From assembly GCA_964016885.1 (NCBI GenBank), contig OZ024758.1, positions 30,504,001-30,568,000 of the forward strand: a stretch of DNA of 64,000 bases, read 5' to 3'. Both the position numbers and the translations under genes were made by a program. Source of the stretch: Eledone cirrhosa. Its lineage: Eukaryota. Below the pieces are notes generated by a model. The model did not search any database, had not been told where the DNA came from, and saw only the letters and a list, made by a program, of their open reading frames with translations. Below, in pieces: positions 1-64,000 of this stretch (position 1 is the first letter of the stretch; the number at the start of each line of letters is the position of its first letter).

Positions 1-526
1 GGAGTTTCTGTTATTAATATTAGAGAAATGATTTTTTTATAATAGGGGGTATAATTATCTTTATCTATGTATTTAATTTTATTAGAGTAGCAGCCTAGAT
101 AGCGCCTCATTATAGTATTTTGCCTAATTGTCAAATATATCTTTATTAGAAGAGAGTGTAGAAATTCTAAGCTGGACACTATTAACTATAGCTTTCTTAA
201 CGTTTTAGGGTGGTTGGAATTGAAACTAACATAATTTAGGTTTCCATTTAACTTATGGTAGAGGCCAGATTTAAGATTTAAGGTAATGTCTAGGAAGTTG
301 ACTATTTTAATATTGTTTTCGATTGTTTAAAGCCATAATTATTAAAGAAGTCAATTATAATCTTCTTTTTCTTATTAAGGGCACTATTACTATGGTTATT
401 CACTATAAAAGGTGCATCATCACGATATAAACCTCCGGCAATTTCTGGCAGTTTTCTATGGATAGTGTTAAGGATGAAAATACCAACGAGATCTGTAACT
501 TGAGCTGAGTCCGAGGACCCATTTTA
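1..526 (-). pseudogene. Degenerate Penelope-like retroelement reverse transcriptase (runs off window start)
   Basis: Manual minus-strand translation through frameshifts: (M)GSSDSAQVTDLVGIFILN...GGLYRDDAPFIV...KIVNFLDITLNL...YVSFNSNHP...LRISTLSS. These match PLE RT motifs (YRDD catalytic site, FLD, SNHP). Confidence 0.85.
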
Positions 527-540
527 TACATCTAATATTG

Positions 541-602
541 TATTTTGTCTGAAGAAGGCGTGCTATAATATTTAGTATTCCAGAAATAGATATAATGAAA
601 TA
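541..602 (+). ncRNA. Type I hammerhead ribozyme motif in an inverted PLE pseudo-LTR
   Basis: Stem I tattttgt/atgaaata, core CTGAAGA (549-555), GAAA (583-586), short stem III ta-ga-ta, ATA site. Opposite orientation to the adjacent RT. Homologous to 5269-5334. Confidence 0.7.
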
Positions 603-690
603 AATAGTGATGCTATAGTGTTATATCTTTCGTTGATTACTATTACACGCACGCACGCACGCACGCACGCACCCCCCCCCCCCACACACA

Positions 691-721
<31 letters not shown>

Positions 722-863
722 CACAGTAATTTGTTTTCAAATACGATATAGATAGCAGTGTTTGGTTTTATTTCCCAAAGACGATTCCACATTTGTTCTC
801 TTCTAGTTACAGATAAATACTAACAGGTCAGTCTGTATTCCAATGTTTCATGCTGTAGTATTT

Positions 864-1057
864 CAGACCTGTCAACTCTTGCCATCTGACGGGGAGATCT
901 CCCACCCACTTTCTGGTGGGGGAGAGATATCTTTTCTTGTGAAAATAGGTATAGCTTTCATTATGTAAAATCTCCCCATTTTGCCTCATTTCTCCTTGTT
1001 TTGGGGCACTTCTTTTCATGGTACTCTCTATTTGCGTTTTGGAGGTTGACAAGTCTA
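864..1057. mobile_element. MITE family A (hAT-like TIRs)
   Basis: Ends cagacctgtcaac...gttgacaagtcta with 6-bp TSD gtattt on both sides. Multiple copies in the window. Confidence 0.8.
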
Positions 1058-1761
1058 GTATTTATCCCAGTTTAGCGCAAACGATGTACGTAGCCCAGTA
1101 GGTTGAAATAGACAACTAAATATTTGATTTGCAGCGTTCTGCATCTTAGGTTTTTGATGTCGTTGTTTAGCAGCGGTTCAACCCTGAATACCCATAAATA
1201 AGTAGGTTTATGATTAAAGGCATTCTGTCTTATTGTGGATAGGGTTATAAAGGAATACATTATTTAATGTACTTTTTCCTTGGCCTTTAATGAGAATTTG
1301 GCTGAGATCGAGTGACCGCGTAGAATCTCCAGATTTGAGTCAGATTCTCAAGTTATTGTTGCTGTTGTGTTGTCTCAGACTAGCAGATCTATCGCTCACA
1401 GGTAGTTGGTCGAACAGCTTAGGTGTAACCTACAACCCGGTTTTAAATATGTTTGTAGCGAAATCTTGCTTTGCTATTGTTTTACGGATCTACGACATAT
1501 TTCCGTTGGTCCCTTTACTCCTTTGGCTTTTAAAAAAGAGGACTTAGTGCACCAATCTCTCAGTTGACATGATAATCTTATTGCAGCAGCGGCCAATTTA
1601 GCAAGCCAGCTGGTCAGCAATATGCCAAACAACAAAAATATATTTTCCATTCTATCGTACCTCTGCATTCACATGTTCAGTCTGTCTGATGCATCAGTTT
1701 TTATAAGCACTTCTTCTCGTCTTGGGTCACCCCTTTTCTAATGGCTAGAACATATGCGGCT

Positions 1762-1910
1762 CACCACCCTTGCATAAAAAGCCACGCCACCGATGTTGTC
1801 CAAGGGAAAGGCAATGGCCAATACAGCTTGGCACCAGTGATATCGTAACTCATTTCTACAGTTGATTAAACTGGAACAACGTGAAATAAAATGTCTTGCT
1901 TAAGGACACA
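1762..1910 (-). mobile_element. SINE family 2 fragment
   Basis: Reverse complement of the body of the 10994-11417 element (gtccttaagcaagacattttatttcacgttg...ggtgccaagctgtat). Confidence 0.75.
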
Positions 1911-1994
1911 AATCATTACTCTGTAATGTAGTATAATGCTAAGATGGTTTCCTAGTACCCTATGGGTAAAAATAAATATATAACTGGCAGCGAA

Positions 1995-2386
1995 TACAAG
2001 CGGCCGAAATGGGATTCCTCCGAAGGGTCTTTGGAGTAACATTACTCGATAAAGTGCGTAACTCGGAGATTAAAGAGTCACACCAGGTAGAGCCGCTACT
2101 TCTCCGAATTGTGAGATCACAGCTCTGATACTATGGAGATGTGGTTAGAATCTCTCAGAAAAGAATCGCTGGACAGATTTTACGGGCAAAACCAACCGAC
2201 AGGAGACCCAGGAATAGACCCCGGGTAAGATGTTTGGATAACATCCATGAGCTTGGCTGGTCATGCTTGGTGACCCAGCCGGATCAGTTAGAGACGTTTG
2301 CTTCTGACAGGATCCGCTAGAAGGAGTGTTTGCGGATTCTGCCCCCACGACCCTCCCATGAATAAGTGGGCGAAGAAGAAGAAGAA
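1995..2386 (+). mobile_element. RTE-clade LINE 3' fragment
   Basis: Degenerate EPLLLRI..SQL*YYG.VVR...RPR.RPR..WLD-like C-terminus followed by a (GAA)n tail. Homologous to 8110-8450, 11638-11748, 12030-12260 and 23064-23152. Confidence 0.75.
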
Positions 2387-2589
2387 GGCAGATTTGTTTC
2401 ATTGTTGGTTCTTATTTAGTCGATACAAATGCATTAGGGGAATCACTTTCCCAGCACCAACCACGCATCATCGCATTTGACACATCGACTAACATACAAC
2501 TAATAATTCCATTAAGTATGTTTCTATAACGAACCCACATCGTTCTATCGGTATTCAAGTCGTGACCAACTCGCTTTCTTCTCTGGTGT

Positions 2590-2773
2590 GAATTGGCAGT
2601 ATCGGTAGAGGGTCGGACGCCATGCTTTGACGCATAGAGTTACGGCCCTTGCCATTCTGAGTTCAAATCCCACCGAGGTTAACTTTGCCTTTCATCCTTA
2701 CGGGGTCGATAAAATAAAGTACCAGTAATGTACTGGGTAATTGCTGGCCTTGTGCCAAAAAGTAGAAACAATT
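2590..2773 (+). mobile_element. tRNA-derived SINE family 1
   Basis: A-box-like tggcagtatcggtag, B-box gagttcaaatccc, body ctttgcctttcatccttacggggtcgataaaataaagtacc, tail gtagaaacaatt. Confidence 0.9.
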
Positions 2774-3086
2774 AAATTAAAAAGGCGGATGAACTCCTTA
2801 GAATCAATGGCCAGCCACCCCAACTATGGGTTAAATAGCCTCACCAACCCGCAACTGGCCAAGTGTAGGGAGTATGGCTACACCCCTGATATGACCAAAA
2901 CCAAACAAAAAGCAGTGGGGTTCCTTCAACAGGATTGAGAAGATCCTCGATTGGATTGAATATTTTATTCAGAATTACTTTATACTGCATATTTATTAAT
3001 GTTTAAGATGACTTCCAAGTAGTCTTTGTTTCTGGTTTAGTTGATTTAAAACCAGCCAATTGACCGAAGGGTGGACAGTTCGATCA

Positions 3087-3274
3087 CAGACCTGTCAACT
3101 CTCCCCGTCCGATGGTGGAGATCTCCCACCCACTTGGGTGAGAGATGTTTTCTCTTATGAAAATAGGTATAGATTTCACTTTGTAAAATCCCCCCCCCCC
3201 CCATTTCTCCCCGTTTTAGGGCACTTTCTTTTCATGGTACTCTACGTTTGGGTTTTTAGAGGTTGGCAGGTCTG
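3087..3274. mobile_element. MITE family A
   Basis: TIRs cagacctgtcaac / gttggcaggtctg, flanked by gatca on both sides. Confidence 0.85.
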
Positions 3275-4422
3275 GATCATGTCAACAGAACTGTGCAGTA
3301 TCGCTGGTAAAAAACCATCGCTAGTTGTCTGGCTTAAACCACCCAACTGTATAAAGACATATAAACAGTGGTCGTATAAAGATATATAAACAGTGGTCGT
3401 GATTGAAGCATTGAATACGTGAGGTTTATCAGGTTAATTGACTCAACCACAGTTCTATATAATCTTTCCAACAATGTCTACCGCAGAAACTCTATGTTGC
3501 AACTGAAAGAACACGCGCCAGTTATCAGAATAACGAACAAACAAATCAAATACAAAATCACACAAAGAAAACTATTCACAGTTTAGGAGAGACAAACAAA
3601 ATGAATTATTAAAAGCGAGACACACAGAGACAAAGAGAGAGGGAGAGAGAGCACGAGGAAGAGTGTGGGAGAGAGAGAAAGAGCACGAGGAAGATAAATA
3701 GAGAAATAGAGAGAGAGAGAAGAGAGAGAGAGAGAGAATACACGAGGAAGAGATATAGATAGAGAGAGGGAGATAGAGAGAGAAAATAAACAACGAATAA
3801 AAAAGGTTTTAAAATATAATTTGATTGCAACATTAAAAACAAAAATTGATTTTCACTTTTTATATTTTTTATATTTTTTATTTGCGATTATTTTTTTCTA
3901 AACTCTTTTTTCCCACGCTAAATTGTATTATTCTCAGTTGTTTTATATAAAAACCATATCTGAATCGTTTATAACTAACATTTTGCTGAGTACCTCTTCA
4001 AACAAACTAGAAGGAGCTTTTCTGTGTCTTATTTTTTGGTGTACAGACATAATCACGTCAATCACATTCCGCATTCTACGTATCGAACAGCAGAAGACAT
4101 TATATACCTCTGTTATTTTATATTGTTTGCTTATTTCAGTGTCCATTCTGATATCTCAGAAACTATTGAAGTCCTAGAAACAGAACAAAACAAATTGTAC
4201 CATTTATTAGTGAATGCGTGTAGCCGAGTGATTAGAGAATTGGATTCGCACTCGCGAGTTTGATTCCCAGACCGAGTGATGTCCTTGAGCATTTATTTCA
4301 TGTTGCTCCTTCTACTTGGAGTTGCGACCGATATTTAACAATTGGAAAGACCAATGAAAACCTTGTTTTCTCGGTCCGATTTGACGAAAGTCCAATTTCT
4401 TTCAGAAATTCGTAGCTTTAAT

Positions 4423-4606
4423 AACTGTTTCTACTTTAGGCACAAGGCCAGCAATTACCCAGTGCATTACTGGTACTTTATTTTATCGACCCCGTAAGGA
4501 TGAAAGGCAAAGTCAACCTCGGCGGGATTTGAACTCAGATCGTAAAGGGATGTAACTGTGCTGGAAAGCATGGCGTCCGACCCTCTACCGATACTGCCAA
4601 TCCACC
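4423..4606 (-). mobile_element. tRNA-derived SINE family 1
   Basis: Full-length reverse-complement copy. Confidence 0.9.
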
Positions 4607-5008
4607 GAACACCGGGTAACAGCAATTATTTTCTCACCAGTTTCATGATGAGAGCGCCAACGTAATTTTTGTATGTTGACTCAGGTTACCGTTTATACTC
4701 AAATATAAGCTGATACAAATATATTCAAATATAAACCGACTCCACTATTTTATGCCTGTGAAATGGGTAAAAATCCAAAACTTTTACGTAGAATTTGTAG
4801 TTGGTGAAAATCATCAAAATATTGATCCCGAATATAAGTCAACCCCTTCTATCATCGATTTTTTGGTCACATATTCTTTGACTTATATTCGAGCATATGC
4901 GGTAAGTTTTTTACTGACACTTATTTCTAATCTAAAATAATCATCGGATAGTAGAATACTGCATTGTATTAATTAATATAACTGTAATTATAGCTTTTAA
5001 TATATATA

Positions 5009-5377
5009 TACGATATTAAATAAATGGAAACTATATTTATAAAACCATATTTATTTCATTATATATATTTCAGGGATATCATATTAAAAATATGGTATGC
5101 CTTCATCAGACAAAATACAATATAAACAGTCTTATAAATAGATAGATTTGACATACCTTACAACTTCAACTTCCATTTAAAAAGTTGATTTACCAAATCA
5201 ACTTTTTAAATGGAAGTTGAAGTTGTAAGGTATGTCAAATCTATCTATTTATAAGACTGTTTATATTGTATTTTGTCTGATGAAGGCATACCATATTTTT
5301 AATATGATATCCCTGAAATATATATAATGAAATAAATATGGTTTTATAAATATAGTTTCCATTTATTTAATATCGTA
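5009..5377. repeat. Long palindrome (183-bp arms, 3-nt loop acc at 5192-5194) carrying hammerhead motifs
   Basis: Arms 5009-5191 and 5195-5377 are reverse complements with no mismatch found by eye. Confidence 0.95.
5269..5334 (+). ncRNA. Type I hammerhead ribozyme motif (mirror copy on minus strand at 5052-5117)
   Basis: tattttgt CTGATGA agg...cct GAAA tatata TA atgaaata: intact core, palindromic minimal stem III. Confidence 0.8.
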
Positions 5378-5488
5378 AATATACTCCAAATACTTGTTGA
5401 GTGCTTTTATATCAGTTATAAATATTTACTCGTTGTAACCCAACAATTTAAATAAAACTTTGCATATATATATATATATATATATATA

Positions 5489-6059
<571 letters not shown>

Positions 6060-6394
6060 TATAGAGTAAAATGACAGGAGACTAGACAGGTGAAATTCCT
6101 TCAAATTTTTATTTCTGCAAAGACTTTATACATTTCAGAGGCCAAGTTACGTAGGAACCTGGTGGCATCATCAGGTGTATATTGCATAATAGTTATATAA
6201 CAAATGGATTATGGTAAAAACATTCCAAAGGAGAAAAAGCAGAAAAGAAAAATATGTTTCTTACTCGAAGACGATCATGCGTGCCCGTTGGTGTCAGTTC
6301 GACCGACCACCCTCAAGTGCATGTGTCTGTGCAGATGTTTTTAGAAATCACAGAAACGAAGAGACTATTCTGAGATAATAGGTGAGTTTTTTAA

Positions 6395-6812
6395 GTCTTA
6401 TCAAGCAATGGATTGTAATATGTCATTAAAAGTTAATTTTTGAATTTCCACATGGAGTTCTTAGCGGAAGATCTGGGTGCAGCAAGCGAACATAATGAGC
6501 ATTTTCATCAGAATATTTCTACTATGGAGAAGCGTTACCAAATCAACCGGAGCCTCAGTATGCTTATGGATTTTTGAGAGAGATTTGTCTGAGGCAAAGT
6601 AAAGAGAAATCAAACTAAGTTGCTTTTGAAACTACAGCTCAGTCTTTTCTATCGTGTAACTATATTTGTGTCTAAAAATCAAATTGCATGCCGCACAAAA
6701 ACGTGACTTAATACATTTATTTGGATTCAGTACAAAACACAAATACCCTGAGAACCTAATACTTTCTTTCTTGTAGCACGAGAAAGAAAAATATTTTTTT
6801 TATTCCTCTGTG
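6395..6812 (+). mobile_element. Chapaev3-like (CMC) DNA transposon 3' relic
   Basis: Degenerate translation CNMSLKV..F..H...DLGAAS.EH..HFHQNISTMEKRYQ resembles the MSLKxHFLHSH...ERFHQDISTMEKRYQ transposase C-terminus. Terminus ...ttattcctctgtg. Superfamily assignment is from memory. Confidence 0.6.
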
Positions 6813-7877
6813 TAATTATTAAAGAAAAATACATTAAAAAACTAGAGGAAAAATTTCTTTGTTTTCATTCGTTAAGTTTTTTATTGATATTGGGTCAAGT
6901 ATCTCTTCGAATTATGTAACGGAATAGGTTATCTCCTAAAGTAAGCTGAATTTTCTCGTAACGTATTTCAGATTACCCCTGCTCCACCTTACCTCTCGGC
7001 AACTTGAAATCGTATTCAGATTACTGTGAGGTAGGATGGAATCGATTTCAAATTAACACCAGAGATAGTTTAAAAGTAATTTTTCTTAACAAATTAAAAC
7101 ATTAACAAAAGTTGATGGATAACAAACAGGATATGATAACACTTATGTTTGTTAGCGAGGAAGTGTTACAGCTCTTTCAGTTTTTCGATCATGGCTTAGT
7201 TCAATTTCTTTGACTTCATTATACTAAATCAAATATGACGTTTCTTACTTTGGCCCCACAGCTAAAAATATTGCTCAAACGATGGGGAGTCAACTCATTT
7301 AAACGTTGATGATCTTAGAAAATTACACCCTTTTCTCTTTTAATTCACACATTTAGGTGGAAATTAGTTGAATCCTCTTTTACCTGGCCTGGGTCACTAC
7401 CCACCGCGACCTTCCAATCCTACATCCACCTACGCAACATTCTAAAATAAGTTTGACTTCATTCACAGAATTTTCAGATTTTGTTTATTTTATTTTATTT
7501 TATTTTATCTATTATCTCTTGATTTCCCCCTTTGTGTTAGGAGTATCGTAAACACGTGGAATAGTCTCCTCTAGCACATGGAGCTCTGGATAATTCTCAT
7601 GGTTGCCGGTATTTAAGCTGGAATGGAAGTGCTCATTACACATTATTAAATTCAATTTCCATTCCTTTCCGTTTCCTTCTTTTATCCAATATTTTTGTAA
7701 TAGATTTCTTCTCATCATATCCAAAATCAATATAATAAATCATACCTATATATTGATTTACATAGTATGATATATATCTATAATCATATCTATACATTGC
7801 TTGACGTAAATACGATTTTAGTTTCCTATATTTGGTTGTCAGAAAAGGCTGTGAGTCTGACAACTCCCTCGTAATTT

Positions 7878-8060
7878 TCATTGGCAGTATCGGTAGAGGG
7901 TCGGACGCCATGCTTTCCAGCATAGTTACGTCCCTTTACGATCTGAGTTCAAACCCCGCCGAGGTTGACTTTGCCTTTCATCCTTACGGGGGTCGATAAA
8001 ATAAAGTACCAGTAATACACTGATATAATTGCTGACCTGTGCCAAAAGTAGAAACAACTA
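7878..8060 (+). mobile_element. tRNA-derived SINE family 1
   Basis: Full-length copy. Confidence 0.9.
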
Positions 8061-8109
8061 TTTTGCCTAAATCTTGCGTAATGATCGAAATAATATATGA
8101 TCGCGAACA

Positions 8110-8450
8110 CAAGCTGCAGAAATGGGGCTCCTCTAAAGCGTCTTTGAAGTAACATTAGTCAATAGTGTATATAGCTCAGAGATGAGGGATTCACTTCAGG
8201 TAGAGCCGTTACTTTTCCGCATCGAGAGACTAAAGCTCAGATACTACGGACATGTGGTTAGAATACCCAAGGAAAGAATCACTGGGATAATTTTACGTGC
8301 AAAGTCAACCGGCATGAGATCCAGAGGTAGACTACGAGCAAGATGGTTGGATAAGCCAAGTTGGTCTTGCTTAGGAACCTAACCCGGAGAGGTGTCTGAG
8401 GACTGTGGCACTACGACTCTCTCAGGAATAAATGGGCGACGGCGAAGAAG
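8110..8450 (+). mobile_element. RTE-clade LINE 3' fragment
   Basis: ORF 8182-8382 VEPLLFRIERLKLRYYGHVVR...RSRGRLRARWLD, then gaagaag tail. Confidence 0.8.
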
Positions 8451-10166
8451 ATATTTCCCTACTAGCCGATGTGTCTGAGACATTCAGAAGGTTAACCCTT
8501 GAAGATGACGGCTTACACGTGGTTAATTATATTAGAGTCTTCTTCCTCACCATGGATTCCACTCTTCAGAAAATTCAAGTAAGGTTTTTATTCTTCAAAG
8601 ATCCGAAAATGTGTGAGATATTTTAACTGACAATGAGAGGTAGATTAACAAACATCTAGTAGTCGCTAACATCATCGATATCCAAGAAACCTATGATCCC
8701 ATCCCTCCTAATCAATTCATCGACGTTAACACTTTTACGGCAACGCCTCAAACCCAAAATTACACAGCAGAAAATTTGAATAAATACATCTCTTCCACTC
8801 TAGTTTCTGATTCCGCTTTAAACCAAGCTTTGAAACGGTTTCAATACATTTCGTGAATTCACCAATACGTATCATTGTTACTTCAGCAACTAAGATGTGT
8901 TAGTTAAATATTCTCCTTTGATAAATGACCCTCAAGTAATATATATTTGTGTTTGTGGTCTGATGTTGATAATGTAATTATATTAATGTAAATTTGCCGA
9001 AGACAGTATAGTATAGTAATAGAACATATGCAGAATAAGTGGATCTGAATTGATAATTTGCAAGCATTTAGCGCGAGGCTCTTGAGAATGGCGGTCTTAT
9101 AGCATATGCTAATTTTGCATCGAGGTTAACCCGGCCAGTGACAGGACAATAACACTGATCGATATCCTATGGTTTTGTTGTTAAAGAGTCTCGCTCACAC
9201 TGTCAACTCCGATACTATATCATTGAGCCATTCGCCAGTCATATTTTTTTAATATTATTTCTTCGCCTGTTAATTATAATGTTACCCTCGTTAAAAAGCC
9301 GACCCCCCCCCAAACAAACATCCCAAAATAATGAAAATATAAATTACAGGTATTCATTTTACATTTTATCATTTTATGCTATGAAAAATTACTGATTAAT
9401 TTTTTTTCTTCTATTTTTGTGTTTAGTTTTTTTTAAAAAAGAATATTAATTAAATGACGTCATCGTATTTCGGTTATTTGAAACGAATCTTTCCTTCGTG
9501 AAGAAAAGAAAGGAAAATGAAATAAGAAAAGAAACAAAATGGTTCTATCATCAATCATATATATAATTAATAGTTGATTCACCTCTTTTATGGCAATGCA
9601 AACTTTATTTGCTGTCAATAAAGGAACCCCCCCAACCCCCCAGCAATAACAACAAAAGAACATTACTCCCCTCCCCCCACACACACACTAAAAAAAAGCG
9701 GGGTACGGTTGGCAGTATTTTGAAATTAATTTTAAGAGACTAACGACGAAGGGAAATAAACAACTTTTCGTTACATTGCTAAAAGGGATTTAATGTTGTT
9801 GATAATAAGCATTTCATTACTGGCATCGCTTAATGATTATTTATCACTCTTCTGACGTGAATTCTAAAGAATTCTTTCTAATTCCTACTAGTATCCTTAA
9901 AGAGGAGGAACAAATGCCTTGTGGCTTTTAGTTACACTTCGTTTCGAGTTCAAATCTTGCCAGGGTCAGTTTGACTTTTCATTAATACTGGCTCTGTAAA
10001 ATAAGTATCACTCAAATAAAGAGTGATTTAGTTAACTGACTCTTCCCATCATGTGCGACTATGTCAATATTATTTTCAGATCGATTGGTACATTCGCAAT
10101 GGTTTTGGAGAAAATTACATAAACAGCTTGTGAAAAGCATATATACAATGTTTTGCCCATCAATAA

Positions 10167-10362
10167 CAGACCTGCCAACCTCTAAAAACCTAAACCTAGA
10201 GTACCATGAAAAAAACGTGCCCCAAAACGGGGAGAAATGAGGCAAAATGGGAAGATTTTACATAATGAAAGCTATACCCATTTTCACAAGAGAAGACATC
10301 TCTCACTCACCCCAAAGTAGGTGGGAGATCTCCCAGTTTGACGGGGAGAGTTGACAGGTTTG
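10167..10362. mobile_element. MITE family A (inverted relative to 3087)
   Basis: TIRs present; 6-bp TSD caataa at 10161-10166 and 10363-10368. Confidence 0.85.
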
Positions 10363-10787
10363 CAATAAGCTTATAGTTTTCTACCAAATAAGTATTGTTC
10401 TTCCTGGCCTATTTTCATGCCATGGTAAGCCAGGTTAGTATGTTGATTTGGTTTTCTACACTTCTTTAAAACATACACGAATTGTGTTGGAATTTCCTAG
10501 ATAATTTTCTATTTATTTAAAACTTCAGAGGAAATTATATTAATATCCTCAGCCTGCCATTGCGGACATCAGAAACATTGAGAATTTTAAGATAAGGCAG
10601 CATTGTAGACTCCGAGTATATGACTACTAACCTTATGATTGCTTAATAGTCCCAGCAGACAGAATGGTTAATGCGTGAATGGTATTTTGTAGAACGGTAA
10701 CATCGTATCTAACTATTTGTTCCTGGTATTTCAATTATGCAACTTTCCTACAATTCGAGAGTCGATAGTGAATGTGGTACTGTCGAC

Positions 10788-10972
10788 AATTGGCAGTATC
10801 GGTAGAGAGTAGGGCACCATGCTCTTCAGCATAGAGTTACGCCCCTTTATGAGCCGAGTTCAAATCCTGCTGAGGTTAACTTTGCCTTTCATCCTTACGG
10901 GGTCGATAAAATAAAGTACCAGTAACGTACTGGGATAATTGCTGGCCTTGTGCCAAACATAGAAACAATTAT
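10788..10972 (+). mobile_element. tRNA-derived SINE family 1
   Basis: Full-length copy. Confidence 0.88.
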
Positions 10973-10993
10973 TACAGTACACCTCCTTGATTG

Positions 10994-11417
10994 AGTTGAA
11001 GGCGCAAAGCTTAGTGGTTAGAGCGTTGGGTTTACAATCGTGAGGCTGTGAGTTTGATTCTCGGACCGAATGATGCGTTGTGTCCTTGAGCAAGACCCTT
11101 TATTTCACGTTGCTCCAGTTCACTCAGCTGTAGAAATGAGTTGCGACGTCACTGGTGCCAAGCTGTATCAGCCATTGCTTTCCTCTTGAACAACATCGGT
11201 GGCATGGATGTTTATGTGTGGTGAGCCGTATATATTTTTGCCATTAGAAAAGCAAAATGAATGTTTTGCCATCGGTGGCGTGGAGTGGCGAGAGATTAGT
11301 TTGTATGGGAGTCTGGTCTTCCACAAACAACCTTGCCCAAACATATGCGTCGGAGAGGAACTTTCAAAGTTCAAATCCCATGGTCATTCGTGACCGAAGG
11401 GGGTGTTTACCCTTTTT
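10994..11417 (+). mobile_element. tRNA-derived SINE family 2 (CORE-like body), full length
   Basis: A box agcttagtggttag, B box gagtttgattc, tgtgtccttgagcaagac core-like segment, 13-bp TSD acctccttgattg (10981-10993, 11418-11430). Other copies or variants near 4210-4390, 36770-36922(-), 39550-39720, 43750-43990 and 51995-52139. Confidence 0.88.
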
Positions 11418-11637
11418 ACCTCCTTGATTGTATTCAACAGTCGTGCATCATGGTTGAAATCTTTCTTTCCATTCCGGATCTAAGACCAGAATAATTGGAG
11501 ATCTTCTTGAGAAGAGGTGCTATATACAAATTTGTTTTACATCGTTTGGTATACAGAAAGTAGGTTAGAAGAAAACTTATGACTAATTGGCTCATTGGAA
11601 AAGGTCTTTTCGATGACAGAGCGTTTCAATGAAAGTC

Positions 11638-12260
11638 TTCTTCTTCTTCGCCCACTTATTCCCGAGAGGGTCGTGGGTTCAGAGTCCTCAAACACAGCCT
11701 CCAGCGGGTTCTGTCACAAGCGTGATCAGCCAAACTCATGGATGTTATCTTAAAGTTGGTTTTATAATACCAAAGGATTGAAGTTTTAAGTTTGTTGATT
11801 TTATTGTACCAGGAGCTGCGACCAGTAGATGGTATCAGCAATGGAAACGTTTTCTTGATCCAATTTGACAAGTTCTACCCCACTCGGTAAGCGAATGTGG
11901 CCTGGAATAATCGATTGATCGATACCATTCTTATTGTGTCCATTCTCTTGGTGTTCCGCAGCTTTGTGGCTTGTGGCATCACTTTTGGCTGTTCTGTAGC
12001 TTATAACTGTTATCAATTTATTCCATTCATTCTTCAGAGGGTCATAGAGGCAGAATCCTCAAACACACCCCCCAGTGGGTCTTGTAAGAAGCAACAATTT
12101 CCAACTGACCCGGCAGGACCAGCCAAGCTCATGGATGTTATCCAACCATCTTGCTCTGGGTCTACCATTCGGTTTCCTGCTGGTTGGTTTCACCCGTAAA
12201 ATCTGTCCAGCAATTCTTTCCTCAGACATTCTAACCACATGCCATAGTATCAGAGCTGTG
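11638..12260 (-). mobile_element. Two RTE-clade LINE 3' fragments (11638-11748 and 12030-12260)
   Basis: Reverse complements of the 1995-2386 family, including a (TTC)n tail. Confidence 0.7.
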
Positions 12261-12349
12261 ATTAATGTCTCTTTTAAAGTACAAATTCTCTCTACAGTTT
12301 TGCCAGTTTCTATAAGCTACAGTGTATGGCGAATGTATTGGTTACCATA

Positions 12350-13346
12350 TAATTGTTTCTACTATTGGCACAAGGCCAGCAATTACCCAGTGTATTACTG
12401 GTACTTTATTTTATCGACCCTGTAAGGATGAAAGGCAAAGTTAACCTTTGTTAGAAATAATTGTTTCTACTTTTGGCACAAGGCCAGCAATTATCCCAAT
12501 GTATTACTGGTACTTTATTTTATCGACCCCGTTGCGACCGATAGAATGTATTAGCAATTGGAAAGACCAATGGAAACATTGTTTCCTCGGTCCGACTTGA
12601 CGAAAGTCAATCGACTCCTATAAGGATGAAAGGCAAAGTTAACCTCATTCGTTCCTGATGAGCAGGTTGATAGTTTACTTTACTTTTGTTATCTCCCTTG
12701 GTGAAAAATGTTGGGTAATTTCTCTGTGTATTGCATAGGGGAAGAGTTGGCAGTCGTTAGAAAGTCGGATAGAATGCCTTGTGGTATTTTTTCTGTCTCT
12801 CTACTCTCGGAGTTCAAATCCCACCGAGGTCAACTTTGCCTTTCATCCTTTCAAGGTCGATAAAAAAAGTACCAGTCTAGTACTGGGGTAGATTCTTCCT
12901 CTATATCTCTTTCTCATTTCCTCTCTCTCATTTTCTATCTTTCTCTGGAAGATATCTGCTCTACTCAGGCCCGGAGAGGAGATGTGGGCTCCACCAGGCT
13001 TAAAATGCCCAAGGCACGCTGTATGTCAATATGGCGCCCCTACGACTCTATCAGGAGTTACGGGATTATACATTGCAATTATATCCTATGTCTTTGTGCA
13101 ATATTTCTCTATTATTTTCAGCTATTTTGAGGGCGGTGGATTGGCAGTATCGGTAGAGGGTCGGACGCCATGCTTTACAGCATAGAGTTACGGCTCTTTA
13201 TGATCTGAGTTCAAATCCCGCCGAGGTTAACTTTGCCTTTCATACTTATGGGGTCGATAAAATAAAATACCAGTCACGCACTGGGGTCGATTTAATCGAC
13301 TTTCCCCTCCCCCCAAATTACTGGCCTTGAGCCTATATAAGAAACC
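12350..13346. mobile_element. Cluster of SINE family 1 copies (partial minus copies 12350-12650, plus variant 12745-13075, full plus copy 13130-13346)
   Basis: Family consensus matches. The 13130 copy has an 18-bp TSD attattttcagctatttt. Confidence 0.85.
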
Positions 13347-14071
13347 ATTATTTTCAGCTATTTTACCGAACATGTCTAACATGACAATGATTAGTTATTT
13401 TTCTCTTTTTTGAACTTTCATAAAAAACGGTCAAATCTCTCTATACAGTTACGAGGATTTCGAAAAATTCTCTTCAGAATCTGATTTCAAATAACTAAGT
13501 TGTATATATTCTGCATTCTTTTCTCTCGAATATCTCCTCACACAAATGTACGAGTGTTGTACGATGGTTATGATGACAGCGATGAAATTGCCGTGTTTTT
13601 TGTTTTAAATACATTTTTATCGTTCTCTTCTATGGCATCTCCTACTGGATTTTGAAAAAATCGATTGATATTACAAAATTTGAAACAATAATTTCTTTCT
13701 GTTATCATTTTTCGGCATCTGAAGAATGTTTGTTATCAAAGCTGCTTGGCAGTGAAGTGGTTTAAGTTTTGTCACAGAAGTCTTTTAGCCGTTTTATGCA
13801 ACCGACAAAAGGATTTTCATAGGTTTTTGATATCACCAAAATAAATATTAAATTAAATGTAAGAACCAAGTGAAATAAACAAAATACTTGGAATGGTTTA
13901 GATAGCCCGCATATTTGGTTGTACAGTTAGGGTTTCGTAGTAATTGGTGGTACTGTGATATTGGTGCTACTATCGGTTACATACATAATCGATGAAAATT
14001 ATTTTATATATTCCGGTCTAATAAAGAGAAAAAGAGGAAGAGAAAGAAAGAAAGTGAGAGAGCGATCGAGC

Positions 14072-14174
<103 letters not shown>

Positions 14175-15034
14175 TAATTTTTAAAATACTTTGTGTAACT
14201 AATTTCTGTTGTTATTTAGTTCCAGGTTAGCCACGATGGAGGCCATTTACGATCTAATACATTCTCCTTATTTCTCTTTTACAGGCGGGATAATATATTA
14301 AAAGCCACATTAATTTGTTTCTAGTATTTTAGAAATGATAGACCAGGCTGCTATTTCTAGCACGTCAAGCTACCATATAACCCTCTCCTCACAGTTTCAG
14401 CTATATATATTTATCAATACCCAGTACTTAGGAATAATGATTTCTTTATTAACCACAAGGGTTTACATAAAGTAGACATTAAGGACAGTGCAGGACAATA
14501 CAGGACGGTACAAATGGGCATTTCTGCGTGTAAAAAACAAAAACAGAGGATGTAACAAAAAAATAACAATGAAAAATTCCCCAATAGGGGGGAGACTTCG
14601 GAGGGACATTTGTGGAGAAAGCCCAGTAAAAGGCCACAGTGACCCTGACCACCAAGGCAAGTGCCCTCTCCCAGTTTTCCACCTTTAATTTACAGATATA
14701 TACTCAGAGTAGGCCCATTCACTCGGGCCATTCTTGCTTCTCTCACCCATCTTTCAACAAAATGCTTAGGAATAATAACAATCTTTGTATAATTAAAAAC
14801 AACAGCTTTAAATTAAAAATAAAGAACTTTTCTCCAAGAATAGAATTGGGTTGTTTTTGTTTCGTTTAACCACAGGTCAGCATTGACTAAGCAGATGTAA
14901 GATGAAAGATGTTCCAGGCGTGACCATTCCATCTTTTTGTTTTTCAGAATCTATTATCTGATGTATTTTTCTAAGTTGAGAATGGTAGATTGTGATGCAA
15001 ATTTGATCGAGATTTTACTTCTATTATTAGCACG

Positions 15035-15447
15035 AGGGCAGTGGACTAACAGTATCTGTATAGCGTCGTACAACATGCTTTGTGGCATAGAGTTACGGCT
15101 ATTTACATTCTGAGGTCAAATCTTGCCGAGGTTGGCTTTGCCTTTCATCCTTACAGAGTCGATAAAATAAAGTACCAGTAACGTACTGGGGTCGATTTAA
15201 TTTACTTCCCGCTTCCCCGACATTGTTGGCTTTGTGCCTAAATCAGAAATCATTATTCGGTGGATTAGCAGAATCGGTAGAGGGTCGGACGCCATGCTTT
15301 GCAGCAAAGAGTTACGGCCCTTTATGATCAGAGTTCAAATCCCACCGAGGTTAACTTTGCCTTTCATCCTTACGGGGTCGATAAAATAAAGTACCAGTAA
15401 TACACTGGTATAATTGCTGGCCTTGTGCCAAAAGTAGAAACAATTAT
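15035..15447 (+). mobile_element. Two tandem SINE family 1 copies
   Basis: Consensus matches at about 15035-15255 and 15258-15447. Confidence 0.85.
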
Positions 15448-16483
15448 TATCAGTACAAGCGCTTATGTATGAGTTTCTTCTTTGACCTTATGCGAAATGG
15501 GTATTCTCCGCAGACATTGACATTTTAATTATTAACCCTGAAGATATTTAAAATTCTTCCTAGTTTAGATTATTCTATCTATTAGTACAGACATGAAACA
15601 ATACTTAAAACATTTAAGTGTTAAAAAAGCACTTGTTTTCAACCGCATCCCCAAAATATTAGTTTAACGTGATAACCTAAAATTAGTAGAAATATTGCAT
15701 TTAGCTGCTTTGAAGAGTATTGATTTCTCACATTTGTATAAAATTAGACAATTTTAAAGGAGTTGACTGAAGTGGCTACCTCCCAACAATATTGATCGTG
15801 AAGATATGAAAGGGAAAGTCTATTTTAATTCAGCATATAGCAGGACAAAACTAAAAGCTCTAAAGCATTTAGCCAAGGCTTTCTATCGGTTTTGCAGTCA
15901 CTTTACTGCTTCCACCTTAAATAAATATCGATTTTCACCTTAAATAAATATTAAATAAATATTGATAGTAGAGAAGGCGTAAACCGATTTAATGGATACG
16001 TGTACTTTACTGGTAATTTTTCTACTTGACCTAGAGGATGAAACGCAATGTCAATTCTCGTATGATTTTGAACCTAGAACGTAAAGAAAGCCACCTAATA
16101 CACAAGGTATTTTCCAGAGTATATCAATGGTTTTCATTCAACTGGTTTCGGTTTTGAAAAATATTGATAGCGCAAAACCATTAAAGAAACAGCCTTCTGA
16201 TTGGTCCATCCGTTTTGCTCTTGTGAGGGGGAGAATGTATTCCTTTCATGCAATTAGGCTGAAACAAGAAGTAATTCAGATTCTATTTAACATTAGTACT
16301 GGTGAGTTCAATAACCTGTGACGATAGTTGCCACATGGTTTGCCGCGAAGGCCAGAGGAATAGGAATCGAGTAGATACATTATTCGCCTTACTAGATATA
16401 TACATTCTTATGGTTGTAACCCGAAGTCAAGAAAGAAAAAAAAAAAACTTAAACAGAGGAATAAGGTCTTGATTTGAATTCCC

Positions 16484-16544
16484 ACGTCTGATGAGCAAAT
16501 CAATAAAAACCTTGAGCCAATCATCTGTAAAACACTTGTCACGT
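16484..16544 (+). ncRNA. Degenerate type I hammerhead motif
   Basis: acgt CTGATGA gca...tgt AAAA (GAAA mutated) ca-ct-tg TC acgt. Confidence 0.5.
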
Positions 16545-16573
16545 TCGATGTGCAATACAGACATTTAATAATA

Positions 16574-16929
16574 ATAATTGTTTCTACTTTTGGCACAAAG
16601 CCAGCAATTACCTAGTGCATTACTGGTACTTTATTTTATCAACCCCGTAAGGATGAAAGGCAAAGTTAACTTCGGCGGGATTTGAACTCAGACCATAAAG
16701 GGCCGTAACTATGCATCAAAGTATGGCGTCCGACCCTCTACCGATACTGCCAATTCACTGCCCTAAATTTAATAATAATAATAATAATTGTTTCGACCCC
16801 AGTGTGTGACTGGTACTTTATTTTATCGACCCCGTAAAGATGAAAAGCAAAGCTAACCTCGGCGGGATTTGAACTCATAACGTAAAGGGCCACAAGTCTA
16901 TGTTACGAAGCATGCTGTCTAACTATCTA

Positions 16930-16930
<1 letters not shown>
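16574..16930 (-). mobile_element. Two SINE family 1 copies
   Basis: Reverse-complement consensus matches at 16574-16765 and 16793-16930. Confidence 0.85.
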
Positions 16931-16973
<43 letters not shown>

Positions 16974-16976
<3 letters not shown>

Positions 16977-17215
16977 ATAATAATAAATTTGAAGACTAAA
17001 ATCCAAAGAGTGCTCGATAAGGATAAATATATATCAAATATATAAGAACAGTAGAAGATCCCGTTAAGGGTGAAAGCAGCGATTCTTTGCTTAAACTTTA
17101 ATCTGTTATTTTAGTAAATATTTGCTCTACGGTTCTTATATATTTGATATATATTTATCCTTATCGAGCCCTCTTTGGATTTTAGTCTTCAAATTTATTA
17201 TTATTATTATTATTA
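16974..17215. mobile_element. Fold-back element family B in (TA)n
   Basis: Same sequence as 5489-5719 with a different inversion point; flanked by TA runs. Confidence 0.75.
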
Positions 17216-18990
17216 TATATATATATAAATGGAATAGAATGAAACGAAATTTCATTTCTCACTCTTAGTACGGCACTTACTTAAATGTAAGTATGTATGT
17301 ATGTATACGTACATACATATACATTAAAAAAAATATATATATATATGCTTCGCAGCATAGAGTTGTGACCCTTTACGTTCTGAGTTCAAATACCACCAAG
17401 GTTAGCTTTGTCTTTCATCTTTACGGGGTCGATAAAATAAAGTATCGGCTTGACATCGCTTGTGAAACCAATCGCCCGAAGAAACTCCATTGAAATGAAT
17501 TTACACCGTGATCTTCGATGGAGGAGGTTCAATCCACTCCAAGGTTAAGTAGTAAATTATCTAACGCGTGTTTTCCTATTTAAGGTGGTATGGTGTGATT
17601 TAAGGAAGATTTGACTAGTATTTCTAGAAGGTGAAATGATCGCAGACGGTTGATTCAACGAGAACTAAACATCTTAACTGGTTGGGCCGGTAATACATTA
17701 TATTGATTAACTGTTTATTTAAAATGAATTCATGACACTATTATGTAGAAAGCGGAGGTCTCTAACCTTTCAGCCGGTGAACTTTTAGTGTTTATTGTTC
17801 ATTATGTCACGTTTTTACACAACGTTTCTTATCGACTAGAATAATTTAAGAATGACACGCAACAGCAGTATATGTAGTGATTTCCGGGAACAATTAACTT
17901 TTCTAATTCGGTTTTATAAAGCATTAAGTTAGTCACTGAATTTGAACGTATTACTTTTGGGAATACAGCCATAAATGTATTTGAATATTTTAGTCATTAC
18001 AATAACAGATATTTATTAAAACTAAAGAAGGTAGAGACCGGAAAAAAGCAGAACGATTAATCAGAGAACTAGAGGAAAAGTCTCTTCAATAAACATATAT
18101 GTGTTTAATGTTGTCGAAAAGCAAACTAGACTTTCTATATTTAATCGTTTCATAAGCAGAATAAATATTAATGTAATGTGGAAACTAATATAGATTTGCC
18201 GTCTATTTCGGAAGCGTTTTAAACAAATTCTAAAAATATGTCCATATCAGAAGATATTTATCGATATTTAATTTGGAGAACTTTAAACTTTTCTATTTCA
18301 TCATTCCAAATGTAAATGCTTACAATTGAATGCATTTAGCGCATAAATAGCAAGAATAACATTGATTTCTTGTATACGCACAAATCTTTAGACTTAGAAA
18401 CGAAAGTGTGGAGAAATAAAGTTATGTGACATTTAAGAACGTAAGCAATTTATTTGAATGTCATTGCGATAAACTGCAATAATAATATTGAAATAGATAA
18501 CATATTGATAGGTGTCTGAGGGATTAGAGTGTCGCTCTGAAAGGCTGAATGGTTCGTATTCTGCACCTAGCACTCTACTCTTTTAATTCCAAACACCTTT
18601 CAATCTCAAATGGGACAGTCTATCTAGCTATAAAACGGCATCTTGGAATAGTATTAGGGGGTGGGGAATCAATCGACAAGATCCTAGACCTCATTAACTT
18701 ACTGGGGTGTGTGGGTGTGTGAAATTCGTCAGATCGGACCAAGGAAACAATGTTTCCATTGGTATTTCCATTGCTGATACTATCTACTGGTCACAATTAA
18801 TACAGTGATAATATTACGTAATTGAAAAGTGTTTCGTTAACTTTCATTTCATTTTCAGCTTAAATACAGTTAGTCACGTGATATAGAGATAGTTGTGACA
18901 GGCTTACATGTCCGAGATACAGACGCCTCCCCCTCCCCTCATGAAGTCTAAAAGAGATGTGCTTTTTCCGTTATGAAGATATTCAATCAG

Positions 18991-19185
18991 CAGTCCTTCC
19001 AACCTCTAAAAACCTAAACGGGGAGTACCATGAAGAAAAGTGCCCCCAAGCGGTGAGAAATGAGGCAAAATTGGGAGATTTTACATAATGAAAGATATAC
19101 CCATTTTCACAAGAGAAGACATCTCTCACACACACCAAAGTGGGTGAGAGATCTCCTCGTCCGACGGGGAGAGTTGACAGGTCTG
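18991..19185. mobile_element. MITE family A
   Basis: TIRs; 6-bp TSD aatcag. Another partial copy lies at 19401-19472. Confidence 0.85.
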
Positions 19186-19786
19186 AATCAGATATAAAAA
19201 TACATTAATCACACGTAAAATTGTCTTAAAAATCGTCAACTTTGTATTCTTGCAAGCAACTTATCAAAATTATTCAATGGACAATATATCAGATTGTTGG
19301 CTATTTGCTCATAAGACATTTTCATGTTTGTCTGGACAAAACTTTTGATACTGTCTCAGTTTATCTCAATGACAAAGAACTAGCAGACTAACGTTTTATT
19401 CATTTTTCCCCATTTTTAAGCACTTTTTTCATGGTACTTCTCCGTTTGTGTTTTTAGAGGTTGGTAGGTCTGTACTAGGATAAACAGCAACTCAGTGAAA
19501 TCACCCACCAGGACGCCGATTAGGACAAGGCAAGTTAATAGGATCCATTTCGCATCGTGTTATACGCTTGGTAAAAACTAAATCATAACTGAAACCAATG
19601 AAACATTTTATTTGCTGTGTTTACTTCTGAGAGCTGTAGCGATTTCTGGGTTTATTTATCACCTTTTGCCTTTTGCTGAGTAACGCAAGTTGTATAGGCC
19701 ACCACTACACCCGACGATGATGATTTATTACCAGGTGAACTGATTCAACGACAGTTAAAATTCTTGCTAATAAATCTGGTAGACAA

Positions 19787-20271
19787 GTATCTTATAGATT
19801 CCAACAACGGTTTTAGTACATGTGTATCTTATAGATTCCAACAACGGTTTTAGTACATGTGTATCTTATAGATTCCAACAACGGTTTTAGTACATGTGTA
19901 TCTTATAGATTCCAACAACGGTTTTAGTACATGTGTATCTTATAGATTCCAACAACGGTTTTAGTACATGTGTATCTTATAGATTCCAACAACGGTTTTA
20001 GTACATGTGTATCTTATAGATTCCAACAACGGTTTTAGTACATGTGTATCTTATAGATTCCAACAACGGTTTTAGTACATGTGTATCTTATAGATTCCAA
20101 CAACGGTTTTAGTACATGTGTATCTTATAGATTCCAACAACAGTTTTAGTACATGTGTATCTTATATATTCCAACAACGGTTTTAGTACATGTGTATCTT
20201 ATAGATTCCAACAACGGTTTTAGTACATGTGTATCTTATAGATTCCAACAACAGTTTTACTACATGTGTAT
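19787..20271. repeat. 37-bp minisatellite, 13 copies
   Basis: Unit gtatcttatagattccaacaacggttttagtacatgt, head-to-tail, no spacers. Confidence 0.97.
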
Positions 20272-22579
20272 TGTTAGTGAGTTATACTGTTTGATTTAGA
20301 ATCACATGTGTTTTAACCACACGAGGTCCTACTAAGTTACAGCACATGGAACTATCTTCTCTTCTTTGAGAAAAGCCTGATTCCAAAATGTCAATATTTT
20401 TCTTTACCTCACGGTGAGTATATCTTATATAACATTTGTTTTTAATAATTTTTATATTTTCTATAGCTTGACTAACTAAGAGTTGAAATGTAAGCTAGAT
20501 TATAGGATTAATTGAAGTTGTTTATTATAATACTGACTGGCAACAAGACTTCTACTGTCGGTTACCAAGAGTTTTTTAAATGGCGAACATCAGATTTTCC
20601 GTGTTACAAGAAACTACTCATTAAACTTCTGATATTAGCTGATCAGGCAAGTTTCTTTATGCGAACGTTAATGTAAATTAATCTGAAAATTACATACTAT
20701 AACCGAGTAAAATCATTGAAAATAATATTTTTTCTAATCTCTTTTGAATTTCGGAAACTTATAGTGTACATCGTAGAGAAATTTATTGAGTTAGACTACA
20801 AGAATTAAAGGGCGAAGAAGCAGATATTGGCATGCAGTTTATCAACTGATAAAACATGAACGTTTCTTGAATATATTTACTTCCAGCCACACTCCCTCAA
20901 TATATCCACTTTATACTACCCCTGTCTTATTTCTTTTTTCATGTCACGATTTTATGATTTCTTCTTTACATAACACTATGATTATTTATTCTTCTACAGC
21001 TTCTCTTTTTCGAAGATTAATTAAATGAAAAGAAGAACAAAGCGATTGAAAAAACAAAAAAAAAAGTAGAATACTTTAGTAAGTTGAAAGACTTATTAGA
21101 GGCTGGCAGAAGTTGGTGTGCTCAACAATCCGCCCTCTTAAAATTACTCAGATGGTTTATTGTAAAGAGGTTGTTATGCTGACAGGTGAAGGAACTATAA
21201 AAATAAATGTTCTCATTGGTATCGAAGTGTCATTCATTTCTCTTTCCTCTCCTTAATCTTCCAGTTGTTCTATTGGAGTTGAAGAATGGAAACAAAAAAA
21301 TGTTAAAGAAAATAAGGAAATAAACCGAAACTTAGATTTCATGTTTACTTTGTTTAGAATGTCGATGTGGAATTTATAACAAAGCATACAATGGGGAGAG
21401 GAGGGTAAGAAGAAAGAAAAAATAATGAAAAATACCAACAGACTCTGCATATCTTACATTACAAAAACTCCCCCAAAACAAACAAACCACAACAAACAAA
21501 ACAAAAATAAAACAACAATAAATTGTAATTTGAACTTCAGACAAAAGTTAGCTATTAAGAATGATGTTATTCTCCGTTCGAGATTCTAGTTAATATAGTA
21601 ATGTATAATTATCTGACTATATTTTATTTGATTAAAAAAAAATTCTAATGTATTTTATTGTTTCACAGATAAAGAATAGAGAAAAGTGAACGGTGGAATC
21701 ACAGATTATAGAGAATGATGTAAGTACCAGGAATAATTTATTTCTACACGAAGTTTATTCTTATTCTGTAACCCCTGAATAGAATAAACAGAGACAATAT
21801 ATTTATCATTTTCAGGTCATTTGGTAAACATTGTTTTTCTTTTTATATTTATATTTTACTCTATCATATGCACTTCACGAGTATATGGTATCAATTCCAC
21901 TCTAGAATTAAGAAAATAACTTTAATACAACGAGAAGACGTTGATATATGTGGTTTATAGAATGATAAATGTATACGTTTCTTCAATGTATTCCATTTTT
22001 GTCATGCTTTTAGTTTTCTTCTTTTTACTTCGACTAGGAATTTGCCTTTATTTTATAATAGATTACAAATCGATCACCCTGACCAGGATAACATATGAGA
22101 GTTTTATTGGTTTTGCTTTTTTTCATATGCTGAGCATTCCAAGCGTATCTTCATAATCCAAATTTTAAGCTGCCCAAACGCATGCGATAACTTATTCTTA
22201 TATAGCAGGCAATAGATTATAAATATGAACTGAAATATATTAGGTTGTAAAAGAAACTTTTAGAATTTGTACATATTCTTAAAAACTTATGCGATTGGAA
22301 AAGAATTGAGAAAAAACAAAAACACAACAACAAAAAACAACTAAACATTCACCTAAACACAAGCTAAGGGCAGTATACCTAGAGTTTGCACATTCTTAAA
22401 ATGTATACGGCGAGAAAAAACAAATTAAACACATGCATAAACACAAGCGAAGGGTAGCTGTCCTTTTTCACAGCTCCAGCAACAGATGAGAAGGAAAGAA
22501 GAAGGCTTTCTCAAGAGTTTGAAATAGATTAGATTCCGCTAGACATCTAATGGTTGGGTTAAACTGGGTGACGGACTGA

Positions 22580-22953
22580 CAGTCCTGTCTTCCCGTCCGA
22601 CGGGGGAGATCTCCCACCCACTATGGGGTTGGTGAGAGATGTCTTCTCTTATAAAAAATGGGTATAGCTTTTATTATGTAAAATCTCCCCATTTTGCCCC
22701 ATTTCTCCCTTTTTTGGGGCACTTCTTTTCATGGTACTCCCTGTTTGGGTTTTTAGAGGTTGGCAGGTCTGGATTATGTCAACAGAACTGTGCAGTACCG
22801 CTGATAAAAAAAAACCATCGCTAGTTGTCTGGCTTAAACCACCTAACTGTATAAAGATGTATAAACAGTGGTCGTGATTGTAGCATTGAATACGTGAGGT
22901 TTATCAGGTTAATTGACTCAACCCCAGTTGGGTTTTTAGAGGTGGCAGGTCTG
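22580..22953. mobile_element. Composite MITE family A with captured flank and a second right end
   Basis: MITE 22580-22771, then about 160 bp matching 3275-3454, then a second terminus ggtttttagaggtggcaggtctg. Confidence 0.75.
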
Positions 22954-23176
22954 ACTAAGTCTACCAACAATTTAGGTCACGACGGAATGTGAACTACTCA
23001 GAACATAAGGACCCAGAAGAAATATCCCCAAGCATTTCACTCAGCAAATCTGCCAATCGCTTAGTATCCAACCATCTTGCTCGGGGTCTATCCTTGGGCC
23101 TCCTGTCGCCTGGTTTTGCCCGTAAAATCTGTCCTGTGATTCTTTCCACATGTCCACAGTATTGGAGCTGCACTCC

Positions 23177-23887
23177 CCGGGTCTATTCCTGGTACACACA
23201 TGTGTGTGTGTGTGGATGAGGCCGGGTCTATTCCTAGTACACACGTGTGTGTGTGCAGATGAGGCCGGGTCTATTCCTAGTACACACGTGTGTGTGCATG
23301 AGGCCGGGTCTATTCCTAGTACACACGTGTGTGTGTGCATGAGGCCGGGTCTATTCCTAGTACACACGTGTGTGTGTGCAGATGAGGCCGGGTCTATTCC
23401 TAGTACACACGTGTGTGTGTGCAGATGAGGCCGGGTCTATTCCTAGTACACACGTGTGTGTGTGCAGATGAGGCCGGGTCTATTCCTAGTACACACGTGT
23501 GTGTGTGCAGATGAGGCCGGGTCTATTCCTAGTACACACGTGTGTGTGTGCAGATGAGGCCGGGTCTATTCCTAGTACACACGTGTGTGTGTGGATGAGG
23601 CCGGGTCTATTCCTAGTACACACGTGTGTGTGTGCAGATGAGGCCGGGTCTATTCCTAGTACACACGTGTGTGTGTGGATGAGGCCGGGTCTATTCCTAG
23701 TACACACGTGTGTGTGCATGAGGCCGGGTCTATTCCTGGTACACACGTGTGTGTGCATGAGGCCGGGTCTATTCCTGGTACACACGTGTGTGTGTGGATG
23801 AGGCCGGGTCTATTCCTAGTACACACGTGTGTGTGTGCATGAGGCCGGGTCTATTCCTGGTACACACGTGTGTGTGTGTGGATGAGG
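23177..23887. repeat. About 38-42-bp minisatellite with variable (TG)n
   Basis: Unit (ca)gatgaggccgggtctattcctagtacacacgtgtgtgtgtg, roughly 17 copies. Confidence 0.95.
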
Positions 23888-24201
23888 TGCATGTTGTCTT
23901 TGTTTGGTTATGTGTGTCTGGGGTGTGAATGGGAGTGGTGTATATTTTGTTCGGGATGGCGTGTGTGCGTCTCGGTGTATTATCAGTGTGTGTGTGTTGC
24001 TAATAGGAATGTGTGTGCGTGTATATGTGCATGTTGTTTGTGTATGTGTGAGGGAGTTTGAGTGGATTATTAGTGTGTATGTATGTGTGTATATAAGGGA
24101 AGGGGTGAAGGGTATACCAAGTGAGAAAGGATATCCAAAGACTGTATTCCAGCGATGAAAGCATTTTTGTGTGGTTGCCGCACACGTAAACACAAATAGG
24201 T

Positions 24202-24237
<36 letters not shown>

Positions 24238-24313
24238 GTACACATACACATACACACACATATATGTATATACTTCGTTTTTGTATTTGGCAGCCAGACC
24301 CTCTCAAAAAAAA

Positions 24314-24410
<97 letters not shown>

Positions 24411-25295
24411 AAGAGAGAGCTTGGGAGATAAATGAGCTTGCGTATCAAGCGAATAGTTATATCACTAGGCTATTGGTACAACATCTAGACATATATATTA
24501 TGTTGTAAGTACGAGCAAAATAATTTATCTTGTTCAAAGTAGCTGAGATCAATCGCTTGCTGGTATTTTGTCTGAATGCGTAGAGGAGAATGCCCTGCTG
24601 CCTGGATAATTTATAAATTGATTCTTTAATGGATTCTCCTGGTGTCTTATATAAAGTTTTCCTTTCAAGGTCGATAAAAAAAGTACCAGTCTAGTACTGG
24701 CGTCGATTTTCCCTCTATATCTCACACATCCATTGTCTCGCTCTCTCTATCCTTTTCAGGATGAAATCTGCTAGGAGAAATCAGACCTGGAGAGGGTATC
24801 GACTCCGACAGGTTTGAAAATACCCTAGAAACGCAGTACGTCAAAAAGGTGACCCCTACAGCTCCCTCGGGAAATACAGGTCCATGCCAGACATACAATT
24901 ATTAGCGCAGTACCCGTCAAAAGTGACGGAACGTATAGTAAACACAAATATGTAATTTAATAATTCCTTGATATATGAAGACACTTGAATTTCTTACATA
25001 TGTTGTTCTTAATTATTTAAACGAAATATATTCGGAAATTCATTAGTTTATGTCAAAAAGCGAATAATGTAGACAAAAATAAAAAAAAGGCCATGTTTTC
25101 GAGTCATCTTTATAAATGTACAAGTGGATGTAACCACGATATCCAGTTCGATTATATCTATACATACATACACACATACATGCACATACACATACACATA
25201 TATACATGCACATACACACATACACATACATTCACACATACATGAACAGACCTTCCTCAACACTAAATATTTAATTCTTGATTTTTGAATTTTAA

Positions 25296-28200
25296 TTGTA
25301 ATAACTAATAATAGATAAGGTGGGTTGTAATAACTAATAATTGATAAGGTGGGTTGTAATAACTAATAATAGATAAGGTGGGTTGTAATAACTAATAATT
25401 GATATGGTGGATTGTAATAACTAATAATAGATAAGGTGGGTTGTAATAACTAATAATTGATATGGTGGATTGTAATCACTAATAATTGATAAGGTGGATT
25501 GTAATAACTAATAATTGATATGGTGGATTGTAATAACTAATAATTGATATGGTGGGTTGTAATAACTAATAATTGATATGGTGGATTGTAATAACTAATA
25601 ATTGATATGGTGGGTTGTAATAACTAATAATTGATATGGTGGATTGTAATAATTAATAATTGATATGGTGGATTGTAATAACTAATAATTGATATGGTGG
25701 ATTGTAATAACTAATAATTGATATGGTGGATTGTAATAACTAATAATTGATACGGTGGATTGTAATAATTAATAATTGATATGGTGGATTGTAATAACTA
25801 ATAATTGATATGGTGGATTGTAATAACTAATATAAGATAAGGTTGATTGTAATAATTAATAATTGATAAGGTGGATTGTAATAACTAATAATTAATATGG
25901 TGGATTGTAATAACTAATAATAGATAAGGTGTATTGTAATAACTAATAATTGATACGGTGGATTGTAATAACTAATAATTAATAAGGTGGATTGTTATAA
26001 CTAATAATAGATATGGTGGATTGTAATAACTAATAATTAATATGGTGGATTGTAATAATTAATGATTGATATGGTGGATTGGAATAACTAATAATTGATA
26101 TGGTGGGTTGTAATAACTAATAATTAATATGTTGGATTGTAATAATTAATAATAGATAAGGGGGATTGTAATAACTAATAATTGATACGGTGGATTGTAA
26201 TAACTAATAATTAATATGTTGGATTGTAATAATTAATAATAGATAAGGGGGATTGTAATAACTAATAATTGAAACGGTGGATTGTAATAACTAATAATAG
26301 ATATGGTGGATTGTAATAACTAATAATTGATAAGGTTGATTGTAATAACTAATAATTGATAAGGTTGATTGTAATAACTAATAATTAATATGGTGGATTG
26401 TAATAACTAATATTTGATAAGGTTGATTGTAATAACTAATAATTAATATGGTGGATTGTAATAACTAATAATTGATAAGGTTGATTGTAATAACTAATAA
26501 TTAATATGGTGGATTGTAATAACTAATAATAGATATGGTGGATTGTAATAACTAATAATTAATATGGTGGATTGTAATAATTAATAATAGATAAGGTGTA
26601 TTGTAATAACTAATAATTGATATGGTGGATTGTAATAACTAATAATTGATATGGTGGATTGTAATAACTAATAATAGATATGGTGGATTGTAATAACTAA
26701 TAATTGATAAGGTGGATTGTAATAACTAATAATTGATATGGTGGGTTGTAATAACTAATAATTGATATGGTGGGTTGTAATAACTAATAATTGATATGGT
26801 GGATTGTAATAACTAATAATTGATAAGGTGGATTGTAATAACTAATAATAGATATGGTGGGTTGTAATAACTAATAATTGATATGGTGGGTTGTAATAAC
26901 TAATAATTGATAAGGTGGATTGTAATAACTAATAATAGATATGGTGGATTGTAATAACTAATAATTGATATGGTGGATTGTAATAACTAATAATAGATAA
27001 GGTGTATTGTAATAACTAATAATTGATATGGTGGATTGTAATAACTAATAATTGATATGGTGGATTGTAATAACTAATAATAGATAAGGTGGGTTGTAAT
27101 AACTAATAATTGATATGGTGGATTGTAATCACTAATAATTGATAAGGTGGATTGTAATAACTAATAATTGATAAGGTGGATTGTAATCACTAATAATTGA
27201 TATGGTGGATTGTAATAACTAATAATTGATATGGTGGATTGTAATAACTAATAATAGATATGGTGGATTGTAATAACTAATAATTAATATGGTGGATTGT
27301 AATAACTAATAATTAATATGGTGGATTGTAATAACTAATAATAGATATGGTGGATTGTAATAACTAATAATAGATAAGGTGGATTGTAATAACTAATAAT
27401 TGATATGGTGGATTGTAATAACTAATAATTGATAAGGTGGATTGTAATAACTAATAATATATATGGTGGATTGTAATAACTAATAATTGATATGGTGGAT
27501 TGTAATAACTAATAATTGATATGGTGGATTGTAATAATTAATAATTGATATGGTGGATTGTAATAACTAATAGTTGATATGGTGGATTGTAATAACTAAT
27601 AATTATTATGGTGGATTGTAATAACTAATAATTGATAAGGTGGATTGTAATAACTAATAATAGATATGGTGGATTGTAATAACTAATAATTGATAAGGTG
27701 GATTGTAATAACTAATAATAGATATGGTGGATTGTAATAACTAATAATAGATAAGGTGGATTGTAATAACTAATAATTGATATGGTGTATTGTAATAACT
27801 AATAATTGATAAGGTGGATTGTAATAACTAATAATAGATATGGTGGATTGTAATAACTAATAATTGATAAGGTGGATTGTAATAACTAATAATTGATATG
27901 GTGGAATGTAATAACTAATAATTGATACGGTGGATTGTAATAACTAATAATTGATAAGGTGGATTGTAATAACTAATAATTGATATGGTGGGTTGTAATA
28001 ACTAATAATTGATATGGTGGATTGTAATAACTAATAATTGATAAGGTGGATTGTAATAACTAATAATTGATATGGTGGATTGTAATAACTAATAATTGAT
28101 ATGGTGGATTGTAATAATTAATAATAGATATGGTGGATTGTAATAACTAATAATTGATAAGGTGGATTGTAATAACTAATAATTGATATGGTGGATTGTA

Positions 28201-28948
28201 ATAACTAATAATTGATATGGTGGATTGTAATAACTAATAATTGATAAGGTGGATTGTAATAACTAATAATTGATATGGTGGATTGTAATAATTAATAATA
28301 GATATGGTGGATTGTAATAACTAATAATTGATAAGGTGGATTGTAATAACTAATAATTGATATGGTGGATTGTAATAACTAATAATTGATATGAATTGTA
28401 ATAACTAATAATTAATAAGGTGGATTGTAATAACTAATAATTGATACGGTGGATTGTAATAACTAATAATTGATATGGTGGATTGTAATAACTAATAATT
28501 GATATGGTGGGTTGTAATAACTAATAATTATTATGGTGGATTGTAATAACTAATAATTGATATGGTGGATTGTAATAACTAATAATTGATATGGTGGATT
28601 GTAATAACTAATAATTGATATGGTGGATTGTAATAACTAATAATTATTATGGTGGATTGTAATAACTAATAATTGATATGGTGGGTTGTAATAACTAATA
28701 ATTATTATGGTGGATTGTAATAACTAATAATTGATAAGGTGGATTGTAATAACTAATAATTGATATGGTGGATTGTAATAATTAATAATTGATAAGGTGG
28801 ATTGTAATAACTAATAATTGATACGGTGGATTGTAATAACTAATAATTAATATGGTGGATTGTAATAACTAATAAATTAATAAGGTGGATTGTAATAACT
28901 AATAATTGATATGGTGGATTGTAATAACTAATAATTAATATGGTGGAT
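25296..28948. repeat. 29-bp satellite array, roughly 125 copies
   Basis: Unit ggattgtaataactaataattgatatggt with recurrent variants. Confidence 0.98.
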
Positions 28949-29066
28949 TTTATATAGTTCATAAAACTCCTTTCTTTAAAAACACTTTAACATATTACAA
29001 AAGTTTCCTTATATATACTGCTATGCCTTTACCATTCTTACTTTTTTGGTCATAACCTCTGTTTTG

Positions 29067-29109
<43 letters not shown>

Positions 29110-29155
29110 GAAGTAACAGGAGGCTGGACTGGTGTAAATCCTTGAAAAGTTTATT

Positions 29156-29213
29156 ATACTATGATCATTTCAATGATCGGGTTCCATATGAATCCGTTGA
29201 TATCATCAGGTAT
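29156..29213 (-). ncRNA. Type I hammerhead ribozyme motif
   Basis: Minus strand reads atac CTGATGA ...imperfect stem II... GAAA tgatca TA gtat. Confidence 0.75.
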
Positions 29214-30342
29214 TGTAATATAACAACGGAATATGTAAAAAGCCATGGGTCCGAAAAACCATGGGTCCGAGAAACCAGAAGCAGAGAAGGCGGCTGACCA
29301 CTAGCCTCACAGCCAGCCGCCCTCAAAGTGTTGGCAACCGAAAAACTACCAGGGAACATCTGGTAAGGGGACGCAGGCCTATCATGTACTACCACCACTC
29401 CGTCAAAGAAGAAGGGGAAGAAAGAAAGAAAGGGAGAAAGAAGTGTAGTGTAAGGGTCAAAATACATTCATGTTAGAAAATGCCGCGAAAAGAATGCTAC
29501 CCAAAGAATTTATAATGGGTGTCTGTATGGTCTAATGTGTGAACCGAAGATTGGAACGTTAAACTTATGTTGCGAGTTATAGGATGAAATAAATTAAATT
29601 AAAAATATTATATTGCAAAATGGTAAATTGAAAAATAGAGGCAGCGAGATTTATTTATTTAACGAACTTACGGAGAGAGTCTTATATGAAATTTTTTTTT
29701 TATTTAACTCGATAAGATATTAGGATGGTATATAGAGTAAAGATTTTGATTGAGAGTCCCAGCCAGCACACCCACCACCATGAGTCAGCCAGTCTCGAGT
29801 GGTATCGTCCAGCGAAAGAAAGGGAAATTAATTTTTCAGAGTACTCTAGGAACGTAACTAACTTTGGCCCCGGGATCGCTAGCGGGAACCCCACAATTTC
29901 GACGGGCCATCGTCTATACCACGAATACTATTAAATCACACATTAGGGGTTTATTTACGTGTCAATAGAGGCATGATACAGCTAATAGTTGTGCCCAAAC
30001 CTGGAGTTTGTAGGTACAGGTATAATTAGGCTGCCAAAACAGGCGGCGCGGTGGGACTGGGGCAGAGCAAGCCACTCCGAGTAATTTCATTTACCGAAAG
30101 AGGAGAAATTTATTTTTCCGAGCACTCAAGGAAGGCTGAACTTTCCGAGTGCCCAGCGCGCAGCCGGGAAAAAGCCACCACACAAGTCAAACAATGAAAA
30201 GTGCAAATAGATCAAAATTATTCAACACTTTGAGGGCGGCTGGCTGTGAAGCTAGTGGTCAGCCGCCTTCGCTGTCTCTGGTTTCTCGGACCCATGGTTT
30301 TTCGGACCCATGGCTTTTTACATATTCCTTTGTTATATTCCA

Positions 30343-30400
30343 AAACCTGATGATATCACCGGATTCATATGGAACCCAGTCATTGAAATGATCATAGTAT
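30343..30400 (+). ncRNA. Type I hammerhead ribozyme motif
   Basis: aaac CTGATGA (30347-30353) ... GAAA (30385-30388) tgatca TA gtat; one stem I mismatch. Confidence 0.7.
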
Positions 30401-30594
30401 AATAAACTTTTCAAGGATTTACACCAGTCTAGCCTCCTGTTACTTCATTTATAATTAAATCCGTATTCGCACCACCAACTACACAAACGAAGATGGCTGA
30501 ACTGCACTGCGTTGAGTACTCTCCACAATATTACACTAGGATTGACCATACGGAATGACCAGTTCTATCCAGTGGTGAACCAACAAACCTTAAG

Positions 30595-30650
<56 letters not shown>

Positions 30651-31242
30651 GAAAAATGGCGTGCTGCGTTGTTGCAAATGGGATAGATATGAATAAAATT
30701 AGAACAAGAAGCCAGGACTGTCCGTCATCAGTGATCTTCCAGCCATCATCGGTATTTCTTCGCAGTAAAGACCATATACCTCAGGCTGGTGCGAGCAATA
30801 ACTAAAACAAGTTAATGGGACAAGTAGAATTGGGTGTAGAAAGCGAGACATGTAAACAAACAGAGATGGTAATAGCAACGGGAAGAGAGGGTCGTACCAG
30901 ATTACGATTTGAATACATATCTGTATATATCTGTGTATATCTGTATATATCTGTGTTCGTTTTTCTTTTACATTCTATCATAATATACGGCTCGGAAATA
31001 TCTCTTTCTTAGAGCTATTTTGTTGTGAGAGACTATTTTGAGTTCCTAACTCAATATATACCTTTGATATATTCGGCTCCGTTAATTTGTTGAGCTATTC
31101 CAAATGTCGAATAAACCTGGCTGCTATTTTTAGTGGTGTAAGTTTGTGAGACGCGCTAGTATGCCATGTGCACTAAATGTTTTTATATATAGCACACTAT
31201 TTAGTTTCTTAATATGCTTAGAAGTGTCTAGGATACTAATTC

Positions 31243-31320
31243 ATCACCCACTGATGAGCTTGAATTGGTAATTCTATTCACAATTAACATTGCGAAAAAA
31301 CAACAAGTTGTCTGGGTGAT
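31243..31320 (+). ncRNA. Type I hammerhead motif with an A-run expansion in GAAA
   Basis: atcaccca CTGATGA gc...gc GAAAAAA caac-aa-gttg TC tgggtgat: 8-bp stem I, GTC site. Confidence 0.7.
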
Positions 31321-31496
31321 CGGTAGTTACCACAATTCCGGTTTGTATTTATTTTCTTGATTTTTTTCTTAAATTACGACAAGCAACAAACCCAATTGCC
31401 TATAGTTAGTATTCTTTTCACCTTAGCGAATCTGGTCCCTTACGATTTGAACACATATATGTATATATCTGTGTTCGTTTTTCTTTTTCTTTTATA

Positions 31497-31864
31497 TTCT
31501 ATTATAATATATAATTATATATTCGTGTACAGATATTTTTGCATACACAATAACAAAATATAAACAAAAGTATTTATTTCGCGATAAAGTATTGATTTTC
31601 TTCGCACGGAAAAAACCCCTGGTAATCTACGACGAATTTCTTTTATAAGCACAAAATGTAGACACCATCCCGAGGCCGAGGTATTCCGTACTTCTCTGTA
31701 CTGTCATTTATATATATGTAATTATATATTCGTGTACAGATATTTTTGCATACACAATAACAAAATATAAACAAACGTATATATTTCATGAGGCTCGATA
31801 AGGATAAATCAAATATATAAGAACCCTAGAGCAAATCCCGAGCAACGCCGGGCCATTCTGCTAG
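31497..31864 (+). mobile_element. Non-autonomous Helitron-like element (3' end clear, 5' end tentative)
   Basis: Subterminal hairpin cccgagcaacgccggg followed by CTAG|T at 31861-31865; internal duplication 31508-31586 / 31712-31788. Confidence 0.6.
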
Positions 31865-33139
31865 TCTATTCTAAATGTAATTTAGATCTCATTGAAGAAG
31901 AAGCGGAACTGATGACGAAATATTGTTGTACATCTTAAGTCGTTAAATACATCAGCTTTTGTCATATGGATATTTTGAGGGAATCATAATTTTGTTTGAA
32001 GTTGATGTTTTTAGCCCCGATTGTGTGGATTTGTCTTTGTTTTTAAGATATAGTTTTTCTAGAGTTAGGCTTTCCAGAGTGTCGTGTCATTCCTTAGGAT
32101 GGTAGCTATGTAAAACTAAATTCTCTTTCCGTCTTTGGTCTTCCCCTGTAAGTCGGCACTCCAGTAGCCAGGTTCATCAGGGAACAAAGATTGATCCTCT
32201 TATTAAGGCCCGCTTCTCTAAACTGGATTCAATAATAGATTTTCTTTTACCTCCTACCATAAACAACCTCACCAAATTGTTAGCCTTGTGCCTAAATCAG
32301 AAACCGTTATTACGTGTCAGCTTGAATGCATGCATTCTATTTTATTTCAACATTTAGATTGCATCTTTACATCTTTATGTCATATAAACCCCTTTTTAAA
32401 TAAGAGCAAGTGTCGTTTATATATATTTCCTTCGTAAAAGAGAAAAAAATAACCCCGAATATTATATAACGTTTTGAACGTCGTTTTGGTTCGATTACAA
32501 GTATAATGGCGCCGTCGATATAGTAAAACAACAACTAAAAGTGGAAGAGAGCGAATATTTTAACACAAAGCAGAAAAACATAAACAAGTGTAGAAGTCAC
32601 CATATGAGAGGTTTAGTAATGGAGTCAGTTTCTCTTGCATAGCCCCCGTCGAAAACAGAACAATGACATCACTTTGAGAGCTTAATACGAAAGGTTGTTG
32701 AATCTATCGTATTTCTAGGTAGATATTAGGAATTACTGGATCAAAGATAAGTGATGTTTATAAAAACGCAAATATAAGCTTGATATAAACATGTGAGAAG
32801 GTATACAGAGATATATGATAAAATGATATATGAAGCTAGAAAGCTGTCTGCAATTGCGAAGATACAAAGTTATTTATGAAGGTATAAAGTGCTGGAAAGA
32901 AGATTCACGCTATAATAAATTGATAGAAAAATCATCTTCTTCTTCTTTTCTTCTTCTTTTCTTCTTCTTCTTCTTGGGAAGGTTAAGGGGGTAGATTCCT
33001 CAAACCGCTTCTAGGAGGTCATCTCCAATTGATCCAAATGGATCTTAAAACGAAACCAGCCGAGCAGTGTGAATATTTGGTTCGGGGCACAAACTACACT
33101 ATTCATCAGAGGTGCCGGCTACTCGGTAGAGCCAGCTCA

Positions 33140-33309
33140 GTCAGGGAATACTTCTTTAATAGAGACCAGTAAACATAAATAATACGATAGATAATGAATA
33201 TACATATACAGACACACATATATATATATATAAATATATATATATATATTCATTATCTATCGTATTATTTATCTGTTTACTGGTCTCTATTAAAGAAGTA
33301 TTCCCTGAC
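33140..33309. repeat. About 62-bp inverted repeat enclosing a TA/CA microsatellite
   Basis: gtcagggaatacttctttaatagagaccagtaaac... and its reverse complement at 33244-33309. Confidence 0.85.
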
Positions 33310-33322
33310 ATTTTTTTCAATT

Positions 33323-33366
<44 letters not shown>

Positions 33367-33589
33367 GAAATAATGTGAAGAATAACATGGTCAACAGTAC
33401 AAAAAAAGGGAATTTATTTACAGTCTAATAATTGTTTCTCTGATTGAGTTGTCTAAAAATTGCTGAACACTAGAAGCAGTGCCATTCAATTTTAAATACG
33501 ATGCTAGCTCAATCATGTCATCAGAACTGTTATAAAAAAATATATATAACCGGCAAATCTACAAATTCAAATTACAGCATCAATAATAA

Positions 33590-34324
33590 TTGTTTCTACT
33601 ATCTAAGCTATTCCATGATTTGCTCCTGTATAATGGGCAAATTCCTTTCATGTCCAGTTCTATAATTTGCCCATTATACAGGAGAAAATCATGGAATAGC
33701 TTAGATAGGGCTAGAAATAAGATAGGGAAAGCCACCTCATGGTACGACAACCAGAGATACCAGAGTGTCATGTTTGTGGACGCTACCCCTGGAGGGAAAT
33801 TAGCTAACCAGTGTAGAAAGGCCCTGAGAAAGACCCACTTAAAGATTAAGGTGGTAGAAAAGCCAGGAACCACCACAAAATCCCTGATCAGCAAAACCTA
33901 CCCTTTTAAGAAAATCCACTGTACTAATAGGAAATGTATCATATGTAAGGTAAACCCCCGGATAAACTGTAAAACTAGAAACGTAGTCTATAGCATAAGA
34001 TGTACAGAGGGTACTTTCAGAAACATGACAACAACATACATAGGCGAGACAGCTCGTAGCATAGGTGAAAGGATAGACCAACACTGGGGGGAACTAAAAG
34101 GACGAAAAAACGGTTCAGTACTATACGAACATGCCAGACAACAACACGACGGTAACATAGACAACATAGAAATTAGAATAATATCTAAACATAGAAATGA
34201 CCCAGCAGATAGGCAAATCAGAGAAGCCAGTGAAATAGAACTTAGAAGGCCAAGACTAAACAGAAAGAATGAATGGAATAACAATAACACCCAAACAAAC
34301 AACACTGACCTACGAGAAGTATAA
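33590..34324 (+). CDS. 5'-truncated Penelope-like element ORF: linker plus GIY-YIG endonuclease
   Basis: Uninterrupted frame FVDATPGG...KVVEKPG...CTNRKCIIC...NCKTRNVVYSIRC...YIGETARSIGERIDQH...LYEH..QQH...RQIREA..I...LNRKNEW. The N-terminal part derives from an inversion, so the start is not a native start. Confidence 0.88.
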   Translation: MFLLSKLFHDLLLYNGQIPFMSSSIICPLYRRKSWNSLDRARNKIGKATSWYDNQRYQSVMFVDATPGGKLANQCRKALRKTHLKIKVVEKPGTTTKSLISKTYPFKKIHCTNRKCIICKVNPRINCKTRNVVYSIRCTEGTFRNMTTTYIGETARSIGERIDQHWGELKGRKNGSVLYEHARQQHDGNIDNIEIRIISKHRNDPADRQIREASEIELRRPRLNRKNEWNNNNTQTNNTDLREV

Positions 34325-34581
34325 ATAAATAAATAGATAAATAAATAAATACATACACAAGTACAATAACAACAAACGCATATAAACACACACTAGTAAA
34401 GATAGAATACATTAACCAATACACAGTCACCCAATCACGAACACACATCAAACAAAACACTATACACACACGCAAACGCATGCGCAAAGAAGACAAAATA
34501 AAATAAACAAATAAATAAATATATAAACATACTAAATAAAGATGGCGTAGAAAATACAATGCAGCGGGAGGAAACAATAGC

Positions 34582-34623
34582 ACCACTGACGATGTTGCAG
34601 ATGTGCAACGAAAGAACTTTGAT
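34582..34623 (+). ncRNA. Minimal hammerhead motif in the 3' pseudo-LTR of the GIY-YIG element
   Basis: acca CTGACGA t gttgca-gatg-tgcaac GAAA g-aa-c TT tgat: perfect 6-bp stem II, one mismatch in stem I. Confidence 0.7.
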
Positions 34624-34824
34624 AAACTATATATATGTGTTTGTGTCTATATTGTATCTGTATTATTTTTGACCGTCGGTCAGTCAATGGCAACATTGAG
34701 GACCGAATAAATTAGATCACCGATATAAAAGACACAGAAGCGAAAAGCGAAAACCAACCAAACAGTGAGTGTGTTCTGTTATTAATTCTGACAATATTAT
34801 ACAAATATGACTCTCCGCAAGTAT

Positions 34825-34892
<68 letters not shown>

Positions 34893-36525
34893 CCACATTG
34901 GGAGGTATACGGAGGTATGTATAAAGATATACAGTGATAGATTAGTAGATAGATATAGAGATAGGGAGCTATATTTAGAGAAAGCTAGCAATTTTAGTTA
35001 ACACTTTTAAAGAAGTTTATAGAGAAACATACATACATTTCCAATTACGTAATTACAACTGACAGACGATAATGGCGAAAAACACAAGTAGTAAATAACT
35101 GGACAGAAAAAGGCGGAAGCATTTTAAATTAGATAAAACGGCAATCTTCTTTGTTTAAGATGTCTTTCAGAACATTTCTGATTACAATGAAAAAGAGAAA
35201 TAAAAAATACGATAAATTATAAAATAATTGTGAAAAAAACATAGAACAAAAATGCTGTTTCTGTTAAGATAGATTGAATTAAAATTAAACAAATATATAT
35301 AAAGTTTTAAAAGGATGTTGAAATAGAGTGAGTGCTGCAGAGGTAAGCTTTGTGTAAGCCAAATCTGTAATTTGATGTTAATCCTCAGTTGTATCCAGTT
35401 TACTATTTTACTTCTTTTACGTCAGAAATGCTCTTAAGAAAGCCGCCAATCATTTTTCTCACCCTTATAAACCCGAGAATTTCACTATAGAATTGCTAAA
35501 TGTTTAAATGTTTAACTATTCTGAGACCTGTTTTTGACAAGGGTATATAAATAAATAAACACAGGAAAAACAATGAAACTGACAGGAAATGTAAGATTAT
35601 AGAATCCTGTCTTATCCAACCGAACCCGAATTTAGGCTATGATAAAAGTTTTTTCCCATCGATTGCAATTATCAGCATTCTGTAATAGAGGAAATACGAA
35701 AATCCTGTCAAAAAGAGCCATGGAAGACTCTAGTGAATTTCAAGTGTGGAAACAAAAAAGAGAGAGAATAGATAGACGAAAGTATCTGTCAAAACCTGAG
35801 TCTGTTTAACTCGTAGGATATTTCAGAGAAAGTAAATCGATTCATACAAGACACATCCTGCATACACGACAGCAGGAAAATATTGACATGGACGTAGCAT
35901 TTCAAAATGAATCTGATCAGGTTTTTCTTGACATACCATGTAAAACTACAAGCAAACAAACTGGAAATAATTATCCAAATCAGGAATACCAACATTTCTG
36001 AGTTCTTTTTAAAAATTTTATTTGAAAATATTTTTATTTAGTTCCCACATAGTTACACAATTTTCTTAATTATTCAAAAGCAGTATAAAATAATATATAC
36101 CTTCTTTTGCAGTTTACCGTATCTCTCAATCATATCAAATAACTATTAAATACTTTCAAACGACAAATCAGAAAAACAGATCAGATGATTATATTTAAAA
36201 CTAAATGTTTAAAAAAATCTCTCATGACCCTACTTCTATCTAAACTTGCCAGCCAAATAACTTTCAGTCTACAATTTTTGAAATTCTGAATGTTTTGCTT
36301 TTCCAAAATTATATCTCTTGACTGCTTAACAATGTTGATCTTGCATAAAATATCTGATGTTGATATATTTTTTTATTTGCCATAAGAATTCTGACTGTAT
36401 TCAGTGCAAGTCACACACATGTCGACAAAAATTTCTTTTCCAATATTAAAAGTGTTGTGCAAGTCATATCAGCTGAAGAAGAGTGCAATGAATGCTCTTG
36501 AATAAGACAGACGAGAACTTTGCTG

Positions 36526-36569
<44 letters not shown>

Positions 36570-36642
36570 TAAGACATACTAGAACTTTGCTGTTCTATAT
36601 ATATATATATATACACTAAGACATACTAGAACTTTGCTGTTC

Positions 36643-36674
<32 letters not shown>

Positions 36675-36921
36675 TTAGAAACACACAGATACATGCGGAC
36701 ACACACATATATACATGAATGCATCTCTTCATAATGTATATATATATATATATATATTCTAGTCGATCGACTTTCGTCAAATCGGACCGAGGAAAGTATG
36801 TTTCCGTTGGTCTTTCCAATTGCTAATACTATCTATCGGTCGCAACTCCAGGTAGAAGGAGCAACGTGAAATAAAGTGTCTTGCTCAAGGACATAACGCA
36901 TCGCCTGGTTTAGGAATCGAT

Positions 36922-37005
<84 letters not shown>

Positions 37006-37179
37006 TAAGACATACTAGAACTTTGGTGTTCTTTTACTATATAGTTTGTATAAATATTGTACATAGATCTATAGAATATGCATACCAACTCTAACACATA
37101 TATATCCTAGAAACGATCGTAAAATGATGAATTTTTTTAATATAAGGAACTGTTTCTTTGTTTATTCATTATTTTATTA

Positions 37180-37250
<71 letters not shown>

Positions 37251-37253
<3 letters not shown>

Positions 37254-37429
37254 ATAATAATAAATTTGAGGACTAAAATCCAAAGAGGGCTCGATAAGGA
37301 TAAATATATATCAAATATATAAGAACCGTAGAGCAAATATTTATTAAAATAACAGATTAAATTTAAGCAAAGAATCGCTGCTTTCACCCTTAACGGGATC
37401 TGCTTAAACTTTAATCTGTTATTTTAATA

Positions 37430-37433
<4 letters not shown>
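37251..37433. mobile_element. Fold-back element family B in (TA)n
   Basis: Matches 5489-5640, then a short inverted segment; long TA tracts on both sides. Confidence 0.75.
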
Positions 37434-37922
<489 letters not shown>

Positions 37923-38609
37923 TTTTTAAGTAAAAAGAAATTCAAACACACACACACAACACACACACACACACTCAAGCACACAAATAAACATACATAT
38001 CTTTACTTTCTTTATTTCAATAGAAAATCTGAATTCTGACACCCCAGCGATCTAACCATATTCACTGAACCAGAACAATTCTCCCATCCCATTTCTGTTG
38101 ACCATTATATTTTGCTTGTCATAAAATTCTCTAAAAAGGCTACAGAATAAATTTCCAAATACGGGCGCGAAATTTAATGAAAACTTGTTCACGTGACAAC
38201 CATAATTTCATTTATAACCAATCAAATTACGTTTATTAAAAAAAAAGTTTTCGTGAGCCCCTTTTTTTAAAGTAAAAAGAAATTCAAACACTCATATATG
38301 AAAAAACAACCTCAGCCCCCGCACCCTTGTTTGAAGAACTTTGTAACACGAACTGGCACACAATTTATTATACTTATTGACCAACCAATCAAATTACTTC
38401 TCTAAAAACCTGGCGTTTCGAGCCACTTTTTTCCATATAAAACAAGTAACATTCAAAGACCAACCAGATGTGAGAAAAACCACAGACCCTCCATCTCAAC
38501 TCTACTTTTGAAAAGCAGAAGAACTGCGAAACCGGTAAAGGAACCAAATAAATATATATATATTTTTTAAAATAAGACTCCAGTTGCATTTTCTATTTCA
38601 TCTTTTTTT

Positions 38610-38645
<36 letters not shown>

Positions 38646-39159
38646 CAGCAAAGTTCTCGCCTGTCTTATTCAAGAGCATTCATTGCACTGTTCTTCTGGA
38701 CAGAAATAGCCGTCGAAACGGCTTGAGCTCTGCCGTCGGGGTCAAACATTTATATATATATATATATACATATATGAGTATATATTTTTGTATATATTTC
38801 CGTGTATATACATACATTGACACACATACATCACACGCAGACATATATGTATGTGGCTATTTATGTATGAACAAAGTTGTACGTGTGTATATCCATGAAC
38901 ATTTGCGTACTTATACGTGTACACGTACACGTGTACGTATAGTTGTATTTGGGTGTAGAACTAATTTCTCTCTCCCATTCGAAGTTTAGCAGAAAAGGAA
39001 TAAAGCTGGTTCTTTTGATTAGGAATGCCAATGAAATTAAAGAAATGTTTAACATTCATTGGTTGGTGAAATCGACTCCAGTTTCTATTTCCGATAGAAA
39101 TAAACTTTGAAAATGAAGGAATCCAATATTAATTCACTGGTATTATTGGTACTTGAAAC

Positions 39160-39346
39160 TTGGCGGTGGATTGGCAGTATCGCTAGAGGGTCGGACGCCA
39201 TGCTTTCCAGCATAGTTACGTCCCTTTACGATCTGAGTTCAAATCCCGCCGAGGTTGAATTTGCCTTTCATCCTTACGGGGTCGATAAAATAAAGTACCA
39301 GTAATGCACTGGATAATTGATGGCCTTGTGCCTAAAGTAGAAACAA
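39160..39346 (+). mobile_element. tRNA-derived SINE family 1
   Basis: Full length with a 17-bp TSD ttattggt(a/t)cttgaaac. Confidence 0.92.
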
Positions 39347-42211
39347 TTATTGGTTCTTGAAACCCTCGTACAGGTCACACATAGATAGATATACAAATAT
39401 ATAAGTCTTTGAGTTTAAAATAAGATGTCTTTATGATTTATATAAGTGATATTAATACAAATTATTTGGTAGAATAGAACACCAGAAAATGGAGGAATTC
39501 CTAATTAAGAACACAGGCGAAATTTTCCAGTGATTTATTGTTTAGAGAATTGGATTTTCAATGGTGAGGTTTTGAGTTCGATTTCCTAGCCGGGCAAAGC
39601 GTTATCTCCTTGAGCAAAACAATTTTATTTCACATTGTTTCTTCTGGCAGGACTTGTGACCGGCAGATAGTATTAGCAATTGGAAAGACCAATGAAAACA
39701 TTGTTTACTTGATCCGATCTGAAGAGCTACACCCCTTGTCGATTCAGATAATTCATTCATTGGTACTTACTTTGTCGATATTTGAATGATTAAACGCACA
39801 AGGTTGTATCTAGCATTATTTGACTTACTTGTGCTTCCGCCATCTTACCACCCTGCAATGAAGGTACAAAGAGTTTCTTCATTGAGCTATGATATAAACA
39901 CTAGAATATTTTTAATGTTAAGATTAAGCAAGGGGTTGATTGTACGTTTTATCCGGATTTCACCTATTCTAGAGAAAGGCATTAGAGAAAGCTATAACAC
40001 CATTAGGAACTTAACCTAATAACTTAACCATTCAGAATTTTCTAGCTCAATCTATTCCATCGTAAATATATATATCAGAAAGAAGCGCAGATCATTGCAA
40101 CGCCGTTCAATGTTTTATTAGCTGGAAGTAGCTATCCCAAGTCCTTTAATGAGCTTGTGAAGAGGAGTTGGTTGTTATTAACATCACGTAAAAGCCTACA
40201 CTCGACCATTAATCTCAGTCTGAAGAGAACAACAAATCAATGATAATAATTCAAATGTATCATTTATAAATGCAACTCATAATCAATCCTTTAATTCTTG
40301 TACAGTTCGCTTAATAAATATACAGTGATCATTAACGGATAAAACAAAAATTACCAGGTTCTGTAACAAAATCGAAATCTACAATTACAATAAGAAAGAA
40401 TTGGTACACAATCTTTCGTATTTCAACTAATAACGGGATAAATATTCCTCTAATAGGGAACGAAACTTATGTCAAGAAGATTATAGCGTCTCTTCTCAGA
40501 ATGGAATAATTTGAAATGATATCTAAGAAGTAGGTTGTATCTTTAACCTCACGCAAATGCTGCACTGAATATTATCATTATGTCAGAAATCTGAACGCCC
40601 AAGTCATTGATTTCAAATTTAGATATTACAAATAAGAAAGAGGGAGAAATTAGATTTACAACAGATTTCCTATAATATTTTATTTCAAAATTATAAGAAC
40701 TATTAGGTTGTGTATGATTTTTTAATGTGTATAAATATGTATATATGTGAAATGTGTATAAATATGAATGCATTTGGAATATGTATGAATATGTGTATAT
40801 ATAAATGTAGAATTCGAAATATCTACAGTTTTGTGTACGTATTTTGAGTGTAAAATTTGCCCATGTATATAAATTCAGAATATAAGATAACAGTTTCTGA
40901 TCATATAACATGATACGACATTGAAAGGAGGTGTGATAAAGCTCATAGTTAATGTTACAGGTAGTATGGTTTAGATAAAAGACTAAATAGATTTGTAAAA
41001 ATCGATTCAATCATGCAGTGTTAAAAGTTATTCAAGATATCACTGCTTATTATTTTCAGTACAGAAGTGGTACCTTGGCTTTCACAGATCCCTTCTATCT
41101 ACCACCCATCCAAGAGTCAGTTACAAAATGTTCCGGATACTTTATCTAATGTGTCATTCTACCCATAACCATCCCCGCCTTTCATGCAGATTTAGGTTTG
41201 CCTATGGCTATATTATCCAGTGTGTATCTTTCTTTGTTGTTGTCTAGCTCAGCTTAATCCTTATCTAGGAAATCAACGACAAAACACATTTAATTTACGA
41301 CACCATATTCCAACATAATTCACCCATAAATATACTTATCTAGTGCGTTCTTTCCCTTTTAAACGTGAGAGTGTAGTTTAGAGGCGATTTGGGTGTTATT
41401 TCTAGCAGATCGAGTGACAACAGAAACTTCCTTGTTGGTTCGTATTGCCTCGCATTTTTGTAGAATTTGTGTGTCACATCATGAGAAAAAGGCAGAAAGA
41501 CAAACCGGGTATTGCTATTATTGTTATTTTCACCCAGGTCAATTATGAATTAGCAGAGATATTTATTGTCAAAGGCATTTCAGTCGTGACCATCCTGATT
41601 TTGATAACATCTTGGACTACATTATAAATGTGTACTGTTCTATTTAAGGAAGTGGGGCAGGATTTGAGGGAGGTAGTTGGCTGTTATTTCCAGCAGGTCG
41701 AATGACTACATAGAAGCTCTCCTTCCTCTTTGACCTGTAGTCAAATTATTGTTAATTATAAATGATATTGAACTAGAAAATATTCGGCATGATTATATTG
41801 ACAGATTTTTGATTTCATACCAATTAATTCTTGTTAGCTAACAGGATTTGTCAAGCATAAAAGGACTATTGAACCAAAACGTACGTTAATGCTTTTGTTG
41901 TCATCATGTACATGAATTGAAATGTGAGACTGCTTCGTTAGTAAAGTGTCAGGAAAAAAAATCAATGGAATAAGGTGATTTGAATAAAATTTATTTTTAT
42001 GGAATAAACACTCGTTAAAATCGAAACCTTAATGATATGTGTAGCAGTGCGATTAGAATTATTCCTAGAAAGTTTATTAGTTGTTAAGAACGTAAAGGGC
42101 CGTAATTTTATGCCACGAAGCACATCCACCGCACTATTAGCTATAATAAATTTCATATCCAAGAAGGATCTATGGCGATCCTATCTTTTAATGATATCCA
42201 AGACTACATAA

Positions 42212-43072
42212 TCCAATGTGTATTTTCCTTTAAAGTCAGTGTAATTTGAGAAAGGTTTAGTTGCTGTTTTTAACAGTATGAACACCTGTTTAAAGGCTCT
42301 TTCATTGCTTCATACTTTATGAGTTTTTATTTAACCCGTTCAAATATTTTTCAGAGGCAGTTGATAGTGATGTGTTTACTTTCGAGACTCCCACTATAGA
42401 TCTCCTTTGATTGTCGGATTGTCTTTGATTCTCTTGTTTAGTCGGATGTCAGTTTTGATCCGAAAATCAAAGGAGATCTACTCGTGACCATCCCTAAGCA
42501 TATTTAAAACTACATTATCCAATCTCTATTTTCTTTTTTCGAGATAGCATGAGGTAATTTCACTTCTGGTAGAATCAGTAACCATATGGAGGCTCTGTCG
42601 CCAGTGTTGTAAGACGAGAAAAAAAGTATGTGCACACGAGGTCTTTCGAGAAAGTACTCGACATTAGACTGGAGAAAATACGTATGGTATGAGGTTCGAT
42701 AATCCTTTTCCAAGTAGGTCCTTTATATCCCTATACACTTAGGCAATCGATCCTCCCACTGTTCGAAGCACGTCGGAAAAGGTTCTTGGATTAATTGCAT
42801 CGAATGTACAAGGTATTTTCATGATGTAGTTGTTAGTTTTGCGAGACCCACCAGTCCAGCCCACTACATCTTTCCTTAGCCATAGTCCTTTCCAGACTAA
42901 ATCATCTAATGTGTTCTTTTTATTTTGAGCCGTTATCTTTTCCAATATTCAATGTGTATTTTCCTTTAAAGTCAGTGTGATTTGCGAAAGATTTGGTTGC
43001 TGTTTTTAGCACTATGAACACCTGTTTAGAGGCTCTTACATTGCCTCATACTTTATGAGTTTTTATTTAACT
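42212..43072. repeat. Dispersed direct repeat of about 125 bp (42212-42335 and 42949-43072)
   Basis: caatgtgtattttcctttaaagtcagtgt...gagtttttatttaac appears twice. Related to an older family (gatttggctgctatttctagc) seen near 17600, 41390, 41660, 43210 and 44005. Confidence 0.8.
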
Positions 43073-43299
43073 CTCTGTAAACCTTAATCGAGATGATCTA
43101 TGTTGAAAAGCAACCCAGCCATCACCATATCATCTTTTGGGAGATACCTGGAACTAAACTATTTAATATGAGCCTTTCCCATTTATAAAACAGTAAAGAG
43201 TGATTTGTGGGAGATCTGGCAACTATTCTTAGCAGATTAATAGACAATGTAGTGGACACATCTTCAGCTTGAGTTGTGTTTGTTGTTGTTAGGCTAGAT

Positions 43300-43574
43300 C
43301 ATGGGTTCTCAAATTGGGTGCTACCACCCCCGCGGTGGGCAGTGAGAAGGTCCAGGGCGCAGTGGGGTTGTTGCTGTTGTAGAGATGATATAACCGTGTA
43401 TATATATATTATATTATTTATTATATATAAATTAACGATTTTATTTATTATATATTATTTACAATTTGCGTGTAGGCATGTCTTCCTGGAAATAAGTGTG
43501 GAGGGCGCTGAGGGTATTACGAGGCTGTGAGGAGGGTGGGGGGGGGGGTATCCCCATAAGTTTGAGAACCTCTA
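43300..43574. mobile_element. hAT-Charlie-like MITE
   Basis: Ends catgggttctcaaa / tttgagaacctcta; flanks ggctagat / gcctaggt resemble an 8-bp CTAG-centred TSD. Confidence 0.65.
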
Positions 43575-44164
43575 GCCTAGGTCATCCATTATCAAAAGCG
43601 CCTCATTTTTCGAAAACGGTAGATTGTAGCTAATTCAAAAATGGCAATAAAATTATATAGTTAAAGAACAGAAAGGTATTTATGATTTTATATTTCTCCT
43701 AAGGTTTCTCATTTTTCTTTAATATTTACATTGTCAGTGTTTATAGAACGGGAAGGCGCATGGTTCAGTGGTTAGAGCGTTGGGCTTGCAATTGAGAGGT
43801 TGTGAGTTCGATTCTCAGACCGGGTAATGCGTTGTGCCTTTCCCTTGGACAACGTTGGTGGCACGGGAAGGGGAGACTGGCATGCATGGGAAACTATTGG
43901 TCTTCCGCAAACAAACCTTGCCCAGGCTTGTATCTAGAAGGGGAAACTTTCTAGGTGCAAACCATGGTCGTTAGTGACCGATGGGAGCCTTAAAAAAAAT
44001 GGACATTTGGCTACTATTTCTAGCAAGTCGAGCAGTCTTCTAGAGACTTCTGTTGTTGTTGTTGTTATTGTTGATAGATGTATTATTGCTGAGTGTAGTG
44101 TTGTTTTTTTCTTATTATTGCCGTATCAATGACAATGCCGGCCTTACATTTCATTACCCTAATA

Positions 44165-44350
44165 CTTGTTTCTACTTTTGGCACAAGGCCAGCAATTACC
44201 CAGTAAATTACTGGTACTTTATTTTATCGACCCCGTAAGGATGAAAGGCAAAGTTAACCTCGGCGGGATTTGAACTCAGAATGGCAAGGGCCGTAACTCT
44301 ATGCGTCAAAGCATGGCGTTCGACCCTCTCCCGATACTGCTAATCCACTA
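44165..44350 (-). mobile_element. tRNA-derived SINE family 1
   Basis: Full-length reverse copy. Confidence 0.9.
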
Positions 44351-44723
44351 AAAAACTATTCTAAGATAACCATAGTTATCCCTTATGTAAATATTACATC
44401 TGATCACCGCAGACAGTCTTCTAGTATTTCAATATGTAACACAATAATATTTTTGTCCGATCATCCAATTTACTTTACTTTTTTTTTTATTAAAAAAAGT
44501 GATGTTTGGGTTATTTCCATACAAACTAACCATGGACCTATTCTAAATAATCTTTCCTTCCTCTTCTCCTTGAGGATGTTGACAATATTTGAGGTGATGA
44601 CAAGCAAGATGATGGAATGAGGATGTTGACGAAGGAACTTTTTCGCCCATTTTTTATTTCATCCTTTAATGAATTCATATTAATATTTTCCTTATTCACT
44701 ACTGGTAGCAATCCGTTGCCCCT

Positions 44724-45866
44724 CCACACCACCACCACCATCGCCATCACCACCACTACCACCATCACACCACCATCACTACCACACCATCACCACCATC
44801 ACTACCATCACTACCATACCATGACCACCATCACTACCATCACACCACCATCACATCACCACTATCACACCACCATCACACCACCACCGCCACTACCATA
44901 CCATCATCATCACCACCACCATACCATCACTACCATCACACCACCACTACCATGCCATCACTACCACAACATCACCACCACCACTACCATACCATCACTA
45001 CCATACCATCACAACTATCACACGACCATCACTACCATACCACCATCACCACCATCACCACACCACCGCCACCACCATCACACCACCACCACAACCACCA
45101 CCACCACCACTACCACCACCATCACAGCACCACCACCACCACCACCACCATCACCACCGCCACCACCACCACTACCACCACCATCACCACCACCACGACC
45201 ACCACCACCTCCACCACCACTACCATCACCACCAGAACCAGCAACACGACCACCACCATCACCACCATCACCTCCACCACCACTACCACTACTACCACCA
45301 CCATCACCACCACCACCACCACCTTCACTACCACCACCACTACACCACCATCACCATCACACCACCACCGCCACCGCCACCACCACCATCACACCACCAT
45401 CACCACTGCCACCACCATCACCACCACCATCACCACCACCACGACCACCACCACCACACCACCATCACATCACCACCACCACTTTCACTACCACCAACAC
45501 CATCATCACCACCACCACACCACCGCCACTAACACCATCACCACCACCACCACCACCACTACTTCCATCACCACCATCACACCACCACCACTTCAATCAC
45601 CACCACCACCGCTTCCACCACCACCACTACCATCACCACCACTCCCATCACTACCATCACCACTACACCACCATCACCACAAGCACCACCGCCACCACCA
45701 TCACCACCACTTCCATCACCACCACCACTACTACACCACCATCACCACAAGCACCACCACCATCACCACCACTTCCATCACCACCATCACCACGACCACC
45801 ACCCCCCCCACTTCCACCACCACCACCACCACCACCACCACTACACCACCACCACCACCACCACCA
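44724..45866. repeat. Degenerate (CAC/CAT/TAC)n trinucleotide tract
   Basis: Direct observation; produces spurious Pro/His/Thr ORFs in several frames. Confidence 0.95.
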
Positions 45867-48037
45867 GTGTATGTTTGATAGATGTGTTTAATGCCATATC
45901 TGTCTATCAATATTTTTACACGATTCTATGTTAAAATCCCCGTCTTGTATTGTCCCCTTTTCTTGTGCGCCCTTGTGGCAAATAAAGAAATATACCTATT
46001 AGTTCTGCATCAATCCGTTCTTTCACTTCCAAAAGTTTTATATAATTTCTGCGCTTTCTATGCTTCTGTCGGTATCTATAATTGCATTCGTATTCGCAAT
46101 TTTCTATCTTCCCGCCACGGAAGTTATTTACATGTTACGTTTTAATAGTTTTCGTACTACTTCCTGATAGATTGTTAATTTGAATGAATGAATATATATA
46201 TATATGTATATATATATGTATATGTATGTATATGTATGTATATGTAACAGTTATATTAGTTTCAGTGATTTTCATATTTCTTTTGTATTTTCTTGGAAAG
46301 ATTTTACAGTAAAATTTGCCAGAAGAAACATTTGAATCTGAAGATGACTTCCGCTTGAACTGATATCGTTGGAATGTGTGCATTGTAGGTAAAAGGGAAG
46401 ATAATTCAACTGAAAGACAACGTTGATATGGCTTTAGGAAATTTTTTGTTTCGCAACCACACAATTCCTTTTTAATAAATCGAAGAGAAATGAAGAAAAT
46501 AATTAAGACCATGAATATTTTTTCTTCTTCTAGAATGAAGCGAATTAACCCCCCCCCCTCGCCTCACACAAATCGAAGAAAAGCGCTAAAATAGTGAAAT
46601 GAAAAAAAAAAGAAAAATTAAATAGAGATGAAAATCTACAGAATGAAAAGAAAGCAATTTTAGTGTTGCACGATCTTATGTTTCTTTTTTTTTTATAACT
46701 GTTTTGTCTTTGGATATAACTCATCGCTGTAAAATACATACACAATGCCACATAATAGAACACTGTTGATTTCATTAAGCAAGGAGCAAATAGGAATGGC
46801 AGCGCTAGCATTTGCGACAATAGCAATGCAATACAAAACACAAAAAGTCATCAATATAAGTGATAACTCTTTTTATTGAATAAGTTTGTTAATGACAGAG
46901 GTCTTCCTAGATTGCTAAGATAGAAGCGGGTGATATTCAATTTGAAAATTTGTTAGTCAATGTTTGCAGATAAAGTATGGACAGAGAGGAAGGAATTCCA
47001 TCGGCTGATAATCTCCTATGTGGGGCTGGAATATGACATACAGCAATAGTACTGATAGGGAAAGAAGCGGATGGTTTGGTTTGGATCTGGGCTGAGAAGA
47101 TATGCAATGAGCTTGTTTAGAAAAGTAGAGGGTGTTCTAGTAATGATAGAAAAAAGAACACACAGCAAAGAGAGGAAACCTTATATATATAAGCTGTTAA
47201 CAGAATGTGCAAACCAGTGCTATTTGATATATGTGAGCAATATAACGTATTTATCATTTTAGCCTTGTAGGAACCAACAACTGAACAGAGATTAAGTAAC
47301 TACTGGTTACAAAAAAGAATCACATCTCTGTGATGCAATTATGACACGGGATATGATTAAGTGCTCAGGTTTCTATTTATCCGACTCGTTATTAGTGAGT
47401 TTTAAAACATTCTTAGGTTGGGCGCGACGCCATATTGGGGTCTATTAACAACTATACTTAAAGTAGCCGCAATCTTATTTTGAATATATCGATACAGTAT
47501 TTTCGACGTATGTCTGTATCGTCCCGTAACTCCTGATAGAGTCGTAGGAGCGCCATATTGACATACGGCGTTTCTTGGGCATTTTCGAGGTAGGAGCTGT
47601 TAAAGCTATTGTTCTTTGTTCTTCATCTCTCGTCCCAAGAAGTCTTTTAGGTATCGCAACTATCTCATCTGTAATAAAATCTTTATCAAGTTCTTCAGTG
47701 TCGAAAGCTTTTTTCACAATATTCAGTATAGCTTCCTTAGTTTCGCCCCCCCCCCACTCTTATCAATTCTGCTAGGATTTGATATGGTCCAGTAGCTTTA
47801 TTATTGATTAACGACAGAAACAAAGAAAGGGAATTATATCGAAATCAATTAAACGTAGTTTATTCATACCATTTAATTCAGCAAATTGATCTTAGAAAAA
47901 ACCCATAACTTATTCAGAATCAGGAATTAAATATAGACGTTCGTAACTATTTCTGACTCTAAACAATAGTTGGAGGTGAGACAAAGTTATGTAGAACAAT
48001 TCTACTGTTTATCAGATATTCATTTTATCTTTAGCAA

Positions 48038-48810
48038 TGGCGGATTGGCAGAGAATCGGACAACATTCTTTGCGACATATAATTACGTCCCTTTACATTC
48101 TGAGTTCAAATCCCTTTACTGAATCGATAAAATAAAGTACCAATAATGCACTGGGGGTCAATTTGGTCGACTTTCCCCTCCCCAAAATTGTTGGCATTGT
48201 ACTTAAATCAGAAACAATTTTATCCTTAGCAATTAAAATCTCCCCAATTTGAATTAATTTCTTAAGTAAAAATACAAAACATTTAAATAATGATTTCTGA
48301 TTTATGCACAAGACCAATAACTTTAGGGGAAAGGGAAAGTCGATTAAATCGACCTCAGTGCTTCATTTATCGATCCCATAATGATGAAAAGCTAACCTCG
48401 CCAGGATTTGAACTCAGAACGTAAATGACCGTAACTCTATGCCACGTAGCAATAATGATTTCTACTATAGGCACAAGGCCAGCAATTTGGGGCGGGGGAA
48501 AGGCGATTAAATTGACCCCAGTGCATTACTGGTGCTTTATTTTATCGACCCCGTAAGGATGAACGACAAAGCTAACTTTGGCGGGATTTGAACTCAGAAC
48601 GTAAAGGACCGTAACTCTATGCCGCGTAGCAATAATTGTTTCTACTTTTGGCACAAGGCCAGCAATTATTCCAGTGTATTACCGGTACTTTATTTTATCG
48701 ACCCCGTAAGGATGAAAGGCAAAGTTAACCTCGGCGGGATTTGAACTCAGATCGTAAAGGGACGTAACTACGCTGGAAAGCATGTCTGACCCTCTACCAA
48801 TACTGCCAAA
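48038..48810. mobile_element. SINE family 1 cluster (one plus copy, three tandem minus copies)
   Basis: Consensus matches at about 48038-48220(+), 48290-48450(-), 48452-48630(-) and 48632-48810(-). Confidence 0.85.
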
Positions 48811-49510
48811 ATGTTAGAAAATTAGTAAACGCAGGAGAAATTACAGAATTGACATGCTGCACTTAACAACATTGACTATGTAATTATTAATATATATGAA
48901 AATGACAGAATGTTGGATAAAATGTCTTCCAGCATTTACCTATGTCAATTTACTCTGTGAGTTCAACCTTCACTGGAGTTGACTTTGCCTTTCAGTCTTC
49001 GAGGCTCGATGAAATACCTACCAGTTAAGTATTGTTGTAGCTCTGTAGCTTTCGATGACAAGTGCTCCAGTTGACCGAACAATAAAACAGCCTGCTTGTG
49101 AAATCAATATGCAAGAGGTTGAGTACTCAACAGATATGTGTACCCTTAACGTAGACCCCAGGGAGATTCAGCGTGATACAAGTGTGTGTATGTCAAAGCT
49201 AGTCCTTCGAATTATACGTACAGATGCAATTCATTTTTGCCAGCAACTAGAAATAAAGTGTCTTACTCAATGACACAATATACCTCCAGGAATAGAACAC
49301 AGAACCTTACGATCATTAGCCGAATAACATAACCATTAAACATCACATCTTCCGAGGCAAGTATTGAGTTCGATAGAGCTAACAAGACTGCTCCCAACAA
49401 AAATACAGCGAGATTGGCTTTGAATGGAGACAAAGCTTACGAGTTCGAATATTTGTTGTAGGTATGTGATATATATTTATATTTCGCATAGAGTAAGCTA
49501 ACATCACATT

Positions 49511-49863
49511 TACGAGGGTTGATCGAAAAGTTCGTAGCTGACTATGAAGGATTGATGCATGCATCAATTTCAACGAATGTGGAGAGGAGGACCACACGAT
49601 GCAGCACTGCCTTGTTTGCCCTCTACTACCCAACCAGTGCAGCTTAAAAGATCTCGCAGAATTTAATAATAATGCAAAGGACTGTGTAAAGAAATGGGAA
49701 ACTGTCATATAACCACATGCTTCGAAGATACGAAAAGAAGAAGAACACTTCTTATTAGTAACTGCATTGTTTCTTTCCAGAGACCATGTTGAAAAATAAA
49801 CCTCATTTGGTCATTCCATGAGAGTATCTTCGTCAACCTATGAACTTTTCAGTCGACCCTCTA
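49511..49863. mobile_element. Mariner-type MITE with a nested LINE 3' end (49577-49745)
   Basis: TIRs tacgagggttgatcgaaaagttcgtagctgac / gtcaacctatgaacttttcagtcgaccctcta. The insert is nearly identical to 56223-56386. Confidence 0.75.
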
Positions 49864-50665
49864 TTTGTCATAGAATGATTCTCACTTGTTTTACTTTTTT
49901 TAGCAGACATTGCTTCTTCACGGTAATGATTCCTAGTTAAGAAGATTGAACCAGAGAGAGTTAATTCTTTGTTAGAGACGGTTTGACTTCAACAAATATG
50001 TCGGCATCTTATCTAGTTCAACATCTATATTAATTTGCTATATTATATAAAATTCAATATTAGTTTATTGATGATTTAAAATTACCAGCCAAATAGTAAA
50101 ATAATATTTTGAAGATTTAAGTAAAAGAACAATATAAATATGATAAAACGTGTTGCCCAGTGGCTATTTGTGTAGTTTAAAATTCCACGAAAGCAATCGT
50201 TGATTTCGAAAATGATTATAGATTTAAATTAATCTGTTTACAGCTCTGTCTGTATTGTAAACACTTTGCAACCACTTTCCCTCCCGGATAACAAATTAAG
50301 AATTATTGAAATTAGACAAAATAAAATCTCTCTTGGGTTAAGCTTAGTAATAACCATCATTATATTTAATTTTGGAAATAAAATTCAGTAACATTGAAAT
50401 AATGTTTTTAGAAATTACACATTTATGGTTGAGTAATTACCCCTATCAGTTTAGAGAAATACCAAGTTGATTATTAATAATAATAAAAAATAATAATTTC
50501 TAGCGTTGCTATTAGCCCACAAATTTTAGGGGTAGGGAGTACGCGAATGAATCGACCCTAATATATAACGTAATACATATGTAATATTTATTTAACCGAT
50601 GGCCATAAAATGAATAAAAAAATCTAATATAGTCACAACAGTATTGGGAGGACACAATCGATTAA

Positions 50666-50820
50666 CAGATCTCCCAACCTCTAAAAATCCAAACGGGGTG
50701 TACCATGAAAAAAGTGTCTCAAAATTGGGAAAAATGGGAAGGATTTACATAATGAAAGGTATAACTATTTTCACCAAAACGGGGAGAAATAAGCGAAAAT
50801 GGGGAGAGTTGACAAGTCTA
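50666..50820. mobile_element. MITE family A, older rearranged copy
   Basis: Degenerate TIRs; flanks gattaa / cattaa. Confidence 0.7.
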
Positions 50821-51481
50821 CATTAAGCCAACCACAATACCTTAGTGGTGTCTATTTTATTGATTCCAGACAAATGGGAAACACAACTGACATTAGCGGG
50901 ATTTGGAAAATGCCATAACTAAATACCAGAAAGCAAGTTGTCTAACGCTCTGTTAAAACTGTGACAAACAGCTGGTGGATTGGTGGCGAGAAAGGTAAGA
51001 CTTCTAATTAAATAATATTACCAATAATTATCTTAAATTTTCTTGTACGTTTTCTCTTTGCCTCTGGCAGAATATTTGAATTAAAAATTGATATTTTCCA
51101 GGCATTAGAGATAAAATCTATAGATTTTGAATCATGTTTAAAAAAAAAAAAATTAAAAAGGACAATAGAACTTATTTACACTAATAACGGTAAATAACTT
51201 CGTCAGATTTCCCTGTATCTATCATGCCATCTCTTTCTCACACCCGCCATTTATCCTTCACTCTACATCCACTAAATTTCTTTTATTGTTTTCTCGATAT
51301 ATATTTATATATTCTCCATCTCTTTAATCTGATATTAAATAATATATTTTATTTAACAATGTGGGTAATATCACAGTAATAAATCTCATTATGTTTTAGA
51401 AAATTTCATTTTACATACTATGTTTTATTTAATAGCTCTTAAAAATATAACTAGATGACCTCCCATTAAATGAGGTGGCTT

Positions 51482-51600
51482 TACCATCTGAGTTCAAATC
51501 CCGCCGAGGTTGACTTTGCCTTTCATCCTTACGGGGTCGATAAAATAAAGTACCAGTAATGCACTGGTAATTGCTGGCCTTGTGCCTAAAGTAGAAACAA
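51482..51600 (+). mobile_element. 5'-truncated SINE family 1
   Basis: Consensus from B box to tail; TSD attaaatgaggtggctt. Confidence 0.9.
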
Positions 51601-52664
51601 TTAAATGAGGTGGCTTGATGTTAATTCATTTCTTTTTTTCTCGTCAGTCAAAATATAACACAGTCTAGTACAGAAAAAAATTCTCACGGGAATTCTAAAG
51701 TGTAAAGGTATGTGCCGCCTCAACCAGTTTTAATTCGTAGTTGAGGCGAATTCATTTCCTTAAGGCTTGAAAAAAACAACAAAACCTTCATATTCCCACC
51801 CTATGTGAAGTTCTTGTCTTATATGGCTTAACTTCTTTACTTGATTTTCATAGATACATATGCACGCAGTTCACTCTTTAAAGAGGTGGCAGGTAGGGTA
51901 CCAAGCCTTAAAAACCATGAAGAGGAACATTTCAAGTGCATATGTATCATCTCGGGCAACACACGAAGTTCTGATACATGATACTTCCAAACTGCGAAGG
52001 CGCATAACTTAGTGGTTAGAGCATTGGGCTTGCAATCGAAAGGTTGTGAGTTCAATACTCAGACCGGATGATGTGTTGTTTCCTTGAGCAAGACACTTTA
52101 TTTCACGTTGCTCCAGTTTACTCAGCTGTAGAAATGAGATGATAGGACTAGGGTCCCTATCATTAAATTACCCAATACACCTACAACGACTTGGAGGAGG
52201 CCAGCTAAACCTACATAGGTGTGAGCTGTCACAAACACATATGTTACTAGTGTTTGCTCTAAAGGGAAGAGGTTTTAGCTTCGTTTCTTGACTTCTTATA
52301 AGACTAATAAGTATACATTTGCTTTCGCCTAAGCATTTTTCCTAACATAATTATCTTCTAATAGTTTTGTATCTAAATTAAGTCGTCTCCGACTTGTTTA
52401 CATAACAGACATATGGTATGTATATGTATGTATATATATCTATATATATCTATATATATACATACATATACAAAGGTGGTCGCTTTAAGAGTAACCAGTA
52501 TAATAAAACCCCTACCACAACATTTTGATTAAGATATCTACAAACCACTCTTTCCCATTTCTCCAACCCCTGCATATCTCTCTCTCCCCTTTTCTTTCTT
52601 CCTTTTTTACTCTATCTTCCCCAATAACCTCACTTAAGGGTATTTTACACTGTACATTTTAACC

Positions 52665-52788
52665 ATTCTGCTCTGAGGATACAGTGGTCACAGCATTTGA
52701 TAATTGAGTTTTGCAAATAGTTATAAATTTGCACATAGCATAACTAGGCTGTATAACCACGGTGGAAACATTTGTAAGCACACAGAAT
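52665..52788 (+). ncRNA. Type I hammerhead motif with extended stem II
   Basis: tgct CTGAGGA tacagtggt-cacagc...gctgt-ataaccacggtg GAAA ca-tt-tg TA agca; distal stem I attctg/cagaat. Confidence 0.75.
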
Positions 52789-52832
52789 AAATAACCTTTT
52801 TATGATGTCTACCTGTTATTATTCATACTTTA

Positions 52833-52863
<31 letters not shown>

Positions 52864-52954
52864 CTATCTATCTATCTAAGGCGGGTAAAATTCCCGAGAT
52901 CCATGGACGAGTTCTCTCCAGCGGTCTCTGTCCCTCATTATCGCTGCCATATCC

Positions 52955-53170
52955 TGCATCTCCAACAGGATGAAAAACTCAGAGCTGTATGGGAGCATCC
53001 CAAAAGTCAGCTCAAAAGTGACACAGAGGAGACTGAGGTTGGCTGGACATGATCACCGACATCCAGAGTTGACATTGCACTCAGTGCTCCTTAGGGAGCC
53101 ACTACATGGACACACTAGAAGAGGAAGACCAAGGTTAACATATGTTGATGCCCTAAGGACAGACACTGGT
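52955..53170 (+). mobile_element. RTE-clade LINE 3' fragment (second family)
   Basis: ELYGSIPKVSSKVTQRRLRLAGH.HRHPEL...LL.EP.HG...RGRPRLTYVD.L..DTGL. Confidence 0.8.
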
Positions 53171-53197
53171 CTCTCTCTCTCTCTCTATATATATATA

Positions 53198-53748
53198 ATA
53201 AAATAACAGGAGGCTGGACTGGTGTAACTCCTTAAAGGTTTATTATATTATGAACATTTCAATGACCGGGTTCAGTATGAATAAGGTGACATCATCAGGT
53301 ATTCGAAATTTAACAAAGAATATCATCCATGGGGCTGAAAAGGTAGTGACAAGAAGGCGACCACACATTTAGCAGTTTCTAGTGAGGGCGGCCGCCCTCA
53401 CTAGAAACTGAGGGCGGCCGACCGAACTAGAAACTGCTAAATGTGTGGCCGCCTTCTTGTCACTACCTTTTCAGCCCCATGGATGATATTCCTTTGTTAA
53501 ATTTCGAATACCTGATGATGTCACCGGATTCATACTGAACCCGGTCATTGAAATGTTCATAATATAATAAACCTTTAAGGATTTACACCAGTCCAGCCTC
53601 CTGTTATTTTATAATAATTAACTCCGTACTTGCACCACCAACACAAATGAAGACGGGCGAGTTGCATTATGTCGAATGCTCTCCCTAATATTACATCGAG
53701 GTTGACCATACGGAATGACCAGTTCTATCTAGTGGTGAACCAACAAAC
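53198..53748. mobile_element. Fold-back element family C with two hammerheads (53245-53302 minus, 53508-53565 plus)
   Basis: Inverted arms at about 53198-53383 and 53427-53612; CTGATGA 53512-53518, GAAA 53550-53553; tail homologous to 30454-30588. Confidence 0.8.
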
Positions 53749-53789
53749 ATAAATAAATAAATAAATAAAAAAATATATATATATAACAT

Positions 53790-53985
53790 TTATGCCGGAT
53801 GGTTCGGGATGCAGTGATTGGTTTTCTGATATTCTTATCTAGACTTTTCAGTTCACTTAACTTTCTATTTATTACATTGAAGCTATACTTTACGAGTTGG
53901 ATGGTTAATATATTTACACTTATCTTATTTTTGATATTTATTTTGCTCTTTAACAATAGTTCAATTTCTTTTCGCATATTGAAAA
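53790..53985 (-). pseudogene. R4/Dong-like non-LTR retrotransposon fragment
   Basis: LLKSKIN.KNKI..NIL....KYSFNVIN.KLSELKSLDKNIRK.IT resembles the post-RT region of R4-clade proteins. Confidence 0.55.
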
Positions 53986-54284
53986 AAAAAAATTCTTTTA
54001 TTTCTGTACGCTGTATCTTATCAGTTTTGTGTTTTGGACTGAACCCAGTCTCGAAATAAACAACCCCACCCCAATAACTTTATAATTAAAATAGAAATTT
54101 CACCGTTTCATTTTTTGTCGTTCAGTGGGTTTACACTCCCCATTATTAGACTATATAAGTCAAAATGTTACGGTGAAGCTATTTCTATTCGAAACTTCAT
54201 TCGCCGCGTTCCAAACACTTCATTTGTTTACTGTTACGATCCACCGTAGACTCTTTCGGCCCCCACCTGATGTCCTGTCACTAC

Positions 54285-54730
54285 AGTGCCGGCCGCCTTC
54301 TATGCCACGCTGCTCTCAACGAAGTCATAAACATGGCTTGAATGCTGCAGGCTTCCCCTACCTGCTCGGGCCGGTGGGGTAGGACCAAGGGGACGGCAAA
54401 AAGCTATTCGGCATGACCATATTACCGTTCCGCAGTAGTAAACCCCTCATCTGGGATGCCACATGCAGCGACTAGCCCAGGGTCTGCTGCACTTCGGGAC
54501 GAGGGGGATAAACTCTCCAAATATCGGCCGCTCTCCGACAGGGTTGTAATCGAGCCCGTAGCAGTGGAGACTTCTGGTGTCCTTGGCCCACCTCCTTACT
54601 CACCACCATGCACACAAAGTTGGCTACCCGCAGGTATGAGCCTCGTGAGCTGTAATGGCTCTTCCAACGTGTTTCTCTCACCATCCTCCGGAGAAACATC
54701 TCTATTCTGTATGCCGGAGTGGCCTGCACG
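54285..54730 (+). pseudogene. CRE-like non-LTR retrotransposon restriction-like endonuclease relic
   Basis: AGRLLCHAALNEVI...AGFP..L.PVG*..GDGKK..GMTILPF...KPLIWDATCSD...K..KY..L...EPVAVETSGVLGP, matching the DGKRPDG...WDAT...P.AVET.G motif series. Confidence 0.75.
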
Positions 54731-55972
54731 TGAGCCCCCATATCTTTACAATAGAGAAAGATGGTAAGAGCGGGGGAGACGGAGGCATTGACAATGAGAG
54801 TTTGGTTCTATTGTGTTTGGACCTGGTATATATTTACCACACCACCTTCACTGTATTAACACACGAACACTATATACACAAACAGCAGTAATGACAAAAA
54901 ACAAATCCAACAATTTATTTTAAAAAGACACTGATTCTGCCAAAAAAAAAAACAAAAAAAAAAAACGAAAAAGAATCTTTCCAAAAGTTTAAATTTATAA
55001 AGTTTTTATCCTTACCCCTTTTTTTTCATTTTTATTTATTTTCTGAAATAAATGTTCCAAACAAAAATAATTACGATTCTGCAAAACATTCAAAATTACA
55101 TCTGTAATTATTTTTTAGTTCCGAAACTATTTTCTCCGCTTCGAATTGTTTTTGCAGGCAATATAGTCAAGCGAAATATATAACGTAATGCAGCATTTAC
55201 CTTTGAACAATCATGTGTTCCAAATAAGTTATCCAGTAAAGACATAGTTTTAAATTGTCCCTATAAAGGTGATGGCCTATAATTTGTTTATAACATGCGC
55301 GAACAATGCTATTTTAATTTAAAGTATTTGTCCGCTTTTTCGTGTCTACATAAACGTGTAATGAGTAAAATGTTTGCCTGAAAATCTCCATTTCTTATAC
55401 TAATAAGGTTTCCCCTTCATTCCAGGGTCGATAAAATAATGTAGCAGTCAAATGCTGAATTTAACTTAATTGATTATACTTCTAACCACACAATTTGTAG
55501 ACTTGTACCTCACTTAAAAATTACAATCGGACTGTATGTACATTGACAGAATTGTTAGGGCGTTGAACAAAATACTTTGCAGCATTTAGTCATGTCTCTT
55601 TATGTTCTGAGTTCAAATCCTGCCGAGGTCAACTTTTACTTTTAGCCTCCTGAGGTCGATGAAATATAGCAGAAGTCAAGTAATTGGTTGTTTTCATTAA
55701 CTATATCTCTTCAAACTATTCGTGGGGACTTGGTGCTCATGTTAGAGTTCCTTGTTATCTTTGTTTAAGGTTCGTATTTCCAATTTGAAAAAGGAATTAG
55801 GTACATCTTAGAAAACTTGCTTAAAAATATTCAAGTTTAACAAATACTGTGCGAGATCCAAGTAGTTTTGTTTCTGAATAGTGTCCATGTATGTTGCTGT
55901 TAAATGTAATCTTTCCCTTCAACTTGTCAAGTTTTCTAGACTAGAGTTTATTCCAATATTACAGTGGACTGA

Positions 55973-56386
55973 AAAGCTTCCTCAGCCATGTCCAGCCCCT
56001 AACAACATCTCAGGAAGAAACCAGACTACAGCTATGGACTAGAAAGCTAGAGAATGACTCCCCTCCTATTGACATGGAAATCCCCCCTTCTGAAGCCCTT
56101 CCTCCTGGCTCAGAAGCACCATGGGTCCAGTGGAAGACACTCAACCGCCTGAGAACAGGAATGGGGCGATCAAAAGCTGCTATGGCCAGATGGGGCTACA
56201 ATACCGGCCCAACCATCTGCGGATGCGGAGAGGAGGACCACACGATGCAGCACTGCCTTGTTTGCCCTCTACTACCCAACCAGTGCAGCTTAAAAGATCT
56301 CGCAGAATTTAATAATAATGCAAAGGACTGTGTAAAGAAATGGGAAACTGTCATATAACCACATGCTTCGAAGATACGAAAAGAAG
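55973..56386 (+). mobile_element. 5'-truncated Vingi/Ingi-like LINE
   Basis: ORF end WKTLNRLRTGMGR...RWG...CGCG...TMQHCLVCP (CCHC finger), short 3'UTR, gaaaagaag tail, TSD agtggactga (55963-55972, 56385-56394). Clade name is from motif memory. Confidence 0.75.
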
Positions 56387-59130
56387 TGGACTGATGTTGG
56401 CGGTGAAATGGCAGTCGTTAGAACATAGGAAAGAATGATTTGCAGTACTCGTGCTGGCTCTCTCTGCTCAGAGTTCAATTCTGCCGAGGTCCATTTTACA
56501 TTTCATTCTTTCGAGGTCGATACATCCATTTCAGTTCGAGTGCGGGGTAGATTCTTCCTCTATGCCTCTTTCTTACTTCATTCATACCACTCTCTCACTG
56601 GAAGAAATCAACTGCGTTCATACTGGGAGGGGGATGGGCTCCACCAAGTTTAAGATGTCACTAAGGTGCCCATATGACTTCACACATGTGGGCTGACACT
56701 GATTAATTATATAGTCAAATATAGTTTTCAACTGGCAATAACCACGTCTGGGATATACCTAATATGCCATAGTACTACCTCTGCGCAATATATAGTTAAA
56801 TATAAAGCGGAGGATGACACAATCTGTAGATCATGGAACAATGTCTTTTGAAATTTAATTACACTCTTTTACGTTTTGAGATCAAATCTTACATTGGCAG
56901 ATTGGAGTTGTTTTAATCGACTTATCCTCCAAATTTCCTCTAAATCAATATTAGAAATCATTATATGGAGAGTATTGACTTAGTTACCACACATATTACA
57001 TTATCGCTTCTGTTTGATATATAAATAAGAAACAGAACAAAGAATCAGATTATTCATTTACCTTCTTTGTACCTGTAATTCGAAGGGTTACACTGAGTCT
57101 GTCTGAGAATTTCGCTAAGGGTACATATGACTGCAGAATGCTCAGTTCCTTGCACGTTAATTTCACAAAGAGGCTTTTCCGTTGACCGAACAACTGGGAC
57201 ATTCATCGTCGAAAACTATGTAGGTCCATTCCAAGGAAAGTTAGTTAATCTATAAATCGAGTTTGTTGTAAAATGTTTCAGAAAGAAATATTCCAAAGAC
57301 TTTTCTCCATATAAAATTTATTAACTTTATCAAAAAGAATGAATTTATATTTTCCAATGAACATTTTCTATAAGGCATGACAATAGAAACCTTGTTTCTA
57401 CTTTACTTGATGAATTCCATAGATAAAGAGACAGCCCTATACACACTGCGGATTTTATAAATACCATTCCTTCTATATTTCCTTTTGCAAGTCATCCAAT
57501 TTCTTTTCAAGAAACATAAGTCAAATTTACAATTTTACTGTGTCGTTCGCTTTCATCAATTAGCTGCCAAGCTTATATTTTCCTGTGCTGATGTAAACGG
57601 CATGTACTTTCTAACAAATTACGACTGTCAGTTCGTTTTCAAATACCTCCAATGCTTAAATGACCTTGTCAACTCTCTAGTTGAATGTTATTCCTCTGAT
57701 TGGTTACGAACATGAAGTAGTTACCTGGAAACGGTTGGAGACATTTGGTTTAAAGAGAAGAGAGCGGAGAGAGGAGAAAAGAAATAAAAGGAGGAGAAGA
57801 AATGGAAGAACCACACGAGAACATAAATATGTCTATTGAATACGTTTGAGGGAAAAGGCGTTGCAATGATTTTCGATGAGGAAAATTATATGAACATTTC
57901 CTATTTTCAATTATGTCTTCCTTTTCGTATTTCTCTTTTTATTCTTACATTCTCTTTTCTATTTCTCTTTTCACTCGTCAACATATATAAAACTATTCAC
58001 TTTGTGTCATTCGTTTCTCTACCAAACTACATAAAGGAGAAAATAATGCTAGAGTACCTAGTGGGAGTTCCATTCTAAGGGATGCTTTCAAAACAACACT
58101 CAATAAAACAACTATTCTGGTTGCAGTAGCAGCTTCCTACCTTCTTATAGAGCTGCGTCATATGCTTTGATATCTATCGATATTTCGCCACAAGATGATT
58201 ACCTTTAGCATTGATTTCTTTGACTTTTCGAATAAATCAAGAAGAAATCTGTAAATATGGTGTTTCTCGTTCATATTCAAGAACAGATAAATCAAAAGCA
58301 TTCCAACAGTTTAATAACGAAAACAAGATTGCTTCTCCATAGTGTCTTTCAAACATATAATTTAGACATAGTGGTATCAAAATAAATGCAGAAAATCCCG
58401 AGAACACCGATATTTATTCTGTGTCATTAATTTAGTAAACTCATAAACTACGCACACACAGAAATTATAGAGTAGAAACGAACGACGTATCACATAAAAA
58501 TTGCATTTATCAACACACAATAAAACTACAATAAAACTGCAAGTATTTATCGTGCGTGCGTATTATTTATTTATATATATATTATTTATTTATTTATTTA
58601 CATACATACAATTACATATAAGTATATTCACATAAAACTATGTGTGCATATGTTAGAAAGTAAAGGGACACAAACAAGAGATGGACATTTTCCCTTCATC
58701 AGTTGTCTACTACGCATCACAGATGTTTCAGCGTATTATAGACAATGCATCTAACCCTAGCGCGCCCATAGCTTTTTATCATTAAAAAAACTATGAGAGA
58801 AAGAAGCGATAGCGAAGGGAGAGAAAGGAAAAAAATATACCGATAGAGGGACAATGGCACATGTAAGTAAAAGGAGAGAGAGGTCGAAGTTAAAAAAAGG
58901 CAGTTGGGTTTAAGCCCAGGTGCCTTATTAACAACGGAGAGCTGAGAGAAACACGTCTATTCTCAATAAGCTTGCTTGGTGAGGAGGGTGATATTTGGAC
59001 ACCCAGTGGGATGAAATACAAGACCCGGTGAAGGGCGAAGGAACTCAATAGAGTCAATGGCCATCCAAATACCGTGCACATGTGTGAGTACTCTATTTGT
59101 ATATATTTATGCATAGGCATTTTTTGTGTG

Positions 59131-59291
59131 TGTCTGTTCGATATATCCTCGGGTGTCTGTTCGATATATCCTCGGGTGTCTGTTCGATATATCCTCGGGT
59201 GTCTGTTTGATATATCCTCGGGTGTCTGTTTGATATATCCTCGGGTGTCTGTCTGATATATCCCTGGGTGTCTGTTTGATATATCCTCGGG
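59131..59291. repeat. 23-bp minisatellite, 7 copies
   Basis: Unit tgtctgttcgatatatcctcggg. Confidence 0.95.
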
Positions 59292-59449
59292 TGTATATTT
59301 GCATACGTATGCGTTTTTGTATAGATTTTTAATTCTTTTAACTTTTTAAATCTTTAAATCCTTCGTCTCTCTTATGTCCTCGGATGTACAAGAGTGTGCT
59401 TTTGCATATATATATTTTAACTTTTTTTTTCAACTCTGTGTACACATGC

Positions 59450-61558
59450 ATGCGCGGGGACAGGAAATACCTGGGTTGGCGCCCAGTCGCGTAGAAAGCC
59501 TGCTGGGAGTGAGATGCCCCCTTAGCTGTTCTCACAGCACTTCTCTAGTAGAGGGAAACTCCGAATAAACACCTGCGGTGTTGAGGGCACCAGATGATGT
59601 TGATCAGTTCTTCTTTTCGGTACATGCTCTCCATGCTCAGAGAGTGGGATTAGTTTTGTGCAAGGCTTTTCTTAACTTAAAAAAGCTTTCAAGCACAGGC
59701 ATCGCCTGATCGATTTGAAGAAATTATTTGTTGCATTGTGGCTGGCCGTAGCCAAAAAAAAAAAAAATTCAATGATGAACCATGATAATGTACGAATTAA
59801 TGGCAATGGGGTTTCTGGAACTGACGGTGAAAGGGTCTGGCCCGGCAGGTGTCCCATGGCACCGCAACATGGGCCCAGTCGTCATCCTGCCACTGCGAAG
59901 AAGAAGTTGAAACCTATGACTATCAGTTGCTGGAACATCCGGACCTTATTAGATTTGGTGTCTTCAGAATCACGACCAGAAAGATCAGCTCTTGTTGCCA
60001 AAGAGCTGGCACAATTCAATATGGATACTGTTGCCTTATCTGAAACAAGGCTACTCGAAGAGGGTCATATCAGTCAGATGTCCAGTGGGTACACGTTTTA
60101 CTGGAGTGGCAGAGCAGCAGGATGCAAAAGGGAGGCAGGTGTGGCTTTTGCAGTGAAAACGTGTTCTGCGTGGTGCAGAGTGCTGGACAGACCATCGTCT
60201 GGTGCCCGCCAAGGCAAACTTTATGATCAAACCTCAAAAAGAGCAAATGGTGTAAACATTCGAAAGTGCTTGAATATAGATCGTATGAAAGATAAGGGTC
60301 AAGGAAGAGCTGCGTCGCAGGCATTGATTGTGCGAACAACTGGAATGACTTCAAGAGCTCGGTCTATGAGGCTTCAGCAGAGGTCCTTGGCTTTGTCACA
60401 AGAAAACACAAGGATTGGTTTGATGAGAATGACCGGGAGGTCAAGGCATTGCTGGACATAAAACAAAAGGCACTTGTTGCAGTTCTTAAAAGTGGTAACT
60501 CTGTTGGTGACAATTTTGAGCGTTACAGACAGGTAAAGAAGGAGGTGCAGGTGAAACTCAGGGTCATGCAAAATACCTGGTGGAGCACCAAAGTAGATGA
60601 AGTTCAAGCGGCATCTGATGGCAACAATGTGAAACTACTGCACTCTCTACTCAGAGAGGTGTATGATCCTTTCAGCTCACCAGTGACACCGTTGAGATCA
60701 AAAGATGGCAAGTTGTTACTGCGCGATCCAAAAGACACTCGACAGATAGAGAGATCACTTTGATGAGCTCTTGAACCAACCATCCCAGGTTGATGATGAT
60801 TTCATTTGCTCCATTCCTATTGAACCAGTGAAACATGAGATGGCTGATGTACCTTCTCTTGCAGAGGTGACTTGTGTTGTACATAAGCTGAACTGTGGTA
60901 CGTCTCCTGGTATGGATGGTCTGAGTGCAGAGGTTTTGAAGTACGGTGGTGAAAACTTCACGTAGTGCCTGACTGACCTTATGAAAAAGGTGTGAGAAGA
61001 TGAGAATGTCCCACAAGATTGGAAGGATGCACTCATGGTGATTCTCCATAAAGGAAAGGATGGGAAGGACAAATGTGGCAATTATCGTGGCATCAGTAGT
61101 TGTGTCGAATCTTGATGGATAGATTGATCTCAAGGATTGCTCTGAATGTGTTGCCTGAGTCGGAGTGTGGGTTCAGAAACAAAAGAGGAACTGTGGATAT
61201 GATCTTTTCTGCTCGGCAGTTGCAAGAAAAGTGTATCGAACAATGTATGGACCTTTACCGGGTTTTGTTGACTTGACAAAGCCTTTGACACTGTCAATCG
61301 AACTGTGGTCGAATCTGCTTGAGCAAAGCTTGTTTGATTAGACATGAACAAAGTCATCTCAGTAGACCTCATGTAGATTATGATCTGAAAAGGTGTAAGG
61401 AATGTGGCAAGGAAAGTACCAGAAGAGCCTACAGTTGCCATGTATGTGTCAGAGGGTGCAAGTCTTTGGGTGATTTAAAGAGCTACATTGGTGCATCACA
61501 TTTTTTAGCATTTTATGGGGCGATGGCAATGCTCGAACTCGAGTTTGGAGCCATCATG
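59450..61558 (+). mobile_element. RTE (BovB-like) LINE, end to end but internally deleted and pseudogenised
   Basis: 5'UTR; APE ISCWNIRTLLD...RPER...VALSETRL...GYTFYWSG...GVAFAVK joined directly to CWTDHRLV; RT SPGMDG, DWKDA, CGNYRGIS, LPESECGFR, DMIFSARQLQEKC, DLTKAFDTV; C-terminal CHVCVRGCKS finger-like motif; stops and frameshifts. Confidence 0.9.
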
Positions 61559-61565
61559 TAATATA

Positions 61566-61599
<34 letters not shown>

Positions 61600-61830
61600 A
61601 TGTCTGTATATATATAATGTCTGTATATATAATATATGTCTGTATATATATAATGTCTATATATATATAAAATGTATGTATATATATGTAATGTATGTAT
61701 ATATATATATATGTATGTGTGTATGTATGTATGTATAATAATACTGAACAGTAACACACGAACGGCTTCAATTATACGAACTCTTTCGAAAGTCAACAGT
61801 TGACATAATCTAGTATCAGTAATGACGGTA

Positions 61831-61920
<90 letters not shown>

Positions 61921-62902
61921 GCACAGTTGCGTGTGTGTGTGTGGATGTGTAGGTATTCATCAAGTATGTGCTTTTTTTGAGATGTATAAGCATGCCCATG
62001 CGCGGGTACATGTATGTATGGTGTGTGCACGCACATATGCATACATGCATGTGTATGCATGTCTGGGTGTATGTATTTGTATGAACATGTCTATGTAGGT
62101 GTATGCATATATATGTGTAGATTTTCCATTTTCTCATCAGTATATATGTGCAGCGTCTTAACTATATATGCTTTCCTGAGTACAGTGTGTGTAGATATGT
62201 GTATATTTATCAAAAATACCTTTGAAATAACTTTTTTGAAAGGCTCTTTCAAGCATCTTTTAAAAACGTACTTTTTATGGGAATTTTTTTTGAAATGTGT
62301 GTTTTTAAAGGCATTTTGAGGGTGTTTTTCTGAAATGGTTTTTAAATGTTTTTCTATTTAAAAAAAAAATTCTTTCTAGGTATTTGCTGCACATTCAGTA
62401 TTTACTGTGATTGTCGCATATAATACAGTTGTGTATGTGATTGCTGTGGGTGTATAAGTGCCCATATGTATCACACCATGCGCGAAACATGGACATGGGT
62501 GTGGTCGTCTACAGGCTGGGAAGCCCGCGACAGGGCGCGAGCTGTTCAATCATACAACCCCTTACCTCCCACAGTAGTAATTCCCATATAAGAAACAACT
62601 TTGATTGACAGGTGGCAAATGAAAGGAACCAAATATACGACGGCCATGGTGGCCAACAATACCGATGACGTGTACAATTCTTGACCACTCATTGAAAGAC
62701 AACAACAGGATCTAAGCTGCCGTGGGTGTAACTGGACATTTGGAAAAACTGCTTCGTAGAATCGAGACGTATCTGAAACCTTGCGATTTCAGAGTCGGGT
62801 TCGATCATTACATAGATCGTGCCTCGAGCTGGTCGCCAGAGAAATGATTGTAATATGTCTAATACATTTTATTCGTCGCACCACTGATTCTCCGTTTCTT
62901 AT

Positions 62903-62950
<48 letters not shown>

Positions 62951-63041
62951 AGTGGCGTGAGTGTTTGTTTGTATGAATGAGTGTTGGTGTGTGTGTGTCT
63001 GTGTGTGTGTGTATGAGTATCACTAAGTGAATTTTTATTTT

Positions 63042-63347
63042 ATGCGCGGGGATATAGAAATAGTCGGGCTGGATACACGATCGCGCAGTTAAACCACTGG
63101 GATTGAAGGGCCCCTAGCCTTTGTCAGGGCATTCTTCTAGGAGAAGGCAACTCAGGAAACTGGGATAACTCCGATATAAAACCTGCGGCCCAGTAGTTAC
63201 CGATGATGTTGATATTTTCTTCTATTCGGGTTATAGCTACTGTCGCTCAGAGAATGGGATTGGCTCAGTGCACAGTCTTTCCTCACTTTAAAAATATATT
63301 CTTCACGCACAGGCATTGCAAGATTGCATTAATTAATAATTATTAAT

Positions 63348-63379
<32 letters not shown>

Positions 63380-64000
63380 CCCCCATTCAATGATGTTCCA
63401 AAACAATATAAAAGAGATAATTGGCAATAAAGGTTCTGGAACAAAAGAGATAATTGGTAATAAGGGTTCTGGAACAAAAGAGATAATTGGTAATAAGGGC
63501 AGGGGCCCCAGGTTATCATAGCCTGGGCCCGCTCGCCATCGTGCCACTGTAATAGAGCCAAACAAGGCATTTAATATTGGCTGCTGGAACGTACGGACGC
63601 TGCTTGATAGGGATTCCTCTGAACGTCCTGAACGAAGGACCGCTGTTGTTGCAAAGGAGCTCCAACGTTACGATCTTGACATCGTAGCTTTATCTGAGAC
63701 GAGGTTAGCTGGAGATGGTCATCTTACATAATTTTGTGGAGAATATACATTCTTCTGGAAAGGAAGAGATGAAGGAACCAGAAGAGAGGCTGGGGTCGCA
63801 TTTGCTGTTAAGACTGTTCTTGTGGATACATTAGGAGAATTCCCAGTGGGGATTAGTGAAAGTCTTATGTCCATGAGAATTTCGCTGGACAAAGGAAGAT
63901 ATGCGACCCTGGTGAGTGTGTATGCTCCAATTATGAATTCTGTCGATGAAGAAAAAGTGTCTCTTTACCATGCCTTGAAAGGTGTTTTAAGAAATATCCC
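63042..64000 (+). mobile_element. Second RTE LINE 5' portion (5'UTR plus APE), continuing past the window end
   Basis: From about 63570: FNIGCWNVRTLLD...RPERRTAVVAKELQRYDLDIVALSETRLAGDGHLT*...YTFFWKG...GVAFAVK...ATLVSVYAP. 5'UTR similar to 59450-59712. Confidence 0.9.
63401..63498. repeat. 33-bp tandem repeat, about 3 copies, inside the RTE 5' region
   Basis: Unit aacaaaagagataattggtaataagggttctgg. Confidence 0.85.

What the first reader, a model, noticed from the sequence alone, without database searches (positions are those of the whole stretch)
29103..30588. 1.5-kb element with inverted hammerhead-bearing pseudo-LTRs around a non-coding core
Seen: two arms of about 230 bp in inverted orientation with several mismatches (which argues against an assembly echo), each carrying a hammerhead with a palindromic tgatca stem III. 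They enclose about 890 bp with no recognisable RT/GIY-YIG, and TA tracts lie on both sides. Palindromic stem III is the known signature of minimal hammerheads that cleave as dimers. Inference: a non-autonomous PLE derivative or retrozyme-like element that has a ribozyme on each strand.
Basis: partly seen in the sequence, partly recalled or inferred. Interest (0 to 1): 0.75.

Follow-up and report, generated by a model that had tools for sequence, protein, structure and literature searches.

The report
Giant non-coding Penelope-type hammerhead parasite
The 1.5-kb mirror-image stretch is not an element of its own but one cut-short, folded-back copy of a repeat that is about 1.9 kb long, codes for no protein, carries a predicted self-cutting hammerhead RNA and occurs thousands of times in this genome, likely spread by the enzymes of Penelope-type jumping genes.

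Summary
The inverted arms (238 nt, 94% complementary), both hammerhead motifs, the palindromic stem III and the TA flanks are real. The 1.5-kb unit is not. The core and the left arm are one continuous minus-strand piece of a ~1.88-kb non-coding monomer. The right arm plus a 146-nt tail is a second, shorter copy joined head-to-head at a breakpoint that 0 of 19 other copies share.

The family has at least 5,424 hammerhead copies. It has five collinear non-coding subfamilies of 1.85-2.7 kb. Insertions show Penelope-like (PLE) anatomy: partial tandems, variable 5' inversion, (TA)n targets and two fixed 3' ends. 37 of 38 clean inverted pairs carry one end of each kind. No coding partner was found: 0 of 40 fetched read-through junctions (of 176) lead to a PLE ORF.

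The hammerhead covaries between subfamilies but has an atypical U·U at the base of helix II. Both copies in the window are mutated, and cleavage and expression are untested.

Verdict: a non-autonomous PLE-type (retrozyme-like) family, unusual for size and age. The scan earlier noted similar, smaller (310-591 nt) families elsewhere in this genome.

The parts
29067..29106 (.). (TA)n target tract, left
   Evidence: 170 of 219 family hammerhead copies run into TA tracts at one of the two fixed ends
29103..30222 (-). Long arm: 3' 1,120 nt of the 1.88-kb monomer, ending at fixed end A (about 53-60 nt after the predicted cut, no tail)
   Evidence: continuous 93-95% match to other copies
29334..30222 (-).
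29156..29213 (-). Type I hammerhead motif, left copy; helix I intact, two changes in helix II; predicted cut after 29160
30222..30223 (.). Head-to-head inversion junction, private to this copy
   Evidence: 0 of 19 other core copies share it
30223..30453 (+). Short arm: second 5'-truncated copy of the monomer's 3' end
30343..30400 (+). Type I hammerhead motif, right copy; one change in helix I, one in helix II; palindrome 30388-30395; predicted cut after 30396
30454..30599 (+). 146-nt tail to fixed end B (about 198 nt after the predicted cut); in tandem copies it reads through into the next unit
30597..30650 (.). (TA)n target tract, right
53186..53760 (.). Second family insertion in the window (G subfamily), inverted, end A left and end B right
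6040..6320 (-). Stub of the most diverged subfamily (D), end A into a TA tract

Best explanation
This is one 5'-truncated, 5'-inverted insertion of a high-copy, ~1.9-kb, protein-free repeat unit with one hammerhead motif, likely copied into TA repeats in trans by the reverse transcriptase-endonuclease of a Penelope-like element. Shown: the monomer, its tandem read-through, the two fixed 3' ends, the variable inversion point, the lack of ORFs and the covariation of the hammerhead. Inferred: (1) a longer-than-unit or circular RNA is made from partial-tandem copies; (2) a PLE protein, most likely of the Hydra-like type that is very abundant here, binds the conserved hammerhead-tail region; (3) it cuts both strands of a (TA)n target and primes one cDNA from each strand, one at site A and one at site B; (4) both cDNAs stop at random and are joined head-to-head, which gives the inverted arms. 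Here the A cDNA ran 1,120 nt and the B cDNA 377 nt. (5) The hammerhead would cleave only as a dimer, weakly or with protein help, and most templates were uncut or circular. Odds: anatomy 0.95; non-coding and driven in trans by a PLE 0.85; Hydra-like driver 0.6; hammerhead still catalytic in the family 0.5; circular template 0.35.
For: Monomer closes on itself: hammerhead-to-hammerhead 1854-1918 nt in T copies and 1964-1982 in C, about 2.06-2.08 kb in G and 2.3-2.7 kb in C2. There are 176 exact tail-to-body junctions, 0 in the control. Of 40 fetched, none leads to a PLE ORF. The longest ORFs in ten aligned monomers are 84-130 aa. A profile of 41 Hydra-like protein pieces gives best E 0.73 on nine monomers versus 0.58 on reversed controls. 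Ends: of 219 distinct hammerhead copies, 95 end at A, 75 at B, 19 read through and 30 are unclear; 37 of 38 clean inverted pairs are A+B (P about 1e-10). The coding Hydra-like family (927-aa ORF; 59,851 candidates) has the same build, with ends 61 and about 225 nt after its hammerhead cut, and A+B in 5 of 5 clean inverted pairs (L084, L086, L096, L097, L098). In vitro, a PLE protein cuts and extends both strands, starts at two internal RNA sites that bound the tail, is predicted dimeric and mostly uses uncut RNA (PMC11167929). pLTRs suffice for mobilisation in trans (PMC3846280). The 100-nt window holding the hammerhead is 92% identical between T and G against 39-84% in the other windows. Covariation with subfamily D: helix II pairs GC13/AU11/GU7 and GC15/AU14/GU2; palindrome centre AU16/UA15.
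Against: No sequence link to any coding PLE: no blastn match beyond AT-rich chance hits to 34 Hydra-like loci, apart from the element itself in L066. The relaxed hammerhead pattern gave 57 of 60 deletion variants of the family and 3 unrelated singletons. The driver is therefore inferred from architecture alone. The junction pattern would miss a coding partner whose sequence after the tail differs. The tail (146 nt) is longer than the 30-40 nt in the PLE papers read. The hammerhead lacks a plain G10.1-C11.1 pair next to the core, and its minimum-energy fold pairs the core into an inactive hairpin. Many D copies have an A·C mismatch in helix II. 5' ends do not pile up at the predicted cut beyond what TA microhomology explains. 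The two copies with two whole monomers are 100% and 99.7% identical between units, which points to later duplication or assembly and not to rolling-circle copying. The monomer is not highly self-paired (1 of 8 rough shuffles folded as well). A weak period-3 signal (P about 0.02) appeared in 2 of 3 subfamily comparisons, but not in the largest. Loci were top hits or first-listed hits, not a random sample.
Confidence: 0.8

Rival explanations
1. The unit is the remnant (long UTR or internally deleted form) of a coding PLE that still exists, or existed, with the same hammerhead and tail.
For: Retrozymes in Xenopus match PLE pLTRs (10.64898/2026.07.22.740005). The first ~350 nt after the tail, where a PLE ORF would start, are well conserved. 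Weak period-3 signal in 2 of 3 tests. In L270 a Hydra-like ORF piece lies just upstream of a D arm on the same strand.
Against: 0 of 40 junction loci and none of the 95 loci show an ORF in place of the body. No profile match. Five subfamilies down to 67% identity are all non-coding and collinear. The L270 ORF piece stops at about aa 673, before the endonuclease, so it is a junction and not a gene end.
Confidence: 0.12
2. The motif is no longer a working ribozyme; it is kept as the RNA signal that the PLE protein binds and primes on, and templates are linear read-through transcripts.
For: U·U next to the core and an inactive minimum-energy fold. No clear pile-up of 5' ends at the cut. The PLE hammerhead is dispensable for insertion in vitro (PMC11167929). 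Eight of nine Xenopus dimers did not cleave.
Against: Core nucleotides are invariant or nearly so, and the palindrome is kept through a double change; a binding site alone would not obviously need either. Longer-than-unit copies must be regenerated somehow.
Confidence: 0.35
3. One reading: a discrete 1.5-kb element with inverted pseudo-LTRs whose two strands each carry a ribozyme.
For: Arms, motifs and TA flanks are as described.
Against: The junction is private (0 of 19). Spacing is 136-3041 nt. The unit is a direct-repeat monomer with one hammerhead.
Confidence: 0.02

Closest known systems
Insertion units of endonuclease-positive Penelope-like elements (PMC8557442 Fig. 2 text; PMC3846280; PMC11167929), Hydra clade as likely driver
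   Same: 5' truncation, partial tandems, inverted 5'-truncated copy, tail on one end only, (TA)n targets, type I hammerhead with palindromic helix III near the 3' end.
   Different: No ORF. The tail is 146 nt rather than 30-40 nt (about 164 nt in the coding family here). No sequence shared with the coding family tested.
Metazoan non-LTR retrozymes (PMC7229834; bioRxiv 10.64898/2026.07.22.740005)
   Same: Non-coding, tandem-prone unit with one type I hammerhead per monomer, GC under 45% (39%), co-occurring with PLEs, which are the proposed driver.
   Different: Mostly dispersed truncated or inverted copies, not arrays. Not highly self-paired. Circular RNA untested.
Putatively non-autonomous Chlamys PLEs such as MRC1 (PMC8557442)
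   Same: Non-coding PLE-dependent elements that form pLTRs and head-to-tail copies.
   Different: Those generally match an autonomous family at the 3' end, and Chlamys mostly lack canonical hammerheads; here a hammerhead is present and no matching autonomous family was found.
PLE minimal hammerheads (PMC4209133)
   Same: Short helix I, long helix II, unpaired nucleotide after A9, palindromic helix III for dimer folding, opposite-strand pairs 100-700 bp apart.
   Different: An extra U before G12 faces the U after A9 (U·U). The next pair is A-U, G·U or G-C. There is a fixed C·C mismatch and a possible 5-bp pseudoknot in T and C subfamilies.

Membership tests
Penelope-like element (autonomous, EN+) | Single ORF with telomerase-like RT and GIY-YIG endonuclease | tested here: not met
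   longest ORFs 84-130 aa in ten monomers; no tblastn or profile match
Penelope-like element (insertion anatomy) | Partial-tandem pLTRs | tested here: met
   176 read-through junctions; upstream partial units in L011, L046, L048, L053, L061, L064
Penelope-like element (insertion anatomy) | Inverted 5'-truncated copy and tail on one end only | tested here: met
   37 of 38 clean pairs A+B
Penelope-like element (insertion anatomy) | AT-rich or (TA)n target | tested here: met
   170 of 219 hammerhead copies end in TA tracts at A or B; target duplication cannot be read in TA repeats
Non-autonomous PLE | 3' end shared with an autonomous family | tested here: inconclusive
   none found against one coding family and by a relaxed pattern; other PLE families of the genome were not surveyed
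Non-autonomous PLE | Mobilised in trans by PLE protein | not testable with these tools
   architecture only; one head-to-head chimera with the Hydra-like family (L007)
Metazoan non-LTR retrozyme | Non-coding unit with one type I hammerhead per tandem monomer | tested here: met
Metazoan non-LTR retrozyme | Small monomer (170-400 nt; up to 972 bp) | tested here: not met
   1.85-2.7 kb
Metazoan non-LTR retrozyme | Highly self-paired RNA | tested here: inconclusive
   circular MFE -393 against -369 to -394 in 8 rough doublet shuffles, 1 of which folded as well
Metazoan non-LTR retrozyme | Expressed as linear and circular RNA, self-cleaving | not testable with these tools
   no suitable RNA data; no bench assay
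Type I hammerhead ribozyme | Conserved core CUGANGA, GAAA, UH and helices I-III | tested here: met
   core invariant or nearly so in 35 sequences; helix II and palindrome covary; helix I 97% paired in T/C/G
Type I hammerhead ribozyme | G10.1-C11.1 pair directly next to the core | tested here: not met
   32 of 32 distinct rows unpaired (U·U in nearly all) at that position; G-C one step out in 13 of 32
Type I hammerhead ribozyme | Self-cleavage | not testable with these tools
   needs in vitro assay

The most novel reading that the evidence does not exclude
A long-lived lineage of giant retrozymes: 1.9-2.7-kb non-coding RNA parasites with no surviving coding relative, kept through at least five subfamilies, cut and circularised by a dimeric hammerhead variant with a U·U pair at the foot of helix II, and inserted by Hydra-type PLE dimers that prime both target strands at two fixed RNA sites, sometimes on two different RNAs (L007).
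Probability: 0.3. Interest if true: 0.65.

Novelty: new variant of a known kind. Interest (0 to 1): 0.4.

Why it matters
The locus itself is an ordinary PLE-type inverted insertion. The family matters in three ways. (1) It would extend hammerhead-bearing non-coding PLE passengers to 2-3 times the largest animal retrozyme size in the papers read; a screen capped at period 1000 could not see it. (2) Thousands of ORF-free copies with a near-strict one-A-one-B rule give a genomic test bed for the open question of how PLEs make inverted pLTRs and tails, and they define a short cis signal that lets a PLE protein move about 2 kb of unrelated RNA. (3) The covarying U·U hammerhead variant is missed by Rfam and is directly assayable.

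Tried and rejected
Rfam: nothing at gathering threshold in the window, and no hammerhead hit at E<=1 in three monomer loci. Pfam did not recognise the 927-aa PLE protein; 'Hydra-like' rests on its C-terminal CxC/GIY-YIG layout, my recall of the clade, and earlier scan notes.

Candidate partners rejected: the Hydra-like ORFs beside family copies in L025, L052, L105, L119, L221 and L234 lie beyond TA tracts or other sequence. The L270 piece lacks the endonuclease. An 'IPLPCRK' resemblance to the Hydra N-terminus did not survive the profile test.

Pseudoknot between the helix I bulge and loop II: pair 21-51 is GC43/AU19/GU2 with none unpaired, but this is about one event, G fits poorly and D does not fit, so it is tentative. 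Searches used misregistered structures and are superseded. In one search the helix I pair was misplaced and helix I could not be counted because of gap placement; the T-A to C-G change in D helix I is read by eye.

Two-monomer copies were rejected as proof of rolling-circle copying. 5' ends at the cut site were inconclusive (about 31 distinct sites in the first 100 of 175 rows, spread from about -15 to +8).

Literature searches that showed no report of this family or of a kilobase-size animal retrozyme: (open-licence PMC and bioRxiv only; Repbase and Dfam not searchable; bioRxiv supplements not seen).

Full report
Observation. No ORF exceeds 100 aa. Rfam sees nothing. The window lies in a 3.0-Gb genome; earlier scan notes call it octopus-like, which I did not test.

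The core travels with one arm. The core has 2,025 candidate matches and the arm 2,315, of which 40 each were scored. In 19 of 19 other core loci the core runs into the left arm, in 16 of them through the hammerhead. None joins the right arm at 30223. All 19 continue instead into a shared upstream sequence, one after a deletion. That sequence, about 600 nt, is preceded by the tail of a previous unit. The true unit is thus a direct-repeat monomer of about 1.88 kb, read on the minus strand of the window. The window holds its last 1,120 nt, and, inverted, a second piece of 231 nt plus a 146-nt tail.

Family. The hammerhead pattern has 5,424 exact hits (0 in the control), plus 161 for the diverged D form. 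Subfamilies T, C and G are collinear, 81-85% (T-C) and 67-73% (to G) identical, with longest ORFs of 84-130 aa in ten monomers. Monomer lengths are 1854-1918 (T), 1964-1982 (C), about 2.06-2.08 kb (G) and 2.3-2.7 kb (C2). D is also collinear and non-coding. Of 176 exact tail-to-body junctions, 40 were fetched, chosen to cover the variants. None leads to a PLE ORF; the two long ORFs among them are RT pieces of another, LINE-like type by my recall. A profile of 41 Hydra-like protein pieces scores nine monomers no better than reversed controls. A weak period-3 signal in 2 of 3 comparisons is the only hint of past coding.

Insertion anatomy. Of 219 distinct hammerhead copies in 209 loci, 95 end about 53-60 nt after the cut (A), 75 about 198 nt after it (B), 19 read through and 30 are unclear or at a locus edge. 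Of 55 divergent pairs, 38 have two clean ends: 37 are A+B and 1 is A+A. Spacing runs from 136 to 3,041 nt. These loci were top or first-listed hits. Arms within an insertion are slightly more alike (97.2%, n=13) than between insertions (95.9%, n=78), and the window's arms share 2 variants, consistent with one source and later decay. A very abundant coding PLE in this genome (927-aa ORF, C-terminal GIY-YIG) has the same layout, with ends 61 and about 225 nt after its own hammerhead and A+B in 5 of 5 clean pairs. It shares no sequence with the family. In L007 a family copy is joined head-to-head to a piece of that coding family, but both ends are B, and it is one case.

Hammerhead. The core is invariant or nearly so. 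Helix II covaries (GC13/AU11/GU7; GC15/AU14/GU2) and the palindrome centre flips (AU16/UA15) between T/C/G and D. These are few independent events. The 100-nt window holding it is the most conserved part of the unit. Against activity: a U·U replaces the usual pair next to the core, a C·C interrupts helix II, and the minimum-energy fold buries the core. With core and helix III held open, helix II is -9.1 kcal/mol in a majority-type copy, but -2.9 and -4.6 in the window's right and left copies, so these two are probably dead. Many copies extend upstream across the cut site, and 5' ends show no clean pile-up there. The template was therefore mostly uncut multimer or circle. The two double-monomer copies do not decide this.

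Mechanism and literature. PMC11167929 (parts 1-2 of 4 read) shows a PLE protein cutting and extending both strands, starting at two internal RNA sites that bound the tail, with a protein-assisted hammerhead that is dispensable for insertion. The A+B rule is what priming from each strand at a different site would leave; this step is my inference. PMC8557442 (passages) describes partial tandems, inverted truncated copies, tails, (TA)n bias, hammerheads in Hydra and non-autonomous Chlamys. PMC4209133 (parts 1-2 of 4) describes dimer-type PLE hammerheads and opposite-strand pairs. PMC7229834 (passages) and 10.64898/2026.07.22.740005 (parts 1-3 of 5) define retrozymes of 170-400 nt and 51-972 bp and propose PLEs as driver. 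PMC3846280 (passages) shows pLTR-flanked cargo moved in trans. PMC3088659 (passages) gives pseudoknots in about 40% of hammerheads.

Verdict. The family works like a retrozyme or non-autonomous PLE, but fails the retrozyme size feature and has no identified partner. Earlier scan notes report smaller families with the same footprint in this genome and no look-alike of this sequence. Novelty: new variant of a known kind; interest 0.4.

Noticed in passing
L007:1141-1142 (G000:C4:152690760-152694690 region): A family copy joined head-to-head, with a 2-nt overlap, to a 5'-truncated copy of the coding Hydra-like PLE; both outer ends are tail-bearing ends in TA tracts. Possibly one insertion copied from two different RNAs.
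   Followed up: partly
L096:2779-5559; L097:2983-5763: Very abundant Hydra-like PLE with open 927-aa ORFs (59,851 candidates), not recognised by Pfam; its hammerhead core reads CUUGAGAA or UUGAGAA rather than CUGANGA.
   Followed up: partly
window 25295-28949: 29-bp minisatellite, 126 copies, 92% matches, strong G skew, ending 150 nt left of the insertion.
   Followed up: no
window 100-535 (-): Broken RT fragment about 50% identical to the Hydra-like protein.
   Followed up: no
fetched loci: At least eight other hammerhead families with different palindromic helix III sequences, several with long helix II, lie in the flanks of the fetched loci.
   Followed up: no
L231, L232: Insertions with two whole monomers 100% and 99.7% identical while their end pieces are about 4% or more diverged; likely recent duplication between pLTRs, or assembly.
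   Followed up: partly
window 30105-30134 and 29810-29850 (-): An internal 29-nt direct repeat in the body, conserved in all five subfamilies including D; a possible cis signal.
   Followed up: no
window 30232-30272 (+) and 29285-29325 (-): A GC-rich hairpin about 80 nt upstream of the hammerhead, present with changed sequence in C, G, C2 and D subfamilies (seen by eye).
   Followed up: no
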